Origin: a virus
Lineage: Duplodnaviria > Heunggongvirae > Uroviricota > Caudoviricetes
Length of the DNA stretch: 64,000 nt
Reading direction: 5' to 3' (one strand)
IMG/VR virus record: IMGVR_UViG_3300028888_000044
Location: 259,539-323,538 of that record
Both the position numbers and the translations under genes were made by a program. Each line of letters opens with the position of its first letter. The stretch's first letter is position 1. The notes beneath the pieces were generated by a model. That model was not told the origin of the DNA, did no database searches, and worked only from the letters and a program-made list of their open reading frames with translations. This document shows, piece by piece, positions 1 to 64,000 of the stretch.

Positions 1-2
1 TT

Positions 3-164
3 ACTGTCGGGCCTTTTGAAAGGGCTTTGTCTCTTAAAGAGGTAAATATACTGATGGTGGTATATAAGGCTCACGGATGGATACTAAATATCAGAAACCC
101 AAAGTGGGATGACGGACGTGTATCATATACTGTTTGTATGTTTACTGAAAAAAGTATTTCATAA
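3..164 (+). CDS. 3' end of hypothetical protein (runs off window start)
   Basis: Open frame TVGPFERALSLKEVNIL...EKSIS* ending TAA 162-164; weakly resembles the next ORF (both have a GW motif). Confidence 0.55.
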   Translation, partial: TVGPFERALSLKEVNILMVVYKAHGWILNIRNPKWDDGRVSYTVCMFTEKSIS

Positions 165-167
165 GGT

Positions 168-464
168 ATGTATAATGACAAATCAAATACACCATTAGTG
201 TGTTCAAACATTATATCACAAATATTCAAGACTATTGAAAGCAAAAAGATTAATCTTGAAAAACATTGTTATATTTTTTCTGTTACTGTTTCTGCACCAA
301 CTAACTTAAAGTATGATGCTATTGCAATATCAGCCATAGAAAGAACCTTTAAGCCATATGGATGGAACTGTAAATTAAGACTTTATAAGGAGTTTAACGA
401 TAAGATAGGATATTTGTTCAGATTTGAGAAATCAAAAAGTTTGACTAGTGATTTACCTTTTTAA
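168..464 (+). CDS. hypothetical protein
   Basis: 98-aa ORF from track, directly follows upstream ORF. Confidence 0.65.
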   Translation: MYNDKSNTPLVCSNIISQIFKTIESKKINLEKHCYIFSVTVSAPTNLKYDAIAISAIERTFKPYGWNCKLRLYKEFNDKIGYLFRFEKSKSLTSDLPF

Positions 465-483
465 CAACTTTTAACGTAAAAAA

Positions 484-515
484 TTTGTATTTGTCATTTT
501 TTATGTATATCTTTG
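484..515 (+). promoter_or_regulatory. Bacteroidota sigma-A type promoter (-33 TTTG, -7 TAnnTTTG)
   Basis: TTTG 484-487 and TATCTTTG 508-515, 20-nt spacer, upstream of tRNA-Gly. Confidence 0.7.
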
Positions 516-548
516 CAGTATGAAAAATAAAAAAAATTGCAATAACAT

Positions 549-626
549 GCGGTATTAGTGTAGTTGGAGGCGCATATCTGATTTCCAATCAGAAGGCTTG
601 CACGAGTTCGATTCTCGTATACCGCT
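549..626 (+). tRNA. tRNA-Gly(TCC)
   Basis: Acceptor GCGGTAT/ATACCGC; anticodon arm TCTGA-TTTCCAA-TCAGA; T loop TTCGATT. Confidence 0.9.
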
Positions 627-667
627 CACCAAAAAAAAACTAATATTAATTTAAACTAATTTAAAAA

Positions 668-823
668 ATGAAGAAGATTTTATTTGTCGCACTTCTCGTT
701 CTTGCACCAATTTTCGCTTCTTGCGGAAACAAGGCTGCAAATGAGGAAGCAACAGCAACCGAGGCTGATAGTGTCCTCGTTGACACAACAGCAACAGCCG
801 TTGACACTCTTGTTGCAGAGTAA
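668..823 (+). CDS. small Bacteroidota-type lipoprotein (51 aa, not in ORF track)
   Basis: MKKILFVALLVLAPIFASCGNKAANEEATATEADSVLVDTTATAVDTLVAE*; signal peptide with lipobox FASC then acidic/Thr-rich tail. Confidence 0.8.
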   Translation: MKKILFVALLVLAPIFASCGNKAANEEATATEADSVLVDTTATAVDTLVAE

Positions 824-828
824 TAGAC

Positions 829-902
829 GGAGCTGTAGCCCAATTGGAAGAGGCACGTGATTTAGGGTCATGAGAGTATGGGTTCGAATCCCTTCAGCTC
901 TA
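829..902 (+). tRNA. tRNA-Leu(TAG), short variable loop
   Basis: GGAGCTG/CAGCTCT; CGTGA-TTTAGGG-TCATG; variable loop AGAGT; TTCGAAT. Confidence 0.85.
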
Positions 903-908
903 CTACAC

Positions 909-982
909 GGTGCTATAGCCCAATTGGAAGAGGCAGCAGCCTAAGAAGCTGTTCAGTGTTGGTTCGAATCCGACTAGCACTA
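909..982 (+). tRNA. tRNA-Leu(AAG), A34, short variable loop
   Basis: GGTGCTA/TAGCACT; GCAGC-CTAAGAA-GCTGT; variable loop TCAGT. Confidence 0.85.
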
Positions 983-988
983 CAAATG

Positions 989-1102
989 ACAGATTCCATT
1001 GGCTTGTACTAATAATGTTAATGGTAGAATGGAGTATTTACCTACGTTTCAGTTCATTTAACAGTACATACGATGGCGAGGCTTCATAAGCATAGAATCT
1101 GT
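989..1102 (+). ncRNA. candidate structured RNA between tRNAs
   Basis: Nested helices ACAGATTC/GAATCTGT, CCAT/ATGG, TGTACT/AGTACA, TGTTAA/TTAACA. Confidence 0.45.
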
Positions 1103-1112
1103 TTTTTGAAAT

Positions 1113-1196
1113 GGAGAAGTGGCGGAACTGGTAGACGCGAAAGACTCAAAATCTTTTGGTCGAAAGACCGTGTGGGTTCGAGTCCCACCTTCTCTA
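1113..1196 (+). tRNA. tRNA-Leu(CAA)
   Basis: GGAGAAG/CTTCTCT; AAAGA-CTCAAAA-TCTTT; long variable arm GGTC-GAAA-GACC. Confidence 0.92.
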
Positions 1197-1202
1197 CAAT
1201 AT

Positions 1203-1279
1203 CGGGGTGTGGCTCAGTAGGTTAGAGCGCGTGCTTTGGGAGCATGAGGTCGCAAGTTCGAATCTTGCTACCCCGACCA
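1203..1279 (+). tRNA. tRNA-Pro(TGG)
   Basis: CGGGGTG/TACCCCG; CGTGC-TTTGGGA-GCATG; encoded CCA. Confidence 0.93.
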
Positions 1280-1303
1280 TAAATAACTATTTGAACAATA
1301 AAC

Positions 1304-1391
1304 GCTGGGTTCGACTAGTGGCTTAGGTCACAACACTTTCAATGTTGTACAGAACACAATTCTGTCAGGGGTTCGAATCCCCTACCCAGTA
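1304..1391 (+). tRNA. tRNA-Glu(TTC) with long variable arm
   Basis: GCTGGGT/ACCCAGT; CAACA-CTTTCAA-TGTTG; extra arm ACAGAA-CACAA-TTCTGT. Confidence 0.85.
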
Positions 1392-1404
1392 CAGAACGGT
1401 ATAT

Positions 1405-1478
1405 GCCTCTGTAGCTCAGTTGAATAGAGCAAAAGATTTCTAATCTTTCGGTCTTGGGTTTGAATCCCAACGGAGGTA
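1405..1478 (+). tRNA. tRNA-Arg(TCT)
   Basis: GCCTCTG/CGGAGGT; AAAGA-TTTCTAA-TCTTT. Confidence 0.9.
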
Positions 1479-1481
1479 CAA

Positions 1482-1850
1482 TGTGTATTCGAATATTGAG
1501 CCGAATGTTCTTTAGGCTAAAACGAGTGACATTAGTACAGATAGTTTAAATGGAAATAAAACCACTCGTAAGACACCTAAGTTGAAATTGATATATAAGT
1601 AGTCCTAATTAGAAGGAAAATACTAATCTAAATCTCTTAGTATTCATAGTGCTTATGTTTCTTGCAAGAATTTCAATATGGTGCTAATGGACTATAGACT
1701 ACAACAAATAAGCATAGGGTAATGTTGTAAGCGCATGCTATTGTGATTATAGAGGTGTAGTTCAAATCTACAAACCTTACATAAGTCTTGTTTGGTTATG
1801 GTAACATAGTGTGGTAAGCTAAGCATTCGGTCTCACATTCGAATCCACTA
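1482..1850 (+). ncRNA. candidate large multi-stem ncRNA (~370 nt)
   Basis: Ends pair over ~22 bp (CCGAATG/CATTCGG, TGAG/CTCA, ATTCGAAT/ATTCGAAT, GTG/CAC); internal helices; T-loop-like GTAG-TTCAAAT-CTAC; no ORF >=60 aa in track. Confidence 0.6.
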
Positions 1851-1871
1851 GGAAGTACAATTAAATGGATT

Positions 1872-1949
1872 GAGGAAACTTACAGCAAAAGTTAATATTT
1901 GTAATTATCAGCCTTTTAAGCCGACAGAAAACAAAACCAACAGTTTCCT
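1872..1949 (+). ncRNA. GGAAAC-NN-ACAGCAA...AACAGTTTCCT motif RNA, copy 1 (contains Lys-like anticodon stem-loop)
   Basis: GAGGAAAC/GTTTCCT closing helix; TCAGC-CTTTTAA-GCCGA at 1908-1924. Confidence 0.6.
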
Positions 1950-2028
1950 TTTTTTATTTAAACAACAAGCTATGAGATAACAATTATAAACATCTAAAAA
2001 GACGTACTCAATGTGCGCCATAAACTTT

Positions 2029-2118
2029 GAGGAAACGTACAGCAAATTCTTTTTAAAGATTAATAGAATTAAAGCAGCATTTATCGGTCAGTTTCTTTTT
2101 TTATTTTAACCGTTTCCT
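2029..2118 (+). ncRNA. GGAAAC-NN-ACAGCAA...AACCGTTTCCT motif RNA, copy 2
   Basis: Same 5' and 3' conserved blocks as copy 1; internal AATTCT/AGAATT hairpin. Confidence 0.55.
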
Positions 2119-2129
2119 TTTTTTTGGAT

Positions 2130-2203
<74 letters not shown>

Positions 2204-2312
2204 CAGCTTTATCAATTACCACTAAACCAAAAAAAATATTAAAAAAAAATAATATTTTTTGCGAGTTTTTGATTTTAACTAATATTTAATAATATAAAAA
2301 AATAAAAAGACA

Positions 2313-2444
2313 ATGAGAACTTCAGTTAATAAACGTAATAATGTATCATCTTGGCACATGACTAATACAATTAGTTATGCATATGATTGTGCGTTTATTA
2401 ACCAAGTTGGCAGTATTGGGTGTATTACACCTAGAGAAGTATAG
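2313..2444 (+). CDS. short ORF, possible leader peptide (43 aa)
   Basis: MRTSVNKRNNVSSWHMTNTISYAYDCAFINQVGSIGCITPREV* after an A-rich leader, followed by a terminator. Confidence 0.4.
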   Translation: MRTSVNKRNNVSSWHMTNTISYAYDCAFINQVGSIGCITPREV

Positions 2445-2504
2445 AATGATGTTATCGTAATGAAAATACGAATTGAGACACTCATTTAACTCTATATATT
2501 CCCC

Positions 2505-2546
2505 AAAGACTGCTGACAATACTAGTTTTCAGTGGTCTTTTTTTTT
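2505..2546 (+). terminator. rho-independent terminator
   Basis: AAAGACTGCTGA/TCAGTGGTCTTT stem then poly-T. Confidence 0.7.
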
Positions 2547-2554
2547 GTATCTAT

Positions 2555-2628
2555 ACGAGTGTATTTTTAATTGGTAGATAGAGACACTCCAAATGTCTTC
2601 GATGTGGGTTCGAATCCTACCACTCGTG
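2555..2628 (+). tRNA. tRNA-Trp(CCA), weak D-stem
   Basis: ACGAGTG/CACTCGT; AGACA-CTCCAAA-TGTCT; D-stem TTTT/GATA is poor. Confidence 0.7.
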
Positions 2629-2676
2629 CTTAAAAAAAATTAACATATTTTATTTTGTTAAATCAAAAAAAAGTTA

Positions 2677-2684
2677 TATATTTG
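2677..2684 (+). promoter_or_regulatory. -7 promoter element TAnnTTTG
   Basis: TATATTTG 28 nt upstream of ORF 2712. Confidence 0.55.
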
Positions 2685-2711
2685 TAGTAACAACAATAAA
2701 CATATCGTATT

Positions 2712-3179
2712 ATGGGTAATAACGAAATAAAACGAAAACGCATTCCATCTGTAGGAGAATTACTACATTTTTGGGATGATGGCAAATCAAGCCCTAGTCG
2801 GCATTATATTTGCAAAGTTGAACGTATTGTACCAATATCACAAGCTGACAGCATTCAATTCGATGTAACCGATTATGATACTGATAAACCAACAAAAAGA
2901 AGTCTTCGTGACATTTGGGTTTCAGAAAAAAAAAGCTGTGATTGGTTATATGCTTATAAAACAGATGTTTTCATAGAAGCATCTTGCCCAAAGTATGACG
3001 AACATAACCTTTGGTTTGCGAGAACAAAGGATGGTGGATTTTTCAGTATGGACATTCAAAACTCATGGCAGAGTGGACGTTTGGATGTCGATGGTGAGAA
3101 GTTTAAAGAAATGGTTTCATTTTGGGAAGATGAAAACAACTATGAGTTAGTGGAAGCATACAAAAACTGCAAATATTAA
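2712..3179 (+). CDS. hypothetical protein
   Basis: 155-aa ORF with promoter and AT-rich leader. Confidence 0.8.
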   Translation: MGNNEIKRKRIPSVGELLHFWDDGKSSPSRHYICKVERIVPISQADSIQFDVTDYDTDKPTKRSLRDIWVSEKKSCDWLYAYKTDVFIEASCPKYDEHNLWFARTKDGGFFSMDIQNSWQSGRLDVDGEKFKEMVSFWEDENNYELVEAYKNCKY

Positions 3180-3187
3180 ACAAGACT

Positions 3188-3394
3188 ATGGGTAGAATTA
3201 AAAAGGTAGTCGAACACATTCTTAAAGAAGAATCGTTGTCTGATGGAATGAAGGAGTTCAACGTCAAAGTCATTGAGCCAAATGGTAGTAGTTGGATTGG
3301 TTATGCCAAAGCAAGAACAGCAGAGGCAGCAATCAACAAGATGAAAGAAGCTTATGGCACTAGTGCCAATGAAAAAAGCTATATCATCGTCTAA
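3188..3394 (+). CDS. hypothetical protein
   Basis: 68-aa ORF; N-terminal IKKVVEHILKEES. Confidence 0.7.
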   Translation: MGRIKKVVEHILKEESLSDGMKEFNVKVIEPNGSSWIGYAKARTAEAAINKMKEAYGTSANEKSYIIV

Positions 3395-3396
3395 TT

Positions 3397-3470
3397 CTAC
3401 CCATAGCTTAGTCAGGTAAAGCATCGCACTTTTAATGCGAGGACCGTGGGTTCAAATCCCACTGGGTAGA
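3397..3470 (+). tRNA. tRNA-Lys(TTT)
   Basis: CTACCCA/TGGGTAG; TCGCA-CTTTTAA-TGCGA. Confidence 0.92.
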
Positions 3471-3477
3471 CAATATT

Positions 3478-3550
3478 GACTCCGTAGCTCAATTGGTAGA
3501 GCAACTGACTCTTAATCAGTGGGTTATGGGTTCGAGTCCCATCGGGGTCA
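3478..3550 (+). tRNA. tRNA-Lys(CTT)
   Basis: GACTCCG/CGGGGTC; ACTGA-CTCTTAA-TCAGT. Confidence 0.93.
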
Positions 3551-3567
3551 CAAAATTATTTATCGTT

Positions 3568-3984
3568 ATGGATAAGTATGATATAAACAGAAATTTGTTA
3601 GTTAGAGCATATATGAATGGCCAATTAACAAAGGATGAATATAGAAAACTATTAAAGGAATCAAACCATCCAAAACGTTGGAAACCTTTTGAAAGTGTTG
3701 ATGACATTCCAGAAATACCAATATATCCAACAGATGAATATATCAATGAGGTTATACCTAATATAGTCAGATGTGGAGGAATACCAAAAAGCAATTTGCA
3801 AGATGGTATAACATATATAGGTAGCTGTAGGAACAGCAGTGAAGGAACTTGGGATGCAGCTAATAACGAATTTAGAATCAAACGATACAAGTGGGGTATG
3901 TGGCAAGATGACACTGTTCAACACTTCGAGGATGGTGCTTTTAATGATAATGATGTGTTTGTACCAATCAAGGAAAAAGAATAG
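3568..3984 (+). CDS. hypothetical protein
   Basis: Track ORF 3493..3984 with start moved to ATG 3568, downstream of tRNA-Lys. Confidence 0.75.
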   Translation: MDKYDINRNLLVRAYMNGQLTKDEYRKLLKESNHPKRWKPFESVDDIPEIPIYPTDEYINEVIPNIVRCGGIPKSNLQDGITYIGSCRNSSEGTWDAANNEFRIKRYKWGMWQDDTVQHFEDGAFNDNDVFVPIKEKE

Positions 3985-3988
3985 AAAT

Positions 3989-4085
3989 GGGAAGGTAACG
4001 TCGGCAGACTGTAAATCTGCTCTGCTTTAACAAATTGGCGTATTGGACTTGCAGTAGGGGGGTTCGAGTCCCTCCCTTCCCACCA
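3989..4085 (+). tRNA. atypical tRNA-Tyr(GTA): no D-arm, very long variable arm, encoded CCA
   Basis: GGGAAGG/CCTTCCC-A-CCA; 8-nt connector TAACGTCG; GCAGA-CTGTAAA-TCTGC; ~37-nt variable region; GGGGG-TTCGAGT-CCCTC. Confidence 0.7.
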
Positions 4086-4088
4086 TTT

Positions 4089-4280
4089 GAGGAAACAGAC
4101 AGCAATTTTGTTTTAAAATTTTTGAGTTGTTGGTTCGAGTCCAACTTGGCAATACATAATTCATCAACACGTGGTATATACTTTTCGTGACAAAATAGAT
4201 GCGCTAGCAGTGGAAGTCTGTAAATTTTGTGTTACCAATAGCGCCAATAGGTAGAGCAAAAAACGTGCAAACAGTTTCCT
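4089..4280 (+). ncRNA. motif copy 3 enclosing a circularly permuted tRNA-like element
   Basis: 3' half (TTTTT-GAGTT-GTTGG-TTCGAGT-CCAAC-TTGGCAAT-ACA, 4119-4156) precedes 5' half (GTTACCAA-TA-GCGC-CAATAGGTA-GAGC-A-AAAAA, 4231-4263). Confidence 0.6.
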
Positions 4281-4286
4281 TTATTT

Positions 4287-4359
4287 ATCGCTTTAGTTCA
4301 ATGGTTAGAACGTCTGTTTCATGAGCAGAATGTTATTGGTTCGAGTCCGATAGGCGGTA
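4287..4359 (+). tRNA. tRNA with CAT anticodon (Met or Ile2)
   Basis: ATCGCTT/AGGCGGT; TCTGT-TTCATGA-GCAGA. Confidence 0.8.
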
Positions 4360-4388
4360 CAGTATTAATCATAAAAAATAGTTTCGTT

Positions 4389-5027
4389 ATGGATAAGACA
4401 TATAAAATAGCCATTGTAGTCGATATGCAGCACGATTTCTATGCTGAAGACGGTACATTGAAAGTTGAGGGTGGACAGAAAGCGGTTGAAAATGCCGTTA
4501 AAAGGCTTAAGGACACTGATTATGATGTTATATGCTTTACAGCAGATTTCCATCCTTGCAATCATTCTTCTTTTGTGGAGAATGGAGGAACTTGGCCAAA
4601 GCATTGTGTCGCATATACACGAGGTTCTAACATTTCTATGGATTTGCTTGAAGCAGCATATTCCAACCCAAGTGTTAAGCTTGTTGAAGTTTTTGAAAAG
4701 GGAAAAGAATCAGACGAGGAAGAATATTCATTCTTGGATAATAGAGCAAACAAAATAAATTGGATGTTAAACTGTTTTACAAACAGATTCAAATGGGGTG
4801 ACTATTACTTCAAACAGACTAGTGATGAGAAATTTTATTTTAAATACCCTATGGAAATTGATGTGATGGGTATTGCTGGTGATGTTTGCGTATTAAACAC
4901 CCTCAAAGACTTGATTAGTTTAGGAATGGGCAAGTATCTTGCTGTGGTTGAAGACTGTGTTGCTTCACTTGATGATGGCAGTACATTGAGGAACTTCTGC
5001 ACTGAAAATAATATTAAAATGATTTGA
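4389..5027 (+). CDS. pncA: nicotinamidase / isochorismatase-family cysteine hydrolase
   Basis: IVVDMQHDFY, DFHPCNHSSF, WPKHCV, GIAGDVCV motifs typical of PncA. Confidence 0.88.
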   Translation: MDKTYKIAIVVDMQHDFYAEDGTLKVEGGQKAVENAVKRLKDTDYDVICFTADFHPCNHSSFVENGGTWPKHCVAYTRGSNISMDLLEAAYSNPSVKLVEVFEKGKESDEEEYSFLDNRANKINWMLNCFTNRFKWGDYYFKQTSDEKFYFKYPMEIDVMGIAGDVCVLNTLKDLISLGMGKYLAVVEDCVASLDDGSTLRNFCTENNIKMI

Positions 5028-5030
5028 CAA

Positions 5031-5198
5031 ATGGTGGACGAATGTCATTATTGCTATCAATGCCAAAAATTTGTTGGACCAGTTGAAGAAGAAGAATGGG
5101 ATGAAAGTGGCACTGAAGGAATGTGCCCAGAAGAAAGTGTTTATACAGATGCTTTTGATGAGGCTTGTGACAAATTTGTTCCTTTTGTTTTTAACTAA
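5031..5198 (+). CDS. small Cys-rich acidic protein (55 aa, not in track)
   Basis: MVDECHYCYQCQKFVGPVEEEEWDESGTEGMCPEES...ACDKFVPFVFN*. Confidence 0.55.
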   Translation: MVDECHYCYQCQKFVGPVEEEEWDESGTEGMCPEESVYTDAFDEACDKFVPFVFN

Positions 5199-5303
5199 TT
5201 ACTATGGTAGTACAAGATATTAAACCGTTAGTAAAGGTACAGCCAAGTTGGAGTCTGTTTTGTCTGAGTGAAAATGGTTCGTTGACCAAGATTAAGTAAA
5301 AAA

Positions 5304-5630
5304 ATGGAACACTTGAAGTTTATCATCGATAAAAACCCAAATACTTCATTTGTTGTTTGGATGAAAAATGCAAGAGAATGCAAGATGGTTTATCAGACAC
5401 TTAAGGATTTGGGTTATGAATGCACTATACCAATTAAGCCTTTGGAGGTTATGTGGGGCAATATGTGCAAGGCATCTAATTATCAGTTTGGTGTTAGGAT
5501 TAGGCCATATGCCAAAGATTGTGCTTTCAATGAATCATTATCACATTGGGCAGAATATTCTTATGCAATTCTTCATTTCGTAAAAGAAGATAGGTTGGAT
5601 TTTATAAATTTGTATAATTTTGATTTTTAA
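5304..5630 (+). CDS. hypothetical protein
   Basis: 108-aa ORF. Confidence 0.7.
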   Translation: MEHLKFIIDKNPNTSFVVWMKNARECKMVYQTLKDLGYECTIPIKPLEVMWGNMCKASNYQFGVRIRPYAKDCAFNESLSHWAEYSYAILHFVKEDRLDFINLYNFDF

Positions 5631-5632
5631 TT

Positions 5633-6031
5633 ATGATTAATTTATCTGAATTTGAATTTGTTGAAAAACATTTCGGAGGTCATAAATATCGTTTGAGCTT
5701 GCGTAAAATTGATAGCGATGAAGAAGTTGGTTTTGTGATTGTTGACTTGCAAGGGGATTTTAATAGATTCGGTGAGTATTGCATTGGGAAAAAGCTTGCA
5801 CATATTATACGTCTTGAAACATCCTATTCATACACAAAGCAAGGCATAGCTCACGCTGTTTTGGACAGACTTTTCAACAAATACAAAGATTGGAACTTTT
5901 CATTATTCGTATATCCAACATATCGAGGCGAAAACGACTTTAATATGAATGACCTAAGAAAATGGTATAAGCAATTTGGATTTGTTAAAACCAAAGAACT
6001 TATATATACAATGGTCAGAAAACCAAAATAA
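5633..6031 (+). CDS. GNAT-family acetyltransferase
   Basis: Motif A-like YTKQGIAHAVL and C-terminal LRKWYKQFGF. Confidence 0.7.
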   Translation: MINLSEFEFVEKHFGGHKYRLSLRKIDSDEEVGFVIVDLQGDFNRFGEYCIGKKLAHIIRLETSYSYTKQGIAHAVLDRLFNKYKDWNFSLFVYPTYRGENDFNMNDLRKWYKQFGFVKTKELIYTMVRKPK

Positions 6032-6034
6032 ATG

Positions 6035-6606
6035 TTTGGCTGTTGAAACTGTATAACAACTTGCCGACAAGATAACAGCGTACCACTCATTGCGTAACAT
6101 ATAGAGCTTGTCGGGAAATTAATGAGGAAGGATGTTGCTATACAATTGCAATAGTTTCAACAACCAAATGTTTTAAAATCTTCCAAAATCTCAAATGTCT
6201 GTGACTTGACTATGAGAGCGAAACAAGTAGTTTAATGAACGAACACTAATGAAGCTTAATGTATGCACAACGTTAAGTGGATTTTGAAGGGCGTGGGTTA
6301 GACCCCCACCTTGCAATCGTGTGAGGATTAAAGGAAGAGTACTGTATGAGAGATTACCAATTCATAGAGACTAATAAGAGAATTTAGGTTCGAATCCTTT
6401 GAAATAAGTTAACGAGGTAGACTCCTTATGAAGACTATGAAAGGTTACTTGCAAGAATTTCTAACAGTATAAATACCTCAAATAAGAGTGTTGTAGATTG
6501 TAGTACACAAAGCATTGTTGGTATGATGCGGCTTCGAGAGGGTGCAATGAAGGTTCGAGTCCTCATGTGATTCTACTACACTTGCAAGAGTCTACAACAC
6601 CTTATT
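6035..6606 (+). ncRNA. ~570-nt structured non-coding region (one large or several RNAs)
   Basis: Closed domains 6035-6168, 6322-6480 and 6481-6606; T-loop-like hairpins at 6386-6398 and 6551-6563; no ORF in track. Confidence 0.55.
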
Positions 6607-6614
6607 TAATACAT

Positions 6615-6688
6615 GCCGTGATGGCAGAGGTGGTCAATTGCGCTGGACTGAAAATCCAGAGATATTGGTTCGATTCCAATTCGCGGCA
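6615..6688 (+). tRNA. tRNA-Phe(GAA)
   Basis: GCCGTGA/TCGCGGC; CTGGA-CTGAAAA-TCCAG. Confidence 0.92.
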
Positions 6689-6708
6689 CTATTTCAAATA
6701 AAAATGTT

Positions 6709-6858
6709 ATGGAAAGTGATTTAAGATTTCAAGCAGCACTTGCTTTATTAGCAGCACAAGTTAAAAGTTCTGGTGCAAATTTAGCTGATATGAATAGACA
6801 TGTGAAACATGCGGTATATTATGCGGATGCTTTGATTAATGAACTTAAAAAATCTTAA
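6709..6858 (+). CDS. small hypothetical protein (49 aa)
   Basis: MESDLRFQAALALLAAQ...HAVYYADALINELKKS*. Confidence 0.6.
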   Translation: MESDLRFQAALALLAAQVKSSGANLADMNRHVKHAVYYADALINELKKS

Positions 6859-7106
6859 GTGTCTGATGTTGTATGGATAAATGATTGAACGATGGGTAAA
6901 ATTAAAAACATCAAATGTTGCTTTGGGTGTAAACATAGAAGAAATTGTAAAAAAGAAGAGCGTCTTGGCGGTCAAGTATTTACTTTCTATTGTGACGAAT
7001 TTGAGTGGAGTTCATCAGTAAAATCAAATAACCCAAATAAAAAAAGGTGAAATAATTTATTAACATTTTTTAACAAAATTTATTTGGGTATGTAAGATTT
7101 TGTTCG

Positions 7107-7114
7107 TATCTTTG
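7107..7114 (+). promoter_or_regulatory. -7 promoter element TAnnTTTG
   Basis: TATCTTTG ~22 nt before ATG 7136; TTTG upstream. Confidence 0.6.
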
Positions 7115-7135
7115 CGGTACAAAAAAAATAAAAGT

Positions 7136-7681
7136 ATGAAGAAAATTTTATTTATTTTAGCTCTACTTTTGAGCTGTTTTGCAAGCAATGCACAATTTAT
7201 TTCAAATCGGTTTGAATATCGAGATAAATTTGATGATGTGATTAAAAAAGATGTTGTAAAAACACTTATTACAAAAACTGATTCTACATTTGTTTTTGAA
7301 ACAAAAGGACATCGAGCAGTTGAATATTGGATTATAAATTATTGCGATTATGCTTCTGTTGGAGATAAAGATAATATTGTTGATTTAACTGGGGAATCTA
7401 TTGTTTATGGGTATGAAAATACTTGGTGTGTAATAAGAAAAGAAACATTGGCAAGATATAAAACACTTTTAGCTCGTAGTTATTTTGCAGACGAAGAAGA
7501 ATATAAAGAAATCAGATATGAAATATCCAAATATTGGTTATTTATTACTCAGAGAGTTATATCAAAATATTCATATAAATTTGAGTATGAAAATCAGTAT
7601 ATATGGATTGGTGATGGTGGCGCAAATGATAATAGAATAATATTGGGTAGAAATATTCAGAGAATAATTTACTATTTTTAA
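7136..7681 (+). CDS. secreted hypothetical protein
   Basis: MKKILFILALLLSCFASNAQ signal peptide; start moved from TTG 7100. Confidence 0.75.
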   Translation: MKKILFILALLLSCFASNAQFISNRFEYRDKFDDVIKKDVVKTLITKTDSTFVFETKGHRAVEYWIINYCDYASVGDKDNIVDLTGESIVYGYENTWCVIRKETLARYKTLLARSYFADEEEYKEIRYEISKYWLFITQRVISKYSYKFEYENQYIWIGDGGANDNRIILGRNIQRIIYYF

Positions 7682-7708
7682 GATATAATCTAATTAGATG
7701 AAAAACAA

Positions 7709-7854
7709 CATCGTCAAGAGTGCGCACTTGATGGTGGACGAGGTTGTCGCATAGCGTTTACTCGTCAAGTATACAAGACTGTCTGTTGTAAACATAGTGA
7801 AGCATACCGAGGTGAAATTCGGGGGTAGTCGTGCAAGTCGAATTGGCGGTCTTG
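7709..7854 (+). ncRNA. candidate structured RNA upstream of tRNA-Ser
   Basis: Hairpin CATCGTCAAG/CTTGATGGTG; AAGACTGTC/GGCGGTCTT enclosing CCGAG-GTGAAA-TTCGG. Confidence 0.4.
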
Positions 7855-7861
7855 ATTTTTA

Positions 7862-7951
7862 AGTGGGGTGGCAGAGTTGGTCTATTGCATTTGTCTTGAA
7901 AACAAACGGACGCTTAACGGTGTCCCGTGGGTTCGAACCCCACCCCCACTG
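7862..7951 (+). tRNA. tRNA-Ser(TGA)
   Basis: AGTGGGG/CCCCACT, G73; TTTGT-CTTGAAA-ACAAA; long variable arm. Confidence 0.9.
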
Positions 7952-8041
7952 CTACAATGATTAAATCATATACATATTTTTTTGTTCGAATACTTGACTT
8001 TCCGCAAAAATGTACTATATTTTAAATAAAGAAGTACATTT

Positions 8042-8899
8042 ATGAGAAAGAAAAATATTGACATTAGTACAGAAGAAAAGAAAAATGAGGTTTTTGACTT
8101 ATTTAATGGATTCAACAGTAAAAGTGAAGCATATAAGTATTTTGGGTTAAGTGATAATTCACTCAATTCACGCTATTTAACTGAAATATCTGAACAGATT
8201 GGCTTTGATTTAAATTTGTACAAAGAACGAAGAAAGAAACCAATTAAATATTGTCAAGAATGCGGCAAGGAAATAACATCTAGAGACGGTAAATTGTTTT
8301 GCAGTTCTTCTTGTGCGGCAAAATATAATAACAAACACAGAGATAAATCTGTTTATGAAAAACTTGCTGAAAAACTACGAAAGAAAGACAAAGCAGATAA
8401 ACCAAAAAAGGAAAAACAAGTAAAAGAACCAAAACCAAAAGTTATAAAGCATCACAAATCGTACCATAGAACGCGAATATATATAAACAAATGTGAATAT
8501 TGTGGTTTAGAATTTGAAACAAAAAATAAAAATGCTAGATTTTGTTCAAATAAGTGTATTGCTAATGCAAGTCATGTAGAGGCATATAATAAATATATCA
8601 ACAACCAAGATGATTATTGCCGACCAAATTATGTTCCAAAACCATTTAAGGAATTTTTTTTGGAAGAACAAAATAATCAATGTGCTATATGTGGTTGTTT
8701 ACCAGAACACAATGGTAAAAAATTGGTTTTTGTTTTAGACCACATTGACGGTGATGCTTCAAATAATCATAGGGATAATTTAAGATTGGTTTGTCCAAAT
8801 TGTGACAGTCAACTTGATACTTTCAAATCCAAAAACAAAAATAGTACAAGACGAAATTACTTTAGGGAAAAGATATTACAGCAATTATATTCAAATTAA
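8042..8899 (+). CDS. HNH endonuclease with Zn-ribbon repeats (freestanding homing endonuclease)
   Basis: CQECG..FCSSSC and CEYCG..FCSNKC modules; C-terminal CAICG...LDHIDGDASNNHRDNLRLVCPNC. Confidence 0.85.
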   Translation: MRKKNIDISTEEKKNEVFDLFNGFNSKSEAYKYFGLSDNSLNSRYLTEISEQIGFDLNLYKERRKKPIKYCQECGKEITSRDGKLFCSSSCAAKYNNKHRDKSVYEKLAEKLRKKDKADKPKKEKQVKEPKPKVIKHHKSYHRTRIYINKCEYCGLEFETKNKNARFCSNKCIANASHVEAYNKYINNQDDYCRPNYVPKPFKEFFLEEQNNQCAICGCLPEHNGKKLVFVLDHIDGDASNNHRDNLRLVCPNCDSQLDTFKSKNKNSTRRNYFREKILQQLYSN

Positions 8900-8905
8900 A
8901 TATTT

Positions 8906-10036
8906 ATGGGTTGCTTTAATCGCACTGGGTTTTTAAGCCATTTGCCAATTGAATATGAAGATGAAATCGTAGTATTCTTGTTGGCAGATAATACAAAAGT
9001 GGAATATCAGACAAGTATTCCTTGTTATCCAAACAGTGGAGGATACACACCACTATGTCTTCCGTTTTTCGGAACTTATGATGACTATGGCGGTATCGAA
9101 AATGTAGTTGACGATTTCAATTCTCGTTATTTAAAAAAGAAAGTTGGTATGTCTGTTGAAGAGGTGTGCAAATTACTTCTAAGCCGTAATTCAATCGGTT
9201 TGACATACAGAAATATACTTACAGACCTTAAAAAGTTGAATGACCCATCATATAAGGAATATGGCAAGGATAGGGATATTAAGGAATATGAGAAACTTAA
9301 GGTAATCTACGAGAAAATCCTTGGTATTGACGAAGATTACGAAAATAAGGTTGATAAAGGCAGTGGTAAGTATAGGTGGGAAATTGATATGATGGCTGAT
9401 TCAACAATTATCTTCACTATGGAACTAAAATCCGTCTACGAGAAGATGGGTGAAGTCGCTGTAAGGGATTTTGAAGGCGATGTAGATTACGGATTCTGTA
9501 GACCAGATGACCATCATTATACACTTGAGGAAAAGTTTGACATAACTAACAAGTGCGTCCAATTGTTTGCGAACACAAGGAAAAGTGTAAATCCAATTAC
9601 TTTTGGTCTGACAGAGCTGTACAGTTTGATGGATGAAGATGTCCTAGGATTGGCCGAAGAAGGACAATTGGATGCAATCAAGGATTTGATGGACAAGCAA
9701 AGACAGTTGCACAAGTATTCTCACTATGATTTTATTGGGATTCATACTCGTTTATCTGGAAGTACGCCAATGCCGCTTGACTATCGTCTGTATGAAGGGT
9801 GCTTCGAGGATATATCCGAAATGAAGGAAGACGTTATCAAATACGTCAGATTCTTGGATATGATGCACATTCAAGGTGTGATATTCACACAGTCACCTTA
9901 TCATAATCAGTGCATAGACTATGACCGAGCTGTAGCTTATTGTGAAGAAATTCTTAATATTATCAAGGCTAAAAAGGCGGCATATGATAAAAAGGTTGCT
10001 GAATGCGATATAGATGAAGAGGACGAAGAAGAATAA
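8906..10036 (+). CDS. hypothetical protein
   Basis: 376-aa ORF. Confidence 0.85.
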   Translation: MGCFNRTGFLSHLPIEYEDEIVVFLLADNTKVEYQTSIPCYPNSGGYTPLCLPFFGTYDDYGGIENVVDDFNSRYLKKKVGMSVEEVCKLLLSRNSIGLTYRNILTDLKKLNDPSYKEYGKDRDIKEYEKLKVIYEKILGIDEDYENKVDKGSGKYRWEIDMMADSTIIFTMELKSVYEKMGEVAVRDFEGDVDYGFCRPDDHHYTLEEKFDITNKCVQLFANTRKSVNPITFGLTELYSLMDEDVLGLAEEGQLDAIKDLMDKQRQLHKYSHYDFIGIHTRLSGSTPMPLDYRLYEGCFEDISEMKEDVIKYVRFLDMMHIQGVIFTQSPYHNQCIDYDRAVAYCEEILNIIKAKKAAYDKKVAECDIDEEDEEE

Positions 10037-10044
10037 CAACAGAT

Positions 10045-10222
10045 GGGGGTGCTGAACGAGGAAGTGTTCAACCAGCAAATGTTGGGCTAGTCCTATTAGA
10101 GAATCTGAAATATTGGTCTCGTATTTTTCCAGTAGCACTTGAAAGCCGTGGTTGGCAAGTAGAGGAAGCGCGTTTAGTGAGATAGGTTAAAAGACGTGGG
10201 TTCGAATCCCATCACCTCCACA
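10045..10222 (+). ncRNA. compact tmRNA-like RNA with Ala identity
   Basis: GGGGGTG/CACCTCC (G3-U70), A73; 3' end AAGAC-GTGGG-TTCGAAT-CCCAT; no anticodon arm; ~176 nt. Confidence 0.6.
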
Positions 10223-10237
10223 ATATATGCTAATTTT

Positions 10238-10531
10238 ATGGGAAAGAAATCTTTCAAAGACTTAAAAGTTGGTGATTGTTTAACGTTACATATGTCTCGT
10301 ATAAATGGCGAATTTACCGATAATAATACATATTGGTATGCCATTATTAAATATATAGAGCAAACCAATGATTGTGAAATTTTGAGAATATCATATAAAA
10401 CATCAAAATTTCAACACACTATACTTGTCGGTAAGAATCAGAATTATTATTGGTTTCACAAGTATTTTACAAGTGGTAAATATTCTTGGGTTAGTACAAA
10501 GTATAAATGGGCTTATTATATTATATTGTAA
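10238..10531 (+). CDS. hypothetical protein (FKDLKVGD motif)
   Basis: Start moved from 10196 to ATG 10238, after the RNA. Confidence 0.65.
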   Translation: MGKKSFKDLKVGDCLTLHMSRINGEFTDNNTYWYAIIKYIEQTNDCEILRISYKTSKFQHTILVGKNQNYYWFHKYFTSGKYSWVSTKYKWAYYIIL

Positions 10532-10535
10532 ATTT

Positions 10536-11006
10536 ATGAAACTTGAAGATATTAAAAGAATTGGTTTGATTCAAAGTGAAATTAACAGAGTGCACAGTGA
10601 ATATTCCAATCGAGTTAAGCCACTTATGGTAGAAAAAGATGCCTTATACGATAATATAAACAAACTTTTTTGTACACATCCGCAATGGGTGATGTTCATT
10701 CAAAGGCACGGTTTGAACGATTTTGAGCCATACAAGGAAAAATTGACATTTAAATTCAATTTCGAAAATAATACTTGTTACATTAATATTCTACGAATGT
10801 GGCGTGATGAAATTGAATATGACGAAAACACAAGAAGTTTCAAAATCAGTGAATTGGTTGATTTTTTGAACAATCATCACTATTATGATGCTTTGATTGA
10901 AAGAGCAAAAAGGATTGAAAAGGCTCATAAAGAAAATTGTAAAAAGGAACAAGAAACTGAAGAATATTCTGAATATTTAAGGCTAAAAGCAAAATATGAA
11001 AATTGA
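10536..11006 (+). CDS. hypothetical protein, paralogue of next gene
   Basis: MKLEDIKRI...EEYSEYLRLKAKYEN; start moved from 10425. Confidence 0.7.
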   Translation: MKLEDIKRIGLIQSEINRVHSEYSNRVKPLMVEKDALYDNINKLFCTHPQWVMFIQRHGLNDFEPYKEKLTFKFNFENNTCYINILRMWRDEIEYDENTRSFKISELVDFLNNHHYYDALIERAKRIEKAHKENCKKEQETEEYSEYLRLKAKYEN

Positions 11007-11388
11007 GGAACTTAAGCAGCTTTCTGTATTACATCAAAAGTTGGAAAAGAAAGCAAAAGCATTGTTTGAGTATATCAAACGAAACCATAAGAATGTCTTG
11101 CATTATGATGATGATTTCGTAGAATGCGTGGTAGATGAAGATGAAGTAGTAATCCGCTATACTGACCGTGGATATGACATTTTTGAAACTTATGATTTGC
11201 GCATTCCTTTTGAAGGTTTCTGTTCTAACATGGAGAAATGGGCAGATAATTATGCTGAACGTCTTCGCAAGGAAGAGGAAGAAAGAAAAAAGGCAGAACA
11301 GATTAGGCACGAAGAATATGAACGCCAACAGTATTTACGTTTAAAAGAGAAATATGACAGCGTTGGAGGATGCACAAAGAGCAATTGA
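10996..11388 (+). CDS. hypothetical protein
   Basis: MKIEELKQL...EYERQQYLRLKEKY, tandem paralogue of 10536. Confidence 0.75.
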   Translation: MKIEELKQLSVLHQKLEKKAKALFEYIKRNHKNVLHYDDDFVECVVDEDEVVIRYTDRGYDIFETYDLRIPFEGFCSNMEKWADNYAERLRKEEEERKKAEQIRHEEYERQQYLRLKEKYDSVGGCTKSN

Positions 11389-11683
11389 TTCTTTGAGTGG
11401 CAAAGGTAAATCAGACAAACAAGTGCTAACTGAAAAAGCTTGGCTACAAGCAATATTAAACTTATTACTATCCAAAAAGTATGTAACCATACAAAATAAG
11501 GATGGTGTAAAATTTGATGTTGCAGCAATTAGTGAAACATGCCTATTTTTATCCTTTTTTGATGTATGTAATCATATTAATTGGTACAATACAGACATCA
11601 GTCCAAAACCAACAGAAAAATTGAAAAACGATTTTCACCATTGGTATTTATTTAATGTTTTAAAACCGTTATATAGATTTTAA
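11354..11683 (+). CDS. hypothetical protein
   Basis: 109-aa ORF in operon. Confidence 0.6.
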   Translation: MTALEDAQRAIDSLSGKGKSDKQVLTEKAWLQAILNLLLSKKYVTIQNKDGVKFDVAAISETCLFLSFFDVCNHINWYNTDISPKPTEKLKNDFHHWYLFNVLKPLYRF

Positions 11684-11695
11684 AAATGTTATATT

Positions 11696-11977
11696 ATGAC
11701 AAAGAAGTTTTGGAAAGATTGGCAAAAGAGGTTTGGTGAAACACAGGATGTTTTAATAAATCAGCCATCTAAAATACATCCAGTACCATTACTAGGTAGA
11801 TGTAGCAGAGACAAGATAGTTGATGCAGAGTGGTTTACTGATTCAGTAGTCCTTAAAATTGAGAGGTATACAATATCATCTAATATAAATGGTTGGCATT
11901 ATGCTTTAATGGGCGTATTTCCTTGCTTATTACTTCGTACTGATATTAATACAGTTCGTTTCAAAAAGACTAAATAA
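11696..11977 (+). CDS. hypothetical protein
   Basis: 93-aa ORF. Confidence 0.65.
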   Translation: MTKKFWKDWQKRFGETQDVLINQPSKIHPVPLLGRCSRDKIVDAEWFTDSVVLKIERYTISSNINGWHYALMGVFPCLLLRTDINTVRFKKTK

Positions 11978-12266
11978 TATGACTGACCAGTTATTTAAGT
12001 ATTTGGAAAAAATCTTCTTTCAAGATAATCATCCAAAGTATAGAAAATACTTTCCATTGTGGGTTAGCAACTTGACTGAAACACAAATAGAAGGATTCAA
12101 GCACGTTATGGAGGTTGACGAGAGTGGTATACTGAAACAGTGTTAACAAAATTTAACTATATATTATTAATAAAAATTATTAATTGTTTATATATTAGTA
12201 TAGAATAAAATACCAAAGGAGACCTTCGCAAGTAATTGAGGTGGTAAACCGTCCTCAAGATGGTGT

Positions 12267-12540
12267 ATATGCGGCATAATGGTATTTAATATATGGGCTT
12301 GAAGTTGGTACGTGAAACGCTGGTCGATGTATTATGCGGTAAGAAGACCAAACACCGTAGGGTTCGATTCCCACCGAGTCCGCGCGTTGGGGGATTGTGG
12401 TTGACGCTGGATAAGACATGCTTGTTATCCACACAGAAGAACAGACCAATTCTGAAAATACTTACATAATAATTACGTAATAAAGGTAAGGACGATAGGA
12501 TGCGGTAACTGGTAATGGTTTCAAACTACTGTTCGTATAT
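12267..12540 (+). ncRNA. tmRNA-like structured RNA with G3-U70 tRNA-like core (12295-12382); possibly circularly permuted
   Basis: GGGCTTG/CGAGTCC acceptor; GTAGGG-TTCGATT-CCCAC T-arm; second tmRNA-5'-like strand GGGATTG-TGGTTGAC at 12391; ends pair ATATGCGG/TTCGTATAT. Confidence 0.45.
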
Positions 12541-12623
12541 GGTGTGCGTGGCAGAGTGGTCGAATGCGCAAGTCTGTGGCTCTTGTAAAAAAAACACCGC
12601 TGGTTCGAATCCAGTCGTACACC
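12541..12623 (+). tRNA. tRNA-His(GTG) with A-rich expanded variable loop
   Basis: G-1:C73; GTGTGCG/CGTACAC; CAAGT-CTGTGGC-TCTTG; variable region TAAAAAAAACACC. Confidence 0.8.
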
Positions 12624-12769
12624 CAAAATAAAAATGAAGGACACATATAGGGTAATAACTATAAGAAGTTAGTGTAGGCAACGCTTGATTGACAGTTGTA
12701 CACGATAGTGAAATGTATTTTTTATTTTCTTTTTTTTCAATATAAATATTTATATTAAAAAAAAGAAAT

Positions 12770-13252
12770 ATGGGAAATAGCAAAAATGTGGTATCCGCAG
12801 CATGTTTTTTATTCGCAAAAAACGAAAATGGGGAAATGTGTGTGTTATGCGGTAAAAGAAGTGGTGATGACTTATTACATTATGGTGGTTTTTTTGATGT
12901 TCCATGTGGTGTAAGAGAATATGGTGAGGAACCAATCGACACAGCAGTAAGGGAACTTAAAGAAGAAGCTGGTATTTCAATATCATCTAGTGATTTAACT
13001 TTCTATGGTTATCAGCCTTGGGGTGGCAGAAGCAATAAGTATGGTGCTAACTTTTATGCTTTACTAGATGAATGTATTGAGATTGGACAAGGTGATGGTG
13101 AACACGATTTTTTCAAGTGGATTCCATTAAAAGAAGTTGGGAATTACCTATGGGCTTTTTATATGAATTATATTATATTTGAAATTTATCAAAATATAAT
13201 AGTTAAGCAAACATTACAAGAGTACTTGACAAGGCATTGCCAGTTAATATAA
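12770..13252 (+). CDS. Nudix hydrolase
   Basis: Nudix box-like GVREYGEEPIDTAVRELKEEAGI. Confidence 0.85.
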   Translation: MGNSKNVVSAACFLFAKNENGEMCVLCGKRSGDDLLHYGGFFDVPCGVREYGEEPIDTAVRELKEEAGISISSSDLTFYGYQPWGGRSNKYGANFYALLDECIEIGQGDGEHDFFKWIPLKEVGNYLWAFYMNYIIFEIYQNIIVKQTLQEYLTRHCQLI

Positions 13253-13267
13253 AATAATAATAACAAT

Positions 13268-13702
13268 ATGAGTTCGAGTTTGTTTTCTGATTTCTATACT
13301 TCTTATGAAATATATCCTAAAACAGAATATGTTTACGGAGATAAGAAGTTTGGGGATTTAAAAGTTGGTGATAAATTATATTTAATTGATGTGTTATCTT
13401 TAACGACATTAATTGTCACAAAAGAATTGCACAAACACAATGGTAAAACATATCTTTCTTGTATTACAGAAGGTAATAGGAAAGAGAAAAAGAATTTGTG
13501 TTTCGGTCCAAATGATTCAGCTAATGTTCTTATGTCGGGCAATCAATCGATTTTGTATTATGGAGATGAAGCTCGTATCGGAACTAATTTGGAAAGTGTA
13601 AAGAAAATATACTCTAATTATTTAATGGAAAAAATAGAGAAAACAAACAGTAAACTTGCATTCTTAACCAAAAAGTTAGAATTTGCTAAAACCATTAAAT
13701 AA
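13268..13702 (+). CDS. hypothetical protein (FGDLKVGD motif)
   Basis: 144-aa ORF; shares motif with 10238. Confidence 0.7.
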   Translation: MSSSLFSDFYTSYEIYPKTEYVYGDKKFGDLKVGDKLYLIDVLSLTTLIVTKELHKHNGKTYLSCITEGNRKEKKNLCFGPNDSANVLMSGNQSILYYGDEARIGTNLESVKKIYSNYLMEKIEKTNSKLAFLTKKLEFAKTIK

Positions 13703-13709
13703 TAACAAA

Positions 13710-13796
13710 GGAGAGCGCAACTAGTAAGGAACTAGGTCTGACTGCTAATCAGAACGTACCCAATTAGGGTATAGGATTCGAATTCCTGCCTCTCCG
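13710..13796 (+). tRNA. tRNA-Ser(GCT), atypical D-arm
   Basis: GGAGAG/CTCTCC, G73; TCTGA-CTGCTAA-TCAGA; variable arm TACCC/GGGTA; D-arm CTAGT-AAGGA-ACTAG. Confidence 0.8.
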
Positions 13797-13806
13797 CTAT
13801 TTATAT

Positions 13807-13880
13807 GGGGCATTAGCTCAGCTGGCTAGAGCGTCTGATTTGCATTCAGAAGGTCATGGGTTCGAATCCCATATGCTCCA
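13807..13880 (+). tRNA. tRNA-Ala(TGC)
   Basis: GGGGCAT/ATGCTCC (G3-U70); TCTGA-TTTGCAT-TCAGA. Confidence 0.93.
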
Positions 13881-13901
13881 CTAACAAAAAATACTATAAT
13901 T

Positions 13902-14153
13902 ATGGAAGATATGATATTAGGTATTACATTATTACTGTGTGTGGTATTTGTTATTTTTCTATTAGTGGTAATTGGGGCTTATTATTTTGTTTTCCCTTAT
14001 TACTTGGCAAAGAATTTGCCAATAACAAAAAACTTTTTTGCTGATTGTGCAATTTCATATATGTTATGTTTTGCATTTGCAATCGTTGGTAATGCAGTGT
14101 ATATGTTGCTTAACTTCATTGTAAATCAGAACAGCAAGACAACTACAGTATAA
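13902..14153 (+). CDS. small membrane protein
   Basis: Two hydrophobic segments. Confidence 0.65.
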   Translation: MEDMILGITLLLCVVFVIFLLVVIGAYYFVFPYYLAKNLPITKNFFADCAISYMLCFAFAIVGNAVYMLLNFIVNQNSKTTTV

Positions 14154-14161
14154 TTTAGCTT

Positions 14162-14232
14162 GGTGAGTGGTCTGGGCGGTTAGGTCGCGGTCTGCAAAAC
14201 CGTGAAGGTTGGTTCGACTCCAATACTCACCT
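14162..14232 (+). tRNA. tRNA-Cys(GCA)
   Basis: GGTGAGT/ACTCACC, U73; GCGGT-CTGCAAA-ACCGT. Confidence 0.88.
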
Positions 14233-14245
14233 CCGAACAATCAGT

Positions 14246-14512
14246 ATGATACTATTATATTTTGTCATTTCATTTACTAATGTATTCTTACACATTGTTA
14301 GGTCTATATTAGTTATAAAATCAAACAAGCTGATAGCTTCTACGGCAAATTGTATTTGCTACACATTTTCGGCTGTAGTCATCAAATTCATTGCAGAATT
14401 TGATTTGTGGATTGCAATATCTGTTCAAGCAATTACTAATTTCATTGGTTGTTATTTGGCAATGCTGTTTTGTGAGAAAATATTAGGAAAAAATATTGAT
14501 GTAGCTCAGTAG
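14246..14512 (+). CDS. small 3-TM membrane protein (UPF0316/DUF5698-like pattern)
   Basis: NVFLHIVRSILVIKSNKLIAS pattern; three hydrophobic helices; 3' end overlaps tRNA-Ile. Confidence 0.55.
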   Translation: MILLYFVISFTNVFLHIVRSILVIKSNKLIASTANCICYTFSAVVIKFIAEFDLWIAISVQAITNFIGCYLAMLFCEKILGKNIDVAQ

Positions 14513-14568
14513 GTTAGAGCATTTGGCTGATACCCAAAAGGTCGGAGGTTCAAGTCCTCCCATCAATA
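14495..14568 (+). tRNA. tRNA-Ile(GAT)
   Basis: ATTGATG/CATCAAT; TTTGG-CTGATAC-CCAAA. Confidence 0.9.
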
Positions 14569-14575
14569 CTATGAT

Positions 14576-14648
14576 TGGCCTATAGTGATAATGGTTAGCA
14601 CGGAAGACTGTTAATCTTCGAGTATCAGTTCGAGTCTGATTGGGCCAG
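14576..14648 (+). tRNA. tRNA-Asn(GTT)
   Basis: TGGCCTA/TGGGCCA, G73; GAAGA-CTGTTAA-TCTTC. Confidence 0.9.
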
Positions 14649-14693
14649 CAAATTTTTTTTATTTGATTTATCAAAATAGTATTAAACTGATAT

Positions 14694-14957
14694 ATGACTG
14701 AATTAAATTTTTTTATTAGATTTTTGAAGGATAGAAACATCTATAATCTTTTTTTTCAAAGAGTAATAGAGCAAAATAGTATTCGCTTTTTATATAAAAA
14801 TTTACTAAAATATTCTAATGATACCGAGTCTTTGATTTTTCTTTTGATAAATTGGAGTGATACTTTTGAAGGAAGTGATTATTGGTTTTATTTATATCAC
14901 GAATATTTGTCATATAAAAAGGAAAATTGGTCTGTTAGTTCAATGGACAGAATGTAG
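14694..14957 (+). CDS. hypothetical protein, FxRFLKD family
   Basis: FIRFLKDRNIY...LINWSDTFEGSDYW; paralogues at 42521, 46325, 46635, 46928. Confidence 0.7.
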   Translation: MTELNFFIRFLKDRNIYNLFFQRVIEQNSIRFLYKNLLKYSNDTESLIFLLINWSDTFEGSDYWFYLYHEYLSYKKENWSVSSMDRM

Positions 14958-15000
14958 CACTACGGATGCCGAGATGAGGGTTCGACTCCTTCACAGACTA
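14929..15000 (+). tRNA. tRNA-Arg(ACG)
   Basis: GGTCTGT/ACAGACT; TAGCA-CTACGGA-TGCCG. Confidence 0.85.
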
Positions 15001-15071
15001 CATTAAAATATGTTAAAAAATTTGGTTTTGTCGAAAATTATTTATATAATAGTATCAGAAAAAACAAACAT

Positions 15072-15146
15072 AGAGAGTTAGCTCAGATGGTTTAGAGCAT
15101 CTGCCTTACAAGCAGAGGGTCGTGAGTTCGAATCTCACACTCTCTA
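15072..15146 (+). tRNA. tRNA-Val(TAC)
   Basis: AGAGAGT/ACTCTCT; TCTGC-CTTACAA-GCAGA. Confidence 0.92.
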
Positions 15147-15149
15147 CAA

Positions 15150-15441
15150 AGATAAAAGATGTAAGTTAAATGTTGGCTTGGAGGTAGCCATCATCTAAGG
15201 AGTGAGCAGAAAGTGCCTTGTGAGCCTTATGCGACTAGGAGTTAATAGCCTAGAACGTTCTTGACTGTGAAGGGAATATCCACAACATGACATTGTAAAC
15301 TCAATGGTCTGCCATATAAAGTTAGGTATTAGTCCTCCTTTATTCTTTATATGTTGGCAGTATGGCGAGGTTATGAACTCAACTTGCGGTAGGACATACG
15401 CGGTTTCTTTGGTGTAACAACACATAACTTTACTTTTATCT
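15150..15441 (+). ncRNA. mimic of 23S rRNA GTPase-associated centre (H43/H44, uL11 site) with 208-nt insert
   Basis: ATGTTGGCTTGGAGGTAGCCATCATCTAAGGAGT (15170-15203) and GTGTAACAACACAT (15412-15425) align to 23S nt 1057-1090 and 1091-1104 with compensatory changes; long closing helix AGATAAAAG..GTAAGTTA/TAACTTTAC-TTTTATCT. Confidence 0.8.
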
Positions 15442-15659
15442 ATATATTAACAAATTAAATATTAAATAGTTATGAAATTACAAAACAAAAAGAGGCTTTT
15501 AAAAACTGCAATGGCAATGTTTTATAAAACATTTGTACCGTGGATTGTTATTATATATGTACTTGTATTCGCGCATATGGTAATTAATCTTATTTATTGG
15601 TCACATCTTGCTTAAGTGTTGGCGTAATTCTTGCGCGTTTGTAGCACTTTTATCTATTC

Positions 15660-15735
15660 GGTATGTTAGTTCAGTTTTGGTTAGAATGCGGCCCTGTCAC
15701 GGCTGTGGTCATGGGTTCGAGTCCCATACATACCG
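15660..15735 (+). tRNA. tRNA-Asp(GTC)
   Basis: GGTATGT/ACATACC, G73; CGGCC-CTGTCAC-GGCTG. Confidence 0.9.
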
Positions 15736-15748
15736 CATAAACTACAAA

Positions 15749-15856
15749 GGTGACATAGTTTAATGGAAGAGTCCTAGGACATTAAATGAAAAACTTACTC
15801 GAAGAATGACCCCATATAGGGGGTTGGTAGGCGTTCGATTCGTCTTGTCACCGCCA
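15749..15856 (+). ncRNA. tRNA-like RNA without a canonical anticodon arm, encoded CCA
   Basis: GGTGACA/TGTCACC-G-CCA; AGGCG-TTCGATT-CGTCT; extended TTTAATG/CATTAAA arm; GACCCC/GGGGTT arm. Confidence 0.6.
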
Positions 15857-15859
15857 AAT

Positions 15860-16175
15860 AGAGATGGAAAAGCTGAAGTCAATGTACCTTTCAAAGGAGC
15901 CGCGCGGAAACAACCCTTTGATTGTGTGTCAGAACCAGATAGTTTAGTCGCATTGGAAACACGCGATGAAGAGTATTCATCTTTTCTGTTTTGTAGATAC
16001 GTGTAAGACTCCTTTGTGGAGAACCAATTATCACATTGGGAATTTTTTTACTTTGTTCATATATAGTTCAAAAGAACTGTGGACCGTAGCTCATGATAGT
16101 TATTGCGCAAGTCTACGCAGATAGGGGATTACTATCCGTAACCCTTGGGCAGAATAATAAAATACCCAATTTTAT
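15860..16175 (+). ncRNA. candidate structured RNA (~315 nt)
   Basis: CAAAGGAG/CTCCTTTG long-range helix plus several hairpins; GC richer than neighbouring spacers. Confidence 0.4.
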
Positions 16176-16183
16176 AATATGAA

Positions 16184-16257
16184 GGGCGCGTAGCTTAATT
16201 GGTTGAAGCAAAACACTCATAATGTTGAGATTGCAGGTTCAAGTCCTGTCGTGCCCA
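16184..16257 (+). tRNA. tRNA with CAT anticodon (elongator Met or Ile2)
   Basis: GGGCGCG/CGTGCCC; AAACA-CTCATAA-TGTTG. Confidence 0.85.
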
Positions 16258-16259
16258 CT

Positions 16260-16682
16260 ATGATACAAGCAATTTCAGAATATTATTTACAAAAAGGATT
16301 TGATAAGGTATATATAAATACAAATAAAGAACCTAGAAAAGTTGCAACATTACATCGTCCAGATGGCTCAATAACAAGTATGAGTTATGCAAAGTATCTC
16401 TATACAAGCCACTATAAAACAGATGTGGCAGAAGGAGACCAAGTAGACCATATAAATGGAGACAAAATGGACGATAGAATAGAAAACTTACAAGTTCTTT
16501 CAAGAAACTATAACAACAAGAAAGACAGAGAACCAGCAAAATATGTAATGTGTATCTGTCCTGTTTGTGGTTGTGAATTTATCTTTCCCAAAAGAAACAT
16601 TAACTCACATCCAAATCCTTGTTGTAGTAGAAAATGTGGAGGAATAAAATCTTATTTGAATAGTACACCACGAAAACAGTGA
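16260..16682 (+). CDS. HNH endonuclease (HNH_3-like) with C-terminal Zn ribbon
   Basis: QVDHINGDKMDDRIENLQVL; CPVCG...CCSRKC; ATG abuts the tRNA 3' end. Confidence 0.85.
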   Translation: MIQAISEYYLQKGFDKVYINTNKEPRKVATLHRPDGSITSMSYAKYLYTSHYKTDVAEGDQVDHINGDKMDDRIENLQVLSRNYNNKKDREPAKYVMCICPVCGCEFIFPKRNINSHPNPCCSRKCGGIKSYLNSTPRKQ

Positions 16683-17021
16683 AATCGCGTATGGGTTCAA
16701 GTCCCTCTCATTGTCATAATAAAAACAGTAATGCATCTTCGAAGATTTCAATAAAAATAACAGCAAACAAGTTGAAACCTTTAGTGATAAAGGTTAGAAT
16801 GGTAAAAACTGAATTGGTGCTTAGAGCAACACTCTGAAACTAAGTATGTCGACAGTAGAGTGAAAACTTGTTTGATAAAGTTAGCCACCTTTCTAATTCC
16901 ATATTTATGAAATTTTTTTGAATAAATGGTTTCAATATACTATTTATTATAGAAGCTACATAATTGTTACATTGATTTATTTTTACATTAGCAATGTTGG
17001 TTAAAATAAATCATTTTTAAT

Positions 17022-17093
17022 GGCTCGATAGTTCAGTTGGCAAAATACTAGATTTGTAATCTTGAGTCGAGGGTTCGAACCCCTCTTGAGCCT
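17022..17093 (+). tRNA. tRNA-Thr(TGT)
   Basis: GGCTCGA/TTGAGCC; CTAGA-TTTGTAA-TCTTG. Confidence 0.85.
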
Positions 17094-17123
17094 CATATTG
17101 ATAAAAAAAAAGGAACCTAATGG

Positions 17124-17164
17124 ATGCCTAGCGCGTGATAAATTCACGTACTAGGCATTTTTTT
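17124..17164 (+). terminator. terminator ending the tRNA array
   Basis: ATGCCTAG...CTAGGCAT followed by T-run. Confidence 0.75.
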
Positions 17165-17271
17165 ATATGTTCACAGATATTTTATTTAAAAATTTTGTTA
17201 AAATAAATTTACTTTTTTTAATTTTTATTTATATACTTGAATAAAGTTTAATTTATAATAAAACTAAAAAT

Positions 17272-17886
17272 ATGGTAAGTATTATTATTGGAATCGTTGT
17301 TGCACTAATGTTTGGTGTAGTTATGTGGCTACAAGTGATACACATAATACACAACAACAACGAAACGTGGTGGAAGCTGAACGGAAACAAGAATTTTCCA
17401 ATCAAACACAAAGGCAAAACAGTTTGGATTAGTAGGTCTGTAGCCGTAGTAGGGTTCGTATTCTGTAAAGATGATGAAGGTAATTGGTATGTATTGGCAA
17501 ACAAGAGAGGTAAAGGCACACCAGATTTTCAAGGTTTGTGGAATTTAGTTTGCGGATATATAGAAAAGGATGAAACTGGTGAAGAAGCAGTTGTTAGGGA
17601 AATCTACGAAGAAACTGGCTTGGAGCTTGACAAGAGCAAATTTGAACTATGTAGAGTTAGCACAAATCCAAAAAACAATAGGCAGAACATCAGCTTGGGA
17701 TATATGACAATACTTGATGGAACTATTGCTGACCATTCAAATTTCAACAAGAATCATATGGAAAAGGATGAGGTTGAAGAAATCAAATGGATTAAGATAA
17801 GCACTTTGTTCTTATATGAATGGGCATTTGGGCATGACGAGATAATTCAGAATATTTACACAACCAAAATGGACAAAGATGATTGA
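17272..17886 (+). CDS. Nudix hydrolase with N-terminal TM helix
   Basis: GYIEKDETGEEAVVREIYEETGL Nudix box; hydrophobic N-terminus. Confidence 0.88.
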   Translation: MVSIIIGIVVALMFGVVMWLQVIHIIHNNNETWWKLNGNKNFPIKHKGKTVWISRSVAVVGFVFCKDDEGNWYVLANKRGKGTPDFQGLWNLVCGYIEKDETGEEAVVREIYEETGLELDKSKFELCRVSTNPKNNRQNISLGYMTILDGTIADHSNFNKNHMEKDEVEEIKWIKISTLFLYEWAFGHDEIIQNIYTTKMDKDD

Positions 17887-18619
17887 AACAGACAAAATTT
17901 ACAACATTGATTGCATCGATGGTATGAAGATGATGGACGAAGATTCAGTTGATTTAATAGTAACGTCACCGCCATATAACATTGGTATAGACTATGATGA
18001 ATACGATGACAACAAATCTTGGGATGAATATTATGAATGGTGTAATGCTTGGCTTAAAGAATGCTACAGAGTATTGAAAAAGGATGGAGGTAGAATTTGC
18101 ATTGACCATTATTTAAGCCTTGGTAATGCAAAGTTCAGAACAAGTCCAATTTCAGTTCTTTATAACATAATGGAAAAGATTGGTTTCAAGCATCACTCTA
18201 TTGCAGTTTGGACTGATATAACGTTAGCCAAGAGAACAGCTTGGGGAAGCTATATGAAGGCATCTGCACCATATATTAATGCACCATTTGAAGGTATACT
18301 TATCGACTACAAGGAAAATTGGAAAAAACCGTTGAATGGAACATCAACGATAAACAAGGATGATTTTGTTAAGCTTACACGCGGTATTTGGGACATTAAG
18401 ACTGAAACGAAAGGATTGACAAAAGCAAACTTTTCTCTTGATTTACCTACAAAGGCTATTAATCTGTTGACATATGAAGGTGATTTGGTACTTGACCCAT
18501 TTATGGGGAGTGGAACTACAGCTTTAGCTGCCAAGAGGTTAAATAGAAAATTCATTGGTTTTGAAATATCAAAGGAATATTGCAAGATAGCCAATGACAG
18601 AATAAATGAAATATTTTAA
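17879..18619 (+). CDS. orphan DNA N4-cytosine/N6-adenine methyltransferase (beta class)
   Basis: DLIVTSPPY before VLDPFMGSGTTA. Confidence 0.92.
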   Translation: MIETDKIYNIDCIDGMKMMDEDSVDLIVTSPPYNIGIDYDEYDDNKSWDEYYEWCNAWLKECYRVLKKDGGRICIDHYLSLGNAKFRTSPISVLYNIMEKIGFKHHSIAVWTDITLAKRTAWGSYMKASAPYINAPFEGILIDYKENWKKPLNGTSTINKDDFVKLTRGIWDIKTETKGLTKANFSLDLPTKAINLLTYEGDLVLDPFMGSGTTALAAKRLNRKFIGFEISKEYCKIANDRINEIF

Positions 18620-18622
18620 TTG

Positions 18623-18667
18623 AAAAGCACCAGTTATATATTATTTTATAACTGATGCTTTTTTTTT
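18623..18667 (+). terminator. terminator
   Basis: AAAAGCA-CCAGTTATA/TATAACTG-ATGCTTTT plus T-run. Confidence 0.65.
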
Positions 18668-18728
18668 AACATTTTTTAGTTTTTTTTCTGATTATTTTTT
18701 TATATCATAACAAAAAAGACGGATTTTT

Positions 18729-19244
18729 ATGAAATTTAGTATTATTGCATGTGTTAACAAGAAGCTTGCCATTGGCAAGGATGGAGGATTGATGTTTCAT
18801 ATTGGAAACGACCTCAAGAATTTTAGGAGGATGACTCTTAATAATGTGGTTATTATGGGTAGGAAGACGTTTGAATCTCTTCCTAATGCTCAACCGTTGA
18901 AGGATAGGATTAATATCATCATTACAAGTGACAAAGAATATTCTGTTGACAGTTCGTTTGAGAATGTTTACATTGTTCATTCTCCAGAAGATGCTGTTGA
19001 ACTTGTTGAATGTATGTTTGATGACAAGGAGGCTTTTGTGATTGGTGGTGCATCTATTTATCAATGGTTTTTGGATAACAATGTTGTTTCATCTATGTAT
19101 ATTACTGAAGTCAATAACGAGGATGAAGGTGACACTTATTTTCCGAATGTGCTTGACAATTTTTATCTGTTCTATCAATCCTATACACAAAGGCAGAGAA
19201 CTGATGAGACAACATATAAGTTTTCGATATATGTTCGTAGATAA
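18729..19244 (+). CDS. folA: dihydrofolate reductase
   Basis: AIGKDGGLMF, DLKNFRRMT, VIMGRKTFESLP, LKDRINIII, FVIGGASIY, GDTYFP. Confidence 0.95.
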   Translation: MKFSIIACVNKKLAIGKDGGLMFHIGNDLKNFRRMTLNNVVIMGRKTFESLPNAQPLKDRINIIITSDKEYSVDSSFENVYIVHSPEDAVELVECMFDDKEAFVIGGASIYQWFLDNNVVSSMYITEVNNEDEGDTYFPNVLDNFYLFYQSYTQRQRTDETTYKFSIYVRR

Positions 19245-19315
19245 TATTTAACATTTTTTAATTAATATTATTTATGAAATAGAAAATATTTTTATATTCT
19301 TACGAAAAGACAAGT

Positions 19316-19576
19316 ATGAATATTGCAGAATTCAAAAAAACAAATGATTATCGAGATATTTGTTATTTCATAAAGCACGTTCCTTACGTTAATACTCGCA
19401 TAGGAATCTTAAGGGAACTTGGGTACGCAGTGATTCCTAAAAAGATTATAAACAGTAAGAAGGAATTAAAAACTAAAGTTACAAGTTATAAATCAATTAT
19501 TTATGTTCAAGTCACGAATCGAATAGAACGTAAGGATTATGCTTGGTTCATTAAAATACAGTTTGAGAACAAATAA
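19316..19576 (+). CDS. hypothetical basic protein
   Basis: 86-aa ORF. Confidence 0.65.
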   Translation: MNIAEFKKTNDYRDICYFIKHVPYVNTRIGILRELGYAVIPKKIINSKKELKTKVTSYKSIIYVQVTNRIERKDYAWFIKIQFENK

Positions 19577-19594
19577 TATTAAGTAATTAAAGAA

Positions 19595-20881
19595 ATGGAT
19601 ATTAAAAAGGAGGAACAGACAAGTTCTAATGTGCAGCCACAAACTACTGAACAGCCAAATGCTGCTGAAACAACAAGTGTTAATGAGACTTCTACTGACA
19701 AGAAAGAGGATTCTACAGACAAGAAAGAGGATTCTACAGAAAATACTGAAAATTCTAATGGTAAGCCTACATTAGCGCTTAAAAGGTTGGATGAAACGTT
19801 CGTTTATGATGTGATGCAAGTTCCTACAGCGACTCATCATGAGTATCGTATGGTTATGTTTATTATCATATGGGCTAAGAGGAACAACATCAATTATGAA
19901 ATGGATGATTATGGTAATCTGTATCTAACTAAAGGTGTGTTGGATGAAGGAGAGTCATATCCTTGTGTTACTTCGCATTTGGATACTGTTCAAGATAATC
20001 AAATTATTTATGCCAAGGCTGGTGCAAATCTTGAGGTTAAGACCTCAATCGAGGATGGTAAGCACAAGATTTATGTAGATGATTTTGGTATTGGTGGCGA
20101 TGACAAGGCTGGTATTCTTTTGTCGTTGAGTATGTTCAAGTTCTTCGACAAGCTTAAGGCTTGTTTTTTCCTTGAAGAAGAAATCGGTAATGTAGGTTCG
20201 TCACACTTGAATAAGGATTGGTTTAACAATGTTGGTTATGTTATTGGTTATGACTCACCAGATTTAAATCGTGCTGCATACAAGTGTGCTGGTGTAAAGC
20301 TGATGAATAAGGCTTTCTTCACTGAAAACGGACTTGACGAGATTTGCAAAAAGCACGGTCTTGATGACTTTAGGGCAGAACCATATACTGATGTTGTACA
20401 AATCCGAAAGCAGACCAACGTTATGTGTATGAACTTTGGTACAGGTTATTATCGATGCCATATGCCAAATGAATACTGTATCATTGAGGATATGGATGCG
20501 GCTCTTGATATGGGTGTCGAAATCATTGAAAAGCTTGGCAGAGTAAGATATACATTACCTTGTGATACTAAGGAAAATTATGTGAAGGATGCAGACAGCA
20601 TGTACTTCGAAGGTTTGAAACCAAGACCGACTTATACTTACACTTCACCATACTACAACAATAACTATAATCACTCATATAGTGGTAGTTCTTCTTATAA
20701 CACTACTAAACCAACTGTAGTAAAGAATGAAGTCAACAGTGAAATGGTTAAATACGTTGTGGACGTTTATGACCAGAGAATTAGTGACATTGAAGATGAT
20801 GTAAAGGCTAAGTGTGAAGAGCTTGGTATTAATTTCAATGAGACTTTTGCAACTATTTTTTCAACTCAAATTTCTTTTTAA
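19595..20881 (+). CDS. M28/M20-like Zn metallopeptidase
   Basis: SHLDTV, GGDDKAG, EEEIG, YD and C-terminal H ligands; low-complexity N-terminus with a 21-nt tandem duplication (TDKKEDS x2). Confidence 0.8.
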   Translation: MDIKKEEQTSSNVQPQTTEQPNAAETTSVNETSTDKKEDSTDKKEDSTENTENSNGKPTLALKRLDETFVYDVMQVPTATHHEYRMVMFIIIWAKRNNINYEMDDYGNLYLTKGVLDEGESYPCVTSHLDTVQDNQIIYAKAGANLEVKTSIEDGKHKIYVDDFGIGGDDKAGILLSLSMFKFFDKLKACFFLEEEIGNVGSSHLNKDWFNNVGYVIGYDSPDLNRAAYKCAGVKLMNKAFFTENGLDEICKKHGLDDFRAEPYTDVVQIRKQTNVMCMNFGTGYYRCHMPNEYCIIEDMDAALDMGVEIIEKLGRVRYTLPCDTKENYVKDADSMYFEGLKPRPTYTYTSPYYNNNYNHSYSGSSSYNTTKPTVVKNEVNSEMVKYVVDVYDQRISDIEDDVKAKCEELGINFNETFATIFSTQISF

Positions 20882-20894
20882 ATAGAAAATCTAT

Positions 20895-23252
20895 ATGATT
20901 GGGAAATTTTGTATGGGGTTTCAGCATTTATTCAAAAGTGCTGAAACCAAATCATCAAATATAGGATTACTAATACACCATAATGAGTTAAGAATGTTAT
21001 ATTACAAGATACTCACCAATGGTAATTTAGTTCTCATAAACAATAGAGCTTCACGAAACAGAGATTGCGTTAATGATGAAGTGATGTCATTTATGGAAGC
21101 TACAGACCGAAATGGAAGCGTAGTTATTCTTCGTAAAAACAGTTCTACAGATAAGCAATGGTTCAATCAAGTTTATATGGGTGGTGGCCACGTTTTTCTA
21201 ATGTTCCCAACAGATTTTCAAGAAAGTTTTGAATCATTTATTAATGCAAACAAGAAACAATATTCAAACCTTCAATCTAAATACGGTAGCGTAAGAAAAA
21301 ATGAGTATTTTTTCTATTCAATATGCAATAATAGTATGAATTTCTTTTCTTGGTTATTGAAGAACTATTACGAATATGAAGTTAATCCTCAAATGTTGTA
21401 TTTCATTATGAGGTGGAATGAAAAGTATCCGAAACTGTCTTCAAAATTATCCAAGGGTACTATTACTGCGTATAAAAACAACAGTAATATTTTTAAGCTT
21501 GTCACTGAAATAATTAATGTCACTCAAGATAAGAGAATCAATGACTCAATTTCGCAGTTCAATACTGCGCAAAAGCATATGCTACAGTCATTACCAAAAG
21601 ATTGTGACGAGCGAAAGATTTTATCACAATTCTTTAGGCTTTCTGATATACAAAAGAAAAATTTCATTCAAAAGGTTTCTAGTATTGAATCTTTGGAAGA
21701 ACTTATTCACCAGCTTCGTTTGGTTTGTGAAACTCATTTCTTATGGAACAAGGAAAGCTTCTTTGAATATCTGAACAATACGAAGCATCTTGATTACAGC
21801 ATCATTTATGACAATAACAACTGTGTTGTTGTAAGAGTCAACGATTATGAAACAGTAAGACGTTTGGCAAAGACAACAAATTGGTGCATTAGCAAGGAGA
21901 AGTCATACTGGAATCAATATATGTCTAATGGTTATTCTATCCAATACGTATTGTTTGATTTCAACGAGAAAATTGATAGCGAATTTTCTATTATTGGCAT
22001 TACTGTGCAAAATAACCGAATCGAGCATTCGCATTCTTTTGTAAACAAGAATCTTGTTCATAGGAGAGAATATAACTATTTTCCACTTCCAACATTCAGC
22101 AATGACAGAGGCGATGAAAATGTTTACAGTCTTTTAAAGTCAAAACAAATTCCATTATCTATTTTTGAAATAGATTGCAGAAATCAATTTCAATTTCAAT
22201 GGAATAAACAAAGTTGTTTGGCATACATTGGCAAGATTAAGAATGGTAACTATTCGATTGTTAAGGAAACTGATACCACACTTGTAGTGAAATGCGATTT
22301 TAAATGTCTTGTCGAAATAGCCAATCAAAAGCAATTGGAGAATATTGCAATAACGGAACATTTGAGTGAAAGCATAAAAGATTTGTATTATCTTGTGTTA
22401 TTCAATTTTGATAATGAAATACAGCAAGAACAATCATTCTTCATACTTCAAATAATACCTAACAAGCCCAATGTGTGCCGTATTGGAAATATTTACGGAA
22501 TCACATATGGTTGTTCTATCTTATATTCAATTATTCACCAGTTTGATTTACCAACAACCATATTTACGCAAGAAGAAAACAAGCTTTTATTGCTGAGTCA
22601 AATAATGATGAATGGGGATATTAAATATGCGTCTGAATTGATTGATAGTATTGATAATTTCGATTACAATACCTTGGAAAGAAAGGATGATTATTTGGCT
22701 TATATGACTGATGCATTTTTAAACTCGTGGTATGGACGATATTCATTCGCATTGTTCGATTTGGTTTACGAAAAAGGTATTACCTTGTCAACTTTATTAC
22801 CAAAAGATAGAATAATCTATTTGTTGACAGAACTTGTCTCAACTTCAAGGCAGAATTACCGAGACACCAATATATCTAACGAGGACTACGAAGCATTTGC
22901 TAATGGTACACTTTTGGATATGCGTAAATGTATGTATATAGCTACTATTCAACTTCTTAATAAAATAAAGGAGCATGAAGACAATAAATTATTTATTGAT
23001 ATAGCCAAATACATACTAAACGATAGGATTTGGTGTTATGGCTTATACGAATTGATTTTTGAAACGGCATTGGACACATTTAATTCCATCAACACAAAAG
23101 CAAATTCGAGGATGGTATTAAATATTATCAAAATGGCTGCTAACAACTCAAAGCCAGATATTATCAAAAAGGTTTTGGAAAGGCATCCTAGCAATCTAAT
23201 TTTGGCTAATATTCCAATGCAATATCAAATAGATGATGTTAACAAAAATTAA
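20895..23252 (+). CDS. large hypothetical protein with TxWC domain, paralogue of 23530
   Basis: FNTAQK, WNKESF, TTNWCISKEKSYWNQY motifs shared with next large ORF. Confidence 0.8.
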   Translation: MIGKFCMGFQHLFKSAETKSSNIGLLIHHNELRMLYYKILTNGNLVLINNRASRNRDCVNDEVMSFMEATDRNGSVVILRKNSSTDKQWFNQVYMGGGHVFLMFPTDFQESFESFINANKKQYSNLQSKYGSVRKNEYFFYSICNNSMNFFSWLLKNYYEYEVNPQMLYFIMRWNEKYPKLSSKLSKGTITAYKNNSNIFKLVTEIINVTQDKRINDSISQFNTAQKHMLQSLPKDCDERKILSQFFRLSDIQKKNFIQKVSSIESLEELIHQLRLVCETHFLWNKESFFEYLNNTKHLDYSIIYDNNNCVVVRVNDYETVRRLAKTTNWCISKEKSYWNQYMSNGYSIQYVLFDFNEKIDSEFSIIGITVQNNRIEHSHSFVNKNLVHRREYNYFPLPTFSNDRGDENVYSLLKSKQIPLSIFEIDCRNQFQFQWNKQSCLAYIGKIKNGNYSIVKETDTTLVVKCDFKCLVEIANQKQLENIAITEHLSESIKDLYYLVLFNFDNEIQQEQSFFILQIIPNKPNVCRIGNIYGITYGCSILYSIIHQFDLPTTIFTQEENKLLLLSQIMMNGDIKYASELIDSIDNFDYNTLERKDDYLAYMTDAFLNSWYGRYSFALFDLVYEKGITLSTLLPKDRIIYLLTELVSTSRQNYRDTNISNEDYEAFANGTLLDMRKCMYIATIQLLNKIKEHEDNKLFIDIAKYILNDRIWCYGLYELIFETALDTFNSINTKANSRMVLNIIKMAANNSKPDIIKKVLERHPSNLILANIPMQYQIDDVNKN

Positions 23253-23299
23253 CTATTATAGTTTTTGAATGTGCTAAATCATTTATATATTCACGTTGT

Positions 23300-23482
23300 A
23301 TGAAATTCATAATGATTTTGATAGCTGTGATTTTAACGGCAATCTTTCTGAACTACAAAATAAGCAAATCCGTTAGAGTCATAGCTTTTCAAGAAGAAGA
23401 AACCCCAACCGAAAGAATTGTTTCCTTTGTGCTTCTGATAATCATATGCATATTTTGGGTTTCATATTTTTATTTTTTTTGA
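23300..23482 (+). CDS. small 2-TM membrane protein
   Basis: 60-aa ORF with two hydrophobic helices. Confidence 0.6.
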   Translation: MKFIMILIAVILTAIFLNYKISKSVRVIAFQEEETPTERIVSFVLLIIICIFWVSYFYFF

Positions 23483-23529
23483 ATGAGATAGAGTAAGATA
23501 TACAACAATTTAAATTAACATTTTAACAA

Positions 23530-25485
23530 ATGGAGTATTCTAAGAATCAATTAAAGCCAATCATCAAGAATTTTGGCATTGATGTAGACAATGACACGAA
23601 TTTCAAGGAAATCATTGGTTTATTTCCAGGGCAAACACCTTATCATATTTGGGCGCTGAATCTGTTCTACAACAAGATTGCCTCAATTGAAATCATTCGT
23701 GCAATCAGAATGTTTTCAATCAAGTACAAGACGATGATTAACAAGTTCGAATTGCAGAACATCGTCCGTTACAAGACCAAGGAACAAATCAAACAACTGC
23801 TTCTTGAAATGACTGGTGCAAAGGCTATCAATGATGTCAAGACCTGTATTGAGCGATTCAACACAGCTCAAAGAGGTTTGCTTAAGGACTATATGTTCGG
23901 TAAAGGCAACACAGACATCACACCACTCGAAGCATCAAAGGATGAGTTCTTGAAAAAGGCTTCATTGTTCCGAAAGTTTGATAATCTCCACATTGTCAAT
24001 CGTAACAATGTTATTTCCTTGTTGTCTGCTTGTTATGACATTAACAGTATTATCAAAGGTATGAAGGAAGCGCTTGAAACTTCGTATTCGTGGAATAGAG
24101 AGGATTTGCTTGACTTCATCAAGCGAGATAAGCGCTGCAAGGATGTAAAGGTTGTATTCGACAATGATGGAATTGTTGTACTTGAGATTCCGACATTTGA
24201 GGCAAGCCGAGCACTTTGCTATACTCGTACACAGTGGTGTTTGACACGAGAGGAATCACACTTCAATAACTACGCAAACAGCTCAAGAAGGTCAAAACAG
24301 TACTTCTATTTTGACTTCAACAAAGATGAGCGCAGTGAGGTAGCACACGTAGGTTTTACCATTGAAGGCGCAAAGATTACATATGCTCACTCAACAAGTA
24401 ACGCTAATCTCGTTATAAATGGCGTTGAAGCTTCAATCAACGGTAAATCAGGTATTATGAAGATTGAGGATATTCTTGAGGCGGCACATGTTGGTAAGGA
24501 GTACTTCTATCATCTTAACGGTCTGACAAACTATCATTGGAATTTTGATTCTGCAAGGAAGTTTGCGAAAGAACAGAGTGGAATGAAAGTTGTATATGAA
24601 AACAAGGACAATGGTATTATAATTGTTCAAGTTTCAAGCCCAAATGCATTCAACCTCTTGTGTTCGAACACTCTTATCAATTACAACAATCTCTTCAACG
24701 ATTCTGTAGAAGTATATTGTGTTCTCGACACCACAAAGGACATTAACAATGCCAATTGTATGGTTACAGTGGTTCTTACTAAAGATATGTTCGGTAGTTG
24801 CACTATTCTAAAAATCCTTAATGCATACGAACAGAATATGGAACAAAAAGCATTCTTCGACACATTCAATCTGACGATGGAAGATATTTGTGATATAAAA
24901 GCCTTGAAGAAAGAGATTTTGTTGCACAAATACATCTATGAGAAGAACGAAACTGAAGCTGTCAATCTGTTGAATGACAATGACTTTGATGTGAACTACA
25001 AGTTCAATGAAATGTCTCCAATTTTTGTTGCAAGCAACAACAAAATGTATAAGACAATCTTCGCTTTGTTGAATCATCCAAGGTTTGACTTTAACACAAA
25101 GGATGCTATTGATGAACCACTTCTTCAGCGTTTCATTTATGATTACAGACGCTTCACAATGGTTGGTGGTGAGCAGACTGATTTTGCCAACATCATTAAG
25201 AGCCTTATCAATAATCCTAATTATGATTGCAATACGGTTAACTGCAACTTGGACTCTCCACTTATGGTTGCTGCCGAAAACAACATCACTAATTGGGTTG
25301 TAAAGCTTCTGCTTGCCAAGGACGGTATCAATGTGAACCTTGTCAATGATGTGAACAGAACAGCATTGGGAAATGCAATGTTCTTCAAGAACGAAGAGGC
25401 TGTTAAAATGCTTTCTGAAGCTCATATCAATATGACAGAAGAAGATACGAGTCTAGCAGCTAATTATGCAACCATCGTTCACTAA
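23530..25485 (+). CDS. TxWC-domain protein with C-terminal ankyrin repeats
   Basis: TQWCLTREESHFNNY; ankyrin-like SPIFVAS, DSPLMVAAENN, RTALGNAM repeats. Confidence 0.82.
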   Translation: MEYSKNQLKPIIKNFGIDVDNDTNFKEIIGLFPGQTPYHIWALNLFYNKIASIEIIRAIRMFSIKYKTMINKFELQNIVRYKTKEQIKQLLLEMTGAKAINDVKTCIERFNTAQRGLLKDYMFGKGNTDITPLEASKDEFLKKASLFRKFDNLHIVNRNNVISLLSACYDINSIIKGMKEALETSYSWNREDLLDFIKRDKRCKDVKVVFDNDGIVVLEIPTFEASRALCYTRTQWCLTREESHFNNYANSSRRSKQYFYFDFNKDERSEVAHVGFTIEGAKITYAHSTSNANLVINGVEASINGKSGIMKIEDILEAAHVGKEYFYHLNGLTNYHWNFDSARKFAKEQSGMKVVYENKDNGIIIVQVSSPNAFNLLCSNTLINYNNLFNDSVEVYCVLDTTKDINNANCMVTVVLTKDMFGSCTILKILNAYEQNMEQKAFFDTFNLTMEDICDIKALKKEILLHKYIYEKNETEAVNLLNDNDFDVNYKFNEMSPIFVASNNKMYKTIFALLNHPRFDFNTKDAIDEPLLQRFIYDYRRFTMVGGEQTDFANIIKSLINNPNYDCNTVNCNLDSPLMVAAENNITNWVVKLLLAKDGINVNLVNDVNRTALGNAMFFKNEEAVKMLSEAHINMTEEDTSLAANYATIVH

Positions 25486-25492
25486 ACTATCC

Positions 25493-25533
25493 AAAAAAAA
25501 ACTTGGCTTTAAATTTAAGCCAAGTTTTTTTTT
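25493..25533 (+). terminator. terminator
   Basis: AAAACTTGGCTT/AAGCCAAGTTTT with T-run. Confidence 0.75.
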
Positions 25534-25571
25534 TATTATATTTTTATATATAATAAATAAAAACATTTTAT

Positions 25572-26375
25572 ATGAATATTATTGATTTACAAAGTCATTC
25601 AAAAGTATATCTAATAGGTGATATACATGGCGGTTTCAGAAAGCTACAAAACACTTTATCTGCTGATAAGAATCGATTTCAAGATTCTGTAATTTTTATA
25701 GCTGGTGATATTGGTTTTGGATTTTCTAGAAACGATGTTTATGAACAAGTATTGGGTGATATTAATCACTGTATGAGTGAGATAAATGCTTACGTGCTGT
25801 TAATCAGAGGTAATCACGATGACCCTTCATATTTTGAGGAAGACAAGTTTGGTTTTACAAATGTCAAAATCCTATCTGACTATACTGTTGTTAAAACTGG
25901 TATTCTTACTACCATATGCATCGGTGGTGGTATTTCAATAGATAGAATGATGAGGCATCAAGGTAGCACTTGGTGGTTAGACGAAACAGTAGAATATGAT
26001 GAAAAAGAAATTGACGAGATAACTGCAAACGGAATCGTCATTGATTCAGTCTTGACACATACATATCCAAGAGTCAGTGAGGTTAAGGGCAATGACAAAG
26101 TACTTGCTGATTGGATGATGTATGACAAATATCTTGAAGAAGACTTGAAGCAAGAAGGTGAGGAAATGGTTAACATACAGAAGAAGCTAGAGTCATTGAA
26201 CCATATAAAGATTTGGATGTTTGGTCATCTTCATGTTTCCCAACTCTTTGTAAACGACAACACTGTCTATGTGCAAGCAGATTGTTCTTTTACTGTATAT
26301 GATATTAACGATGCGTTGAAACTGAAGGATAAGCAGTTGCTAATCAATTGGGATGAAAATAATGAGAATAAATAA
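25572..26375 (+). CDS. calcineurin-like metallophosphoesterase
   Basis: GDIHG, GDIG, RGNHD, THT, FGHLH. Confidence 0.92.
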   Translation: MNIIDLQSHSKVYLIGDIHGGFRKLQNTLSADKNRFQDSVIFIAGDIGFGFSRNDVYEQVLGDINHCMSEINAYVLLIRGNHDDPSYFEEDKFGFTNVKILSDYTVVKTGILTTICIGGGISIDRMMRHQGSTWWLDETVEYDEKEIDEITANGIVIDSVLTHTYPRVSEVKGNDKVLADWMMYDKYLEEDLKQEGEEMVNIQKKLESLNHIKIWMFGHLHVSQLFVNDNTVYVQADCSFTVYDINDALKLKDKQLLINWDENNENK

Positions 26376-26383
26376 TAAATATT

Positions 26384-27157
26384 ATGTCAAATACTCCAAG
26401 TAAGTTTTATTCTGTGATGGTCGTTGGTGATAATCCAGAAGAATTAATGGAAAAATACAAAATAGGCTCTAAAGTAGAAAAGTATATCAAGTTCAAATAT
26501 CTTGATGCTGAAAAGCTTCAGAAGAACAGCTTGAAGATGTTGGGTCAAGTCATTGAGAAGTACAATGCACTTAATTTGTCAAAATACCAAGTGGATGGGC
26601 TTGTAGAAAGAATGAATGCCATTAAGAATATGACACCATTCGAGTATTATCAGACTATCACATATGGTTGTACATATGATGATGAAGGCAATGCGTGGTC
26701 TGATGAAAACCCAAACGGAAAATGGGTGAACTATCAGAAAGGCAATCATTTTTCAGTTCCTTTCATCAACAATATGGGTGAAGAAGTAACGTCTGAAATC
26801 AATTCCAAAATCAATTGGAAGCTTCTTCATCTTCACGATGCTGAATTATATGAGCGTGTATGGGAACTTGCAAAGGAAGGAAGAGAACCAGTAAATGAAG
26901 ATGAGCAAATAATTCGTGACAATATGATGAACAAGCAAGTATATTTGTCAAAGTTCAAGAACAAGGAAGCTTATGTGGCTCACAATTCAGCATATTGGAA
27001 CTATGCTTATCTTGACAAGAATGGATGGATTGATATTGATGATGAGGGTGTTAAGGATATTGATTGGATTCAAAACTTTTATAACAGATTCGTAAAACCG
27101 TTAAAACCACAAGATAGAGTTACAATATTTGAATTTACAAGAAATAGTGATGATTAA
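26384..27157 (+). CDS. hypothetical protein
   Basis: 257-aa ORF in operon. Confidence 0.8.
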   Translation: MSNTPSKFYSVMVVGDNPEELMEKYKIGSKVEKYIKFKYLDAEKLQKNSLKMLGQVIEKYNALNLSKYQVDGLVERMNAIKNMTPFEYYQTITYGCTYDDEGNAWSDENPNGKWVNYQKGNHFSVPFINNMGEEVTSEINSKINWKLLHLHDAELYERVWELAKEGREPVNEDEQIIRDNMMNKQVYLSKFKNKEAYVAHNSAYWNYAYLDKNGWIDIDDEGVKDIDWIQNFYNRFVKPLKPQDRVTIFEFTRNSDD

Positions 27158-27253
27158 AATTAACTTTTATTAACTGTTTGTTTTTATTTTTAAGTTATTT
27201 TTTGGATATAATAGCATTAACAGTGTTATTAAACAAAATTTTCAAATATTAAT

Positions 27254-28252
27254 ATGATTAAGGAAATATTCGATTTTGTTACATTTGATGTAAAATGGGA
27301 TAATGTAAATAAAATCAAGGAATTCAAGAAACTTATTGGAACACAACAGAGTTCTGTATGGCATAAGGAAGGTGATGTGTGGACGCATACACAAATGGTT
27401 GTTCAAAAGATGCAAGAAGAACTTAAGAACAAGGAATGTAGCGATACATTCAAGGCAATTATGATTCTTTCAGCACTGTTCCACGATATTGGCAAGGGTG
27501 AAACAACTTATTTTGATTCACAAGACAATGAATGGCATTCTGCATCACATGACGAGGTTGGATATAATATGACTCGAAAACTGTTGAAGGATGATGATTG
27601 TAAATTCAGAGAGTGTATTGCCTATTTCGTCAAAAACCATATGAAGCCTTTATATATTCCTAATAGCTATAAAGGAATTAGGGATGTCATTACAGTATCT
27701 TGTGATACATTTTACCCAGATATTTGTAATATAGAAAATCTTATTCTGCTAAAAAAGTGCGATTGCCTTGGTTCAATTGTGGACGAAAGTAAAGATAATG
27801 ATTGGCAGAACAAGTTGAATATTGTTGCACAACTTGCAGAGGATTTGTCTTGTAAGGAAAAACCATATAACAGTTTCGATAATTATGTTGCAAAGTACGA
27901 ATATTTCAATATGAATATTGATACTTATCCGACTACACCAAAGCAAGGGGTAAAATTTTATGTACATATTCTATTTGGAGTAACCGATGCTTATGCGTTA
28001 TATGACACGTTGGATAACTATGAGATTGTAAGCAAGGAAAATGTACAAGAAAGACTATCTGATATATACGAATATTTAGATAACGCAAAGAATGTTGCTT
28101 TTGACTCTGATGGTATTGATATAGATACAATTGAAGCCATTATTGAATACATTTATTATAATGGGGGTGGCATTGTGTTCGTATATGGTACAAATTACAG
28201 TGAGAATTTATTGACACCAACCAAATGTATGTCTTATTTAAAAACAAAATAA
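27254..28252 (+). CDS. HD-domain phosphohydrolase (of the type linked to CCA enzymes)
   Basis: WHKEGDVWTHT...ALFHDIGK...HDEVG...HM. Confidence 0.85.
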   Translation: MIKEIFDFVTFDVKWDNVNKIKEFKKLIGTQQSSVWHKEGDVWTHTQMVVQKMQEELKNKECSDTFKAIMILSALFHDIGKGETTYFDSQDNEWHSASHDEVGYNMTRKLLKDDDCKFRECIAYFVKNHMKPLYIPNSYKGIRDVITVSCDTFYPDICNIENLILLKKCDCLGSIVDESKDNDWQNKLNIVAQLAEDLSCKEKPYNSFDNYVAKYEYFNMNIDTYPTTPKQGVKFYVHILFGVTDAYALYDTLDNYEIVSKENVQERLSDIYEYLDNAKNVAFDSDGIDIDTIEAIIEYIYYNGGGIVFVYGTNYSENLLTPTKCMSYLKTK

Positions 28253-29671
28253 ATGACACCACAAAAATTACAAGGTATTGCGAACTATCTTCGTGACAAA
28301 ATCAAAAACACCAAATTTGAAAACCACGTTTTTTTAGTTGGTGGATGCGTTAGAGACTATCTTTTAGGTGATACCGTTAACGATATTGATATTGCTGTTG
28401 ACCTACCAAATGGAGGTGTTGAATTTGCCAATTGGATTACCAAGGAAGAGTTGTGCTACAAGCAAGATTATAATCCTTGCACAGTAGGTAGGATGGATAC
28501 GTGTAGATTCTATTTGTCAACAAAGGAAGACCTCAAATCTGTTGTCTTTGATTGCTGCCAAACTAGGAAAAATCCATCATACTCATTACCAGAAGGAAGC
28601 AAGGTATCTGAAAATCTTGGAACTATTCTGCAAGATGGGGACCTTAGGGATTTGACTGTCAATGCAATGTTTCTTGATGTTTCATCAATGTCTATTACAG
28701 ATGTATGTCACGGTATCGATGATATGCAAGATAAAATCTTGAGGACACCAAACCTACCTAGCGTCACATTCAAGGATGACCCATTGCGTATGATGAGAGT
28801 AATCCGTTTTGCTACAAAGTATGGGTGGGGTATTGAGAAGAATACTTGGTTAGGTATTGTTGAGCATCACAATCTGATTACTTCTGTAAGTGTTGAAAGA
28901 TTCAAGGATGAGCTTAACCAAATACTATTGAGTCCTTGCCCTAGCGTCGGTCTAAAGAAGCTTATGGCTTCTGGTATGCTGTACGATATGATTCCACAAT
29001 TGTACAATCTCAATCACGTTGGTGAATCTCTTAATGTAAAGATTCCTTTTAATATATGGGAAAAGACATTGGAAGAAGTTGACGAAACTGAACCAAGATT
29101 GATTAACAGATTGGCTGCACTGTTTCGTTGTGTAGGAAAGGCTACCGCAGTAAAGTACATTGAAGGTAATATCAAGTTTTATGGTTATGAGGCAATTAGT
29201 GTAAATGTAACTAGCGCTATACTTAGAACTCTTAAATATCCTAATCATATTATCGATGCCGTTGCACTTTGCATTAGGTATCATTCATATTTCAGCAACT
29301 ATCTTATTCACAGTCTACAGCCATCAAAGAAGACTGTTAGGAAATTCTTAACTGAAGTCGGTGATTGGAAGCCAAATGTACTTGATTTGACTAGGGCAGT
29401 AGCTATTGTTGAGAACATTATTGCATTTAATAACTTCACAGATTTGAAGTGTATAATCAGTGACACGGAGGCAGAACTTGACTATACTAATTTCAAGATA
29501 CCAATTACTGGTGATGAAATTATGAAAAGCTTGAATTTAAGCCCTTCACCTTTAATAGGAAAGATTATTGAGCATTTGAAAGACAAATATCTTGATAACC
29601 CTTCACTTACAAAGGAAGAACTATTGCAGATGGCTGAAGATTACAAGTTGTCTATAGTCTCATTAGAATAA
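28253..29671 (+). CDS. cca: CCA-adding tRNA nucleotidyltransferase (class II)
   Basis: LVGGCVRDYLLG, DIDIAV, RDLTVNAM, DDPLRMMRVIRF, SVERFKDELNQIL. Confidence 0.9.
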   Translation: MTPQKLQGIANYLRDKIKNTKFENHVFLVGGCVRDYLLGDTVNDIDIAVDLPNGGVEFANWITKEELCYKQDYNPCTVGRMDTCRFYLSTKEDLKSVVFDCCQTRKNPSYSLPEGSKVSENLGTILQDGDLRDLTVNAMFLDVSSMSITDVCHGIDDMQDKILRTPNLPSVTFKDDPLRMMRVIRFATKYGWGIEKNTWLGIVEHHNLITSVSVERFKDELNQILLSPCPSVGLKKLMASGMLYDMIPQLYNLNHVGESLNVKIPFNIWEKTLEEVDETEPRLINRLAALFRCVGKATAVKYIEGNIKFYGYEAISVNVTSAILRTLKYPNHIIDAVALCIRYHSYFSNYLIHSLQPSKKTVRKFLTEVGDWKPNVLDLTRAVAIVENIIAFNNFTDLKCIISDTEAELDYTNFKIPITGDEIMKSLNLSPSPLIGKIIEHLKDKYLDNPSLTKEELLQMAEDYKLSIVSLE

Positions 29672-29712
29672 AAAAAAAGAACCACTATTTACGAATAGTG
29701 GTTCTTTTTTTT
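29671..29712 (+). terminator. terminator
   Basis: AAAAGAACCACTATT/AATAGTGGTTCTTTT. Confidence 0.8.
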
Positions 29713-29744
29713 ATATTTATATTAGAAATATAGTTTATTTTATT

Positions 29745-31778
29745 ATGAGAAAGAGCAAACAAGATATAGTACAAGAAATCTATGATATTGACAGCTATTC
29801 AACACCAGATAGTGTTTCGTTATATGATACTGATGATGAATATTACAGTTTTAATGAAGGCTATGACTATTATATGGCATATCCATTCTATTATAATATA
29901 ACAGAAGACAAATTAATTGTGGGTTATGCTGCATCAACTCATTTGGATATGATGTCATTAGATGATTTTGATGATAAAGATAATTTTGCTAAAGGACGAA
30001 TATGGGTAACTGAAGATGAAGAGTTTTCTTGTGTCTTTGCCTTATGGAACCACGAAAGGTTTGCGCAGTATATTGGACAGTTGTTGTGTGATTATTTCTC
30101 AATTGACCCAACTACAGCAATATATGTGGAAGGCGATAAATTGTTCTATCTGATAGATATGGAAGAAGTTGAAATAGAAGAGCAAGACGAGGAAACCAAA
30201 GAAGAATTGGAAAAAATAAGCAGTGAAAATCAAGAAGAAAAAAAGAAAGAAATTCAACAAATACATCTTGCAAACCAAGAAGCTAAAAGGGAGGCACTTG
30301 CAGATTTCAGAAACGATAGGGATAAAAATATTGCTGATAAAATAAAGAATGGAGGTTTCGAAAGTGAAGCTGAATACAGATTCTATAACGGTTTGAATGA
30401 GGAAATAAAGAATTTCAGACCAGATGAGTTTTCATTCGAAGGTGAAAAATATACTTATTATTGGGTTCCAAAATGGTGTAAATCATATGTTTTTATTAGA
30501 AAGAGTTTGAATGATGAATTATTGGTTGATGATTGTGGTACACATTTTGACCTAGCCGAATACAATGTTGATGATGATGAGCTTGGTTATCTTGGTGATG
30601 ATGATGAAAGAGATTTTGGCGATGCTGTTAGTGATTGGTTGTCAGACCAAATATGCGGACGAGTTTATGTTACACCAGTGAAAAAATATTCTTGTATTAT
30701 AGTTGTATGGAATTATCCAGAAATTGTAAAGGATTATTATGTTGAGTTATGCAATAAAGTTGGTGCAGACCCTAAAAGGGCAATATTATTGACAAAACAC
30801 GATGTTATATGGCTTAATAACAATAAAGACTATACTGTTACTGATGACTACGAATTGGATACATTCAGACAAATACACTTGGCTAACCAAAAGGAAAAGA
30901 AAAAGTTCTTCTCTCAATTCAAAATGAATCGAGATATGAACAGAGCCGAGAAATATAGGAAGGAAGGTTGGGGTAATGCATCCCAAGCAGAAATTAATTT
31001 CTGGAGAAATAAAGGTCTTGATGAGTCCAAATTGCTCAAAGAGGAAGACTATATGAGTAATATTAACCAATTGAGGACAAAATTTGCATCAATTAATATT
31101 ATGCTTTCAAAAAGATATAATATATGCAAGAAATTATCAACTAACTTGGATGAAATATTAAATTATATCATTAGACAACCAAAATTCTCTGAAAGAGCTT
31201 TATGTGCTGTTTCTCAATACCATAAGATACGTAATCATAAACCTATTATAGCCACTTGTGCAAACAATATTCAAGTTAATGATATTCTTAATATAGTAGG
31301 AACTAATAGGCAATTTCTAAAGGATTATTTCAATGAGGTATTAGTACCTTTAAATCAAGAGCTTTTTAATTATACAGATAATAAAATAAAAAAGCTTAAA
31401 AAAATAATCCCTTCAGATTTAAAGAATACTGATAATGTAAACAAAGTGCTGTCTGATATAATTTATTACACTCGTATTTTCAATGAAGATATTGAAAGGA
31501 AATACAACAATGAATTTGCAAATACGTATGACAAATTAGATGCATATTTCGAAAGCGATACTAACATTAATGATGGTGTTATTGCTTTTTGTGAAAAAGC
31601 GTTAGTAAATGAATGTACAAAATTTTATTATATTTGCGGATATTATTGTATGCTGCAATTAATCAATTATATACTTGCTAAAAGTACTGTACAGTTAAAT
31701 GCAAAATCAATACAAGAATTAACAAGATTTGCTAACTATGCACAAAACATGGCTCAAACAAAAGAATTAATTGTATAA
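29745..31778 (+). CDS. multidomain acidic protein with internal repeat, probable virion internal protein
   Basis: Two copies of QIHLANQ...GLNEE/GLDES module; ATATTTAT at 29713. Confidence 0.75.
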   Translation: MRKSKQDIVQEIYDIDSYSTPDSVSLYDTDDEYYSFNEGYDYYMAYPFYYNITEDKLIVGYAASTHLDMMSLDDFDDKDNFAKGRIWVTEDEEFSCVFALWNHERFAQYIGQLLCDYFSIDPTTAIYVEGDKLFYLIDMEEVEIEEQDEETKEELEKISSENQEEKKKEIQQIHLANQEAKREALADFRNDRDKNIADKIKNGGFESEAEYRFYNGLNEEIKNFRPDEFSFEGEKYTYYWVPKWCKSYVFIRKSLNDELLVDDCGTHFDLAEYNVDDDELGYLGDDDERDFGDAVSDWLSDQICGRVYVTPVKKYSCIIVVWNYPEIVKDYYVELCNKVGADPKRAILLTKHDVIWLNNNKDYTVTDDYELDTFRQIHLANQKEKKKFFSQFKMNRDMNRAEKYRKEGWGNASQAEINFWRNKGLDESKLLKEEDYMSNINQLRTKFASINIMLSKRYNICKKLSTNLDEILNYIIRQPKFSERALCAVSQYHKIRNHKPIIATCANNIQVNDILNIVGTNRQFLKDYFNEVLVPLNQELFNYTDNKIKKLKKIIPSDLKNTDNVNKVLSDIIYYTRIFNEDIERKYNNEFANTYDKLDAYFESDTNINDGVIAFCEKALVNECTKFYYICGYYCMLQLINYILAKSTVQLNAKSIQELTRFANYAQNMAQTKELIV

Positions 31779-31857
31779 TAAGGTTTTTATGTTTATTTTT
31801 AATATTTATAATAAAATATACATATATTATAATCTAACAAAAACTTTTTAGTTTATT

Positions 31858-34101
31858 ATGGGAAAAATACATTTATTACATGTGAAGAGCTGCAAGCCAA
31901 CTGTAGCTGGTGGAAACGAACCAAAGCTTCCAACCATTGACCATATTGAATATGGTGAACTTGCCATAAATTACGGCAAAGGATTTGAAACATTATCAAT
32001 CAGAAACAACGAAGACGAAATCTTTCCTTTTAATATGAGGAAGGCAACAATCGTACAAGACACATATTTGAGTGGTGTTTCAGTCAACGATATTGATGCT
32101 GAAGTTACAGACCACGTTGCAGAATTGTCAATCAGTGGTAGTGACATCAATGTTGGTGATTATGAGTCTGTTGAATATAATCCATTATTCAGTGGGGCAG
32201 TCAATGTTAGCGGTAGCCAAACGGTTGCAGATGCATTCAATGCCGTTGAGACAACTGTTTCAGAATTAACTGATAAGGTTATAGAAGATGAACAAGTAAC
32301 ATCAAAAGCAATCAAGAAATTGGCAGAAGCTGCTGGTACTATTGATGAAAATAACGAGATAGCCTATAATGCGCACGATGATGCAAATTACATCAGTGCT
32401 GCGACAAATATTGACGAAGCTACTGTAATTCTTGATGGAGCAATACACGATTTGGCTGAAGAGTTAGAGGACAAGATTGACAATGTTAATGTCAATGGAG
32501 TTCTTGGAACAGTAGAAAATGGAATTTCCAATGTAACAATCAGTGGCAGTGACATCAATGTTGGTGATTATAAGTCTGTTGAATATAATCCATCATTCAG
32601 TGGAGCAGTCAATGTCTCTAGCGGTCAAACGGTTGCAGATGCATTCAATGCCGTTGAGACCACTATTTCTGGTTTAACAGATAGGGTTATAGAAGATGAA
32701 CAAGTAACATCAAAAGCAATCAAGAAATTGGCAGAAGCTGCTGGTACTATTGATGGAAATGACGAAATAGTCTACAATGTGCACGATGATGCAAATTACA
32801 TCAGCGCTGCAACAAACATTGATGATGCTACTTTAATTCTTGATGGTGCTATATACGATTTAAGTTGTAAATCTTTGGAAAATATTGTTGTAAATGGTAT
32901 TAATGGAACAGTATCAAACAATATAGCAAGTGTTGACTTGGATGGCCATTATGTGCAAATTGGACAATATGAGACTGTAGCTTATCCACAAGAATTCATT
33001 TCTGCTGAAACAGTAAGTAGTGCTGACACAGTATCTGATGCAGTAAATAAGGTAGAAAATACACTTGCTACACTTACTACAGAGGTTATTAAGAACGAAT
33101 TAGTTGTTTCAAATGCCATTATTGATTTGACTGAATCGGCTGGTTTAGTTAATGAAGATAACAATATAGTGTATGAGGCAAATCCAAATGCTAACTATAT
33201 CAATACCGCACAGAATCTTGTTGATGCAGATAATATTCTTGATGCTGCGATAAATGCCTTAGCTGACGCAACTCGCAATGATATAAATAATGTTGTTGTT
33301 AATGGAGTTACTGGTACTGTTACAAATAAAGTGGCAAATGTTACTCTTGGAAGCTCAGATGTAAATATTAACAATTATACAGCAGTTACATATCCATCAA
33401 TTATGTCGGGTGCTCCAACAGTAAATAACGGAGACAGTATTTCGCAAGCATTTAATGATGTAGAAAATGCAATTTCTGGTTTAGCCTACTATGTTGAGAA
33501 TCATGTTGATGAATATGAACCAAATACTGATGACACATATATTTCAGCAGCAACAAGTTTACAAAATGCTGATGATATATTAGATGCTGCATTAGCTGAC
33601 CTTAGCGGTAAGTCATTGACAACTGTCAATGTTAATGGTATTAGTGGTACAGTAGTTAACAACATTCAAACAATTGAAGTAGATGGCTTTGACATCAATG
33701 TAGGTGCTGAATATAGTGCAGCAACATATCCATCCGCATTCACTAGTGCAACACCAGTTAATACATCTGACAGTGTTTCTGAAGCATTGGAAAACATTGA
33801 AACTTCTGTCGCTCATCTTACTAATGAAGTTATTGAAAATGAAAGAGTAACAGAAAAAGGCTTTGAGAAAGTAGCAAGAGCAGCTGGTATTACAAAAGAA
33901 GATGGTTCAATTGCATATGTAATTAATACATCAGCTCATTATATTAATATAGCTGGTAGCCTTAAGGATGCTGATGATATTCTTGATACTCAATTGTATG
34001 GACTTGTTGAACGAATAGTTTCACTTGAATCGCAAATCGAAAACTTGGCAAATGCAATAAATGCATTGGATGCAAGGGTTACTGCATTGGAAAACCAATA
34101 A
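31858..34101 (+). CDS. repeat-rich fibrous structural protein (tail-fibre-like)
   Basis: N-terminal YGELAINY; ~5 repeats of ~130 aa (VNGVxGTV...INVGxY...YISAATN...ILD); C-terminal heptad coiled coil. Confidence 0.7.
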   Translation: MGKIHLLHVKSCKPTVAGGNEPKLPTIDHIEYGELAINYGKGFETLSIRNNEDEIFPFNMRKATIVQDTYLSGVSVNDIDAEVTDHVAELSISGSDINVGDYESVEYNPLFSGAVNVSGSQTVADAFNAVETTVSELTDKVIEDEQVTSKAIKKLAEAAGTIDENNEIAYNAHDDANYISAATNIDEATVILDGAIHDLAEELEDKIDNVNVNGVLGTVENGISNVTISGSDINVGDYKSVEYNPSFSGAVNVSSGQTVADAFNAVETTISGLTDRVIEDEQVTSKAIKKLAEAAGTIDGNDEIVYNVHDDANYISAATNIDDATLILDGAIYDLSCKSLENIVVNGINGTVSNNIASVDLDGHYVQIGQYETVAYPQEFISAETVSSADTVSDAVNKVENTLATLTTEVIKNELVVSNAIIDLTESAGLVNEDNNIVYEANPNANYINTAQNLVDADNILDAAINALADATRNDINNVVVNGVTGTVTNKVANVTLGSSDVNINNYTAVTYPSIMSGAPTVNNGDSISQAFNDVENAISGLAYYVENHVDEYEPNTDDTYISAATSLQNADDILDAALADLSGKSLTTVNVNGISGTVVNNIQTIEVDGFDINVGAEYSAATYPSAFTSATPVNTSDSVSEALENIETSVAHLTNEVIENERVTEKGFEKVARAAGITKEDGSIAYVINTSAHYINIAGSLKDADDILDTQLYGLVERIVSLESQIENLANAINALDARVTALENQ
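32131..32862 (+). repeat. near-identical intragenic duplication, 408-nt period
   Basis: ATCAGTGG(T/C)AGTGACATCAATGTTGGTGATTA... at 32131 and 32539 with long identical stretches. Confidence 0.85.
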
Positions 34102-34135
34102 TATAAAGTACTAATAGTTACAAACATTCATCTTT

Positions 34136-35083
34136 ATGAAAAGAAGATTAAACGAAAGCGAAATTGATAGAATCATTTCCGAATCGATTGAATCATATAT
34201 GCTTGATGAAGGTGTTTGGGATAGTATCAAAGGGTTCGGTCAAAACATTGCCGATTTGTTTAATGATGGTTCTTCAGAGGGCGGCAAAACAACACGCAAA
34301 GGCACTTGGGCTTTCAAATATTACGTTACTACAGCATTTGTATATGGAAAGTTATTTATGAACGCTGTTAACCAATATTGTGAAAGCCAACAACTTGAGA
34401 ACAATAGTGCTAATTTTGACCCAGATAATTTGGAGAAATTATGTAATAATATGATTACAATGTATAACAATTTCTCCAAAGACAATGTAAAAGGAGACCC
34501 ACAAGAATGTGTTGATACAATGTCAAAATTACTCTCAAATTGCAAAAAATGGCGTAATTATATTATGAAGCTACCTCAAAAGTCTCAAGAACAACAAGCC
34601 CAAGACCAAACACCACAACCACAGCAAAAACAACAAAAATCATATTTTGCCCCATCTATGCCACAAAGCACAATAGGCCAATCAAGTGATGGGTCATCTG
34701 AAATGTATTTTGAATCATTACAAATGAATAGGAAGAATCGCAATAAGTTATTTGAATCATTGCAAATGAGTGGAAAGAATTTCAAGAAGCTACAAGAATT
34801 ATATGCTAATTTCTATAATAATATGAGTAAGGCTTTGCAGATGTTCAGAAACAAGTTTGGTGTTGAAGAAAAATATGATTATTGGTCTGATAGCGATTCG
34901 GAAGGCAACAGTGAAGAACAAAAACAACAGAACGAAAAAAATAAAGAATGGTGGAATACATTGGATGATAATCAGAAATCAAATGCTAATAAATTTTTAG
35001 CAAGCTGTAATCAAAACCAAAGAAATTTGTTTATGTCCACTATGTCTAAAATGTTTCCAAAAGGTGGTGACAATAATTATTAA
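34136..35083 (+). CDS. probable virion internal/head-associated protein
   Basis: N-terminal MKRRLNESEIDRIISESIESYMLDEG; repeated FESLQM; Gln-rich linker. Confidence 0.7.
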   Translation: MKRRLNESEIDRIISESIESYMLDEGVWDSIKGFGQNIADLFNDGSSEGGKTTRKGTWAFKYYVTTAFVYGKLFMNAVNQYCESQQLENNSANFDPDNLEKLCNNMITMYNNFSKDNVKGDPQECVDTMSKLLSNCKKWRNYIMKLPQKSQEQQAQDQTPQPQQKQQKSYFAPSMPQSTIGQSSDGSSEMYFESLQMNRKNRNKLFESLQMSGKNFKKLQELYANFYNNMSKALQMFRNKFGVEEKYDYWSDSDSEGNSEEQKQQNEKNKEWWNTLDDNQKSNANKFLASCNQNQRNLFMSTMSKMFPKGGDNNY

Positions 35084-35153
35084 CAATTTTTAACGAGATT
35101 TAGTTTTAAGTCTCGTTATTTTTTTATATATTTACTCTGTAATATACATTTAT

Positions 35154-35561
35154 ATGATTAAATATGAAATATGTGAAGTAACTGAAAATAAATGGTTTAA
35201 GTCATTCACAAACAATGAATTAGATGATACAGAATTCATTGATAGACTCAAAAAAAGCAAGTATTTGAACGTTATTGCTCAATGCAAAGATTCAGACAGT
35301 GTGGGAGTATATGGTTCAGCAAATGGATATGGCCTATATAACTTCTTATCTGATAAGAATCAATTTATTAGATTGTGTAATGGTGTCAAGTTAAAGGTAA
35401 TAAATGATGTCAGATTCATATTATTGAATGATGAACAGCCGTTAACAGATTTCACTTGCATTCTAAATCGATTTCTTGAAGAACAAGGGATAAAAGATAT
35501 AAATGTTAAAATATTATATTTTGAAGAATGTTTAAAAAATAAATTAGGATATAATGAGTAA
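35154..35561 (+). CDS. hypothetical protein
   Basis: 135-aa ORF. Confidence 0.7.
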   Translation: MIKYEICEVTENKWFKSFTNNELDDTEFIDRLKKSKYLNVIAQCKDSDSVGVYGSANGYGLYNFLSDKNQFIRLCNGVKLKVINDVRFILLNDEQPLTDFTCILNRFLEEQGIKDINVKILYFEECLKNKLGYNE

Positions 35562-35985
35562 AAACTGTTATTATTGTACGAAAAGCACAATTATCAAAGA
35601 CGCTAATAGTAATATGTTGGTATTACGTTGCGATATGCTAAATACACCAGTCATTAAGTTCGATTCGATAGTTCAAACAGATATTGATTCAATAAAGACT
35701 TTGGCTAATTGCCCACTTAATGACAGAGTGCAAAACAATCCTATTTTGGGTACAACTAAAAAACCTTCATTCTTGGATAAGATTCAGCCACAAGTTAGTT
35801 TGGATGATATTGTTGTTGGAACAACTTATCACGTCCCACCATATTTTAATGAGAAACGTAAGGATATAAAGATTATATGTAAATTTCCAATGGGGTTTAA
35901 CTACACAGTTGTAGGTCAAAAAGACATTGAATTTGCATATGATACAGATACATTGGCAAAGTTAATGGTACGAGCTAAAAACTAA
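35554..35985 (+). CDS. hypothetical protein (YHVPPY motif)
   Basis: C-terminal VGTTYHVPPY shared with 36642. Confidence 0.72.
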   Translation: MSKNCYYCTKSTIIKDANSNMLVLRCDMLNTPVIKFDSIVQTDIDSIKTLANCPLNDRVQNNPILGTTKKPSFLDKIQPQVSLDDIVVGTTYHVPPYFNEKRKDIKIICKFPMGFNYTVVGQKDIEFAYDTDTLAKLMVRAKN

Positions 35986-35989
35986 ACAA

Positions 35990-36325
35990 ATGGAATATAA
36001 TGAATCAATAGATTGGATAACATTGGTGGTTCTTCTCGTAATTGTCATATTTATGATTTGTCTTTTTATGTCTATTATAAGCTTATCTCTTAAGCAGCCA
36101 ATAGAATATAATGAAAAATTTGTTTTTGACGATTATTACAAGTCACCTTACCAAAGCTATTATTATAAACCTAAAGTAAAATTTGTTCTTCATCCAGCAA
36201 CAAATATTATCATTAATGATGCCAAGACAACAAAATCAGTAAACAAGAAGAAGAGCAAATATGAAAACAAGGTTGTTGAGATAGATTTACAGAAATTAAT
36301 CGCTAATTATAAACCAAAAAAATAA
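35990..36325 (+). CDS. membrane-anchored hypothetical protein
   Basis: N-terminal TM helix. Confidence 0.65.
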   Translation: MEYNESIDWITLVVLLVIVIFMICLFMSIISLSLKQPIEYNEKFVFDDYYKSPYQSYYYKPKVKFVLHPATNIIINDAKTTKSVNKKKSKYENKVVEIDLQKLIANYKPKK

Positions 36326-36331
36326 AACATT

Positions 36332-36637
36332 ATGGAAGAAATAAATCCTACTAAAACCACTACTGTTGAGACTATTGAATGCAAAATCAAGAATATGAAT
36401 CCATGTCTCTTTGTACTGTTTGCAGAGTATCTTGGCTATCTTACACCTTATATTGAATGGTGTGAAGAATATTTTGAGAAGAAGTCTTTGTCAGAAACAA
36501 AGATGAAGATTATCCAAATAGTAGCCACTAATTTTCTTCACCAAGCAAAGAAAGATTTTACCTTGATTGAGATAGAGACGTATTACGATACGTTCCATGA
36601 ATTTTTGACTAAATGGGAAGATATGATGAAAAAATAA
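36332..36637 (+). CDS. hypothetical protein
   Basis: 101-aa ORF. Confidence 0.7.
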   Translation: MEEINPTKTTTVETIECKIKNMNPCLFVLFAEYLGYLTPYIEWCEEYFEKKSLSETKMKIIQIVATNFLHQAKKDFTLIEIETYYDTFHEFLTKWEDMMKK

Positions 36638-36641
36638 CATA

Positions 36642-36956
36642 ATGAAAACAATCGACAGATTATTGAATTATGCACGTAAATTGATTCACAAAGAACCAAC
36701 TATGAAATCAACAATCAAAGCACAAATAGATTGGAAAGACATTAAGATTGGTGACAAATATCACGTGCCTCCATATGGTGATAAGGAGCGAATGGATATA
36801 GAAATTATATTTGTCAACAATTATTTCTTCACATTCAAAACAAAAACCATTTGCACTAAATATTATGCAAGTAAGGATGAACTATTGTACAGATTAATGG
36901 TAAAAGACAGATGTTATGAACAAAAAAAACAGCAATCAGTTAGCCAAGGCAAATGA
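36642..36956 (+). CDS. hypothetical protein (YHVPPY motif)
   Basis: IGDKYHVPPY. Confidence 0.7.
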   Translation: MKTIDRLLNYARKLIHKEPTMKSTIKAQIDWKDIKIGDKYHVPPYGDKERMDIEIIFVNNYFFTFKTKTICTKYYASKDELLYRLMVKDRCYEQKKQQSVSQGK

Positions 36957-37069
36957 AATATTTCTTATCTTATTTGCTATATATGTTGCATATGTTATGC
37001 TTGAATGTAAAATTCTTTTTCCACCACATAATATTTTAATTCCTATTGGTTTAATGTATTTATTCGGTA

Positions 37070-37405
37070 TTGATGACTATGAAAGATTTTCTGACAGTTA
37101 AATATAAAAATCTTCCACCTAGTGTCAAAATAAGAATACTAAAAAGATATTTGACAGATAATGGTGCTCAAATAAGATATGAAATGCTACCAAAATTACT
37201 TCAAGACAAAAATGAATATGATTTTGACTTTGATAATTTTGAAGATTTGCCAATATTCGTATTTAATTATAATCTTTATTACGTTGCTAATAAAAAGACT
37301 GTTGCTGAAGAAGATATTAAAGTATTTAGTAATAAACTATTCTTTAAGGTACTGTTAACTAAAATAGTTTATTTTATAGAATGGTTATTTATGAGATTTA
37401 AATAA
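37070..37405 (+). CDS. hypothetical protein
   Basis: 111-aa ORF ending at bidirectional terminator. Confidence 0.65.
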   Translation: MMTMKDFLTVKYKNLPPSVKIRILKRYLTDNGAQIRYEMLPKLLQDKNEYDFDFDNFEDLPIFVFNYNLYYVANKKTVAEEDIKVFSNKLFFKVLLTKIVYFIEWLFMRFK

Positions 37406-37440
37406 AAAAAGGGATACTGTAATAGCATCCCTTTTTTTTT
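37404..37440. terminator. bidirectional terminator between convergent genes
   Basis: A-run GGGATACT/AGCATCCC T-run. Confidence 0.75.
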
Positions 37441-37441
37441 A

Positions 37442-38101
37442 TTAAAGTACTTTATCTATATATTTCAATATACCTTTAATGTGTATATTGACAATGGCTT
37501 GCTTACCCTCTTCAGATAACAACCATTCAACATCTTTCTTGTTATCTTGGAAGAAATTTTCTGTAAGCACTGCAACACTTTGAGTCTTTTTCAATACAGT
37601 GAAATTCTCTTCATAATCTCTGTCACCATCAGATTTATCTGTTCTAATTACCTTGCCTAATGGTTTCAGAACTTCTTCAGCAGCATCATAAAGGCATTCA
37701 GCAAGCTTGTCTGAATTGGTCTTACCCTTGGTAGTCCAAGCAGACCAACCAGTAGCATTTTTCCATTCATTTCCATTGCTGGCAGCATTTACGTGAACAG
37801 ATATGAATATGGCGGTTTTACCTTGTTTAACAGCAGAATAGTATTTGTTGTTAGCTCTATTTGCCCTAGTGGTTAAGGATATATCCTTTACCTCTTCTGG
37901 TACAACATCATATACTTCAATACCCAACTCGCCTAATTGCAAGATAAGCATTGATACTATCTCTCTATTATACCAATATTCTCTAAACTGTTTCATTCCG
38001 TACTTGTTAGCTAAAGCAGAATCAAATAAAGGAGAACGTTTTCCTGGAGTTTCTGCTGCGTGACCGTTGTCAAGCATAACTATTACTTTTCCTCTATCCA
38101 T
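37442..38101 (-). CDS. N-acetylmuramoyl-L-alanine amidase (Amidase_3), likely endolysin
   Basis: LDNGH, RE, ISVHVNA, AVLTENFFQDN Zn-amidase motifs. Confidence 0.92.
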   Translation of the reverse strand: MDRGKVIVMLDNGHAAETPGKRSPLFDSALANKYGMKQFREYWYNREIVSMLILQLGELGIEVYDVVPEEVKDISLTTRANRANNKYYSAVKQGKTAIFISVHVNAASNGNEWKNATGWSAWTTKGKTNSDKLAECLYDAAEEVLKPLGKVIRTDKSDGDRDYEENFTVLKKTQSVAVLTENFFQDNKKDVEWLLSEEGKQAIVNIHIKGILKYIDKVL

Positions 38102-38106
38102 TTTTA

Positions 38107-39558
38107 TCAATTGTATTTATTTCCTAATTCGTTGGATATTATAAAAGATAATACTTTCTTTTCGGTAATATCCTCCATATTATATTTGTATTTAATGTCA
38201 ATGTAATATCTTTGTGGAATAAGCATTGAGGTGTCAATTGTAAAGAAATTCTCTTTTACTGTCTTGTTTACATTTTCCCAACTGATAATATCCAATTCCC
38301 TATTACCATCCATTACATATAATCTATAGTACATATCGTCTACGACCATAACAGTGTTCTTTGTATAGTTTTGTCTTGCATATATTCCGACCTTCCTTAT
38401 ATCACCTCTATTGATGTGTTCATCTTGCTTAATGCCGTAAACTGAAGAAGTAAAATGAACGTTTTCATCAAGTGTATTGCCAAAATTAAAGAAGGATTTG
38501 TCTGAATGCACTACGAACTCCATTTCAACATCATCCAATTCAATTCCGTCATATTTCAGGTTCGTCCACAAGTCATAATACATCGTTCTTTGATTGAATA
38601 CATTTTTATCTCCGAACACTTCAGCATAGTATATTCCTTTACCAAACTGCTTTACCTCGTATTGTTTTCCATCTATAGTGCATATTGGAAGCTCATCAAG
38701 GTTCTTTGCAGAACTACCAACATTACAGTACAAGTATAATCTGTTATTTTTATTCAATGCAAAGCATCCTCTATCATCTGAAATGAAGTCGCAATAAACG
38801 CTTTCAACATAAGGCTCAAAAAATGAATTTGTTTTATGAGTAAAGAAACTGCAATATCTTTCATATTCTTCATCAGAAATTTCTGTCATTGGGCTGAAAG
38901 CAACACCAATCCCATAATTCTTCAATTCACCACTAATATACTTGTTAACCAAGTCAGTAATGTCGATATGTATGTTTTCATTTCCAATGTCGAAATGTTG
39001 TCTATATAAAATAATGTCACTTCCTTCGTCAGAGCCAAATTTTTCATATTCTCTTGACAATGTTTCATTACTGTAAACACCTTCCTCTTTCCATTGGTAT
39101 CCATTTCTTGGTTTGAACCAATTACATCCATCAGTTGACACTAGATTTGGTAGTTTGTTGTGGAATTTAATATAAGTTCCCTTTACGGTGAACTTATCTC
39201 TAACCATATCAAATCCCTTACCTCCATCCCATTCCATAGGAACAAGGAAAAATATCAAGTCAAAAGACGTTGCCCTTTTAACCATACCATATGAAACATC
39301 GCTAGCCTTTCCACAGTGAAGCTCTGTAAAATCAATACTTCCAGCATTTGTCATATGCAAATAATGCCTCAACTTTTCTGTGTTGGCAAATGTCTTATCT
39401 TCTATCTTATCCTTTATTCCATCCACATTAAATTTTAGCAGCATTCTTGAATATATACCATTACCATAATGAAGTTCAGCTACTGGGTTTATACCACTGT
39501 TCAACTCACTATCTTTAACGATTGTGCATATTTTATCAATATATGTTCTTGTTACCAT
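38107..39558 (-). CDS. probable structural protein (DNRLRE-like pattern)
   Basis: 483 aa; SRMLLKFNVDGI motif; co-transcribed with amidase; ATATTTAT upstream on minus strand. Confidence 0.6.
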   Translation of the reverse strand: MVTRTYIDKICTIVKDSELNSGINPVAELHYGNGIYSRMLLKFNVDGIKDKIEDKTFANTEKLRHYLHMTNAGSIDFTELHCGKASDVSYGMVKRATSFDLIFFLVPMEWDGGKGFDMVRDKFTVKGTYIKFHNKLPNLVSTDGCNWFKPRNGYQWKEEGVYSNETLSREYEKFGSDEGSDIILYRQHFDIGNENIHIDITDLVNKYISGELKNYGIGVAFSPMTEISDEEYERYCSFFTHKTNSFFEPYVESVYCDFISDDRGCFALNKNNRLYLYCNVGSSAKNLDELPICTIDGKQYEVKQFGKGIYYAEVFGDKNVFNQRTMYYDLWTNLKYDGIELDDVEMEFVVHSDKSFFNFGNTLDENVHFTSSVYGIKQDEHINRGDIRKVGIYARQNYTKNTVMVVDDMYYRLYVMDGNRELDIISWENVNKTVKENFFTIDTSMLIPQRYYIDIKYKYNMEDITEKKVLSFIISNELGNKYN

Positions 39559-39691
39559 AACTTATACATTTATCATATAAGATAAATATTTTTATCTAAT
39601 ACTTTTTAACATTTTTTAAATATATAAGTTTACGTTTTATTATCAAAATATATATAATCATTGGTGTAAAAACATATTATATGAATAATGT

Positions 39692-40273
39692 ATGAAAATA
39701 GTAATCACGAATAAGAAGATAGACTTTGATGGAATTTTCAAGGCATATCTCAAGACCAATCCTTCTCCATATGGTAGGCAGATTGACGATTGTTCAGCAG
39801 ATGCTGATATGGACGAATATATCCAAATGTGGCAAAATTGGTGCACAAAAAATTCCAAGTCAATTGATGATTATTTCTTTGGCGGTAGAGGTGGTTATGA
39901 TGACTATGACGATGATTATTATGAGGATGATACTTATGTAGCTCCGAAGAAGGAAGAAACAAAATCTTCTTCATTAGAATCTGAATTGGATGAGGCAAAA
40001 TGTATATTCCTTTATCAAGACAGTAGTCACTTGACTAATTCAAATTGCATCAAGTTTAGTAGTTTAGCAGCTTTAGATGATTATTTAGGAAATACAACCA
40101 TATCAATAAGTGCCGCAGAAGTAAAAACTCTTATGAATAATTACAGTTCATACTGTACAATTATAACTACAGATAAACAGCCGTTCATAATTGCAAGTAA
40201 GACGTTTGACACTTTATTTGAAAGAGCAAACACATTAAACGCATTTTATTCAACTAAACTTAAAAAGAAATGA
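39692..40273 (+). CDS. hypothetical acidic protein
   Basis: 193-aa ORF with DY-rich segment. Confidence 0.75.
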   Translation: MKIVITNKKIDFDGIFKAYLKTNPSPYGRQIDDCSADADMDEYIQMWQNWCTKNSKSIDDYFFGGRGGYDDYDDDYYEDDTYVAPKKEETKSSSLESELDEAKCIFLYQDSSHLTNSNCIKFSSLAALDDYLGNTTISISAAEVKTLMNNYSSYCTIITTDKQPFIIASKTFDTLFERANTLNAFYSTKLKKK

Positions 40274-40653
40274 CATCAATTAATCTAACATCAGCACGTC
40301 AAAGATTAGATACTGATTTGAAAAATCATATTAAAAGAAATAGTAAAAAAACAGTATATGGTTACACTGTTGGTGATGTATGGGTGACAGAATTTACGTG
40401 CTATGACAGTTTCTTGAAATTAAAAAAACTAATAATATTTTACGAATTCAGTGATTTGAATTCTAAACCTAAAAAATTTACATGCGTACAAGATTTGTAT
40501 ACTTTCTTACAGCAATCAAAGATAAATTATCCAGATTATTATATGAGGGAAGACATCAAGAAAAACGACATCTTGTATATGTGCTGCAAGAAAGGAGTAC
40601 CAGAACTTGTTTGTAAAAAAAGCTATAAAGAGTTGGAAAAAGAAATTCATTAA
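40270..40653 (+). CDS. hypothetical protein
   Basis: 127-aa ORF with 4-nt overlap; resembles C-terminus of 39692. Confidence 0.7.
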   Translation: MTSINLTSARQRLDTDLKNHIKRNSKKTVYGYTVGDVWVTEFTCYDSFLKLKKLIIFYEFSDLNSKPKKFTCVQDLYTFLQQSKINYPDYYMREDIKKNDILYMCCKKGVPELVCKKSYKELEKEIH

Positions 40654-40671
40654 CTAAAAAAAATAATTTAT

Positions 40672-41124
40672 ATGAAGTATTTTGTTATTTGTAAAAAAAC
40701 AAACGGTCGAATCAAAACAGAAAAAGTGATTGCTTGTACGGAGTCAAATATTGCTGCACATGGAACTAACTTGGACCTTACAAGTTCACAAGTACGTAAT
40801 CTTTTAGCCCAAGCATCTGTTATGGAATTTGGTGAGAAGTATACAGAAGGATATATTACGATGTATTGCCTCGACACCGAAATTATTACCATTTCTAATT
40901 GCCGTACTTCTATTATTCTGTTGTGTGACGGTGAGCCAGACAGTACACTTAGTGATTATTCGGGATATACAGCTGGTCTATATGCAGAAGACCACGGAAT
41001 TTCTCCAAGCGATTTCAGTAGGTTTATTGGCTATGTAAACGAACATAGTCATTATAGTCAAAAGCTTGGTAATCATACCATTACTGGAATTTATGTCGCA
41101 AAAGAAAAAATGTTTTTATCATAA
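40672..41124 (+). CDS. hypothetical protein
   Basis: 150-aa ORF. Confidence 0.7.
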   Translation: MKYFVICKKTNGRIKTEKVIACTESNIAAHGTNLDLTSSQVRNLLAQASVMEFGEKYTEGYITMYCLDTEIITISNCRTSIILLCDGEPDSTLSDYSGYTAGLYAEDHGISPSDFSRFIGYVNEHSHYSQKLGNHTITGIYVAKEKMFLS

Positions 41125-41378
41125 TGAAAAAAACATATTATTACCCAAACAAACCAAAGGAATTAACCAAGAAGGAAAAAATACTATCAGTTGCTGAAAC
41201 TATTCTGCCTTGGTTAATGTATTACGATTATCTATTACCATTTAAATATTGGAACAAGAAGAAAGATGTAATACACTTTGTTTCCTCTGATGATTATAAA
41301 AATGCCCAACAAATTGCAATCCTTAAGTATAAGGATTTGCACGAAAAGGTATTTAAAAAACTACTAAAACAACTGTAA
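41124..41378 (+). CDS. hypothetical protein
   Basis: 84-aa ORF, TAATG coupling. Confidence 0.7.
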   Translation: MKKTYYYPNKPKELTKKEKILSVAETILPWLMYYDYLLPFKYWNKKKDVIHFVSSDDYKNAQQIAILKYKDLHEKVFKKLLKQL

Positions 41379-41382
41379 TGTT

Positions 41383-41871
41383 ATGACAATTGAAGATGTT
41401 GAAAAGTTAGTCCCAATATTCGTTTCTTCTCTAATTCGCACTTTAAAAGACCAAAACAACCAAGATGTCTTGGACAAAATTAAAGACAATATTGTATCTT
41501 TCTGTAGAAAAAGAATGATGCATATATTTAGAAGTGGTAATTATCAAAAGGATGAAGAAGATGGGTATATTGTTGCTGTCGTAAATCTCATCATAATGGA
41601 CTTGATAAGCCCACCAAAAAACCCAAATGTGCATTTTCTTGAAAAAATTGGAGAGTATTACTACAACTTAGTTTGCTCCAAAGTATTTGGTGAGAAATTC
41701 ACTAAACAGACAATATTCCAAAATGGTACAATATCTTTTGAAGATTTTTGCAAAATCGAATATATAAATCATAGGATGAATTTTCCATCTTTCAATGAAG
41801 AGCAATTTATAAAAAATTTCCATGAAGTTTTAACTAAGTTGTATGATAAATATTATTCTATGAACTCTTGA
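41383..41871 (+). CDS. hypothetical protein
   Basis: 162-aa ORF. Confidence 0.7.
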   Translation: MTIEDVEKLVPIFVSSLIRTLKDQNNQDVLDKIKDNIVSFCRKRMMHIFRSGNYQKDEEDGYIVAVVNLIIMDLISPPKNPNVHFLEKIGEYYYNLVCSKVFGEKFTKQTIFQNGTISFEDFCKIEYINHRMNFPSFNEEQFIKNFHEVLTKLYDKYYSMNS

Positions 41872-41964
41872 TTTTTGCTATTACGATTACTATTTTTTAT
41901 ATGAAATAATAAACGCAAGTTGGTGTGCGTACATAAAAATTGTAATTGAAAGGAGAATTTTGAA

Positions 41965-42372
41965 ATGAAAACTTGTAAGAAATCTGACGAAACCTCTCTT
42001 GACTTGTTCAAGAAGGAATTTGACAACTTCTTCCCTACATCGTGGAGGAACAGCTTTTTAGATTTTGGCTTCCATCAAATGGATGAGGAATTCAAGAAGC
42101 TCCAAGAATCAATCGATGAATTGAAGAAAAACATTAAGAAGACTAAAAACGGTATCACTGTAACTGTTCCTTATGATAGAAACAAGGAAACTCTTAAGCA
42201 GTGTATCGAAAACGGTGTTTTAACTGTTATTGTTAAATCTGAAGATGGAACACATGTTAGCTCCACATCTGTGACGTTACCAGAAAACTTTGAGGAAGAC
42301 CTTAAGGGTGTGTATCGTCAATATGATAAGGAAAAACACGAAATGCATCTCCATTTTTCACTGAAGAAGTGA
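41965..42372 (+). CDS. Hsp20/alpha-crystallin-like protein
   Basis: GITVTVP...IENGVLTVIV...SVTLP pattern; AAGGAG RBS; own terminator. Confidence 0.55.
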   Translation: MKTCKKSDETSLDLFKKEFDNFFPTSWRNSFLDFGFHQMDEEFKKLQESIDELKKNIKKTKNGITVTVPYDRNKETLKQCIENGVLTVIVKSEDGTHVSSTSVTLPENFEEDLKGVYRQYDKEKHEMHLHFSLKK

Positions 42373-42373
42373 T

Positions 42374-42415
42374 AAAAAAAGCCCATCAAAGACCAACCTT
42401 TGATGGGTATTTTTT
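42374..42415. terminator. bidirectional terminator
   Basis: A-run CCCATCAAAG/CTTTGATGGG T-run. Confidence 0.8.
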
Positions 42416-42520
42416 ATATTTTAAACAATTAAAACAGAAAAGATGTGCCACCGTGTTTATTTTAAAATTTGAAAATAGCTAAAAATAGCTAATTTATTGT
42501 AAATTAGCATATTAAATTCA

Positions 42521-42889
42521 TTAAAAAAATGAAATTGCTGACATCTTGCGTTTTGGACTATGTGTTTTTTGCCATTTCTCTTCAACATCAAACCAGAACC
42601 CATATCCTTCGTTAGAATAAGCCCATTCGAAAGCAGAATCTATGAATCTATTTTTATTAACTTCACATAACCAATAATACCAATAGTTACTATATTCAAA
42701 ATATGTTTGGCTAGAAGAATCTTTAACTAAAAAATCATCTATGGCATAATCTTCTTTTACATAGAGTCTGAACTGATATGCCTCTTCTTTTTGAAAATTA
42801 TTCAAATATTTTTCATAGAATCCATTTCTTTTTAAAAAGGTAATAAATTTGATAACTTCAGTAATATTTTGTTGTTGTTTTGAATTCAT
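42521..42889 (-). CDS. hypothetical protein, FxRFLKD family
   Basis: FITFLKRNGFYEKY...IDSAFEW...EGYGFW. Confidence 0.7.
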   Translation of the reverse strand: MNSKQQQNITEVIKFITFLKRNGFYEKYLNNFQKEEAYQFRLYVKEDYAIDDFLVKDSSSQTYFEYSNYWYYWLCEVNKNRFIDSAFEWAYSNEGYGFWFDVEEKWQKTHSPKRKMSAISFF

Positions 42890-43031
42890 ATAATATAAAT
42901 GTTAATTAATGTTATTATATAATTTTTTTTTAATAATTAAAATTATTTATATATTTTTAACTTTTATATTTTATTAAAATAAATAAAAAAATATATAATA
43001 GAATTAAATTAAATATTATCTATGAATTAAT

Positions 43032-43775
43032 ATGAGAAATATCTTAACGTATTTTGCATTTTTTGTTAAATTAAAAATTAAGCTAGCTAACAAGAGTTGT
43101 AAAAAGATTATATCTGTTACTGTAGCGAAAAATGGATTTTATTATGTTGAATTTGAAGATGGTTTATTTAATTATGCAAACAATAAAACATTTAAGCTAC
43201 TAAACAATGAATATTATTATGCAATGTCAGATTTCTATGACGGTATATGTATAGCTCGTATACATTCAACACCTTATAAATATAATTTCATTAAGGAAGA
43301 TGGAACATTGTTGGTCAACAAAACATATTCTTACGCACGAAGATTTGTCAATGGTTTTGCTGTTGTTAAAATGAATAATGGATACAATTATATTGACACA
43401 AATGGTAATTTATTAAGTAATGATGTTTTTGCTGAATTGGGTAATTTTAGTTGTGGCAGAGGTCGTGTACGTTTTAAAGAAAGTTTTAATTATTTGAGAG
43501 GTTTTACTTATATCAAATCTAATGGTGATTATATTGACAATTTTTTTGGTAGAGGGAATGATTTCAATGAAGATAGAGCAATAGTATATAGATACGGCAA
43601 TAATAAAATTTCTGGATATACTCCAATAGATTTAGACGGTAATTTCATTACAGATGAAACTTTTACATATATGACTGATTATAACAATGGTTTTGCAGTA
43701 GGTCAAAAAGGCGGTATATTTGGTCGAAAATATCTTATTGATAAAAATGGTAGGATTGTAAAAGAATTGGACTAA
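43032..43775 (+). CDS. WG-repeat (KWG-like) protein
   Basis: Repeats FxxGxAxVxxxxxYNYIDxxGxLL. Confidence 0.85.
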   Translation: MRNILTYFAFFVKLKIKLANKSCKKIISVTVAKNGFYYVEFEDGLFNYANNKTFKLLNNEYYYAMSDFYDGICIARIHSTPYKYNFIKEDGTLLVNKTYSYARRFVNGFAVVKMNNGYNYIDTNGNLLSNDVFAELGNFSCGRGRVRFKESFNYLRGFTYIKSNGDYIDNFFGRGNDFNEDRAIVYRYGNNKISGYTPIDLDGNFITDETFTYMTDYNNGFAVGQKGGIFGRKYLIDKNGRIVKELD

Positions 43776-43825
43776 TAGTCATTTTTTTCATTATTTCCAA
43801 ATATTTATATTAAAATGTTTTTATT

Positions 43826-44266
43826 ATGGAAAAACAAATATTACAATATATAAATCAATTGGAAGGCTATAAGACAGCAATCAAATCATTACATTGGAAT
43901 GCATCCAATATGAGTGAACACAATCTTTGGGATGATATTGCCAAAGATGTTGCAGATATTCAAGATAATGTATCTGAAATGATACAAGGAATCAAGGGAC
44001 AATTTCAGCTTGATGCATTGTCTCCAGAAAAATACCAAATAAAATCAAAAAAACAAGTATTGACTGATATTATTAATGATACTATGACATTGCTTAATGC
44101 TTTGAATGACAAAGAGGAATATATAGGTATCAAAAGTGAGCTTGAATCTTTTGTTGGTAGTATGAACAAATTCAAGTATCTGTACAATATCGCAATGAAG
44201 GAAAAGAAAATCAAGAAAGTTGTAAATGAATCAATAGAAAATTATATTAATAAATTTTGTAGATAA
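43826..44266 (+). CDS. Dps/ferritin-like four-helix protein
   Basis: KSLHWNA...EHNLWDD...QDNVSEMIQG; C-terminal IKKVVNESIENY. Confidence 0.65.
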   Translation: MEKQILQYINQLEGYKTAIKSLHWNASNMSEHNLWDDIAKDVADIQDNVSEMIQGIKGQFQLDALSPEKYQIKSKKQVLTDIINDTMTLLNALNDKEEYIGIKSELESFVGSMNKFKYLYNIAMKEKKIKKVVNESIENYINKFCR

Positions 44267-44298
44267 TACCCATTCAAAAAATGGGTATTATTTTTTTT
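44265..44298 (+). terminator. terminator
   Basis: AATACCCATT/AATGGGTATT plus T-run. Confidence 0.7.
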
Positions 44299-44344
44299 TA
44301 ACAATTTTTAATTATATATTTTTGTGCAATTTATTTTTTTTTTA

Positions 44345-44352
44345 TATCTTTG
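44345..44352 (+). promoter_or_regulatory. -7 promoter element TAnnTTTG
   Basis: TATCTTTG 30 nt before ORF 44382. Confidence 0.6.
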
Positions 44353-44381
44353 TAATGTATAAACTATAAAAATTAGAAAAA

Positions 44382-44897
44382 ATGAAAGAAGAATTACGAG
44401 AAGTTATTATTTTATTTGCCCTTATGGTATTGTCTATGCTATTTTTCGCTCTCCTTTCTTACGTACAAAGTGAGCGCACTACAATGTGTAGAATAGTTAA
44501 AATAGAAGAATGCCCAACACACAATTTACGTTATAATGTCACTTTTCAGACATTTTCAACGGATAAAGAAGTACCAACTGAATTTGAAAAGACTTTCACC
44601 AAGCTCACTAATATTAGATTCGCAAATGGTATATGCCGTAAACTTGAAGTAAATAAAATAGTACATATTAAGAATCACAATATACCTAATGTAAGCATAA
44701 CGCCAATTGAATTTTGTCTTATTGTGCTTAGTGCGTTGTTTACTTTTATGTTTGTTTTTTATGGGCTTGCTATTACTTTCGATAAAGGTAAGAAAAAAAC
44801 AAATCAAAAAGATAATGAACAACCAAAAAATGGAACTAAAACAGAATCAAATATTGTTATAAACGGTAAAAAATATTTTTTTTATGCTAAAAAATAA
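44382..44897 (+). CDS. 2-TM membrane protein
   Basis: Two TM helices; ends NIVINGKKY, like its tandem paralogue. Confidence 0.75.
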   Translation: MKEELREVIILFALMVLSMLFFALLSYVQSERTTMCRIVKIEECPTHNLRYNVTFQTFSTDKEVPTEFEKTFTKLTNIRFANGICRKLEVNKIVHIKNHNIPNVSITPIEFCLIVLSALFTFMFVFYGLAITFDKGKKKTNQKDNEQPKNGTKTESNIVINGKKYFFYAKK

Positions 44898-45426
44898 ACT
44901 TATTACATTGATTATCCTTATAATTGTTAGTTTTGGATATGGCATATATAGCGCAGTTCAATTGGATAATGTAAATGAGAAAATGGACGTTGAATGTATT
45001 GTAATGAATAAAACTAATGTGAATGTTACATTTAGGCAAATTGATTGCGACACAACATTTACTGTCCGATATGAAGACACTTCTTCTCTACCAGATAAAT
45101 CAGAAATTGTTGTTGGTAACAAAATGAAAATTAATCATTTGCTTATCCCAAATGAAGACCTTTCTGCTGAAGAAATATCATATACGATAATAGCTTTCGC
45201 AAGTCTTATTATTGGGTTTATCATTATCATCTACACTGCAACAACTAATTATGATGATTATTGGGAAAAAGATTGGTTTAGTTCTATTACAAACTACATT
45301 AATAAAAAAAAAGCAGAAAGAAATAGGTTAAATCAACAAACAAATGAAAAAAGACGTTTGAGAAATAGGCAAGTCATTGAAAGAGATATTATCATTAACG
45401 GTAAAAAATACAAATACACAATTTAA
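44884..45426 (+). CDS. 2-TM membrane protein, paralogue of 44382
   Basis: Two TM helices; ends DIIINGKKY. Confidence 0.75.
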   Translation: MLKNKLITLIILIIVSFGYGIYSAVQLDNVNEKMDVECIVMNKTNVNVTFRQIDCDTTFTVRYEDTSSLPDKSEIVVGNKMKINHLLIPNEDLSAEEISYTIIAFASLIIGFIIIIYTATTNYDDYWEKDWFSSITNYINKKKAERNRLNQQTNEKRRLRNRQVIERDIIINGKKYKYTI

Positions 45427-45487
45427 AATCACAACGAATATTGTGGCAATGAACGCAAATTCATTGCATCTTTAAACTTAGATATGT

Positions 45488-45919
45488 ATGAACACTGAAA
45501 CAGTATACAGTCTCATTGATAATTACAATTTTGGTACATTAAAAGAGAAAAATGAAGCGGAAGTGAAGCTGATTGAAATATTGCGTCCCAATATCAATAT
45601 GGTTGTGAGTGTGTATATCTTCTTTGGTTTTAGTACTTGGAAATCTTTTAATCCTACAAGTATTGGATTTGCAGCTTATGACGAAATATGCTTTGCCGAA
45701 GGGGAAAAAGAATTTTATTTTCCTATTAAATTCATTCACATTACAGAAATAGAAAATTTTTTTAGGTCATTTAAATTTGTAGAATTAAACTACTTGGGCT
45801 TGTTAATGCTTAAAAATAAAAACTCGCCATTTGTAATTAGAACCTTGAAAGATATAAAAACAAAATTAGAACTGCTTGAACTAAAAGATATTAATAATTT
45901 AAAATTGACAGACTTATGA
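45488..45919 (+). CDS. hypothetical protein
   Basis: 143-aa ORF. Confidence 0.65.
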   Translation: MNTETVYSLIDNYNFGTLKEKNEAEVKLIEILRPNINMVVSVYIFFGFSTWKSFNPTSIGFAAYDEICFAEGEKEFYFPIKFIHITEIENFFRSFKFVELNYLGLLMLKNKNSPFVIRTLKDIKTKLELLELKDINNLKLTDL

Positions 45920-46323
45920 TATTTGGAATTTTAGTAATGGTATTTTCTTTATCCCCATTTGTTATTGGAGGTCTAATCAAGTTAAACGAATGCTGGACAA
46001 AAAATTATATGCCAATTGACAGATGTAAATTGTATAAACAAGTAATTGATGTCAGATATGATATTTCACATAATTTGGTTGCTGAAAATGCTGTATATAA
46101 AATATATTCAACAACAAGTTATGGTTTGAGATTCTATTTGAAGTTAACTAAATATGGCAAAGAAATACTAGAAGGAGATAAGAGACCTAATATTCAATAT
46201 CTATATGAATGGAGGGTATGTAAAGGATATGGTACACCATTCGAAACTGAAGAAGAAGCTAACAAAATCATCTTTATGATTAAACATACGCCAAATGCTT
46301 TTATGTCAATAACTAAAAACTGA
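45916..46323 (+). CDS. membrane-anchored hypothetical protein
   Basis: N-terminal TM; C-terminal FETEEEANKI motif similar to 62756. Confidence 0.7.
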   Translation: MIFGILVMVFSLSPFVIGGLIKLNECWTKNYMPIDRCKLYKQVIDVRYDISHNLVAENAVYKIYSTTSYGLRFYLKLTKYGKEILEGDKRPNIQYLYEWRVCKGYGTPFETEEEANKIIFMIKHTPNAFMSITKN

Positions 46324-46324
46324 A

Positions 46325-46645
46325 ATGAAAAACAATGCAAAAACGATTATAAGTAAATTTTTAAGATTCTTGAAAGATGAGGGAGCATATGAAAATTATA
46401 TTATTGCTTTCAACAAACAAGAAAATTACAAATGGCGAAATTTATTCTCAAGTATATTTACAAATAACACACAAATATATCCAGTATTAATATCAATTAT
46501 AAATAAATACAAGAATACCCATATTAAAACAAAACACACTTTTTTTCTGTCTGCTGCTTTTAACTGGAAAAGTACTTCTCAAGGTGTAACATACTGGTCG
46601 AAAATAACAGAAAAATGGAACGAATTACAATACAATGATAATTAA
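46325..46645 (+). CDS. FxRFLKD family protein
   Basis: FLRFLKDEGAY...SAAFNW...GVTYW. Confidence 0.75.
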   Translation: MKNNAKTIISKFLRFLKDEGAYENYIIAFNKQENYKWRNLFSSIFTNNTQIYPVLISIINKYKNTHIKTKHTFFLSAAFNWKSTSQGVTYWSKITEKWNELQYNDN

Positions 46646-46922
46646 TCAATTCTTACGTTTCTTAAAAGATAATAGGGTATATGATTATTATATTATCGAA
46701 TTTAATAAGGGTGACAGTTACAGATGGAGAAGTAGATATGCCTTTCCATCAGTACATAACGCACATAATTTACACGAATTCTTAAAAGAAAATTTGCATT
46801 GCCCAAATAACTTTATATTTGGTGCTTTTTCTTGGAGTTCATCTAACAAAATATCTTATCAATCATGGTATGAATTAAGTGTCAAATGGCAAAACGAAAT
46901 ATACAGTCTTATAAAGACCTAA
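46635..46922 (+). CDS. FxRFLKD family protein
   Basis: FLRFLKDNRVY...GAFSW. Confidence 0.75.
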   Translation: MIINQFLRFLKDNRVYDYYIIEFNKGDSYRWRSRYAFPSVHNAHNLHEFLKENLHCPNNFIFGAFSWSSSNKISYQSWYELSVKWQNEIYSLIKT

Positions 46923-46927
46923 TCAAA

Positions 46928-47227
46928 ATGGATGTTAAAGACATCAAAAACATATTTTTCAGATTTCTGAAGGATAATAATGCCTATGAGAAATATGTAT
47001 ATAATTTCAGTCAAGATGTTCAATCAAAATGGAGAGAATCGAAAAAAATATTAATTAACAGCAAATCTCTAAATCTTTGGATAGAACAAAATTTAATTAA
47101 TTCAAACAATAAAAAGATAACAGAACTTATTTCTAGTGCATTCCTTTGGTGTCATACAAGTGAATGGGCTACTTTTTGGGCAGATATTGATATTAAATGG
47201 AAGAGAGAAATAAAATACTATATGTAA
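46928..47227 (+). CDS. FxRFLKD family protein
   Basis: FFRFLKDNNAY...SAFLW...FW; start moved from 46886. Confidence 0.75.
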   Translation: MDVKDIKNIFFRFLKDNNAYEKYVYNFSQDVQSKWRESKKILINSKSLNLWIEQNLINSNNKKITELISSAFLWCHTSEWATFWADIDIKWKREIKYYM

Positions 47228-47279
47228 TAAAATTTGCATATTTTAACTATTAAAATTTGCATATATCAAAAATCTTCAT

Positions 47280-47312
47280 TACCTTTGCACCATCAAAAAA
47301 AAATATAAAATT
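47280..47312 (+). promoter_or_regulatory. promoter/leader cassette, copy 1
   Basis: TACCTTTG-CACCATCAAAAAAAAATATAAAA, repeated at 48193. Confidence 0.7.
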
Positions 47313-48083
47313 ATGATTATTTCAAAAATTGTAGGTATTGACTGTATTGTTGAAACAACGCCAAACAAAGAGCGTCTAGCAGTATTCTATAAAACCGATA
47401 ATGGTTTACTTCATAACCTAATTGGAAAGGATAATAAGCCATTGTGCGATTGTTGGTTTGATGCAATGGATGATTTTCACAATGGTTTTGCTATCGTTTC
47501 CAAGAACGGCAAGTACAATTACATTGACTACAATGGTAAACTGCTTCTTCAAGAAAGTGTTTATTTTGCATATCCATTTAAAAATGGTGTTGCAATCATT
47601 CGAAAGAGTCAAGATGAATACAACATCATTGACAAAAATGGAAAGTATTTGCTTGATGAAGATTTGAATGAGATTAGTGATTGCGGATTCTTGTGTGCTA
47701 GAAAAGGCAATTTATGGAACATCATTGACATCAATGGCAATTTTGTATTTGATGAATGGTATTCTAGAATTGAAGAAATTGAAGACGCACGCAATTATCT
47801 TGTCATAACCAAAGATGAAAAACAAAACATCATTGATATTAATTCAAAAGAATTCGTGTCAAAAGAATGGTTCGACAATATTGACACTCTTTCATACTAT
47901 TATGGTTGGATTCGTGTGTCTTTAAACAACAAAACCAACTATTTTTCGGTTGAAACCAAGAATTTCATATCTGACGAATGGTTTGATGGATGCAAATATT
48001 TTAAGAATTGCTTGTGCCTTGTTAAAACAAATGGCGTTCAGAAAATGATAGACACAAACGGCAATGTATGTTTCACATTTTAA
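47313..48083 (+). CDS. WG-repeat protein
   Basis: WFDAMDDFHNGFAIV...KYNYIDYNGKLL repeats. Confidence 0.85.
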   Translation: MIISKIVGIDCIVETTPNKERLAVFYKTDNGLLHNLIGKDNKPLCDCWFDAMDDFHNGFAIVSKNGKYNYIDYNGKLLLQESVYFAYPFKNGVAIIRKSQDEYNIIDKNGKYLLDEDLNEISDCGFLCARKGNLWNIIDINGNFVFDEWYSRIEEIEDARNYLVITKDEKQNIIDINSKEFVSKEWFDNIDTLSYYYGWIRVSLNNKTNYFSVETKNFISDEWFDGCKYFKNCLCLVKTNGVQKMIDTNGNVCFTF

Positions 48084-48192
48084 CATATCAAATATTTTGT
48101 TTATATTTGCACAACAAAAAAAATATTTGAAAAAACAAAAATGTTTTAATAATTTTTAACAAAAAAAATTTGTTTTTCATATTTTAATGTAT

Positions 48193-48226
48193 TATCTTTG
48201 CACCATCAAAAAAAAATATAAAACAT
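48193..48226 (+). promoter_or_regulatory. promoter/leader cassette, copy 2
   Basis: TATCTTTG-CACCATCAAAAAAAAATATAAAA. Confidence 0.7.
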
Positions 48227-49000
48227 ATGGATAAAGAAAGATTTACCAAAGCTCAAAAACTTATTGAACAATTTAAGTTGGATATAAACTTTAAGAAAAG
48301 ACTGAAAAAAGAATATTTTGGCGATTTTCACTATAAAGGTATTGATAATGCCTATATCGAATGGATTGCTCACGGTAAAGACTATATTCACAACCAAGAT
48401 TATATTTACCTTGTAGTAACTGTAGATAAAAAAACAAGTTATTTCAACCTTCAAGGAGAACAGTTTATTGACCTTTGGTTTGATTATGCTCAAAATGTAT
48501 TTTGTGGTGCGCTTGCCAAGGTTATTATTGGCGGCAAAAGGAATATGCTCAAAACAGATTTTACCCTTCTGTGGGATAAGCCTTTGGATGAATGGTTTGA
48601 TGACATCTATACGGAAAATGCATCAGATGATTTTTCAATTGTTTCAATTGGAAATAAACGAAACATATTCATCTATGACCACATTAGTGGCGCTCTGTGC
48701 TATGATGCACCATTATCAGAATGGTTTGATAGCATCAAAAGAATGAATGTAGGAAGTAGAAAGTTGTTTAAGGTTTCAAGACTCGACCCAAAGACAAATA
48801 AGCCAAGATTTAATTTGATGCCAAAGAAAAAGAAATCAAAGTTGATTTGGGACAAACCAGTAGAACAATGGTTCAAGGATATTAACCTTACGTATGACGA
48901 GCAGAGTGGCGAAAAGAATGTTGTTCTTGTAAAGCATTCAGACAATCAGTGGAAGGAATACAATATAGACAAGAATCTTAAATTATGTAGCGTAAATTGA
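48227..49000 (+). CDS. divergent WG-like repeat protein (WFD repeats)
   Basis: LWFDY, EWFDD, EWFDS, QWFKD repeats with N-x-x spacing. Confidence 0.7.
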   Translation: MDKERFTKAQKLIEQFKLDINFKKRLKKEYFGDFHYKGIDNAYIEWIAHGKDYIHNQDYIYLVVTVDKKTSYFNLQGEQFIDLWFDYAQNVFCGALAKVIIGGKRNMLKTDFTLLWDKPLDEWFDDIYTENASDDFSIVSIGNKRNIFIYDHISGALCYDAPLSEWFDSIKRMNVGSRKLFKVSRLDPKTNKPRFNLMPKKKKSKLIWDKPVEQWFKDINLTYDEQSGEKNVVLVKHSDNQWKEYNIDKNLKLCSVN

Positions 49001-49043
49001 AACGAATAATCCAACTTATTTCAGAGGTAGCATATTATCACCA

Positions 49044-49307
49044 ATGATAGGTAAACTTGTTTCGATTCAGTATAATTGCCAAATGAGTAGAATAGGTCAT
49101 GGGAAACAGAACGGGGCTATAATCATCGGTATACTTGAATCAGCAAACGATTTGGGTGTATGTATCTCATATCCGCTCGAAATTTGTTGTAGTACAACTG
49201 TAGCCTATTCTGAAATGACTTTCATTCCAATGCATTCTATTAGTGAGCTTTACGTTTCCACACCAATAGAAACTAAAATGTATGAACGAGCAGTACCAAA
49301 CAAATAA
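49044..49307 (+). CDS. hypothetical protein
   Basis: 87-aa ORF. Confidence 0.6.
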   Translation: MIGKLVSIQYNCQMSRIGHGKQNGAIIIGILESANDLGVCISYPLEICCSTTVAYSEMTFIPMHSISELYVSTPIETKMYERAVPNK

Positions 49308-49319
49308 CAACAGTTATTA

Positions 49320-49364
49320 AAAAAAGCACTATTTTGTAAAAAAAACAATTAGTGCTTTTTTTTT
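49320..49364. terminator. terminator
   Basis: AAAAAAGCACTA/TAGTGCTTTTTT. Confidence 0.7.
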
Positions 49365-49410
49365 TAACATTTTTTAGAGAAAAAAACTTGTATATTATAT
49401 TTTTTATGTA

Positions 49411-49418
49411 TATCTTTG
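49411..49418 (+). promoter_or_regulatory. -7 promoter element TAnnTTTG
   Basis: TATCTTTG, CTTG ~20 nt upstream. Confidence 0.6.
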
Positions 49419-49613
49419 CAGTGTAAAAACATAAGAACTATCAAAATCATTTATGAAATACAGAGTATTTTGGTCTCGTTTTGCAAATGGAAAAGTCTTC
49501 ATTGAAGAAAGTTCTCATAAAACATATATTGGCGCATTATTAAAAGCATTTAAAGTTTGTTTACGTGATGACTTAATGAGTACAATTGAAATAATTAAAA
49601 ATTAAATATATCT

Positions 49614-49931
49614 ATGGGTGCAATGTATGCAAAACAACCTAACAATCTTTATTGTAGGTATTCAACAGTTTGTGATGTAATAACTGATTATAATCTTACA
49701 CCAGACGGTATTTATGCGGTAGGCAATCTATCTATAACAGATGTTGATGAATTGTTAGGTAGCGAAGAAAGCGAAGACTTCTTTTCATTTCATTTATGGC
49801 CTTTTGAATATATCAAGAATGAGCTTCGAGCGCATAAAAATGGTGGAGACCCACTGTCAAAAACCAAGAAAATGCTCAAAGAAATGGGTGATAAGGATTG
49901 GAAGTCATTTAAGTATGACAATTATGACTAA
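49614..49931 (+). CDS. hypothetical protein
   Basis: 105-aa ORF. Confidence 0.7.
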   Translation: MGAMYAKQPNNLYCRYSTVCDVITDYNLTPDGIYAVGNLSITDVDELLGSEESEDFFSFHLWPFEYIKNELRAHKNGGDPLSKTKKMLKEMGDKDWKSFKYDNYD

Positions 49932-50665
49932 TAGTTTATGCAAAGAATAAAAGACTATCCTAAAGTTTTACGCAAATCTACATCTAAAAGTTGGCTGAAA
50001 GTAAAACGAAGATTGAAAAAAGTTGCCCATACTCAATTACGTAGAGGTGCAACAAAATACAAATGCCAAGGTTTTTTTTTCCCTTGGTAGGATTATAAAT
50101 TGGAGGCAACAAAATTATGGATGATAAAAAGAGAAAGGAAGCATTAGAATTGCTTGCTGAATGTGACCAAGCCATCAGTGATGGTAACACTGACAGATTC
50201 GCCACACGTGAAGACGGTATGCGTGAAGTACTTAGTTGGTTATTGGAAGATGGTCCAAAACCTACAGTAGGGTTAGAATGGTAAAATATTTAACAGTAAC
50301 AAAATTATGGCAAAGATTAAAGCATTTGAAGCAAGACCAGTGAAAATTGACAAGGGACAAGTATTTGTAGAATACAAGACTGCACGTTGGGGAGAATGGA
50401 AGACTCATTCCAAGAAATTTAAATCTGTTACAGCAGCCAACGAATGGATTGCCACTAACATTGAACATTAATGTATTATGGCACATATTCTCAAATACAG
50501 ATGTGATTTCGAAACCAATGAATTCACAAGATGCCCATACAAAGGCAATGACATAGACCCTATATATGTGGGTTCAACTCTTTGCCATCATTGCGAACAT
50601 TGTTTGGATGATGACTTTATTACAAGCCAAGTAACGTGTAATCACGAATAAAAAAAAATAAAGAT

Positions 50666-51115
50666 ATGACTGAAGCATTAAACAAATTGACATTGCTCCT
50701 TAACAACAAGGAGATGGTTGCAGAGTTAATGAAAGACCCAGAAGTAAAGGTTAAGATTACTGATGCTATTATTGATGGTCTTTCTCGTAGAGCATTGAAG
50801 CTCGATGAAATGAAGAAACAAGTACTTGATGCAGGAAAGAAAGAAATCAAAGATATGTTTCTTGAAGGGGATTCTTGGCATCCGCATCTTAAACCTGAAT
50901 ATGCAAGTAAGATTCGCTCCATTGCCGAAGACTTCTTGAATAAAGAAGCTAGAAAAGCCGCAAAAGAAGCACTTGAGAACAACAAACTTCTTCTCCAAAG
51001 TACACTCAATAGCATTGTAACTCCAGAAAAGATTATGGAGATGCTTAAAGATTCAATTAATAAGGAAGTTCAACGCAGATTTGGCAATGCTTTTAATTCA
51101 TTTACCAATGAGTGA
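50666..51115 (+). CDS. hypothetical helical protein
   Basis: 149-aa ORF. Confidence 0.75.
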   Translation: MTEALNKLTLLLNNKEMVAELMKDPEVKVKITDAIIDGLSRRALKLDEMKKQVLDAGKKEIKDMFLEGDSWHPHLKPEYASKIRSIAEDFLNKEARKAAKEALENNKLLLQSTLNSIVTPEKIMEMLKDSINKEVQRRFGNAFNSFTNE

Positions 51116-51386
51116 TATTGTATCGTTTGAACAAGCAATGTTGCTTGCAGAACTGTATGATTTCCGTTATACTAATCAAAGCGGCAAAAGACCGCACCAC
51201 GTTTATGACCCAAAAACAGAAGAGTTGATGGATGCAGACAAGTATGATAGCTTATCAAGCCCTAAGGTATGGAACGGAAATGGGTGGTCATATCTGTGGT
51301 ATCTTGCACCCACAAAGGATGAAGCTATTGAGTTCTTAATGGGAAATATTGACACTTTGAACAAGTATATTGAAGAATATTGTTGA
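51081..51386 (+). CDS. hypothetical protein
   Basis: 101-aa ORF overlapping upstream gene. Confidence 0.65.
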   Translation: MAMLLIHLPMSDIVSFEQAMLLAELYDFRYTNQSGKRPHHVYDPKTEELMDADKYDSLSSPKVWNGNGWSYLWYLAPTKDEAIEFLMGNIDTLNKYIEEYC

Positions 51387-51411
51387 ATATTAATTAAAAA
51401 TTAATAAAATT

Positions 51412-51942
51412 ATGGAATCTTTTTGGACAAGTTATTTTATTGGTTTTATTTTGTGCTTTATTGGATGGTTAGCAGTATGCTATGTTGTACAAAAGGATAA
51501 AAACGTTCACGATAAGATGGATGATGAAACTATTGTGTTTGGAGGATTTATGGTCTCATTATTTTCTTGGATTGGTGTGGCTGTTTGGTGCGTTCTGTGC
51601 TGTCCATCTTTGTGCAAATTATTAGCCAACAGATACAAAGCTGTGTTCGGTGACAAAATATATAAAAATCTTACTGCGCAAGAAGCTTACAATATTGCAA
51701 TGGCGTATAAGCCAATCAAGGACAGAAAGGAAGAGAAAGCAACCAATAAAGAAGTTTATAGGATTTTAAAAAAGGTACGTAATACCGCAAAACATGGTGA
51801 TTGCACTATCTCTTTTGGTTACGATTTTAGTCCTCAAGTTACAAAAAAACTGTCCAATATGGGTTATCGTATATCTAATGGTACTTGGGGTTCTATTGTA
51901 AATTTTACCATTGAGGAAATAAATAAAAATAATAAACAATGA
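51412..51942 (+). CDS. 2-TM membrane protein, paralogue of 63137
   Basis: Two TM helices then LTAQEAY motif. Confidence 0.75.
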   Translation: MESFWTSYFIGFILCFIGWLAVCYVVQKDKNVHDKMDDETIVFGGFMVSLFSWIGVAVWCVLCCPSLCKLLANRYKAVFGDKIYKNLTAQEAYNIAMAYKPIKDRKEEKATNKEVYRILKKVRNTAKHGDCTISFGYDFSPQVTKKLSNMGYRISNGTWGSIVNFTIEEINKNNKQ

Positions 51943-52340
51943 TAGGAAGATATTGGACTACACTTGAGGAATCCAAGAATTTAGTCAAACTTGGTATTAA
52001 TGAGGACACATCTGATATGCATTGGGTTCTTGAAGAAACCTCACGAGAAGGAGACCCATATCCAGTTGAATATATCGATTTTAGTAAAGACTATTGGCCG
52101 TACCCAAAAGATGCAAATCATCCAGCGTGGTCATTGAATGTCTTGCTCCAATTATTCCCAAAATATTCTCTTTCCACAAACAGTTATAATCAATATTGGG
52201 ATAAGAACAATAATCAAGTTACAACCAAGTTAACAGTGTTTTTGCAAGATTATATACATACTCAATACGGCATATCAATTATGGATGTTGTATATGATGC
52301 AGTTTGTTTTCTCTTATCACAAGGAAAACTTAATACGTGA
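51939..52340 (+). CDS. hypothetical protein, paralogue of 60100
   Basis: TTLEESK..DMHW..PAWSL..LL. Confidence 0.75.
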   Translation: MIGRYWTTLEESKNLVKLGINEDTSDMHWVLEETSREGDPYPVEYIDFSKDYWPYPKDANHPAWSLNVLLQLFPKYSLSTNSYNQYWDKNNNQVTTKLTVFLQDYIHTQYGISIMDVVYDAVCFLLSQGKLNT

Positions 52341-52501
52341 TTATGGGTACTGAAGATTTTAAAAAACTACTTAACAACGCAATAGACTCTTGTAATAGAG
52401 AACTAAAGTATTCTGAAAGTGAGCTGCGAATAAATACGCTTTGGGCTGCTAGAGCTACTTTTCAAATACTTCTTGAAGAATTGGAGAAAAATACAGAATA
52501 A

Positions 52502-52700
52502 GAGGGTGCGCCTCTACTTGTGAGGTGGATGAAAAAATCCCCACGAGTAGACTACCGCCCCTAATATATATAATCGCTCGGATAGTACCGTGTGTGGTCG
52601 GCTCTAAGCATTTGTGAATGATGCTGGGTGTGAATGACGTTTGAATCGGCATTAGCCTACCACCAAAAAGGACATGATACTCAACACCTTTAAGCGGTTA
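52502..52700 (+). ncRNA. candidate structured cis element or RNA upstream of WG-repeat gene
   Basis: TCTACTTGTG/CACGAGTAGA hairpin; GTGGT-GGCT/AGCC-ACCAC three-way junction; GC-rich relative to flanks. Confidence 0.45.
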
Positions 52701-52714
52701 TTTTTTTTTATATT

Positions 52715-53566
52715 ATGGAAAAGATAATATTTTCACGGCATATAAACTTGGGTTTTAATGTTGTACAAAAGAAAATTAGTAATGATGAAACCATATGCAA
52801 CTATATGGATTCTGAAGGAAATCTTCTTTCTAATGAATGGTACTCATACTGTGACAAGTTCTATAATGGCTTCGCTGTAGTCCAACGGTTATCAGATAGG
52901 AAATACAATTATATCAATCCTAAAGGTGAATATTTGTCACCAATTTGGTTTAACGCATGTTTCCCATTCTATATCAAAGAAGGTGCTTTAATATATTGTG
53001 ACGGTAATGGTACAGCCAATATAATTGATGCTAACGGACAATTAGTGTTTAAAGAACCATTCTATAACATTATTGGTGCAGACGATGTATGGGATATGAC
53101 TGGATTACATCAATCATTAATAACAGCAGTAAATAAAGACTTACAAAGAACCATATTTAACATTAAAGGTGAACAGCTTATTAACGAATGGTATGATGAT
53201 ATAACAATATATCCACACGGAATTATCTGTGTAGAAAGAAATGAAATGCATAACTTCATTGACCTTAATTCAGAAAACAAAGAATATTTGTCAGATATAT
53301 GGTTCAATTCAGTTGTTTGTTTACATTATGATGGCTTGTTTATTGTTGGTATTAAAGACAGTAAGAATAAGTATATCTACAATATATTGACTGAAAAAGG
53401 TAAGCTTCTATCACCAAATCAATGGTTTAATCTAGTATCATCATTTGACTACCAAGATGAAGATAAACAAGAAGAATACTTGGCAAAAGTCATATTAAAT
53501 GGTAAAGTCAATTTTATGAGAAAAAATGGTGAATTTGTTAACAAGGTTTGGATTCCTATAGAATAA
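52715..53566 (+). CDS. WG-repeat protein
   Basis: EWYSYCDKFYNGFAVV...KYNYINPKGEYLS repeats. Confidence 0.85.
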   Translation: MEKIIFSRHINLGFNVVQKKISNDETICNYMDSEGNLLSNEWYSYCDKFYNGFAVVQRLSDRKYNYINPKGEYLSPIWFNACFPFYIKEGALIYCDGNGTANIIDANGQLVFKEPFYNIIGADDVWDMTGLHQSLITAVNKDLQRTIFNIKGEQLINEWYDDITIYPHGIICVERNEMHNFIDLNSENKEYLSDIWFNSVVCLHYDGLFIVGIKDSKNKYIYNILTEKGKLLSPNQWFNLVSSFDYQDEDKQEEYLAKVILNGKVNFMRKNGEFVNKVWIPIE

Positions 53567-53633
53567 TTACATCAGTTAATAAATAATTGATGTTATTTTA
53601 TTACTATTAACAATATTTTTTTATATATTCATT

Positions 53634-53969
53634 ATGACAATAGAAGAAAAACAACTACTATTTGTTGCTTTGTGCTCAATGTTGCCTTATCACCCAAACA
53701 TACATGTGTACAATGATGGATGGGAAGGTTGTATAAAAGGAGAATTTGACACAAATCTATAGACTCACCACATTGATGCCTTTTGGTGCGGTAGAATTGA
53801 AATAACTCCGTATCTTAGGTCAATGTCTTCAATGACAGAGGAAGAAAAAGACACATATGATACAATGGTTATGTGCAATGCCTCTTGGGTTGTTGATGAT
53901 TGGCTTAATGCCCATCATTTTGACTATCGAGGTCTAATTCCTAAAGGTCTTGCTATTGAAGCACCATAA
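53634..53969 (+). pseudogene. MTxEEKQLL-family paralogue interrupted by in-frame TAG (53760-53762)
   Basis: Frame continues after TAG with the family's conserved PYLRSMSSMTEEE...DWLNAHHFDYRGLI..GLAIEAP. Confidence 0.75.
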
Positions 53970-54140
53970 GTAGTTAGGACAGTTTAAGGATTATGGAATT
54001 TACAAGTAATAACCACATCATTAGAAGGAGTCCAAGTCAGAACCTTGTTTGGAAACAGACTGCACATCACCGTTTGTCTGTTTGGTGTATAGAATCTGAA
54101 ATAGCACATCTAATGATTTTAACAATATAAAACTAGTGTA

Positions 54141-54551
54141 ATGAAAGAGAAATCGTCTGTTACAACTAAAAGGTGGAGAGACAATCCACGAGCTTTTTAT
54201 ATTCAAAATAGGATTCTCGGTAGCAGCGAGAAGCGTTGGTATAATACATATGACAATTATAACATATTTGCCGATGAATCTCAAGCTAAATCTGCTATTG
54301 CTATGGCAAGAATTAGCCAAATAATGGCTAATGATGAAAGATTTGGCGGAGCTATCACTGCCAAAGAGTGGAAAAACGAAGATATACAAAAATTTGTTAT
54401 TAAGTGTGAATGTAAAACTCCATCAGTTATAGATTTTTATGCTGAATGGACATTTACAACTAAAGATTTCTTGGCATTTCACACGAGAGCACAAGCTAGA
54501 CTGTTTATAGATGAAAATGAAGACCTACTTAAAGATTATTTTATGGTATGA
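54141..54551 (+). CDS. hypothetical phage protein
   Basis: 136-aa ORF, ARISQIMANDERFGG motif. Confidence 0.7.
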   Translation: MKEKSSVTTKRWRDNPRAFYIQNRILGSSEKRWYNTYDNYNIFADESQAKSAIAMARISQIMANDERFGGAITAKEWKNEDIQKFVIKCECKTPSVIDFYAEWTFTTKDFLAFHTRAQARLFIDENEDLLKDYFMV

Positions 54552-54784
54552 AACTCTATGGATTATCAGTAGATATGAATTTCTTATGCTTCTGCTATGG
54601 CTATAATGCCTACTTTATAAAAATAAAGTGGACGAAGAATGGATTGAAGTGCTATAGAGGAAGAACTGATGCGGAACGCATCATTTTTAACCAAAGGAAC
54701 ACTCACCCTAAATGGTGGTTTCTTGGTTTTATGACAGTAGATAGTAACAAAGGATTTATAGATTACGATACTTATGATGGTTAA
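54548..54784 (+). CDS. hypothetical protein
   Basis: 78-aa ORF with ATGA overlap. Confidence 0.6.
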   Translation: MKLYGLSVDMNFLCFCYGYNAYFIKIKWTKNGLKCYRGRTDAERIIFNQRNTHPKWWFLGFMTVDSNKGFIDYDTYDG

Positions 54785-55082
54785 TTCTGCTATAATGGAA
54801 ATATTGTAAAGAAAGAAAACGATTCCTATATCATTGCCGAAAAACTACCACTATAACAAAATTAAGCATTCTAATTCCACGTGGCGTATTAAAAACTTAA
54901 AGATTATGGCAAAATATATAGAAAAAGCAACATTAGTAGCAGAGTTAGAGAAAATGCGTAGTATAAATTCAAAAAACAAATTAAATCTTGCTGCTGCATT
55001 TGAGGATAATTATCTTCTTTCTTTCATCGAAACTCTTGAAGAGAAAGAAGTGGAGCAAGATTGAAACATACACTATAATAAT

Positions 55083-55448
55083 ATGCCTATACTATATCCT
55101 AAGAGAATACGTAAAAAACTTCATTCTTTAAATCTTGAAAAAGTTAAGAAAAGCCTTGTAAAGAATGGTTATAAATTTATACGAGATGGTGGTTTTAGAA
55201 AAGATGATAAACCATTTGATTTTTGTAATTATCTGTTTTATATGCATCCAGAAACTAAAACTGCTATCAGAGTCGGTTATGATTATCCTTTATTTGGAAA
55301 TAGAAATATTATTTTTGAGATTTGTTATGCTAAAAACGACCATCAATGGTGGACAGATATTACACCTAATTTCTCACAAAATTGTTGGAAAGAAGTTAGT
55401 GATTGGTATGAAATAAAAAATGGAAAATATGTAAGAAAGTATATATAA
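55083..55448 (+). CDS. hypothetical protein
   Basis: 121-aa ORF. Confidence 0.7.
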   Translation: MPILYPKRIRKKLHSLNLEKVKKSLVKNGYKFIRDGGFRKDDKPFDFCNYLFYMHPETKTAIRVGYDYPLFGNRNIIFEICYAKNDHQWWTDITPNFSQNCWKEVSDWYEIKNGKYVRKYI

Positions 55449-55551
55449 CAATACAAAAATTATATGAATTCATTCGAAGAAATTCCATTAGAAGACCAAA
55501 TAACTGTCTATAAAAACGAAGACGGTCAAATTTGGATTGAATAAACATTTT

Positions 55552-55657
55552 GGGGTCTGGTGTAATGGGAGCACACCTGCAAGCGCAGTAAGAAAGTATA
55601 CCTGAATAATCGGCCGTAGAATAAGGTAGAAAAGAGTTCGATTCTCAAGCCCCACCA
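55552..55657 (+). ncRNA. isolated tRNA-like RNA with expanded centre and encoded CCA
   Basis: GGGGT/GCCCC-A-CCA; D-arm GTGT-AATGGGA-GCAC; GAG-TTCGATT-CTC; two internal hairpins and no 7-nt anticodon loop. Confidence 0.55.
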
Positions 55658-55673
55658 AATATAACAATATATT

Positions 55674-56123
55674 ATGACAATAGAAGAAAAACAACTACTA
55701 CTTATAGACCTTTGTGCAAGACAACCTTACGGTTTAAAGGTAAAATGCGGTAATACAGTCACAAAAGAAATATGTGAATTAATTGGGATTAATGCTGAAA
55801 TTTCTTCCGTGTCAATAAAAGATAGATGGGCAAAGCATTATTTGGAAAACGTTGCTTCTATTAAACCCTATCTTCGTCCTCTTTCAAGTATGACCGATGT
55901 AGAATTCCATAGTATTGAAGAATATACTGAGTTGAAATACGACCAGATTCAGCGTGTATTATGGGAAAAAAAACATACAACTTTAGAGTTTTACTTGAAT
56001 GAAGTGCCACAGTATTGCTTAATTAAAGTCTTTGATTGGCTTAATAGACACCATTTTGATTATAGGGGATTAATTGAGCAAGGTCTTGCTTTAGAAGCAC
56101 CAGAAGACATGTATAATTTATAA
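55674..56123 (+). CDS. MTxEEKQLL-family protein
   Basis: LLIDLCARQPY...KPYLRPLSSMT...DWLNRHHFDYRGLI. Confidence 0.8.
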   Translation: MTIEEKQLLLIDLCARQPYGLKVKCGNTVTKEICELIGINAEISSVSIKDRWAKHYLENVASIKPYLRPLSSMTDVEFHSIEEYTELKYDQIQRVLWEKKHTTLEFYLNEVPQYCLIKVFDWLNRHHFDYRGLIEQGLALEAPEDMYNL

Positions 56124-56124
56124 T

Positions 56125-56538
56125 ATGATTACCGAAGATTATGTTTCTTATGAAACAGCCAAACTTCTTAAAGAGAAGGGGTTTAATGGTGTTATGAGCA
56201 ACAGAGAATGGTACGTAATTAAACCATTTTCTACAGGTACCATATGGAATAGTATAAACTATAACATTGGAGATACAACTTCTGAGTATAATAAGGAATG
56301 TTGTATTCCTAGACCTACCATTCAGATGGCTATGAAGTGGCTGAGGAAAACACATAATTTGTTTGTTTTTCCATTTCCTCAAATGAACACAAACAAATTT
56401 TGGGTAGAAATATATCAATTATCCAATAATCAAGAATGGGTAAACATATATTGTGAATCAATAGATTTACATGATTATCCTCTTTACGAAGAAGCTTGTG
56501 AAGCAGCAATAAAATATTGTTTAGAAAATCTAATTTAA
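56125..56538 (+). CDS. hypothetical phage protein
   Basis: VSYETAKLLKEKGF...PTIQMAMKWLR. Confidence 0.75.
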   Translation: MITEDYVSYETAKLLKEKGFNGVMSNREWYVIKPFSTGTIWNSINYNIGDTTSEYNKECCIPRPTIQMAMKWLRKTHNLFVFPFPQMNTNKFWVEIYQLSNNQEWVNIYCESIDLHDYPLYEEACEAAIKYCLENLI

Positions 56539-56540
56539 TT

Positions 56541-56900
56541 ATGACACCAGAAGAAAAACAACTACTACTTATAGACCTTTGCGCAAGGTTGCCATATAAT
56601 GACTATAAAGTACAAATAAAAGAAGAGGAAGATGATGTATCTCGAATATCCAAACTTGTACCCTCTTATATAGATGGCATAAAATATTGCTCGATTGCTT
56701 CTATTAAAGTTTATCTTCGACCAATGTCTTCAATGACAGAAGAAGAAAAAAATAAATATTATGCTTTAGAAGAGTTATCTAGAAAAGAACCTAATCATGG
56801 GATTGATATTTTTGATTGGCTGAACGAGCATCATTTTGATTATAGAGGATTAATAGGTAAAGGGCTGGCGCTTAATGCACCTACAGGTATGTATAACTAA
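56541..56900 (+). CDS. MTxEEKQLL-family protein
   Basis: Same conserved blocks; start moved from 56517. Confidence 0.8.
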   Translation: MTPEEKQLLLIDLCARLPYNDYKVQIKEEEDDVSRISKLVPSYIDGIKYCSIASIKVYLRPMSSMTEEEKNKYYALEELSRKEPNHGIDIFDWLNEHHFDYRGLIGKGLALNAPTGMYN

Positions 56901-56916
56901 ACAAATAATTAATAAA

Positions 56917-57576
56917 ATGGGATTAGACATTACTGTAAGAAGAATATGTAAAAGAGAAGAGGTTGATGAAAAATACGACTACTTTCGTCTTGTAGATGAT
57001 GAGGGAAATTATAAAAATGATTTTCCTGAATGGACTAAAGATTTCGAAACTTCTAAAGTCGAACAATGCTATGATTGGCAGAAATACAAAGAGGAAACTG
57101 GTATTGACATCACTAAGTGCCGATGGATAGGAGAGTCTTATGGTGGAGAAGGTTGCTGCTTCTTGGAAGTTTGTCCAAAAGATGCAAAATTACCAGAATG
57201 GAATGATGGTAAAGGTTGGAAAGACTTCGATAATTATCAAGAAGCATATGATAAGGCAGTTATCAAGATAGACCTTGAAAAAGTACCTACTTATGAAAAA
57301 GAGGTAAAAGTTCTTTACTATAAGAAGATAGGTTATCAAAGAAAAGGTCTTAATTCCAATTTCTATGATGACTTTAAAAAGGATAAGATAGGTTACTTTG
57401 TATGGACTAAAGCTGAACTTGAAAGATACAAAGAAGACTATTGTGATGAGCCTTATGAATATCGTTACCCTAACGGCAAAATGCCTGTTACTATGATATA
57501 TCCAAAACAAGACTTTCAGCAAAATATCATTGATAATTTTGAAGAAGGTAAAGATTGTGTTACATTTAGTTGGTAA
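56917..57576 (+). CDS. hypothetical protein
   Basis: MGLDI...YQRKG motif; start moved from 56875. Confidence 0.75.
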   Translation: MGLDITVRRICKREEVDEKYDYFRLVDDEGNYKNDFPEWTKDFETSKVEQCYDWQKYKEETGIDITKCRWIGESYGGEGCCFLEVCPKDAKLPEWNDGKGWKDFDNYQEAYDKAVIKIDLEKVPTYEKEVKVLYYKKIGYQRKGLNSNFYDDFKKDKIGYFVWTKAELERYKEDYCDEPYEYRYPNGKMPVTMIYPKQDFQQNIIDNFEEGKDCVTFSW

Positions 57577-57601
57577 ATGACAAGAAGATTAGTAGAGAAT
57601 T

Positions 57602-58000
57602 ATGACACGAGAAGAAAAGCAATTACTATTGGTGGACTTGTGCGCAAGATTGCCTTATGGAGTTAAAGTATACTATCAAAAACTTGAATTGCCTTTTACG
57701 CTGTTTGAGGTAAACCTAAAAGGAGAGGTTCTTACTTTAACTGATGACATACAAACTAACTACTTTGTTCAATATGTTCAAAATTCAAAGCCATATCTCC
57801 GTCCGATATCAAGTATGACAGAAAAAGAAAAGAAGGAATGGTATGGCGTTATTTGGAAATCACAAGAATGCAGTATAGAGAATAGCGAAACTTCAACTAC
57901 ATATGTCAGTGATTGGTTATTGGAGCATCACTTTGATGTACATGGACTGATTAAAAGAGGACTTGCTTTGGAAGCCCCTAAAGAAATGTATAATATTTAA
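57602..58000 (+). CDS. MTxEEKQLL-family protein
   Basis: Same conserved blocks. Confidence 0.8.
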   Translation: MTREEKQLLLVDLCARLPYGVKVYYQKLELPFTLFEVNLKGEVLTLTDDIQTNYFVQYVQNSKPYLRPISSMTEKEKKEWYGVIWKSQECSIENSETSTTYVSDWLLEHHFDVHGLIKRGLALEAPKEMYNI

Positions 58001-58134
58001 TGGAAGACAGAATAACAAGTACAACTTTTCAAGAGATATGGCAACAATCATCTCACTTACAGACATCTATAAAAAGCTTGGTCAAGTTGTCTAACTTGAC
58101 CATTTGCTATATTTATTAATAAATTCGAAATATT

Positions 58135-58701
58135 ATGACAATAGAAGAACAATGGGCAAATATAAGAGTTAAAGCAGCTAAACTAGTTTATAAGTCAACT
58201 AAATTATTAAACATATTGAGCGACCCAATTGAAGTTATAACCAAGTCAGCAGCAAAAAGTCGGAGGTTTGAATTTGATTTAACTGATTATAAAGAGGAAA
58301 TTCAGAAGGTTCTGAATCAATTCCAAGAAGAAATAAATCTTGCCAAAAAAGGTAACAAAGACGCAACAAAAATATTTAGAAATAAGGCAAGCCAAATGGG
58401 TTATGAAATAGATGACTTGATTGATGGAAATGGAAATTATATACCACAGCCAAATGAAGATACTATAATTTATAAAATTATCTACCATACAAAGTATTAT
58501 ATCTATGCGCTGTCACAAGCTAATTTCAACATAAGACTGTTTTCCCCAAAACCTCTCCAAAGATTATATAAGAAACGTGTTAAATATTGGAGTAATAAAA
58601 AACAAACACAATATTCTAGTCTAGAATGGTCGATTGAGTCATTAGGTGTAATGATTCAGCAATATATGAGTACTATAGACGGTTTAATTAAAGTAATGTA
58701 A
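58135..58701 (+). CDS. hypothetical protein
   Basis: 188-aa ORF. Confidence 0.7.
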   Translation: MTIEEQWANIRVKAAKLVYKSTKLLNILSDPIEVITKSAAKSRRFEFDLTDYKEEIQKVLNQFQEEINLAKKGNKDATKIFRNKASQMGYEIDDLIDGNGNYIPQPNEDTIIYKIIYHTKYYIYALSQANFNIRLFSPKPLQRLYKKRVKYWSNKKQTQYSSLEWSIESLGVMIQQYMSTIDGLIKVM

Positions 58702-58929
58702 AAGCAATGACAAAGGAAGAGAAAAGAGAAATGTACAAGCCGCATAAATGGAAACTGTACGAGAATGGTGAGTATATAAACACTTATTATTCACATAATG
58801 AGGCTAAGAAAGCAATGCATCAGAAGAGGGTAGATGCACGTCTTGATTGGCTTGATTTAGATTATGAAATAAGAAGAGTTGATTAACATAATTTAACAAT
58901 TTTTATTTTGATTTATCCAAAATACTTAT

Positions 58930-58937
58930 TATCTTTG
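58930..58937 (+). promoter_or_regulatory. -7 promoter element TAnnTTTG
   Basis: TATCTTTG with TTTG ~20 nt upstream. Confidence 0.55.
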
Positions 58938-59004
58938 CATCAACAAAATTATCATCAATTTTTAAATATTTGAATATATTTATTGTTAAATAATATAGGA
59001 TTAT

Positions 59005-59676
59005 ATGAGAAAATTGATTATAGAGGAAAAGCAATTTAATATGCTTTTTGAGCTAAACAATAACTTGAAATTCAGAGAACTTGATAGAGATATTAGAGAA
59101 TTAGGTTTCACTCGCAGGAATGGTGATAACTGTTATGTGTATAAAAATAAGGATGGCGTTACAATAACTATTCACGCACATAGCGATAACTCTCAAGCAA
59201 AAGCTGATACTATTAAGCACGTTGTAGAAGGTTTGTCTGAATACGGTTGGTTCAAAGATGCAAACAATGTTAAACGTATCCTTCCAACACTTAAAAAGTG
59301 GGGATATACTGCTAGAGAAATTCAAAACATCATTTCTGGTATGGATACAACCGAAGATGATATTAAAGCAGCTAATGAGGAATATGCAGACGCAACAGTA
59401 ACACCAATATTCTCGATGGCTAATTCAGTGTGTGCGTTAGAAACAAGCGAAGGGGTTAACCTTTGTAGAAGCAGTGAAGACAGAAGACCATTATTGGATT
59501 TTTGGTATCATAGAATACTTTACCCAGTCAGAGGAAACCGTAGCATCCCTTGTCTAGTATATGACAACGAAGAGTCTTGGCAATCAGAATGCTACCCAAT
59601 TAACCCAAATGGTACATTGGATTATGACAACGTTATAATTGAAAATAAAAAATATGGAAAAAGTAGAATTTGGTAA
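59005..59676 (+). CDS. protein with HicA-like N-terminal domain and putative head-targeting leader
   Basis: RELGFTRRNGDNCYVYKNKDGVTITIHAH; N-terminus MRKLIIEEKQFNMLFE. Confidence 0.5.
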   Translation: MRKLIIEEKQFNMLFELNNNLKFRELDRDIRELGFTRRNGDNCYVYKNKDGVTITIHAHSDNSQAKADTIKHVVEGLSEYGWFKDANNVKRILPTLKKWGYTAREIQNIISGMDTTEDDIKAANEEYADATVTPIFSMANSVCALETSEGVNLCRSSEDRRPLLDFWYHRILYPVRGNRSIPCLVYDNEESWQSECYPINPNGTLDYDNVIIENKKYGKSRIW

Positions 59677-60016
59677 CACCACTTGTTTTGGATTTACCCT
59701 TGGTAATTGGAGGGTGACAGCTACCCACGAGAGATTAGTCGTAAACAACCACGGCATTCAATTGATGGCTAAAAAAGAGGAAGGCTTGAAAAAGGTGGTC
59801 TTTGACACCAATGCAAAGTCTGTAACTGTAGTTGTTGCAACACCCACATTACCACAAGATGCACCAAGAACATTGGAACTTTCCAACGATACCGAATTGT
59901 TCGATGAAATCCGCAAGGGCATCGAGAATCTGTTGTTGAAAATGCATATGGCAGACACAGTAACACCAAACGAAGACAGAACAGTATTCGAAATCAATAA
60001 TAAGAATGAGCAGTAA
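59654..60016 (+). CDS. hypothetical protein
   Basis: Start moved to ATG 59654; followed by terminator. Confidence 0.7.
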   Translation: MEKVEFGNTTCFGFTLGNWRVTATHERLVVNNHGIQLMAKKEEGLKKVVFDTNAKSVTVVVATPTLPQDAPRTLELSNDTELFDEIRKGIENLLLKMHMADTVTPNEDRTVFEINNKNEQ

Positions 60017-60042
60017 CCAAAAGTTATTGCTCATTTCTTTTT
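60003..60042 (+). terminator. terminator
   Basis: ATGAGCAGTAAC/GTTATTGCTCAT plus T-run. Confidence 0.7.
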
Positions 60043-60099
60043 AACATATTTTAAGTATTTTTGTTTGCTCATATTAAAATTATTGTATATATTTGTATT

Positions 60100-60537
60100 A
60101 TGCTAAAGACTTATACTGATTTAGAACAATCTAAAAAATTGTCTAAAATTTTGCCAAATCAAACGGCTGACATGCATTGGGAAAAAGATTTTACTACCAA
60201 CAAATGGTCTCCCTCTTTATGTCCGTTCTTATTTGTCAGATTTACTAGACAAGAATATATAGACGAAGTTGCTGTGCCTTGTTGGTCATTGGCAACACTG
60301 TATGCGTTATTGCCTATTGACTATTCTTTGAGAAGAACTACAGACGGTCAATACTACATCGAGAACACATCTCGTGGGTTTTATCCAGAAACACTTCCAT
60401 TCAAAAACCCTATAGATGCTTATGTACATATGATTCTCGAATATTATAGTTGCAATAGTAATAAGAGAATGAACGAATTATATGAACTATCCGATAAAAT
60501 AACAAAACAAATATGTGCTGGATTGCAGACAAAATGA
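60100..60537 (+). CDS. hypothetical protein, paralogue of 51939
   Basis: TDLEQSK..ADMHW..PCWSLATL; TATATTTG at 60088. Confidence 0.75.
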   Translation: MLKTYTDLEQSKKLSKILPNQTADMHWEKDFTTNKWSPSLCPFLFVRFTRQEYIDEVAVPCWSLATLYALLPIDYSLRRTTDGQYYIENTSRGFYPETLPFKNPIDAYVHMILEYYSCNSNKRMNELYELSDKITKQICAGLQTK

Positions 60538-60917
60538 ATAAGCAGATTTCAGATGGTCACGTAAAAGTGTTCAAGATTTGTAACTATATTAGTGACCGTA
60601 AAAAGATAGTGATAACTGGATATTTCTATCGGCTATTCGAATATAAATTACGCAGAAAATATAAAACCCAATTAGGCATAGATTATCTTTTTTATAATCG
60701 TGTGTTTGAGGGGTTTCATAGCTATTCTCCAGATATTTGCCACGCAGAAAATGAGGTATTACATAAGGTTATTCGTCTAAAAGACAATACCGTTATAGGC
60801 GTATATGGCAGAGAGTCTGTTGTAGTTGAAGGGTATATTCCCAAAGGTGGTATATACTACGTCAATGAACAAGGTGAAATTGTATCTGATAGCATTGTAT
60901 TAACCAAAATTAAGTAA
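60513..60917 (+). CDS. MCW-family protein, copy 1
   Basis: SDGHVKVFKIC...GFHSY...GYIPKGGIYYVNEQGEIVSD. Confidence 0.8.
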   Translation: MCWIADKMNKQISDGHVKVFKICNYISDRKKIVITGYFYRLFEYKLRRKYKTQLGIDYLFYNRVFEGFHSYSPDICHAENEVLHKVIRLKDNTVIGVYGRESVVVEGYIPKGGIYYVNEQGEIVSDSIVLTKIK

Positions 60918-60925
60918 AACTTATT

Positions 60926-61369
60926 ATGTGTTGGGTTTCAAAAGAATGTAAGCCATTAGTATCCGATGGTAATGTAAAAATAATTAAAATCTGTGGCCAA
61001 AAAGCAAATTCTCGATTATTTGGCTATTTTCGAACATTGTTCTCCTATCATTTGAATTTGACTTATAAAACAGAAGTAATAATACATAAACCTTACTTCG
61101 CTAATGAGTTTTATGGAAAGGAAGGTTTTCATTGTTATTCAGCAGATAAATGCACTTGGAAAAGTGATGTTAAAAACAGAGTAATAAAAATAGGCACTTA
61201 TTCAGATACTTTAACATATTTTGCATCGTATACAATAGATTATGCCAACTTCAGTAATGTAGTTATTGCCGAAGGGTATATCCCAAAAGGTACTGTTTAC
61301 TATATCAACATGGATGGCGAAATTATTTCAAACAGCATTGTACTAACTAAAATAATACAGAGAATATAA
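60926..61369 (+). CDS. MCW-family protein, copy 2
   Basis: SDGNVKIIKIC...GFHCY...GYIPKGTVYYINMDGEIISN. Confidence 0.8.
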   Translation: MCWVSKECKPLVSDGNVKIIKICGQKANSRLFGYFRTLFSYHLNLTYKTEVIIHKPYFANEFYGKEGFHCYSADKCTWKSDVKNRVIKIGTYSDTLTYFASYTIDYANFSNVVIAEGYIPKGTVYYINMDGEIISNSIVLTKIIQRI

Positions 61370-61370
61370 T

Positions 61371-61838
61371 ATGTGTTGGGAATCAAAAGAACTCAAACTG
61401 TTAGTATCTGACGGTAATGTAAAGGTGTTCAAAATTTGCTTAGTAAGCGAAAATGGAAATAACTATTTTAGTTACTTGTATCAATTTAAATACATACTTA
61501 ACAAAGAATATCATACCGAATTAAACATAAAAAAAGCCATCAATGGTGGGCAGAATTATGGAAATGAAGGTTTTCATAGCTATTCTGCTGAACATTGTAA
61601 GGCAGAAAATGGTTGGTGTGATATGATGACACACGGTGCAATGTCAGTGCAACCAAAAAGTGTAAAAAGCCTTAAAATTCTAGACATATATTTTGTTAGA
61701 AGGAACAAACTACCATTAGCATTAATAAATGGTTATATACCAAAAGGTGCAAAATATGCAATAAACGCAGACGGTGAAATCATATCTGATTCAATTGTTC
61801 TTACAGATGTTGTACGCACATTATCAGACAAAAGTTAA
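61371..61838 (+). CDS. MCW-family protein, copy 3
   Basis: SDGNVKVFKIC...GFHSY...GYIPKGAKYAINADGEIISD. Confidence 0.8.
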   Translation: MCWESKELKLLVSDGNVKVFKICLVSENGNNYFSYLYQFKYILNKEYHTELNIKKAINGGQNYGNEGFHSYSAEHCKAENGWCDMMTHGAMSVQPKSVKSLKILDIYFVRRNKLPLALINGYIPKGAKYAINADGEIISDSIVLTDVVRTLSDKS

Positions 61839-61853
61839 CAAAAGAAATATATT

Positions 61854-62276
61854 ATGTGCTGGAAATCAAAAGAATTTAAGCCATTAGTTTCTGATGGGAA
61901 TGTCAAGATAAAGAAGGTATGCTCACTATATAATGGTAACATACACGGTTATTATTATCACAATTTCATTTATGAATTGAACAAGGAATATCAAACCAAC
62001 GTAAGTCTACTATTCGACATCGACAACTTTTATTGTGGGAGTGTAGGGTTTCATAGTTATTTGTATAAGGAAGTATCTTTAATACCAAATAGATATACTC
62101 TTGATGCATACCTCGGTACATATTTCATTACTGCATATTCCAAAACAAGCGATGTCGTTATTGTTAAAGGTTATATCCCAAAGGGCGGTATTTATTATAT
62201 CAACGAAAACAAGGAAATCATTTCAGACCGCATTGTATTGACAAACATAACTCATAGATTAACAGAATTGTTTTGA
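61854..62276 (+). CDS. MCW-family protein, copy 4
   Basis: SDGNVKIKKVC...GFHSY...GYIPKGGIYYINENKEIISD. Confidence 0.8.
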   Translation: MCWKSKEFKPLVSDGNVKIKKVCSLYNGNIHGYYYHNFIYELNKEYQTNVSLLFDIDNFYCGSVGFHSYLYKEVSLIPNRYTLDAYLGTYFITAYSKTSDVVIVKGYIPKGGIYYINENKEIISDRIVLTNITHRLTELF

Positions 62277-62295
62277 CAAACATAAAACAAACAAT

Positions 62296-62634
62296 ATGCT
62301 CGACTTAGTATCCTACAAAAAAACAGTAGACAGCGCATTCGATATTATCAGAAATTGCGGATTTAGCGTTGGTGACACAGTATATCGAGTTGTAAACAAC
62401 GAAATCAAGAAAGACACAATCATCCATATAGAATTCACTGTCTCTACCAATCTTGTAGATTACCAAGAATACTCACAAAGCGCAAATAAGTATGGACTGT
62501 ATATCGTTCTGAAGGAAAGAGGAAGCTTTAAACTTGAAGAATTCAATCGTAAATTCAGCAAAGATATGATACAAGCAGTAAAGCTTGAAGAACAGCGCTT
62601 GCATGATTCATGGAAATGCTCAAGCAAAAAATAG
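62296..62634 (+). CDS. hypothetical protein
   Basis: 112-aa ORF. Confidence 0.7.
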   Translation: MLDLVSYKKTVDSAFDIIRNCGFSVGDTVYRVVNNEIKKDTIIHIEFTVSTNLVDYQEYSQSANKYGLYIVLKERGSFKLEEFNRKFSKDMIQAVKLEEQRLHDSWKCSSKK

Positions 62635-62718
62635 AATATGGTACAATAGAGCTAAAATAAAATATCGCCATTTAACATCTTTTAGATATTTGTGTTTGGT
62701 TTTCTAAAAAATATCAAT

Positions 62719-62726
62719 TATCTTTG
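62719..62726 (+). promoter_or_regulatory. -7 promoter element TAnnTTTG
   Basis: TATCTTTG-TACCATCAAAA, related to 47280/48193 cassettes. Confidence 0.65.
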
Positions 62727-62755
62727 TACCATCAAAATTAATATATACAAGAATT

Positions 62756-63130
62756 ATGGAAAAGATTAAGATGTTATGGAAAAAATTCCAAAAATGGTTG
62801 GAAGAATCCCAATATGATGAAATTCTTAAAGTTAGAGGTTATGAATTCGACACCGTAACAAATGCTTTTGGCGAAAAAGTAAAAAGCACCAAGAAATATG
62901 CCATCCATAAAAAGGTGGTAACTTGCTATGAATTAATATGTAACATCAGTTGGGAACTTTTGCACATCGATGATATGAACACAAACGGTGTTAAAAGAGT
63001 CCAATGGATTAGACCAAATTCTAAACGTGAGTATGACACCACAAAGATAACTTGGTTCAACAGCAAGGAAGAAGCTGAAAAAATCAGACTTGATATGATA
63101 AAGAATCCAAATAACTATATAATTAACTAA
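62756..63130 (+). CDS. hypothetical protein
   Basis: C-terminal FNSKEEAEKI...IKNPNNY similar to 45916. Confidence 0.7.
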   Translation: MEKIKMLWKKFQKWLEESQYDEILKVRGYEFDTVTNAFGEKVKSTKKYAIHKKVVTCYELICNISWELLHIDDMNTNGVKRVQWIRPNSKREYDTTKITWFNSKEEAEKIRLDMIKNPNNYIIN

Positions 63131-63136
63131 AAAAAT

Positions 63137-63619
63137 ATGGAAAAATTATTAATCTCCTATATCATAGGTTATATTTTCGCTTTTATCATTACATTCTTCG
63201 ATGCAAAAATTACAGCCAAAAACGATGGTACGAGCGAGAATTCAATTGAGGATACATTGGGTATGTCATTCTTGATAGGATTCGGTTCTTGGATTGCTGT
63301 ATTTATTTGGTTTTTTTGCATCTACGATGATTTCTCACCCATCAACGTATATAAGTCAATTCAAATCAGATGCGGCAAGGTATTGTCAGCAGAAGAGGCT
63401 TATAAACTCTTAATTAAGAAACAGCGCAATAAAGTAAACAAGGAAATGAAAATGGTAATGGGTGAAATCAGAGACGCTTTGGATAGAGGCGATTATGCAG
63501 CTTCAATCAGTGAAAACTTGCTTGACGAAACAAAAGAAAAAATCAAATCAATGGGTTATACAATTAAGGGGGAAGGTAGTTTTATTACAATCAGCTTTAA
63601 TAGAAACATCAAACAATAA
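63137..63619 (+). CDS. 2-TM membrane protein, paralogue of 51412
   Basis: Two TM helices, LSAEEAY motif. Confidence 0.75.
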   Translation: MEKLLISYIIGYIFAFIITFFDAKITAKNDGTSENSIEDTLGMSFLIGFGSWIAVFIWFFCIYDDFSPINVYKSIQIRCGKVLSAEEAYKLLIKKQRNKVNKEMKMVMGEIRDALDRGDYAASISENLLDETKEKIKSMGYTIKGEGSFITISFNRNIKQ

Positions 63620-63627
63620 ACATTATT

Positions 63628-64000
63628 ATGAAAGAATATTATTATGTAGGAAATGCAAGTGATGATGGATGCGCAATAAAAGTGCGCTCTACAGACAATT
63701 TGTATAACTACGTAAACAGAGAAGGAAACCTCATTTCAAAAGAATGGTTCATAGAATGCAATCATTTCATTAATGGAATCGCAGCAGTACACAGAAAATA
63801 TAATGAATGTAACTACCTCAAAGAAAATGGTGAGTATTTATTGGACAAATGGTACGCTTATTGTGGCGAGTTTGACAAGGAAGGCTTTGGTGTAATCAGT
63901 GAAAGACTTATCATCAATGGTGAACATATAATAAATCATTATATCGTCAACACAAATGGTGAAATATTAAACAAAATACCTTTTTTGTACATTAGAGGGT
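63628..64000 (+). CDS. WG-repeat protein, 5' part (runs off window end)
   Basis: YNYVNREGNLISKEWF...CNYLKENGEYLLDKWY; open to window end. Confidence 0.75.
   Translation, partial: MKEYYYVGNASDDGCAIKVRSTDNLYNYVNREGNLISKEWFIECNHFINGIAAVHRKYNECNYLKENGEYLLDKWYAYCGEFDKEGFGVISERLIINGEHIINHYIVNTNGEILNKIPFLYIRG

What the first reader, a model, noticed from the sequence alone, without database searches (positions are those of the whole stretch)
1872..2118. Three-copy RNA clamp motif GAGGAAAC-NN-ACAGCAA...AAC(A/C)GTTTCCT enclosing tRNA parts
Seen: copies at 1872-1949, 2029-2118 and 4089-4280 share the closing helix and an invariant ACAGCAA but differ entirely inside. Copy 1 encloses a near-perfect tRNA-Lys(UUU) anticodon stem-loop (TCAGC-CTTTTAA-GCCGA, 1908-1924). 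Copy 3 encloses a permuted tRNA. Established: host anticodon nucleases such as PrrC and PARIS AriB target tRNA-Lys(UUU). Inference: a scaffold RNA family presenting anticodon decoys, or a processing/ligation signal. I do not recognise it as a named family.
Basis: partly seen in the sequence, partly recalled or inferred. Interest (0 to 1): 0.7.

Follow-up and report, generated by a model that had tools for sequence, protein, structure and literature searches.

The report
Phage tRNA-mimic RNAs for Ro60-like protein
The repeated clamp is the shared "handle" of a widespread family of small phage RNAs, for which I found no published description; they travel with a Ro60-shaped protein and usually display pieces of tRNA, probably as baits or tethers against host anti-phage defences.

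Summary
The motif is real: three copies in the window and a fourth just upstream, all in the tRNA cluster of a 387-kb jumbo phage. The family keeps a 6-7-bp closing stem of free sequence, 2 nt and ACAGCAA; GAGGAAAC is only this phage's version. The genome encodes a DUF2828 protein with the Ro60 fold (Z 18) 17 kb upstream. In 35 viral contigs picked blind by a tRNA pattern, handle RNAs and that gene co-occur (6 both, 27 neither, 1+1 discordant; p 3e-5). Half of 104 short payloads are anticodon hairpins (52 vs 21 shuffled), Lys(UUU) the commonest. Likely orthologues of copy 1 carry Cys, Tyr, Ser or Phe anticodons instead. Copy 3 has YrlA-like permuted topology; copy 2 holds no tRNA part. No Rfam family is reached; the handle resembles Dictyostelium Class I RNAs. 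The homologous protein of phage Bas63 counters the Ppl defence system (preprint). Binding, expression and decoy action are untested. This scan has found the family many times on other DNA (about 60 notes), and those notes gave me the Ro60 lead.

The parts
1872..1949 (+). Handle RNA copy 1: 5' arm 1872-1879, ACAGCAA 1882-1888, 54-nt payload, 3' arm 1943-1949, then a U run. (Outside the window, so not listed as parts: a fourth copy at genome 259305-259376; the Ro60-fold DUF2828 gene at genome 240956-242590; RtcB at genome 245565-246896; window = genome 259539-323538.)
   Evidence: model R1 38.9 bits; outside parts:
1908..1924 (+). Anticodon stem-loop mimic, Lys(UUU) loop, 4 of 5 pairs; likely orthologues have Cys, Tyr, Ser or Phe loops on the same stem
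2029..2118 (+). Handle RNA copy 2: ACAGCAA 2039-2045, 66-nt AU-rich payload with no tRNA part recognised, 3' arm 2112-2118
   Evidence: (36.0 bits)
4089..4280 (+). Handle RNA copy 3: the handle replaces the anticodon loop of a permuted tRNA-like domain (YrlA topology)
4119..4153 (+). 3' half of the tRNA-like domain: anticodon-stem 3' strand, 5-nt variable loop, T-arm 4129-4145, acceptor 3' strand 4146-4152
4154..4231 (+). 78-nt insert closing the acceptor stem (two hairpins predicted; no homologue among the loci held)
4232..4263 (+). 5' half of the tRNA-like domain: acceptor 5' strand, D-arm 4241-4257, anticodon-stem 5' strand

Best explanation
Each copy is the gene for a small non-coding RNA, probably cut out of the tRNA-operon transcript. 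Its ends pair into a 6-8-bp stem next to an unpaired ACAGCAA. That handle is the docking site for the phage's Ro60-fold DUF2828 protein, as the end stem of a Y RNA is for Ro60. The loop carries an exchangeable payload that imitates tRNA: a bare anticodon hairpin (copy 1) or a YrlA-like elbow whose anticodon is replaced by the handle (copy 3). The particle most likely shows these look-alikes to host tRNA-recognising defence proteins and so spares real tRNAs. Shown here: the repeat, the free-sequence stem, the anticodon enrichment, the Ro60 fold of the predicted model, and the gene-RNA linkage. Inferred: expression and ends, binding to the protein (about 0.8), and a decoy role against tRNA-directed defences (about 0.4).
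For: Stem test on loci chosen by the protein alone: 287 ACAGCAA sites on the gene's strand vs 86 opposite; a closing complement peaks at 2-3 nt from the motif (132 and 130 sites vs a baseline of 13-26), control motifs are flat, and 105 handles use 59 different stems. Linkage: 118 handles on the gene's strand vs 2 opposite in 77 loci; 11 of 12 near-complete motif carriers have the gene vs 5 of 17 tRNA-picked controls; blind 2x2 p 2.9e-5, all on the gene's strand. Handles sit directly behind the gene in a Felixounavirus, an L-cluster mycobacteriophage and a cyanophage. Fold: pLDDT 89.8; the ten Foldseek hits at E<=0.001 are all Ro60/Rsr/TROVE; VIA Z 18.1 over 432 residues to 1yvp. Payloads; anticodon switching; blind hits carry perfect Lys, Thr(UGU) and Asn hairpins. 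Bas63 gp130 (26% identical, E 4e-27; two handles behind it) counters Ppl (bioRxiv 10.1101/2024.10.10.617714).
Against: In this genome the gene lies 17-21 kb from the RNAs. Half of the short payloads, including copy 2 and the upstream copy, show no anticodon hairpin. The copy-1 hairpin is weak. Published tRNA-based counter-defence works by supplying real tRNAs (PMC11555353, PMC12409363), not baits; Ppl is not known to cut tRNA, and the preprint's complementation restored the gene, not the RNAs. Phages in the tallies are related, so counts are not independent.
Confidence: 0.6

Rival explanations
1. Same particle, different job: the RNA is a tether or gate, as in RYPER. The payload recruits host or phage RNA enzymes (PNPase, RtcB, modification enzymes, synthetases) to the Ro-like ring for RNA repair or decay, and is not a sacrificial bait.
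For: This is the shown role of bacterial Y RNAs (PMC4201824) and is proposed for phage phiLo Ro60 (PMC12135203). RtcB lies 3 kb behind the Ro-like gene here and within 10 kb in 12 of 77 related loci. The genome has three RNA_ligase-family hits.
Against: A tether does not explain many paralogues per genome with different anticodons, nor anticodon switching between likely orthologues. RtcB is not nearby in 65 of 77 loci.
Confidence: 0.25
2. The handle is a processing or ligation signal that matures permuted or interrupted tRNAs into working tRNAs.
For: Copy 3 re-ordered is read as a tRNA. Some long homologues keep an intact anticodon loop. The genome has ligases and interrupted tRNA genes.
Against: 104 of 140 members have payloads of at most 70 nt, too short for a whole tRNA and nearly all without a T-arm. 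Copy 3 would give a short-arm tRNA with five A-U pairs in the anticodon stem and no CCA. In other members the handle replaces the acceptor stem instead (L139, L141, L123). The phage already has a normal tRNA-Lys(UUU) at 3397-3471.
Confidence: 0.08
3. Cis-acting punctuation of the tRNA operon (terminator, protection or cleavage site), not free RNAs.
For: All four copies are followed by U runs and lie in the tRNA cluster.
Against: Tandem arrays occur next to the Ro-like gene with few or no tRNAs (L191, L207, L213, L217, L227). Most family members end in C-U-G, not a U run. No terminator hairpin is called at these sites. Payloads are selected for anticodon shape.
Confidence: 0.05
4. Chance repeats or DNA-level duplication debris.
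For: Folding z-scores are unremarkable (about -0.9 to -1.0). Most hits to the bare 5' pattern in IMG/VR are chance.
Against: Expected 0.0007 vs 4 observed; strand bias, fixed offset and compensatory stems.
Confidence: 0.01

Closest known systems
Ro60/Rsr with YrlA/YrlB Y RNAs (Rfam RF02553; Chen et al. 2014, PMC4201824) and Thermus phage phiLo Ro60 with Yrl1/Yrl2 (PMC12135203; PDB 9kop, 9l5y)
   Same: Ring protein with the Ro60 fold; partner-like RNAs closed by an end stem with a conserved 5' motif; T-arm, closed acceptor, D-arm order in copy 3; same strand as the gene; RtcB nearby.
   Different: The protein is DUF2828/DUF7788, not PF05731 TROVE (10-15% identity to Ro60). The motif is ACAGCAA, not GNCGAAN0-1G or CGAA. 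Many paralogues per genome. Bare anticodon hairpins as payloads, whereas YrlA keeps the D and T arms. No RF02553 match for these copies.
Dictyostelium Class I RNAs (Rfam RF01414; Kjellin et al. 2021, PMC7919456)
   Same: 6-bp end stem of free sequence, an 11-nt motif ending in ACAGCAA next to the 5' arm, variable middle, about 60 nt, many genes. The family's ends AAG...CUG match the reported AAG and CUGU. Cyanophage members score 39.3, 30.7 and 26.2 bits (cut-off 41.5).
   Different: Reported as unique to dictyostelids, with a DUSE promoter and an RRM partner (Rnp1A). This phage's copies score at most 13.6 bits and have GAG...CUUU ends. Homology versus convergence is not resolved.
Bas63 (Felixounavirus) gp130, Ro60-like counter of the Ppl defence system (bioRxiv 10.1101/2024.10.10.617714)
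   Same: Homologous protein (E 4e-27) upstream of a tRNA array; two handle RNAs lie behind it. The authors guessed that Y RNAs lie among the tRNA genes.
   Different: They did not identify the RNAs or the handle; whether the RNAs are needed was not tested.
Phage tRNAs that counter PrrC, PARIS/AriB and retron-Eco7 (PMC11464382, PMC12409363, PMC11555353)
   Same: The commonest payload anticodons (Lys UUU, Tyr GUA; also Thr UGU and Asn GUU) overlap with those targets.
   Different: Those are whole, working tRNAs that replace the lost ones; these are fragments that cannot translate.

Membership tests
YrlA / bacterial Y RNA (RF02553) | Score above the Rfam cut-off (69 bits) | tested here: not met
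   No copy is hit in the genome search; the best hits, at most 24.4 bits, lie on ordinary tRNAs. A long member in phage Snenia reaches 39.3 bits.
YrlA / bacterial Y RNA (RF02553) | GNCGAAN0-1G Ro-binding motif near the 5' end | tested here: not met
   Absent from all four copies; ACAGCAA stands in its place (definition).
YrlA / bacterial Y RNA (RF02553) | tRNA-like domain in the order T-arm, loop-closed acceptor stem, D-arm | tested here: met
   Copy 3 only; not copies 1, 2 or the upstream copy.
YrlA / bacterial Y RNA (RF02553) | Encoded within about 4 kb of a Ro60 orthologue, same strand | tested here: inconclusive
   Same strand but 17-21 kb away here; adjacent in many relatives. The protein has the Ro60 fold but no PF05731 hit.
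YrlA / bacterial Y RNA (RF02553) | Bound by the Ro protein | not testable with these tools
   Needs EMSA or pull-down.
Ro60/TROVE proteins (partner P0001) | HEAT-repeat ring plus vWA domain with MIDAS | tested here: met
   Predicted model pLDDT 89.8; Z 18.1, rmsd 4.3 A, 432 aligned to 1yvp; D323, T324, S325, S327 and M328 invariant.
Ro60/TROVE proteins (partner P0001) | Pfam TROVE (PF05731) or vWA_Ro60 above cut-off | tested here: not met
   No TROVE hit; vWA_Ro60 12.7 bits against 27.7; DUF2828 and DUF7788 pass.
Dictyostelium Class I RNA (RF01414) | 6-bp end stem, structure kept and sequence free | tested here: met
   non-circular offset test; selected set.
Dictyostelium Class I RNA (RF01414) | 11-nt motif next to the 5' arm | tested here: met
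   Copy 1 matches 10 of 11 consensus positions; the last seven are identical in all copies.
Dictyostelium Class I RNA (RF01414) | Score above the Rfam cut-off (41.5 bits) | tested here: not met
   At most 13.6 bits for a copy in this genome; up to 39.3 in a cyanophage.
Dictyostelium Class I RNA (RF01414) | DUSE promoter and Rnp1A partner | not tested
   Eukaryotic features; not sought. Whether dictyostelids encode a DUF2828 protein was not tested.
Functional permuted tRNA gene | Halves rejoined in vivo into a chargeable tRNA | not testable with these tools
   No reads. The anatomy argues against it.

The most novel reading that the evidence does not exclude
Hundreds of phages carry a modular counter-defence particle: a Ro60-fold ring that holds a library of small RNAs by one handle, each showing a different anticodon bait, with anticodons switched over evolution to track host tRNA nucleases. 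The handle is homologous to that of Dictyostelium Class I RNAs, which would then be an old RNA class shared by phages and amoebae.
Probability: 0.2. Interest if true: 0.88.

Novelty: new variant of a known kind. Interest (0 to 1): 0.68.

Why it matters
It gives a concrete RNA partner to a protein of unknown function found in 673 cultured phage records, including lab-tractable Felixounaviruses and mycobacteriophages. One of these proteins is already shown to counter a defence system. It also offers a testable role for the unexplained non-coding parts of phage tRNA arrays: mimicry instead of supply. The match to the orphan Class I RNAs of social amoebae suggests a candidate partner family for them. 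The decisive tests can be done in phage Bas63 and laboratory E. coli.

Tried and rejected
Rfam at gathering and E-value thresholds: no family for any copy. The bare 5' pattern in IMG/VR gave 94 hits, about nine tenths chance matches; the closing arm is needed. The TROVE profile and a PDB sequence search found nothing; only the fold showed Ro60. The search for related loci with the single protein failed; the alignment worked. A loose IUPAC pattern was too noisy for the co-occurrence test and was replaced by the covariance model. The pair counts (96.5% paired) are partly circular, since members were chosen for perfect stems; I rely. The stem invariance was imposed by my pattern; only the anticodon variation is evidence. 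Promoter and terminator scans were at chance level. No homologue was found for the copy-2 payload or the copy-3 insert among the loci held. A scan of GTDB genomes gave 14 single hits, not inspected one by one. Paper searches for ACAGCAA, DUF2828, Ro-like and decoy terms found no description of the RNA family; the library lacks most subscription journals, and two Wolin reviews were not held.

Full report
Observation. The window is part of a 387,538-nt jumbo phage genome; its first 17 kb hold 24 tRNA genes. The motif occurs exactly at 1872, 2029 and 4089 and once more at genome position 259305, just before the window. Four exact copies stand against 0.0007 expected. Each closes with GTTTCCT and a U run, and the end stem is the one helix that all folds share. 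Copy 1 contains a Lys(UUU) loop on a 5-bp stem with one mismatch. Copy 3 contains a tRNA 3' half followed, 78 nt later, by a 5' half, so that the clamp sits where the anticodon loop would be. Copy 2 and the upstream copy have AU-rich payloads with no tRNA part that I could recognise. Rfam has no family for any copy.

The family. Requiring the closing arm gave 50 IMG/VR loci, most of them in tRNA clusters of large phages. Earlier notes of this scan pointed to a Ro60-like partner, which I then tested. The genome has no TROVE hit but encodes a 544-aa DUF2828 + DUF7788 protein at 240956-242590. Its predicted model (pLDDT 89.8) matches Ro60, Rsr and phage phiLo Ro60 along its whole length (Foldseek E 6e-9 to 4e-5; Z 18.1, 15.3 and 14.9, next unrelated hit 10.0). 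In loci chosen only by this protein, ACAGCAA is three times commoner on the gene's strand. A closing complement appears specifically 2-3 nt from the motif, and 105 handles use 59 different stems. The family signature is therefore AAG-n4-C-WW-ACAGCAA ... G-n4-CUG; GAGGAAAC is this phage's version of the stem.

Linkage. Of 12 near-complete genomes with the motif, 11 encode the protein. For a blind test I picked 35 viral contigs by a tRNA T-arm pattern and searched them with the protein profile and with a covariance model built without this genome. Six have both, 27 have neither, one has the protein only, and one 11%-complete fragment has the RNA only (Fisher p 2.9e-5). The hits lie on the gene's strand. 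In cultured phages of Salmonella, Mycobacterium and Leptolyngbya the handles follow the gene directly, and homologues occur in 673 phage records. Relatedness among phages inflates such counts.

Payloads. Among 140 dereplicated handles, 104 have short payloads. Of these, 52 contain a Y-U-NNN-R loop on a stem of at least 4 pairs (shuffles 21.3+-4.0, maximum 33) and 27 on a perfect stem (3.8+-1.9). Lys(UUU) leads with 14, then Cys, Tyr and Pro; my picker misreads a few registers. Twelve metagenome hits with the copy-1 stem and similar flanks carry Cys (8), Tyr (2), Ser (1) and Phe (1) anticodons, all with C32 and A37; several of those contigs have a separate Lys handle RNA. The anticodon of this lineage therefore varies, and only this phage's copy reads Lys. 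Long members are mostly YrlA-like permuted domains; a few have the handle in place of the acceptor stem.

Mechanism. The economical reading is a Y-RNA-like particle: the handle binds the Ro-fold ring and the payload imitates tRNA. The homologue in phage Bas63 (26% identity; two handles behind it) was shown to counter the Ppl defence system, and its authors guessed at Y RNAs among the tRNA genes without finding them. A bait role fits the many paralogues, the anticodon switching and the overlap with known targets: Lys for PrrC, Lys, Thr and Asn for AriB, Tyr for retron-Eco7. Against it, PrrC needs a modified A37, AriB reads more than the anticodon arm, and half the payloads are not anticodon hairpins. 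A tether role in RNA repair or decay is the main rival; RtcB lies 3 kb behind the Ro-like gene here and near it in 12 of 77 loci. Maturation into real tRNAs is unlikely. Expression could not be checked.

Comparison. These RNAs work like Y RNAs by inference but are not YrlA members: the GNCGAA motif and the Rfam score fail, and only copy 3 has the topology. An Rfam scan of cyanophage members hit Dictyostelium Class I RNA just under its cut-off. The published definition (6-bp free stem, 11-nt motif, AAG and CUGU ends, about 60 nt) matches the family logo, though this phage's copies score low. Class I RNAs are reported as unique to dictyostelids. I found no paper on the phage RNA family. About 60 earlier notes of this scan report the same family and comparison on other genomes; they are unchecked AI notes and are not counted as support.

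Verdict. Real feature; a new variant of the Ro60 / Y RNA kind; partner inferred with about 0.8, decoy function with about 0.4; interest 0.68.

Noticed in passing
genome 258475-259299 (L095:669-1493), just before the window: tRNA-Met(CAT) interrupted in the anticodon loop by a 751-nt insert that encodes a 217-aa ORF with an HNH-like C-terminus (by eye); a similar insert start occurs in a Bacteroidales MAG contig (L249).
   Followed up: partly
window 16745-16870: ACAGCAA followed, not preceded, by a 10-bp stem that encloses two hairpins (fold -27.9 kcal/mol); not hit by the handle model, so probably a different RNA.
   Followed up: partly
window 15160-15430: Mimic of the 23S rRNA uL11-binding domain, with short matches in related phages L105, L120 and L123; already followed up as e1-5436537.
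   Followed up: partly
window 3989-4081: tRNA-Tyr(GTA)-like gene with reduced D-arm and long variable region, directly before copy 3; missed by ARAGORN, weak tRNA-Sec hit.
   Followed up: no
window 829-983: Two short-variable-loop tRNA-Leu genes, one with anticodon AAG.
   Followed up: no
window 10045-10222 and 15749-15856: tRNA-like genes that ARAGORN reads only with inserts (Leu GAG + 102 nt; Ser ACT + 18 nt).
   Followed up: no
window 1482-1860, 6035-6606, 12260-12540: Long ORF-poor blocks with T-loop-like hairpins and no Rfam match.
   Followed up: no
window 508 and 2677: TAnnTTTG boxes before the tRNA runs, the Bacteroidota -7 promoter element (own knowledge); suggests a Bacteroidota host.
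   Followed up: partly
window 4389-5027: Nicotinamidase-like gene inside the tRNA cluster (NCBIfam E 1.6e-13, below cut-off).
   Followed up: partly
genome 244188-245488: Two adjacent ORFs (251 and 182 aa) that read by eye like the halves of a tyrosyl-tRNA synthetase, between the Ro-like gene and RtcB; possibly a frameshifted gene.
   Followed up: no
genome 342099-348123 (minus strand): A second small tRNA group, including tRNA-Leu(TAA) with a 781-nt insert.
   Followed up: no
L162, L167, L186, L187 near 9870-9920: Single handles lie within about 130 nt upstream of the Ro-like gene match; they could be autoregulatory binding sites in the leader.
   Followed up: no

What the first reader, a model, noticed from the sequence alone, without database searches (positions are those of the whole stretch)
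15150..15441. Phage-encoded mimic of the 23S rRNA GTPase-associated centre (uL11 site) with covarying tertiary contacts
Seen: just after tRNA-Val, 15170-15203 reads ATGTTGGC-TTGGAGGTA-GCCATCAT-CT-AAGGAGT and 15412-15425 reads GTGTAACAACACAT. A long helix closes both (AGATAAAAG..GTAAGTTA / TAACTTTAC-TTTTATCT). Established (recalled E. coli numbering): 23S nt 1051-1108 read CCAGGAUGUUGGCUUAGAAGCAGCCAUCAUUUAAAGAAAGCGUAAUAGCUCACUGG and form the 58-nt H43/H44 domain bound by uL11. Aligned by hand, most changes are compensatory: G1055-C1104 to A-U, C1053-G1106 to U-A, C1052-G1107 to G-C, U1082-A1086 to C-G, and the C1072.(C1092-G1099) triple to U.(U-A). No other rRNA sequence is nearby, so this looks like a selected structural mimic rather than captured rRNA. 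Inference: it could act as an uL11/uL10 sponge (uL11 loss gives the relaxed relC phenotype, so it might dampen RelA/ppGpp), as a decoy for GAC-binding factors or ribotoxins, or as a uL11-responsive switch.
Basis: partly seen in the sequence, partly recalled or inferred. Interest (0 to 1): 0.92.

Follow-up and report, generated by a model that had tools for sequence, protein, structure and literature searches.

The report
Phage RNA copying ribosome's uL11 site
This 387-kb uncultured phage carries, inside its tRNA gene array, a 292-nt non-coding RNA gene whose two ends rebuild the 23S rRNA domain that binds protein uL11 and meets the translation GTPases. It belongs to a large phage RNA family, apparently undescribed, that probably imitates that ribosomal site off the ribosome.

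Summary
Window 15150-15441 has a roughly 17-bp closing helix, a near-rRNA H43 (15170-15194), the 1082-1086 pair, a split H44 and a 204-nt insert between U1090 and G1091.

It is not an isolated oddity. I collected 100 distinct relatives in viral contigs, all with the same GAGU|insert|UUUG|G junction. Across them the closing helix, pairs 1057-1081 and 1058-1080, the tertiary pair 1082-1086 and the base triple 1072.(1092-1099) all covary. Within 2 kb there are 325 tRNA genes on the same strand and none on the opposite strand.

There is no Rfam 15 match, no rRNA in the phage genome, no conserved neighbouring protein, and no phage uL11 in 0 of 50 records. Cultured phages carry the element unannotated (Pseudomonas UNO-G1W1, Aeromonas 4_4572, Erwinia Kaldavass, Cronobacter GAP32).

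The window's insert is itself a conserved folded domain: 15 relatives, 21 of 52 predicted pairs with two-sided compensatory changes.

Function is inferred only. Most likely it is a processed trans-acting RNA that presents the GAC fold to a host factor, with uL11 first. A uL10 site is not reproduced.

This scan had already noted the family on other DNA (37 notes, at least 33 genomes).

The parts
15072..15147 (+). tRNA-Val(UAC) immediately upstream. Its 3' end lies 2 nt before the closing helix, so tRNA 3' processing probably defines the 5' end of the RNA.
   Evidence: Across the family, 30 of 100 elements start within about 30 nt of a same-strand tRNA end.
15150..15169 (+). 5' strand of the closing helix (H42-like, about 17 bp with bulges). 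15164-15168 correspond to 1051-1055.
   Evidence: Family covariation at 1047-1055/1104-1112, all four Watson-Crick types, 0 of 1000 shuffles reached the observed mutual information.
15170..15194 (+). H43 equivalent (1057-1081): stem 1057-1059/1079-1081, U1060, stem 1062-1064/1074-1076, and a 9-nt loop carrying G1067, G1070 and U1072.
   Evidence: 1057-1081 and 1058-1080 covary (100 of 100 canonical); U1060 and A1077 are invariant.
15195..15203 (+). Junction CUAAG (1082-1086, a C-G pair closing a 3-nt loop), then GAGU (1087-1090), the 5' strand of the base of H44.
   Evidence: 1082-1086 in the family: U-A 44, C-G 42, A-U 9. A1084, A1085, G1087, A1088, G1089 and U1090 are invariant in 78 of 78.
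15204..15407 (+). 204-nt insert domain between U1090 and G1091. It has a 3-bp closing stem and several hairpins and is conserved in a subfamily of large phages.
   Evidence: 15 distinct relatives; 52 predicted pairs, 21 with two-sided compensatory changes; the closing pair is seen as A-U, G-C, C-G and U-A. No Rfam match at E<=10.
15408..15411 (+). UUUG linker between the insert and the H44 hairpin. It is the family's signature.
   Evidence: UUU is invariant and G is present in 18 of 19 distinct 3' halves retrieved through the 5' pattern alone. It is seen whatever the insert class.
15412..15425 (+). H44 hairpin and 3' strand (1091-1104): G1091-C1100, U1092-A1099, sheared G1093.A1098, loop UAAC, A1101 opposite U1090, C1102 opposite G1087.
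   Evidence: A1101 replaces the conserved rRNA U1101 in 99% of the family.
15426..15441 (+). 3' strand of the closing helix.

Best explanation
The element is a gene for a stable non-coding RNA. It is co-transcribed with the phage's tRNAs and probably cut out by the tRNA-processing enzymes. A long helix brings its two ends together, and they fold into the three-dimensional structure of the 23S rRNA GTPase-associated centre (end of H42, H43, H44). A lineage-specific folded domain projects from H44 between U1090 and G1091.

Shown here:
- The fold-defining pairs and the base triple are kept by compensatory change across a large phage family.
- The RNA lies on the tRNA strand.
- The phages carry neither rRNA nor uL11.

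Inferred: free of the ribosome, the RNA presents this fold to a host component that normally recognises it. The most likely partner is the C-terminal domain of host uL11, whose U1060-A1088 determinant is invariant in the family.

Further inferred, and weaker: by holding uL11 or a factor that docks on the uL11-RNA complex, the RNA alters host translation control during infection, for instance RelA-dependent alarmone synthesis.
For: Anatomy and chance:
-.

Family:
- 100 distinct elements with inserts of 41-365 nt.

Covariation:
- 1051-1055/1104-1108 covary.
- 1057-1081 and 1058-1080 are canonical in 100 of 100, using 2 and 6 pair types.
- 1082-1086 is U-A 44, C-G 42, A-U 9.
- The triple is C.(C-G) in 94, U.(U-A) in 5 and U.(U-G) in 1.
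- The window's close relative L279 has C.(C-G) where the window has U.(U-A).

Core conservation where the retrieval pattern did not fix the base:
- U1060, A1077, A1084, A1085, G1087 and A1088 are invariant in 78 of 78.
- The U1060-A1088 pair is the hydrogen-bonded contact of L11 Gly130-Thr131 (PMC2175356).

Expression context:
- 325 same-strand tRNA genes against 0 on the opposite strand within 2 kb.
- No terminator-like site and no excess of promoter-like sites around the element.

Partner must be host-encoded:
- No uL11 gene in 0 of 50 carrier records, 28 of them at least 90% complete.
- No recurrent neighbouring protein.

The GAC halves are the shared part:
- The inserts fall into 65 sequence clusters among 100 elements.

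Independent phage copies of the same rRNA domain:
- Insert-less copies of Bacteroidota type also exist.
Against: - No binding, expression or phenotype data exist.
- The loop tips that meet thiostrepton and EF-G are less fixed than in rRNA. A1067 is G in about 12% of elements, including this one. A1095 differs in 3 of 19 and A1096 in 7 of 19.
- Four members of the window's own subfamily have remodelled H43 and H44 loops yet keep the insert, and one complete 412-kb phage has only such a copy. In that lineage the canonical GAC loops are therefore dispensable.
- The predicted folding energy of the whole element is not unusual (z = -1.66).
- uL11 sits in ribosomes, and the size of any free pool to titrate is unknown.
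Confidence: 0.5

Rival explanations
1. Decoy for something that attacks the ribosome's GAC. The free RNA soaks up a host defence or competitor enzyme, or a small molecule, that recognises H43/H44, and so spares the ribosomes the phage needs. Examples are an ADP-ribosyltransferase of the Tre23 kind or a thiopeptide.
For: - Enzymes that target this exact site exist: Tre23 ADP-ribosylates H44 at bases 1095-1098 and blocks EF-G GTPase activity (PMC8661411).
- The element sits among phage tRNA genes.
- The fold is conserved.
- No phage-encoded partner was found.
Against: - No anti-phage system aimed at the GAC is known to me, and none turned up in the papers searched.
- The H44 loop (1095-1097), the Tre23 target, is the most variable part of the mimic.
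- Thiopeptide binding needs A1067 and the uL11 N-terminal domain, and this element has G1067, the thiostrepton-insensitive state (PMC2175356).
Confidence: 0.2
2. The GAC fold is only a compact, stable scaffold, as T-loops or tetraloop receptors are reused elsewhere. It holds and presents the insert domain, which is the working part, and no ribosomal ligand is involved.
For: - An insert is obligatory: 53 of 53 non-rRNA hits of the 5' pattern have one.
- The window's insert is conserved with 21 compensatory pairs.
- Remodelled-GAC variants keep the insert, and one complete genome has only that form.
Against: - Across the family the inserts are unrelated in sequence (65 clusters in 100), and some are plain 41-54-nt hairpins, whereas the GAC halves are near-invariant.
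- A mere scaffold would not need to keep rRNA identity at about 30 positions, including U1060 and A1088.
- Phages have also taken up insert-less GAC copies.
Confidence: 0.17
3. A cis-acting or uL11-responsive regulatory element that controls neighbouring genes or processing of the tRNA transcript.
For: Ribosomal-protein leaders that mimic rRNA sites are an established regulatory principle. The element also lies inside a polycistronic tRNA array.
Against: - No conserved downstream gene: the largest neighbour cluster covers 8 of 100 loci.
- Flanks are tRNAs, a tmRNA or unrelated ORFs.
- No terminator or start-site sequestering helix is seen.
Confidence: 0.05
4. A captured rRNA fragment, or an rRNA piece split by a group I intron (U|...G| boundaries), with no function of its own.
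For: - The 5' exon-like side ends in U and the insert ends in G.
- L324 shows that recent capture from Bacteroidales rRNA does happen.
Against: - The same U|...UUUG| junction holds for inserts as short as 41-54 nt, too small for a group I intron.
- No Intron_gpI hit at E<=10, while real ones are detected in the neighbouring loci L020 and L029.
- Purifying selection is shown by compensatory changes.
- The inserts have no significant similarity to 23S rRNA.
Confidence: 0.03

Closest known systems
GTPase-associated centre of bacterial 23S rRNA (end of H42, H43, H44; E. coli 1051-1108; the 58-nt uL11- and thiostrepton-binding domain)
   Same: - Same secondary structure as the Rfam LSU consensus.
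- Same near-invariant core nucleotides.
- The 1082-1086 pair, the 1072.(1092-1099) triple and the U1060/A1088 pair nucleotides are all present.
   Different: - Free-standing, in a phage tRNA array with no rRNA in the genome.
- H42 is replaced by a generic helix.
- An obligatory helix or domain is inserted between 1090 and 1091, followed by an invariant UUUG.
- A1101 instead of U1101.
- The loop tips 1067 and 1095-1097 are relaxed; this copy has G1067, G1070 and U.(U-A).
rRNA-site mimics in ribosomal-protein mRNA leaders (for example the L10 leader, Rfam RF00557). This comparison rests on recalled knowledge.
   Same: An RNA outside the ribosome reproduces an rRNA protein-binding site from the same stalk-base region.
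   Different: - Those are cis-regulatory, lie upstream of the protein's own gene in cellular genomes, and imitate only local features.
- This one is a separate gene in phages, keeps near-identity to the rRNA and its tertiary pairs, and has no associated r-protein gene.
Large ornate phage-associated ncRNAs found beside tRNA genes (ROOL RF03087, GOLLD)
   Same: Phage-borne, next to or within tRNA arrays, structured, function unknown.
   Different: No match to either family in the window or in 16 relatives' loci. This RNA is smaller and has an identifiable rRNA-derived core.
Insert-less phage copies of the Bacteroidota-type GAC (L321/L323, L322, L324)
   Same: Free-standing H42-H44 copies in viral contigs, closed by their own helix.
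   Different: - No insert, no UUUG, not in tRNA arrays.
- They carry the host-type extra U after 1078.
- L324 is 59/62 identical to Bacteroidales rRNA, so they look like separate, more recent captures.

Membership tests
23S rRNA GTPase-associated centre fold (H43/H44 domain) | H43 hairpin: stems 1057-1059/1079-1081 and 1062-1064/1074-1076 with a 9-nt loop | tested here: met
   The family keeps these pairs in 97-100 of 100 elements.
23S rRNA GTPase-associated centre fold (H43/H44 domain) | Tertiary Watson-Crick pair 1082-1086 | tested here: met
   C-G in the window. The family shows U-A 44, C-G 42, A-U 9; 0 of 1000 shuffles reached the observed mutual information.
23S rRNA GTPase-associated centre fold (H43/H44 domain) | Base triple 1072.(1092-1099) | tested here: met
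   U.(U-A) in the window. The three positions change together in the family: 94 C.(C-G), 5 U.(U-A), 1 U.(U-G). The close relative L279 has C.(C-G).
23S rRNA GTPase-associated centre fold (H43/H44 domain) | U1060-A1088 pair, contacted by the uL11 C-terminal domain | tested here: inconclusive
   Both nucleotides are present and invariant in 78 of 78. Neither their pairing in three dimensions nor protein contact could be tested. Their role is taken from PMC2175356.
23S rRNA GTPase-associated centre fold (H43/H44 domain) | A1067 and A1095 at the loop tips (thiostrepton and factor contacts) | tested here: not met
   The window has G1067; A1095 is present. Bacteroidota rRNA also has G1067.
23S rRNA GTPase-associated centre fold (H43/H44 domain) | Part of a 23S rRNA gene | tested here: not met
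   No LSU match in the window or in the genome at E<=10.
23S rRNA GTPase-associated centre fold (H43/H44 domain) | Binds uL11 | not testable with these tools
   No RNA-protein modelling or assay was available.
Phage GAC-mimic ncRNA family (defined here; not in Rfam 15) | GAGU | insert with its own closing stem | UUUG | GYGUNNNARC junction, with A1101 | tested here: met
Phage GAC-mimic ncRNA family (defined here; not in Rfam 15) | Covarying closing helix directly flanking positions 1055 and 1104 | tested here: met
Phage GAC-mimic ncRNA family (defined here; not in Rfam 15) | Same strand as, and usually inside, a phage tRNA array | tested here: met
   The window element lies between tRNA-Val and tRNA-Asp. 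Family: 325 tRNA genes on the same strand, 0 on the opposite strand.
Group I intron (RF00028) | Catalytic core recognisable by the covariance model, with a size of about 200 nt or more | tested here: not met
   No hit at E<=10. Family inserts go down to 41 nt with the same boundaries. True group I introns are detected in L020 and L029 by the same tool.
Ribosomal-protein leader mimics (L10 leader type) | Located upstream of, and regulating, the cognate r-protein gene | tested here: not met
   No r-protein gene nearby and no recurrent neighbour. uL11 in 0 of 50 records and bL12 in 3-4 of 50, elsewhere in those genomes.

The most novel reading that the evidence does not exclude
Phages of many lineages and hosts carry a trans-acting RNA replica of a ribosomal functional centre. 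It would act off the ribosome to capture host uL11, or a factor or enzyme that recognises the uL11-H43/H44 surface. That would be the first viral decoy of an rRNA domain, and a new layer of phage control over translation or the stringent response.
Probability: 0.5. Interest if true: 0.95.

Novelty: categorically new. Interest (0 to 1): 0.86.

Why it matters
Viruses are known to copy tRNAs and to encode some ribosomal proteins. A separately encoded, conserved copy of an rRNA functional centre has not, as far as my searches reach, been described.

If the RNA binds uL11 or a GAC-recognising factor, it would reveal a new route by which phages tune host translation, the stringent response, or resistance to ribosome-targeting weapons. 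It would also provide a natural, evolutionarily varied set of GAC folds with tolerated insertions for RNA structural biology.

Cultured carriers (Pseudomonas phage UNO-G1W1, Aeromonas phage 4_4572, Erwinia phage Kaldavass, Cronobacter phage GAP32) make it directly testable. In GenBank the element is unannotated or covered by doubtful small ORFs, so annotation pipelines miss it.

Tried and rejected
- **BLAST of the window element against GenBank phages:** no hit. A more typical relative was needed as query.
- **Rfam at permissive thresholds:** nothing on the element.
- **Group I intron reading of the U|...G| boundaries:** rejected.
- **Search for other rRNA pieces in the inserts:** only noise-level matches to the 23S held, which covers model positions 1-2522 and so lacks the sarcin-ricin loop.
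- **RNAalifold's alternative pairing of AAGGAGU with the 3' end of the insert:** rejected. It breaks in L161, while the 3-bp insert closing stem covaries A-U/G-C/C-G/U-A.
- **Conserved neighbour protein:** none.
- **Zinc-ribbon ORF:** a 70-aa ORF follows the element in five subfamily loci but is absent from this genome, so it reflects synteny, not partnership.
- **Phage-encoded uL11, bL12, RelA/SpoT:** 0, 3-4 and 0 of 50 records.
- **Second copy in this genome:** none.
- **Bacterial genomes:** 34 of 114 pattern hits are real elements, mostly on MAG contigs. The rest are what chance predicts for 16 fixed bases, so host range could not be read from them.
- **Host check through the tRNA-Leu intron region:** only short weak hits in 301 Bacteroidales genomes, so the Bacteroidota host stated in earlier notes remains unverified.
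- **Strict host tracking:** rejected. The Pseudomonas phage copy has G1058-C1080, a pairing absent from the enterobacterial and most Bacteroidota GACs read here. I did not read a Pseudomonas 23S, so this rests partly on my recollection that its GAC is like E. coli's.
- **Folding energy:** not informative (z = -1.66).

Full report
**1. What is in the window**

The window is part of a complete-looking 387,538-bp IMG/VR phage record with 34% G+C and 27 tRNA genes.

The element lies between tRNA-Val (15072-15147) and tRNA-Asp (15660-15736), inside a same-strand array of 24 tRNA genes.

Reading the sequence gives this layout:
- 15150-15169 pairs with 15426-15441 in a helix of about 17 bp.
- 15170-15203 corresponds to 23S positions 1057-1090.
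- 15204-15407 is a 204-nt insert.
- 15408-15411 is UUUG.
- 15412-15425 corresponds to positions 1091-1104.

The E. coli H43 string occurs once in the window at up to 3 mismatches, and in none of 100 shuffles.

I took the bacterial consensus and structure from Rfam's LSU model aligned to a genuine 23S fragment (L045), not from memory. Against that consensus:
- The 5' half differs at 1058 (with its partner 1080), 1067, 1070, 1072, 1082 and 1086.
- The 3' half differs at 1092, 1097, 1099, 1101 and 1104.
- 1058/1080, 1082/1086, 1092/1099 and 1055/1104 are pairwise compensatory.
- 1072 changes together with 1092-1099.

There is no rRNA in the window or anywhere in the genome. There is also no second copy of the element.

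**2. It is one member of a large phage RNA family**

A scan of viral contigs for the H43 core gave 55 loci. One is true 23S rRNA and one is unrelated. The other 53 share the sequence through GAGU (1090) and then diverge.

All 53 have, 41-365 nt further on, YUUUGGCGUANNAGCACAC followed by the complement of the sequence upstream of H43.

Together the two scans give 100 distinct elements.

Cultured phages carry the element too:
- Pseudomonas phage UNO-G1W1, between tRNA-Trp and tRNA-Arg.
- Aeromonas phage 4_4572.
- Erwinia phage Kaldavass.
- Cronobacter phage GAP32.

In these records it is unannotated or lies under doubtful small ORFs.

In 185,579 bacterial and archaeal species genomes, only 34 of 114 pattern hits are real elements. 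These are mostly on MAG contigs that may be phage DNA. The remainder is about what chance predicts for 16 fixed bases.

Neither Rfam 15 nor the papers I could search describe the family. A catalogue of about 10,000 candidate viral structured RNAs does not mention an rRNA-like motif (PMC10690425).

Earlier agents of this scan reached the same view on other genomes.

**3. The fold is under selection, tertiary contacts included**

In the 100 distinct elements:
- The closing helix uses all four Watson-Crick pair types at 1051-1054/1105-1108.
- 1057-1081 is A-U in 86 and C-G in 14.
- 1058-1080 takes six canonical forms with no exception.
- The tertiary pair 1082-1086 is U-A 44, C-G 42, A-U 9.
- The triple is C1072 with C1092-G1099 in 94, U with U-A in 5, and U with U-G in 1.

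A close relative of the window element, L279, has an almost identical insert start. It carries C.(C-G) where the window carries U.(U-A), a coordinated three-position switch.

The retrieval patterns fixed many bases. I therefore measured conservation of each half only in elements retrieved through the other half:
- U1060, A1077, A1084, A1085, G1087, A1088, G1089 and U1090 are invariant in 78 of 78.
- G1059, G1063, U1066 and G1071 are present in 77 of 78.

U1060-A1088 is the pair hydrogen-bonded by Gly130-Thr131 of L11 (PMC2175356).

The loop tips are looser than in rRNA:
- A1067 is G in about 12% of elements, including the window.
- A1095 varies in 3 of 19.
- A1096 varies in 7 of 19.

Permutation tests ignore relatedness, so the zero-of-1000 figures are not probabilities. 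The number of independent pair types is the stronger argument.

**4. What sets the family apart from rRNA**

- An insert is always present between U1090 and G1091. It has its own covarying closing stem.
- The insert is followed by UUUG, which is invariant whatever the insert class. This argues for a single origin of the insert-bearing family.
- A1101 replaces the conserved U1101. U1090-A1101 can therefore pair at the new junction.
- H42 is replaced by a helix with no conserved sequence. It lacks the conserved AGACA and GuCgAG elements that flank the GAC in the rRNA consensus. A uL10 site is therefore not reproduced.

**5. Context and likely biogenesis**

Within 2 kb of the 100 elements there are 325 tRNA or tmRNA genes on the same strand and none on the other. 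In 30 elements a tRNA ends within about 30 nt of the closing helix; in the window the gap is 2 nt.

No terminator-like site and no excess of promoter-like sites surround the window element.

Co-transcription with tRNAs, and release by the tRNA-processing enzymes, is the simplest reading. This is inference.

No protein family recurs next to the element; the largest cluster covers 8 of 100 loci, all related phages. Among 50 carrier records, 28 of them at least 90% complete:
- none encodes uL11;
- none encodes a RelA/SpoT domain;
- three or four encode bL12, elsewhere in their genomes.

Any protein partner must therefore be host-encoded.

**6. The insert of this copy**

Across the family the inserts fall into 65 sequence clusters. 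They range from plain hairpins to domains of more than 300 nt.

The window's insert defines a subfamily of 15 distinct members from large phages. RNAalifold on the insert columns predicts 52 pairs, of which 21 show two-sided compensatory changes. One hairpin is CAUUG/CAAUG in most members and CAAACU/AGUUUG in others.

The insert has no Rfam match and no significant similarity to the 23S sequence held.

Four members (L083, L162, L280, L284) have a shortened H43 loop (GGCGUAGWAAGCC) and a replaced H44 hairpin (GCCUUGAAAGGGAC). They keep the stems, the CUAAAGAGU junction and the insert.
- One 409-kb phage has a canonical element 855 nt away.
- A complete 412-kb phage has only the remodelled copy.

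This is the best evidence that, at least in this lineage, the insert has a role of its own and the canonical loops can be given up.

**7. Relation to host rRNA**

Earlier notes call this a rumen Bacteroidota phage. My one check of that was inconclusive.

Bacteroidota 23S genes (three isolates and nine Bacteroidales genomes) read GGAUGUUGGCUUGGAAGCAGCCAUUCAUUUAAAGAGUGCGUAACAGCUCAC, with minor variants in two of them. That sequence has G1067, C1097 and an extra U after 1078.

The window element shares G1067 and C1097. It lacks the extra U and differs at 1070, 1072, 1082/1086, 1092/1099 and 1101. It is therefore not a recent capture from such a host. Whether G1067 reflects the host is only a lead.

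Separately, four viral contigs carry insert-less free-standing copies of exactly the Bacteroidota type. One of them (L324) differs from Bacteroidales rRNA at 3 of 62 positions, and two of those three are the compensatory G1091-C1100 to A-U change.

Phages have thus acquired this rRNA domain more than once. That argues the GAC fold itself is useful to them.

**8. Mechanism and rivals**

The best-supported reading is a processed, trans-acting RNA that displays the GAC fold off the ribosome to a host ligand.

uL11 is the first candidate. Its RNA determinants are the most conserved part of the mimic, and the phages encode no uL11.

The consequence is inference: less uL11 on ribosomes, hence weaker RelA activation, or capture of a factor that docks on uL11-RNA.

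A decoy for GAC-targeting enzymes is a serious rival. Tre23 shows that bacteria make toxins that modify H44 at 1095-1098 (PMC8661411). Against it, that loop is the least conserved part of the mimic.

A scaffold-only role for the GAC fold fits the remodelled variants. It does not explain the near-rRNA identity across unrelated inserts.

Regulatory-switch, intron and junk readings are poorly supported (sections 4-6).

**9. Verdict**

- The interpretation as a selected mimic is supported.
- The uL10 and switch ideas are not supported.
- The proposed functions remain untested.

The family appears undescribed and is experimentally accessible in cultured phages.

Noticed in passing
L321:6620-6640 (-), L323:11671-11691 (-), L322:1983-2003 (-), L324:2625-2645 (+): Insert-less, free-standing copies of the Bacteroidota-type GAC (G1067 plus an extra U after 1078) in viral contigs. 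They are closed by their own helix and are not near tRNA genes. L324 is 59/62 identical to Bacteroidales 23S, with a compensatory G1091-C1100 to A-U change. L322 lacks the H44 hairpin.
   Followed up: partly
L083:4722-4945 (-), L162:2913-3136 (+), L280, L284: Variants of the window's subfamily with remodelled H43 and H44 loops but a conserved insert. The 409-kb phage also has a canonical element 855 nt away. The complete 412-kb phage has only the remodelled one.
   Followed up: partly
window 15749-15853: A 105-nt weak tRNA match (RF00005, 34.5 bits) just after tRNA-Asp that ARAGORN does not call. It may be a tRNA gene with an insertion or a tRNA-like element.
   Followed up: no
L083:4483-4692 (-), L159:11591-11803 (-), L160:11448-11660 (+), L162:3166-3378 (+): A conserved 69-70-aa CxxC...CxxC (zinc-ribbon-like) ORF starts 87-89 nt downstream of the element in these related phages. 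No homologue was found in the window's own genome.
   Followed up: partly
L331 (PP551948.2 70501-70608), L333 (PQ464595.1 96522-96614), L329 (JN882285.1 289502-289794): In GenBank records of cultured phages the element is unannotated (GAP32). In UNO-G1W1 it is overlapped by a small 'hypothetical protein' CDS on the antisense strand, and in Kaldavass by one on the sense strand. Both CDSs are probably spurious.
   Followed up: partly
L330 (Paenibacillus phage Pd_22F, MZ092003.1, about 83976-84010 and onward): This phage record contains genuine contiguous 23S rRNA sequence (GAGUGCGUAAUAGCUCACUGGUCGAG...), not the mimic. It is either host DNA in the assembly or a real capture.
   Followed up: no
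window 15195-15425 (-): A 76-aa ORF antisense to the element lies entirely inside the structured RNA. It is most likely not a gene.
   Followed up: no
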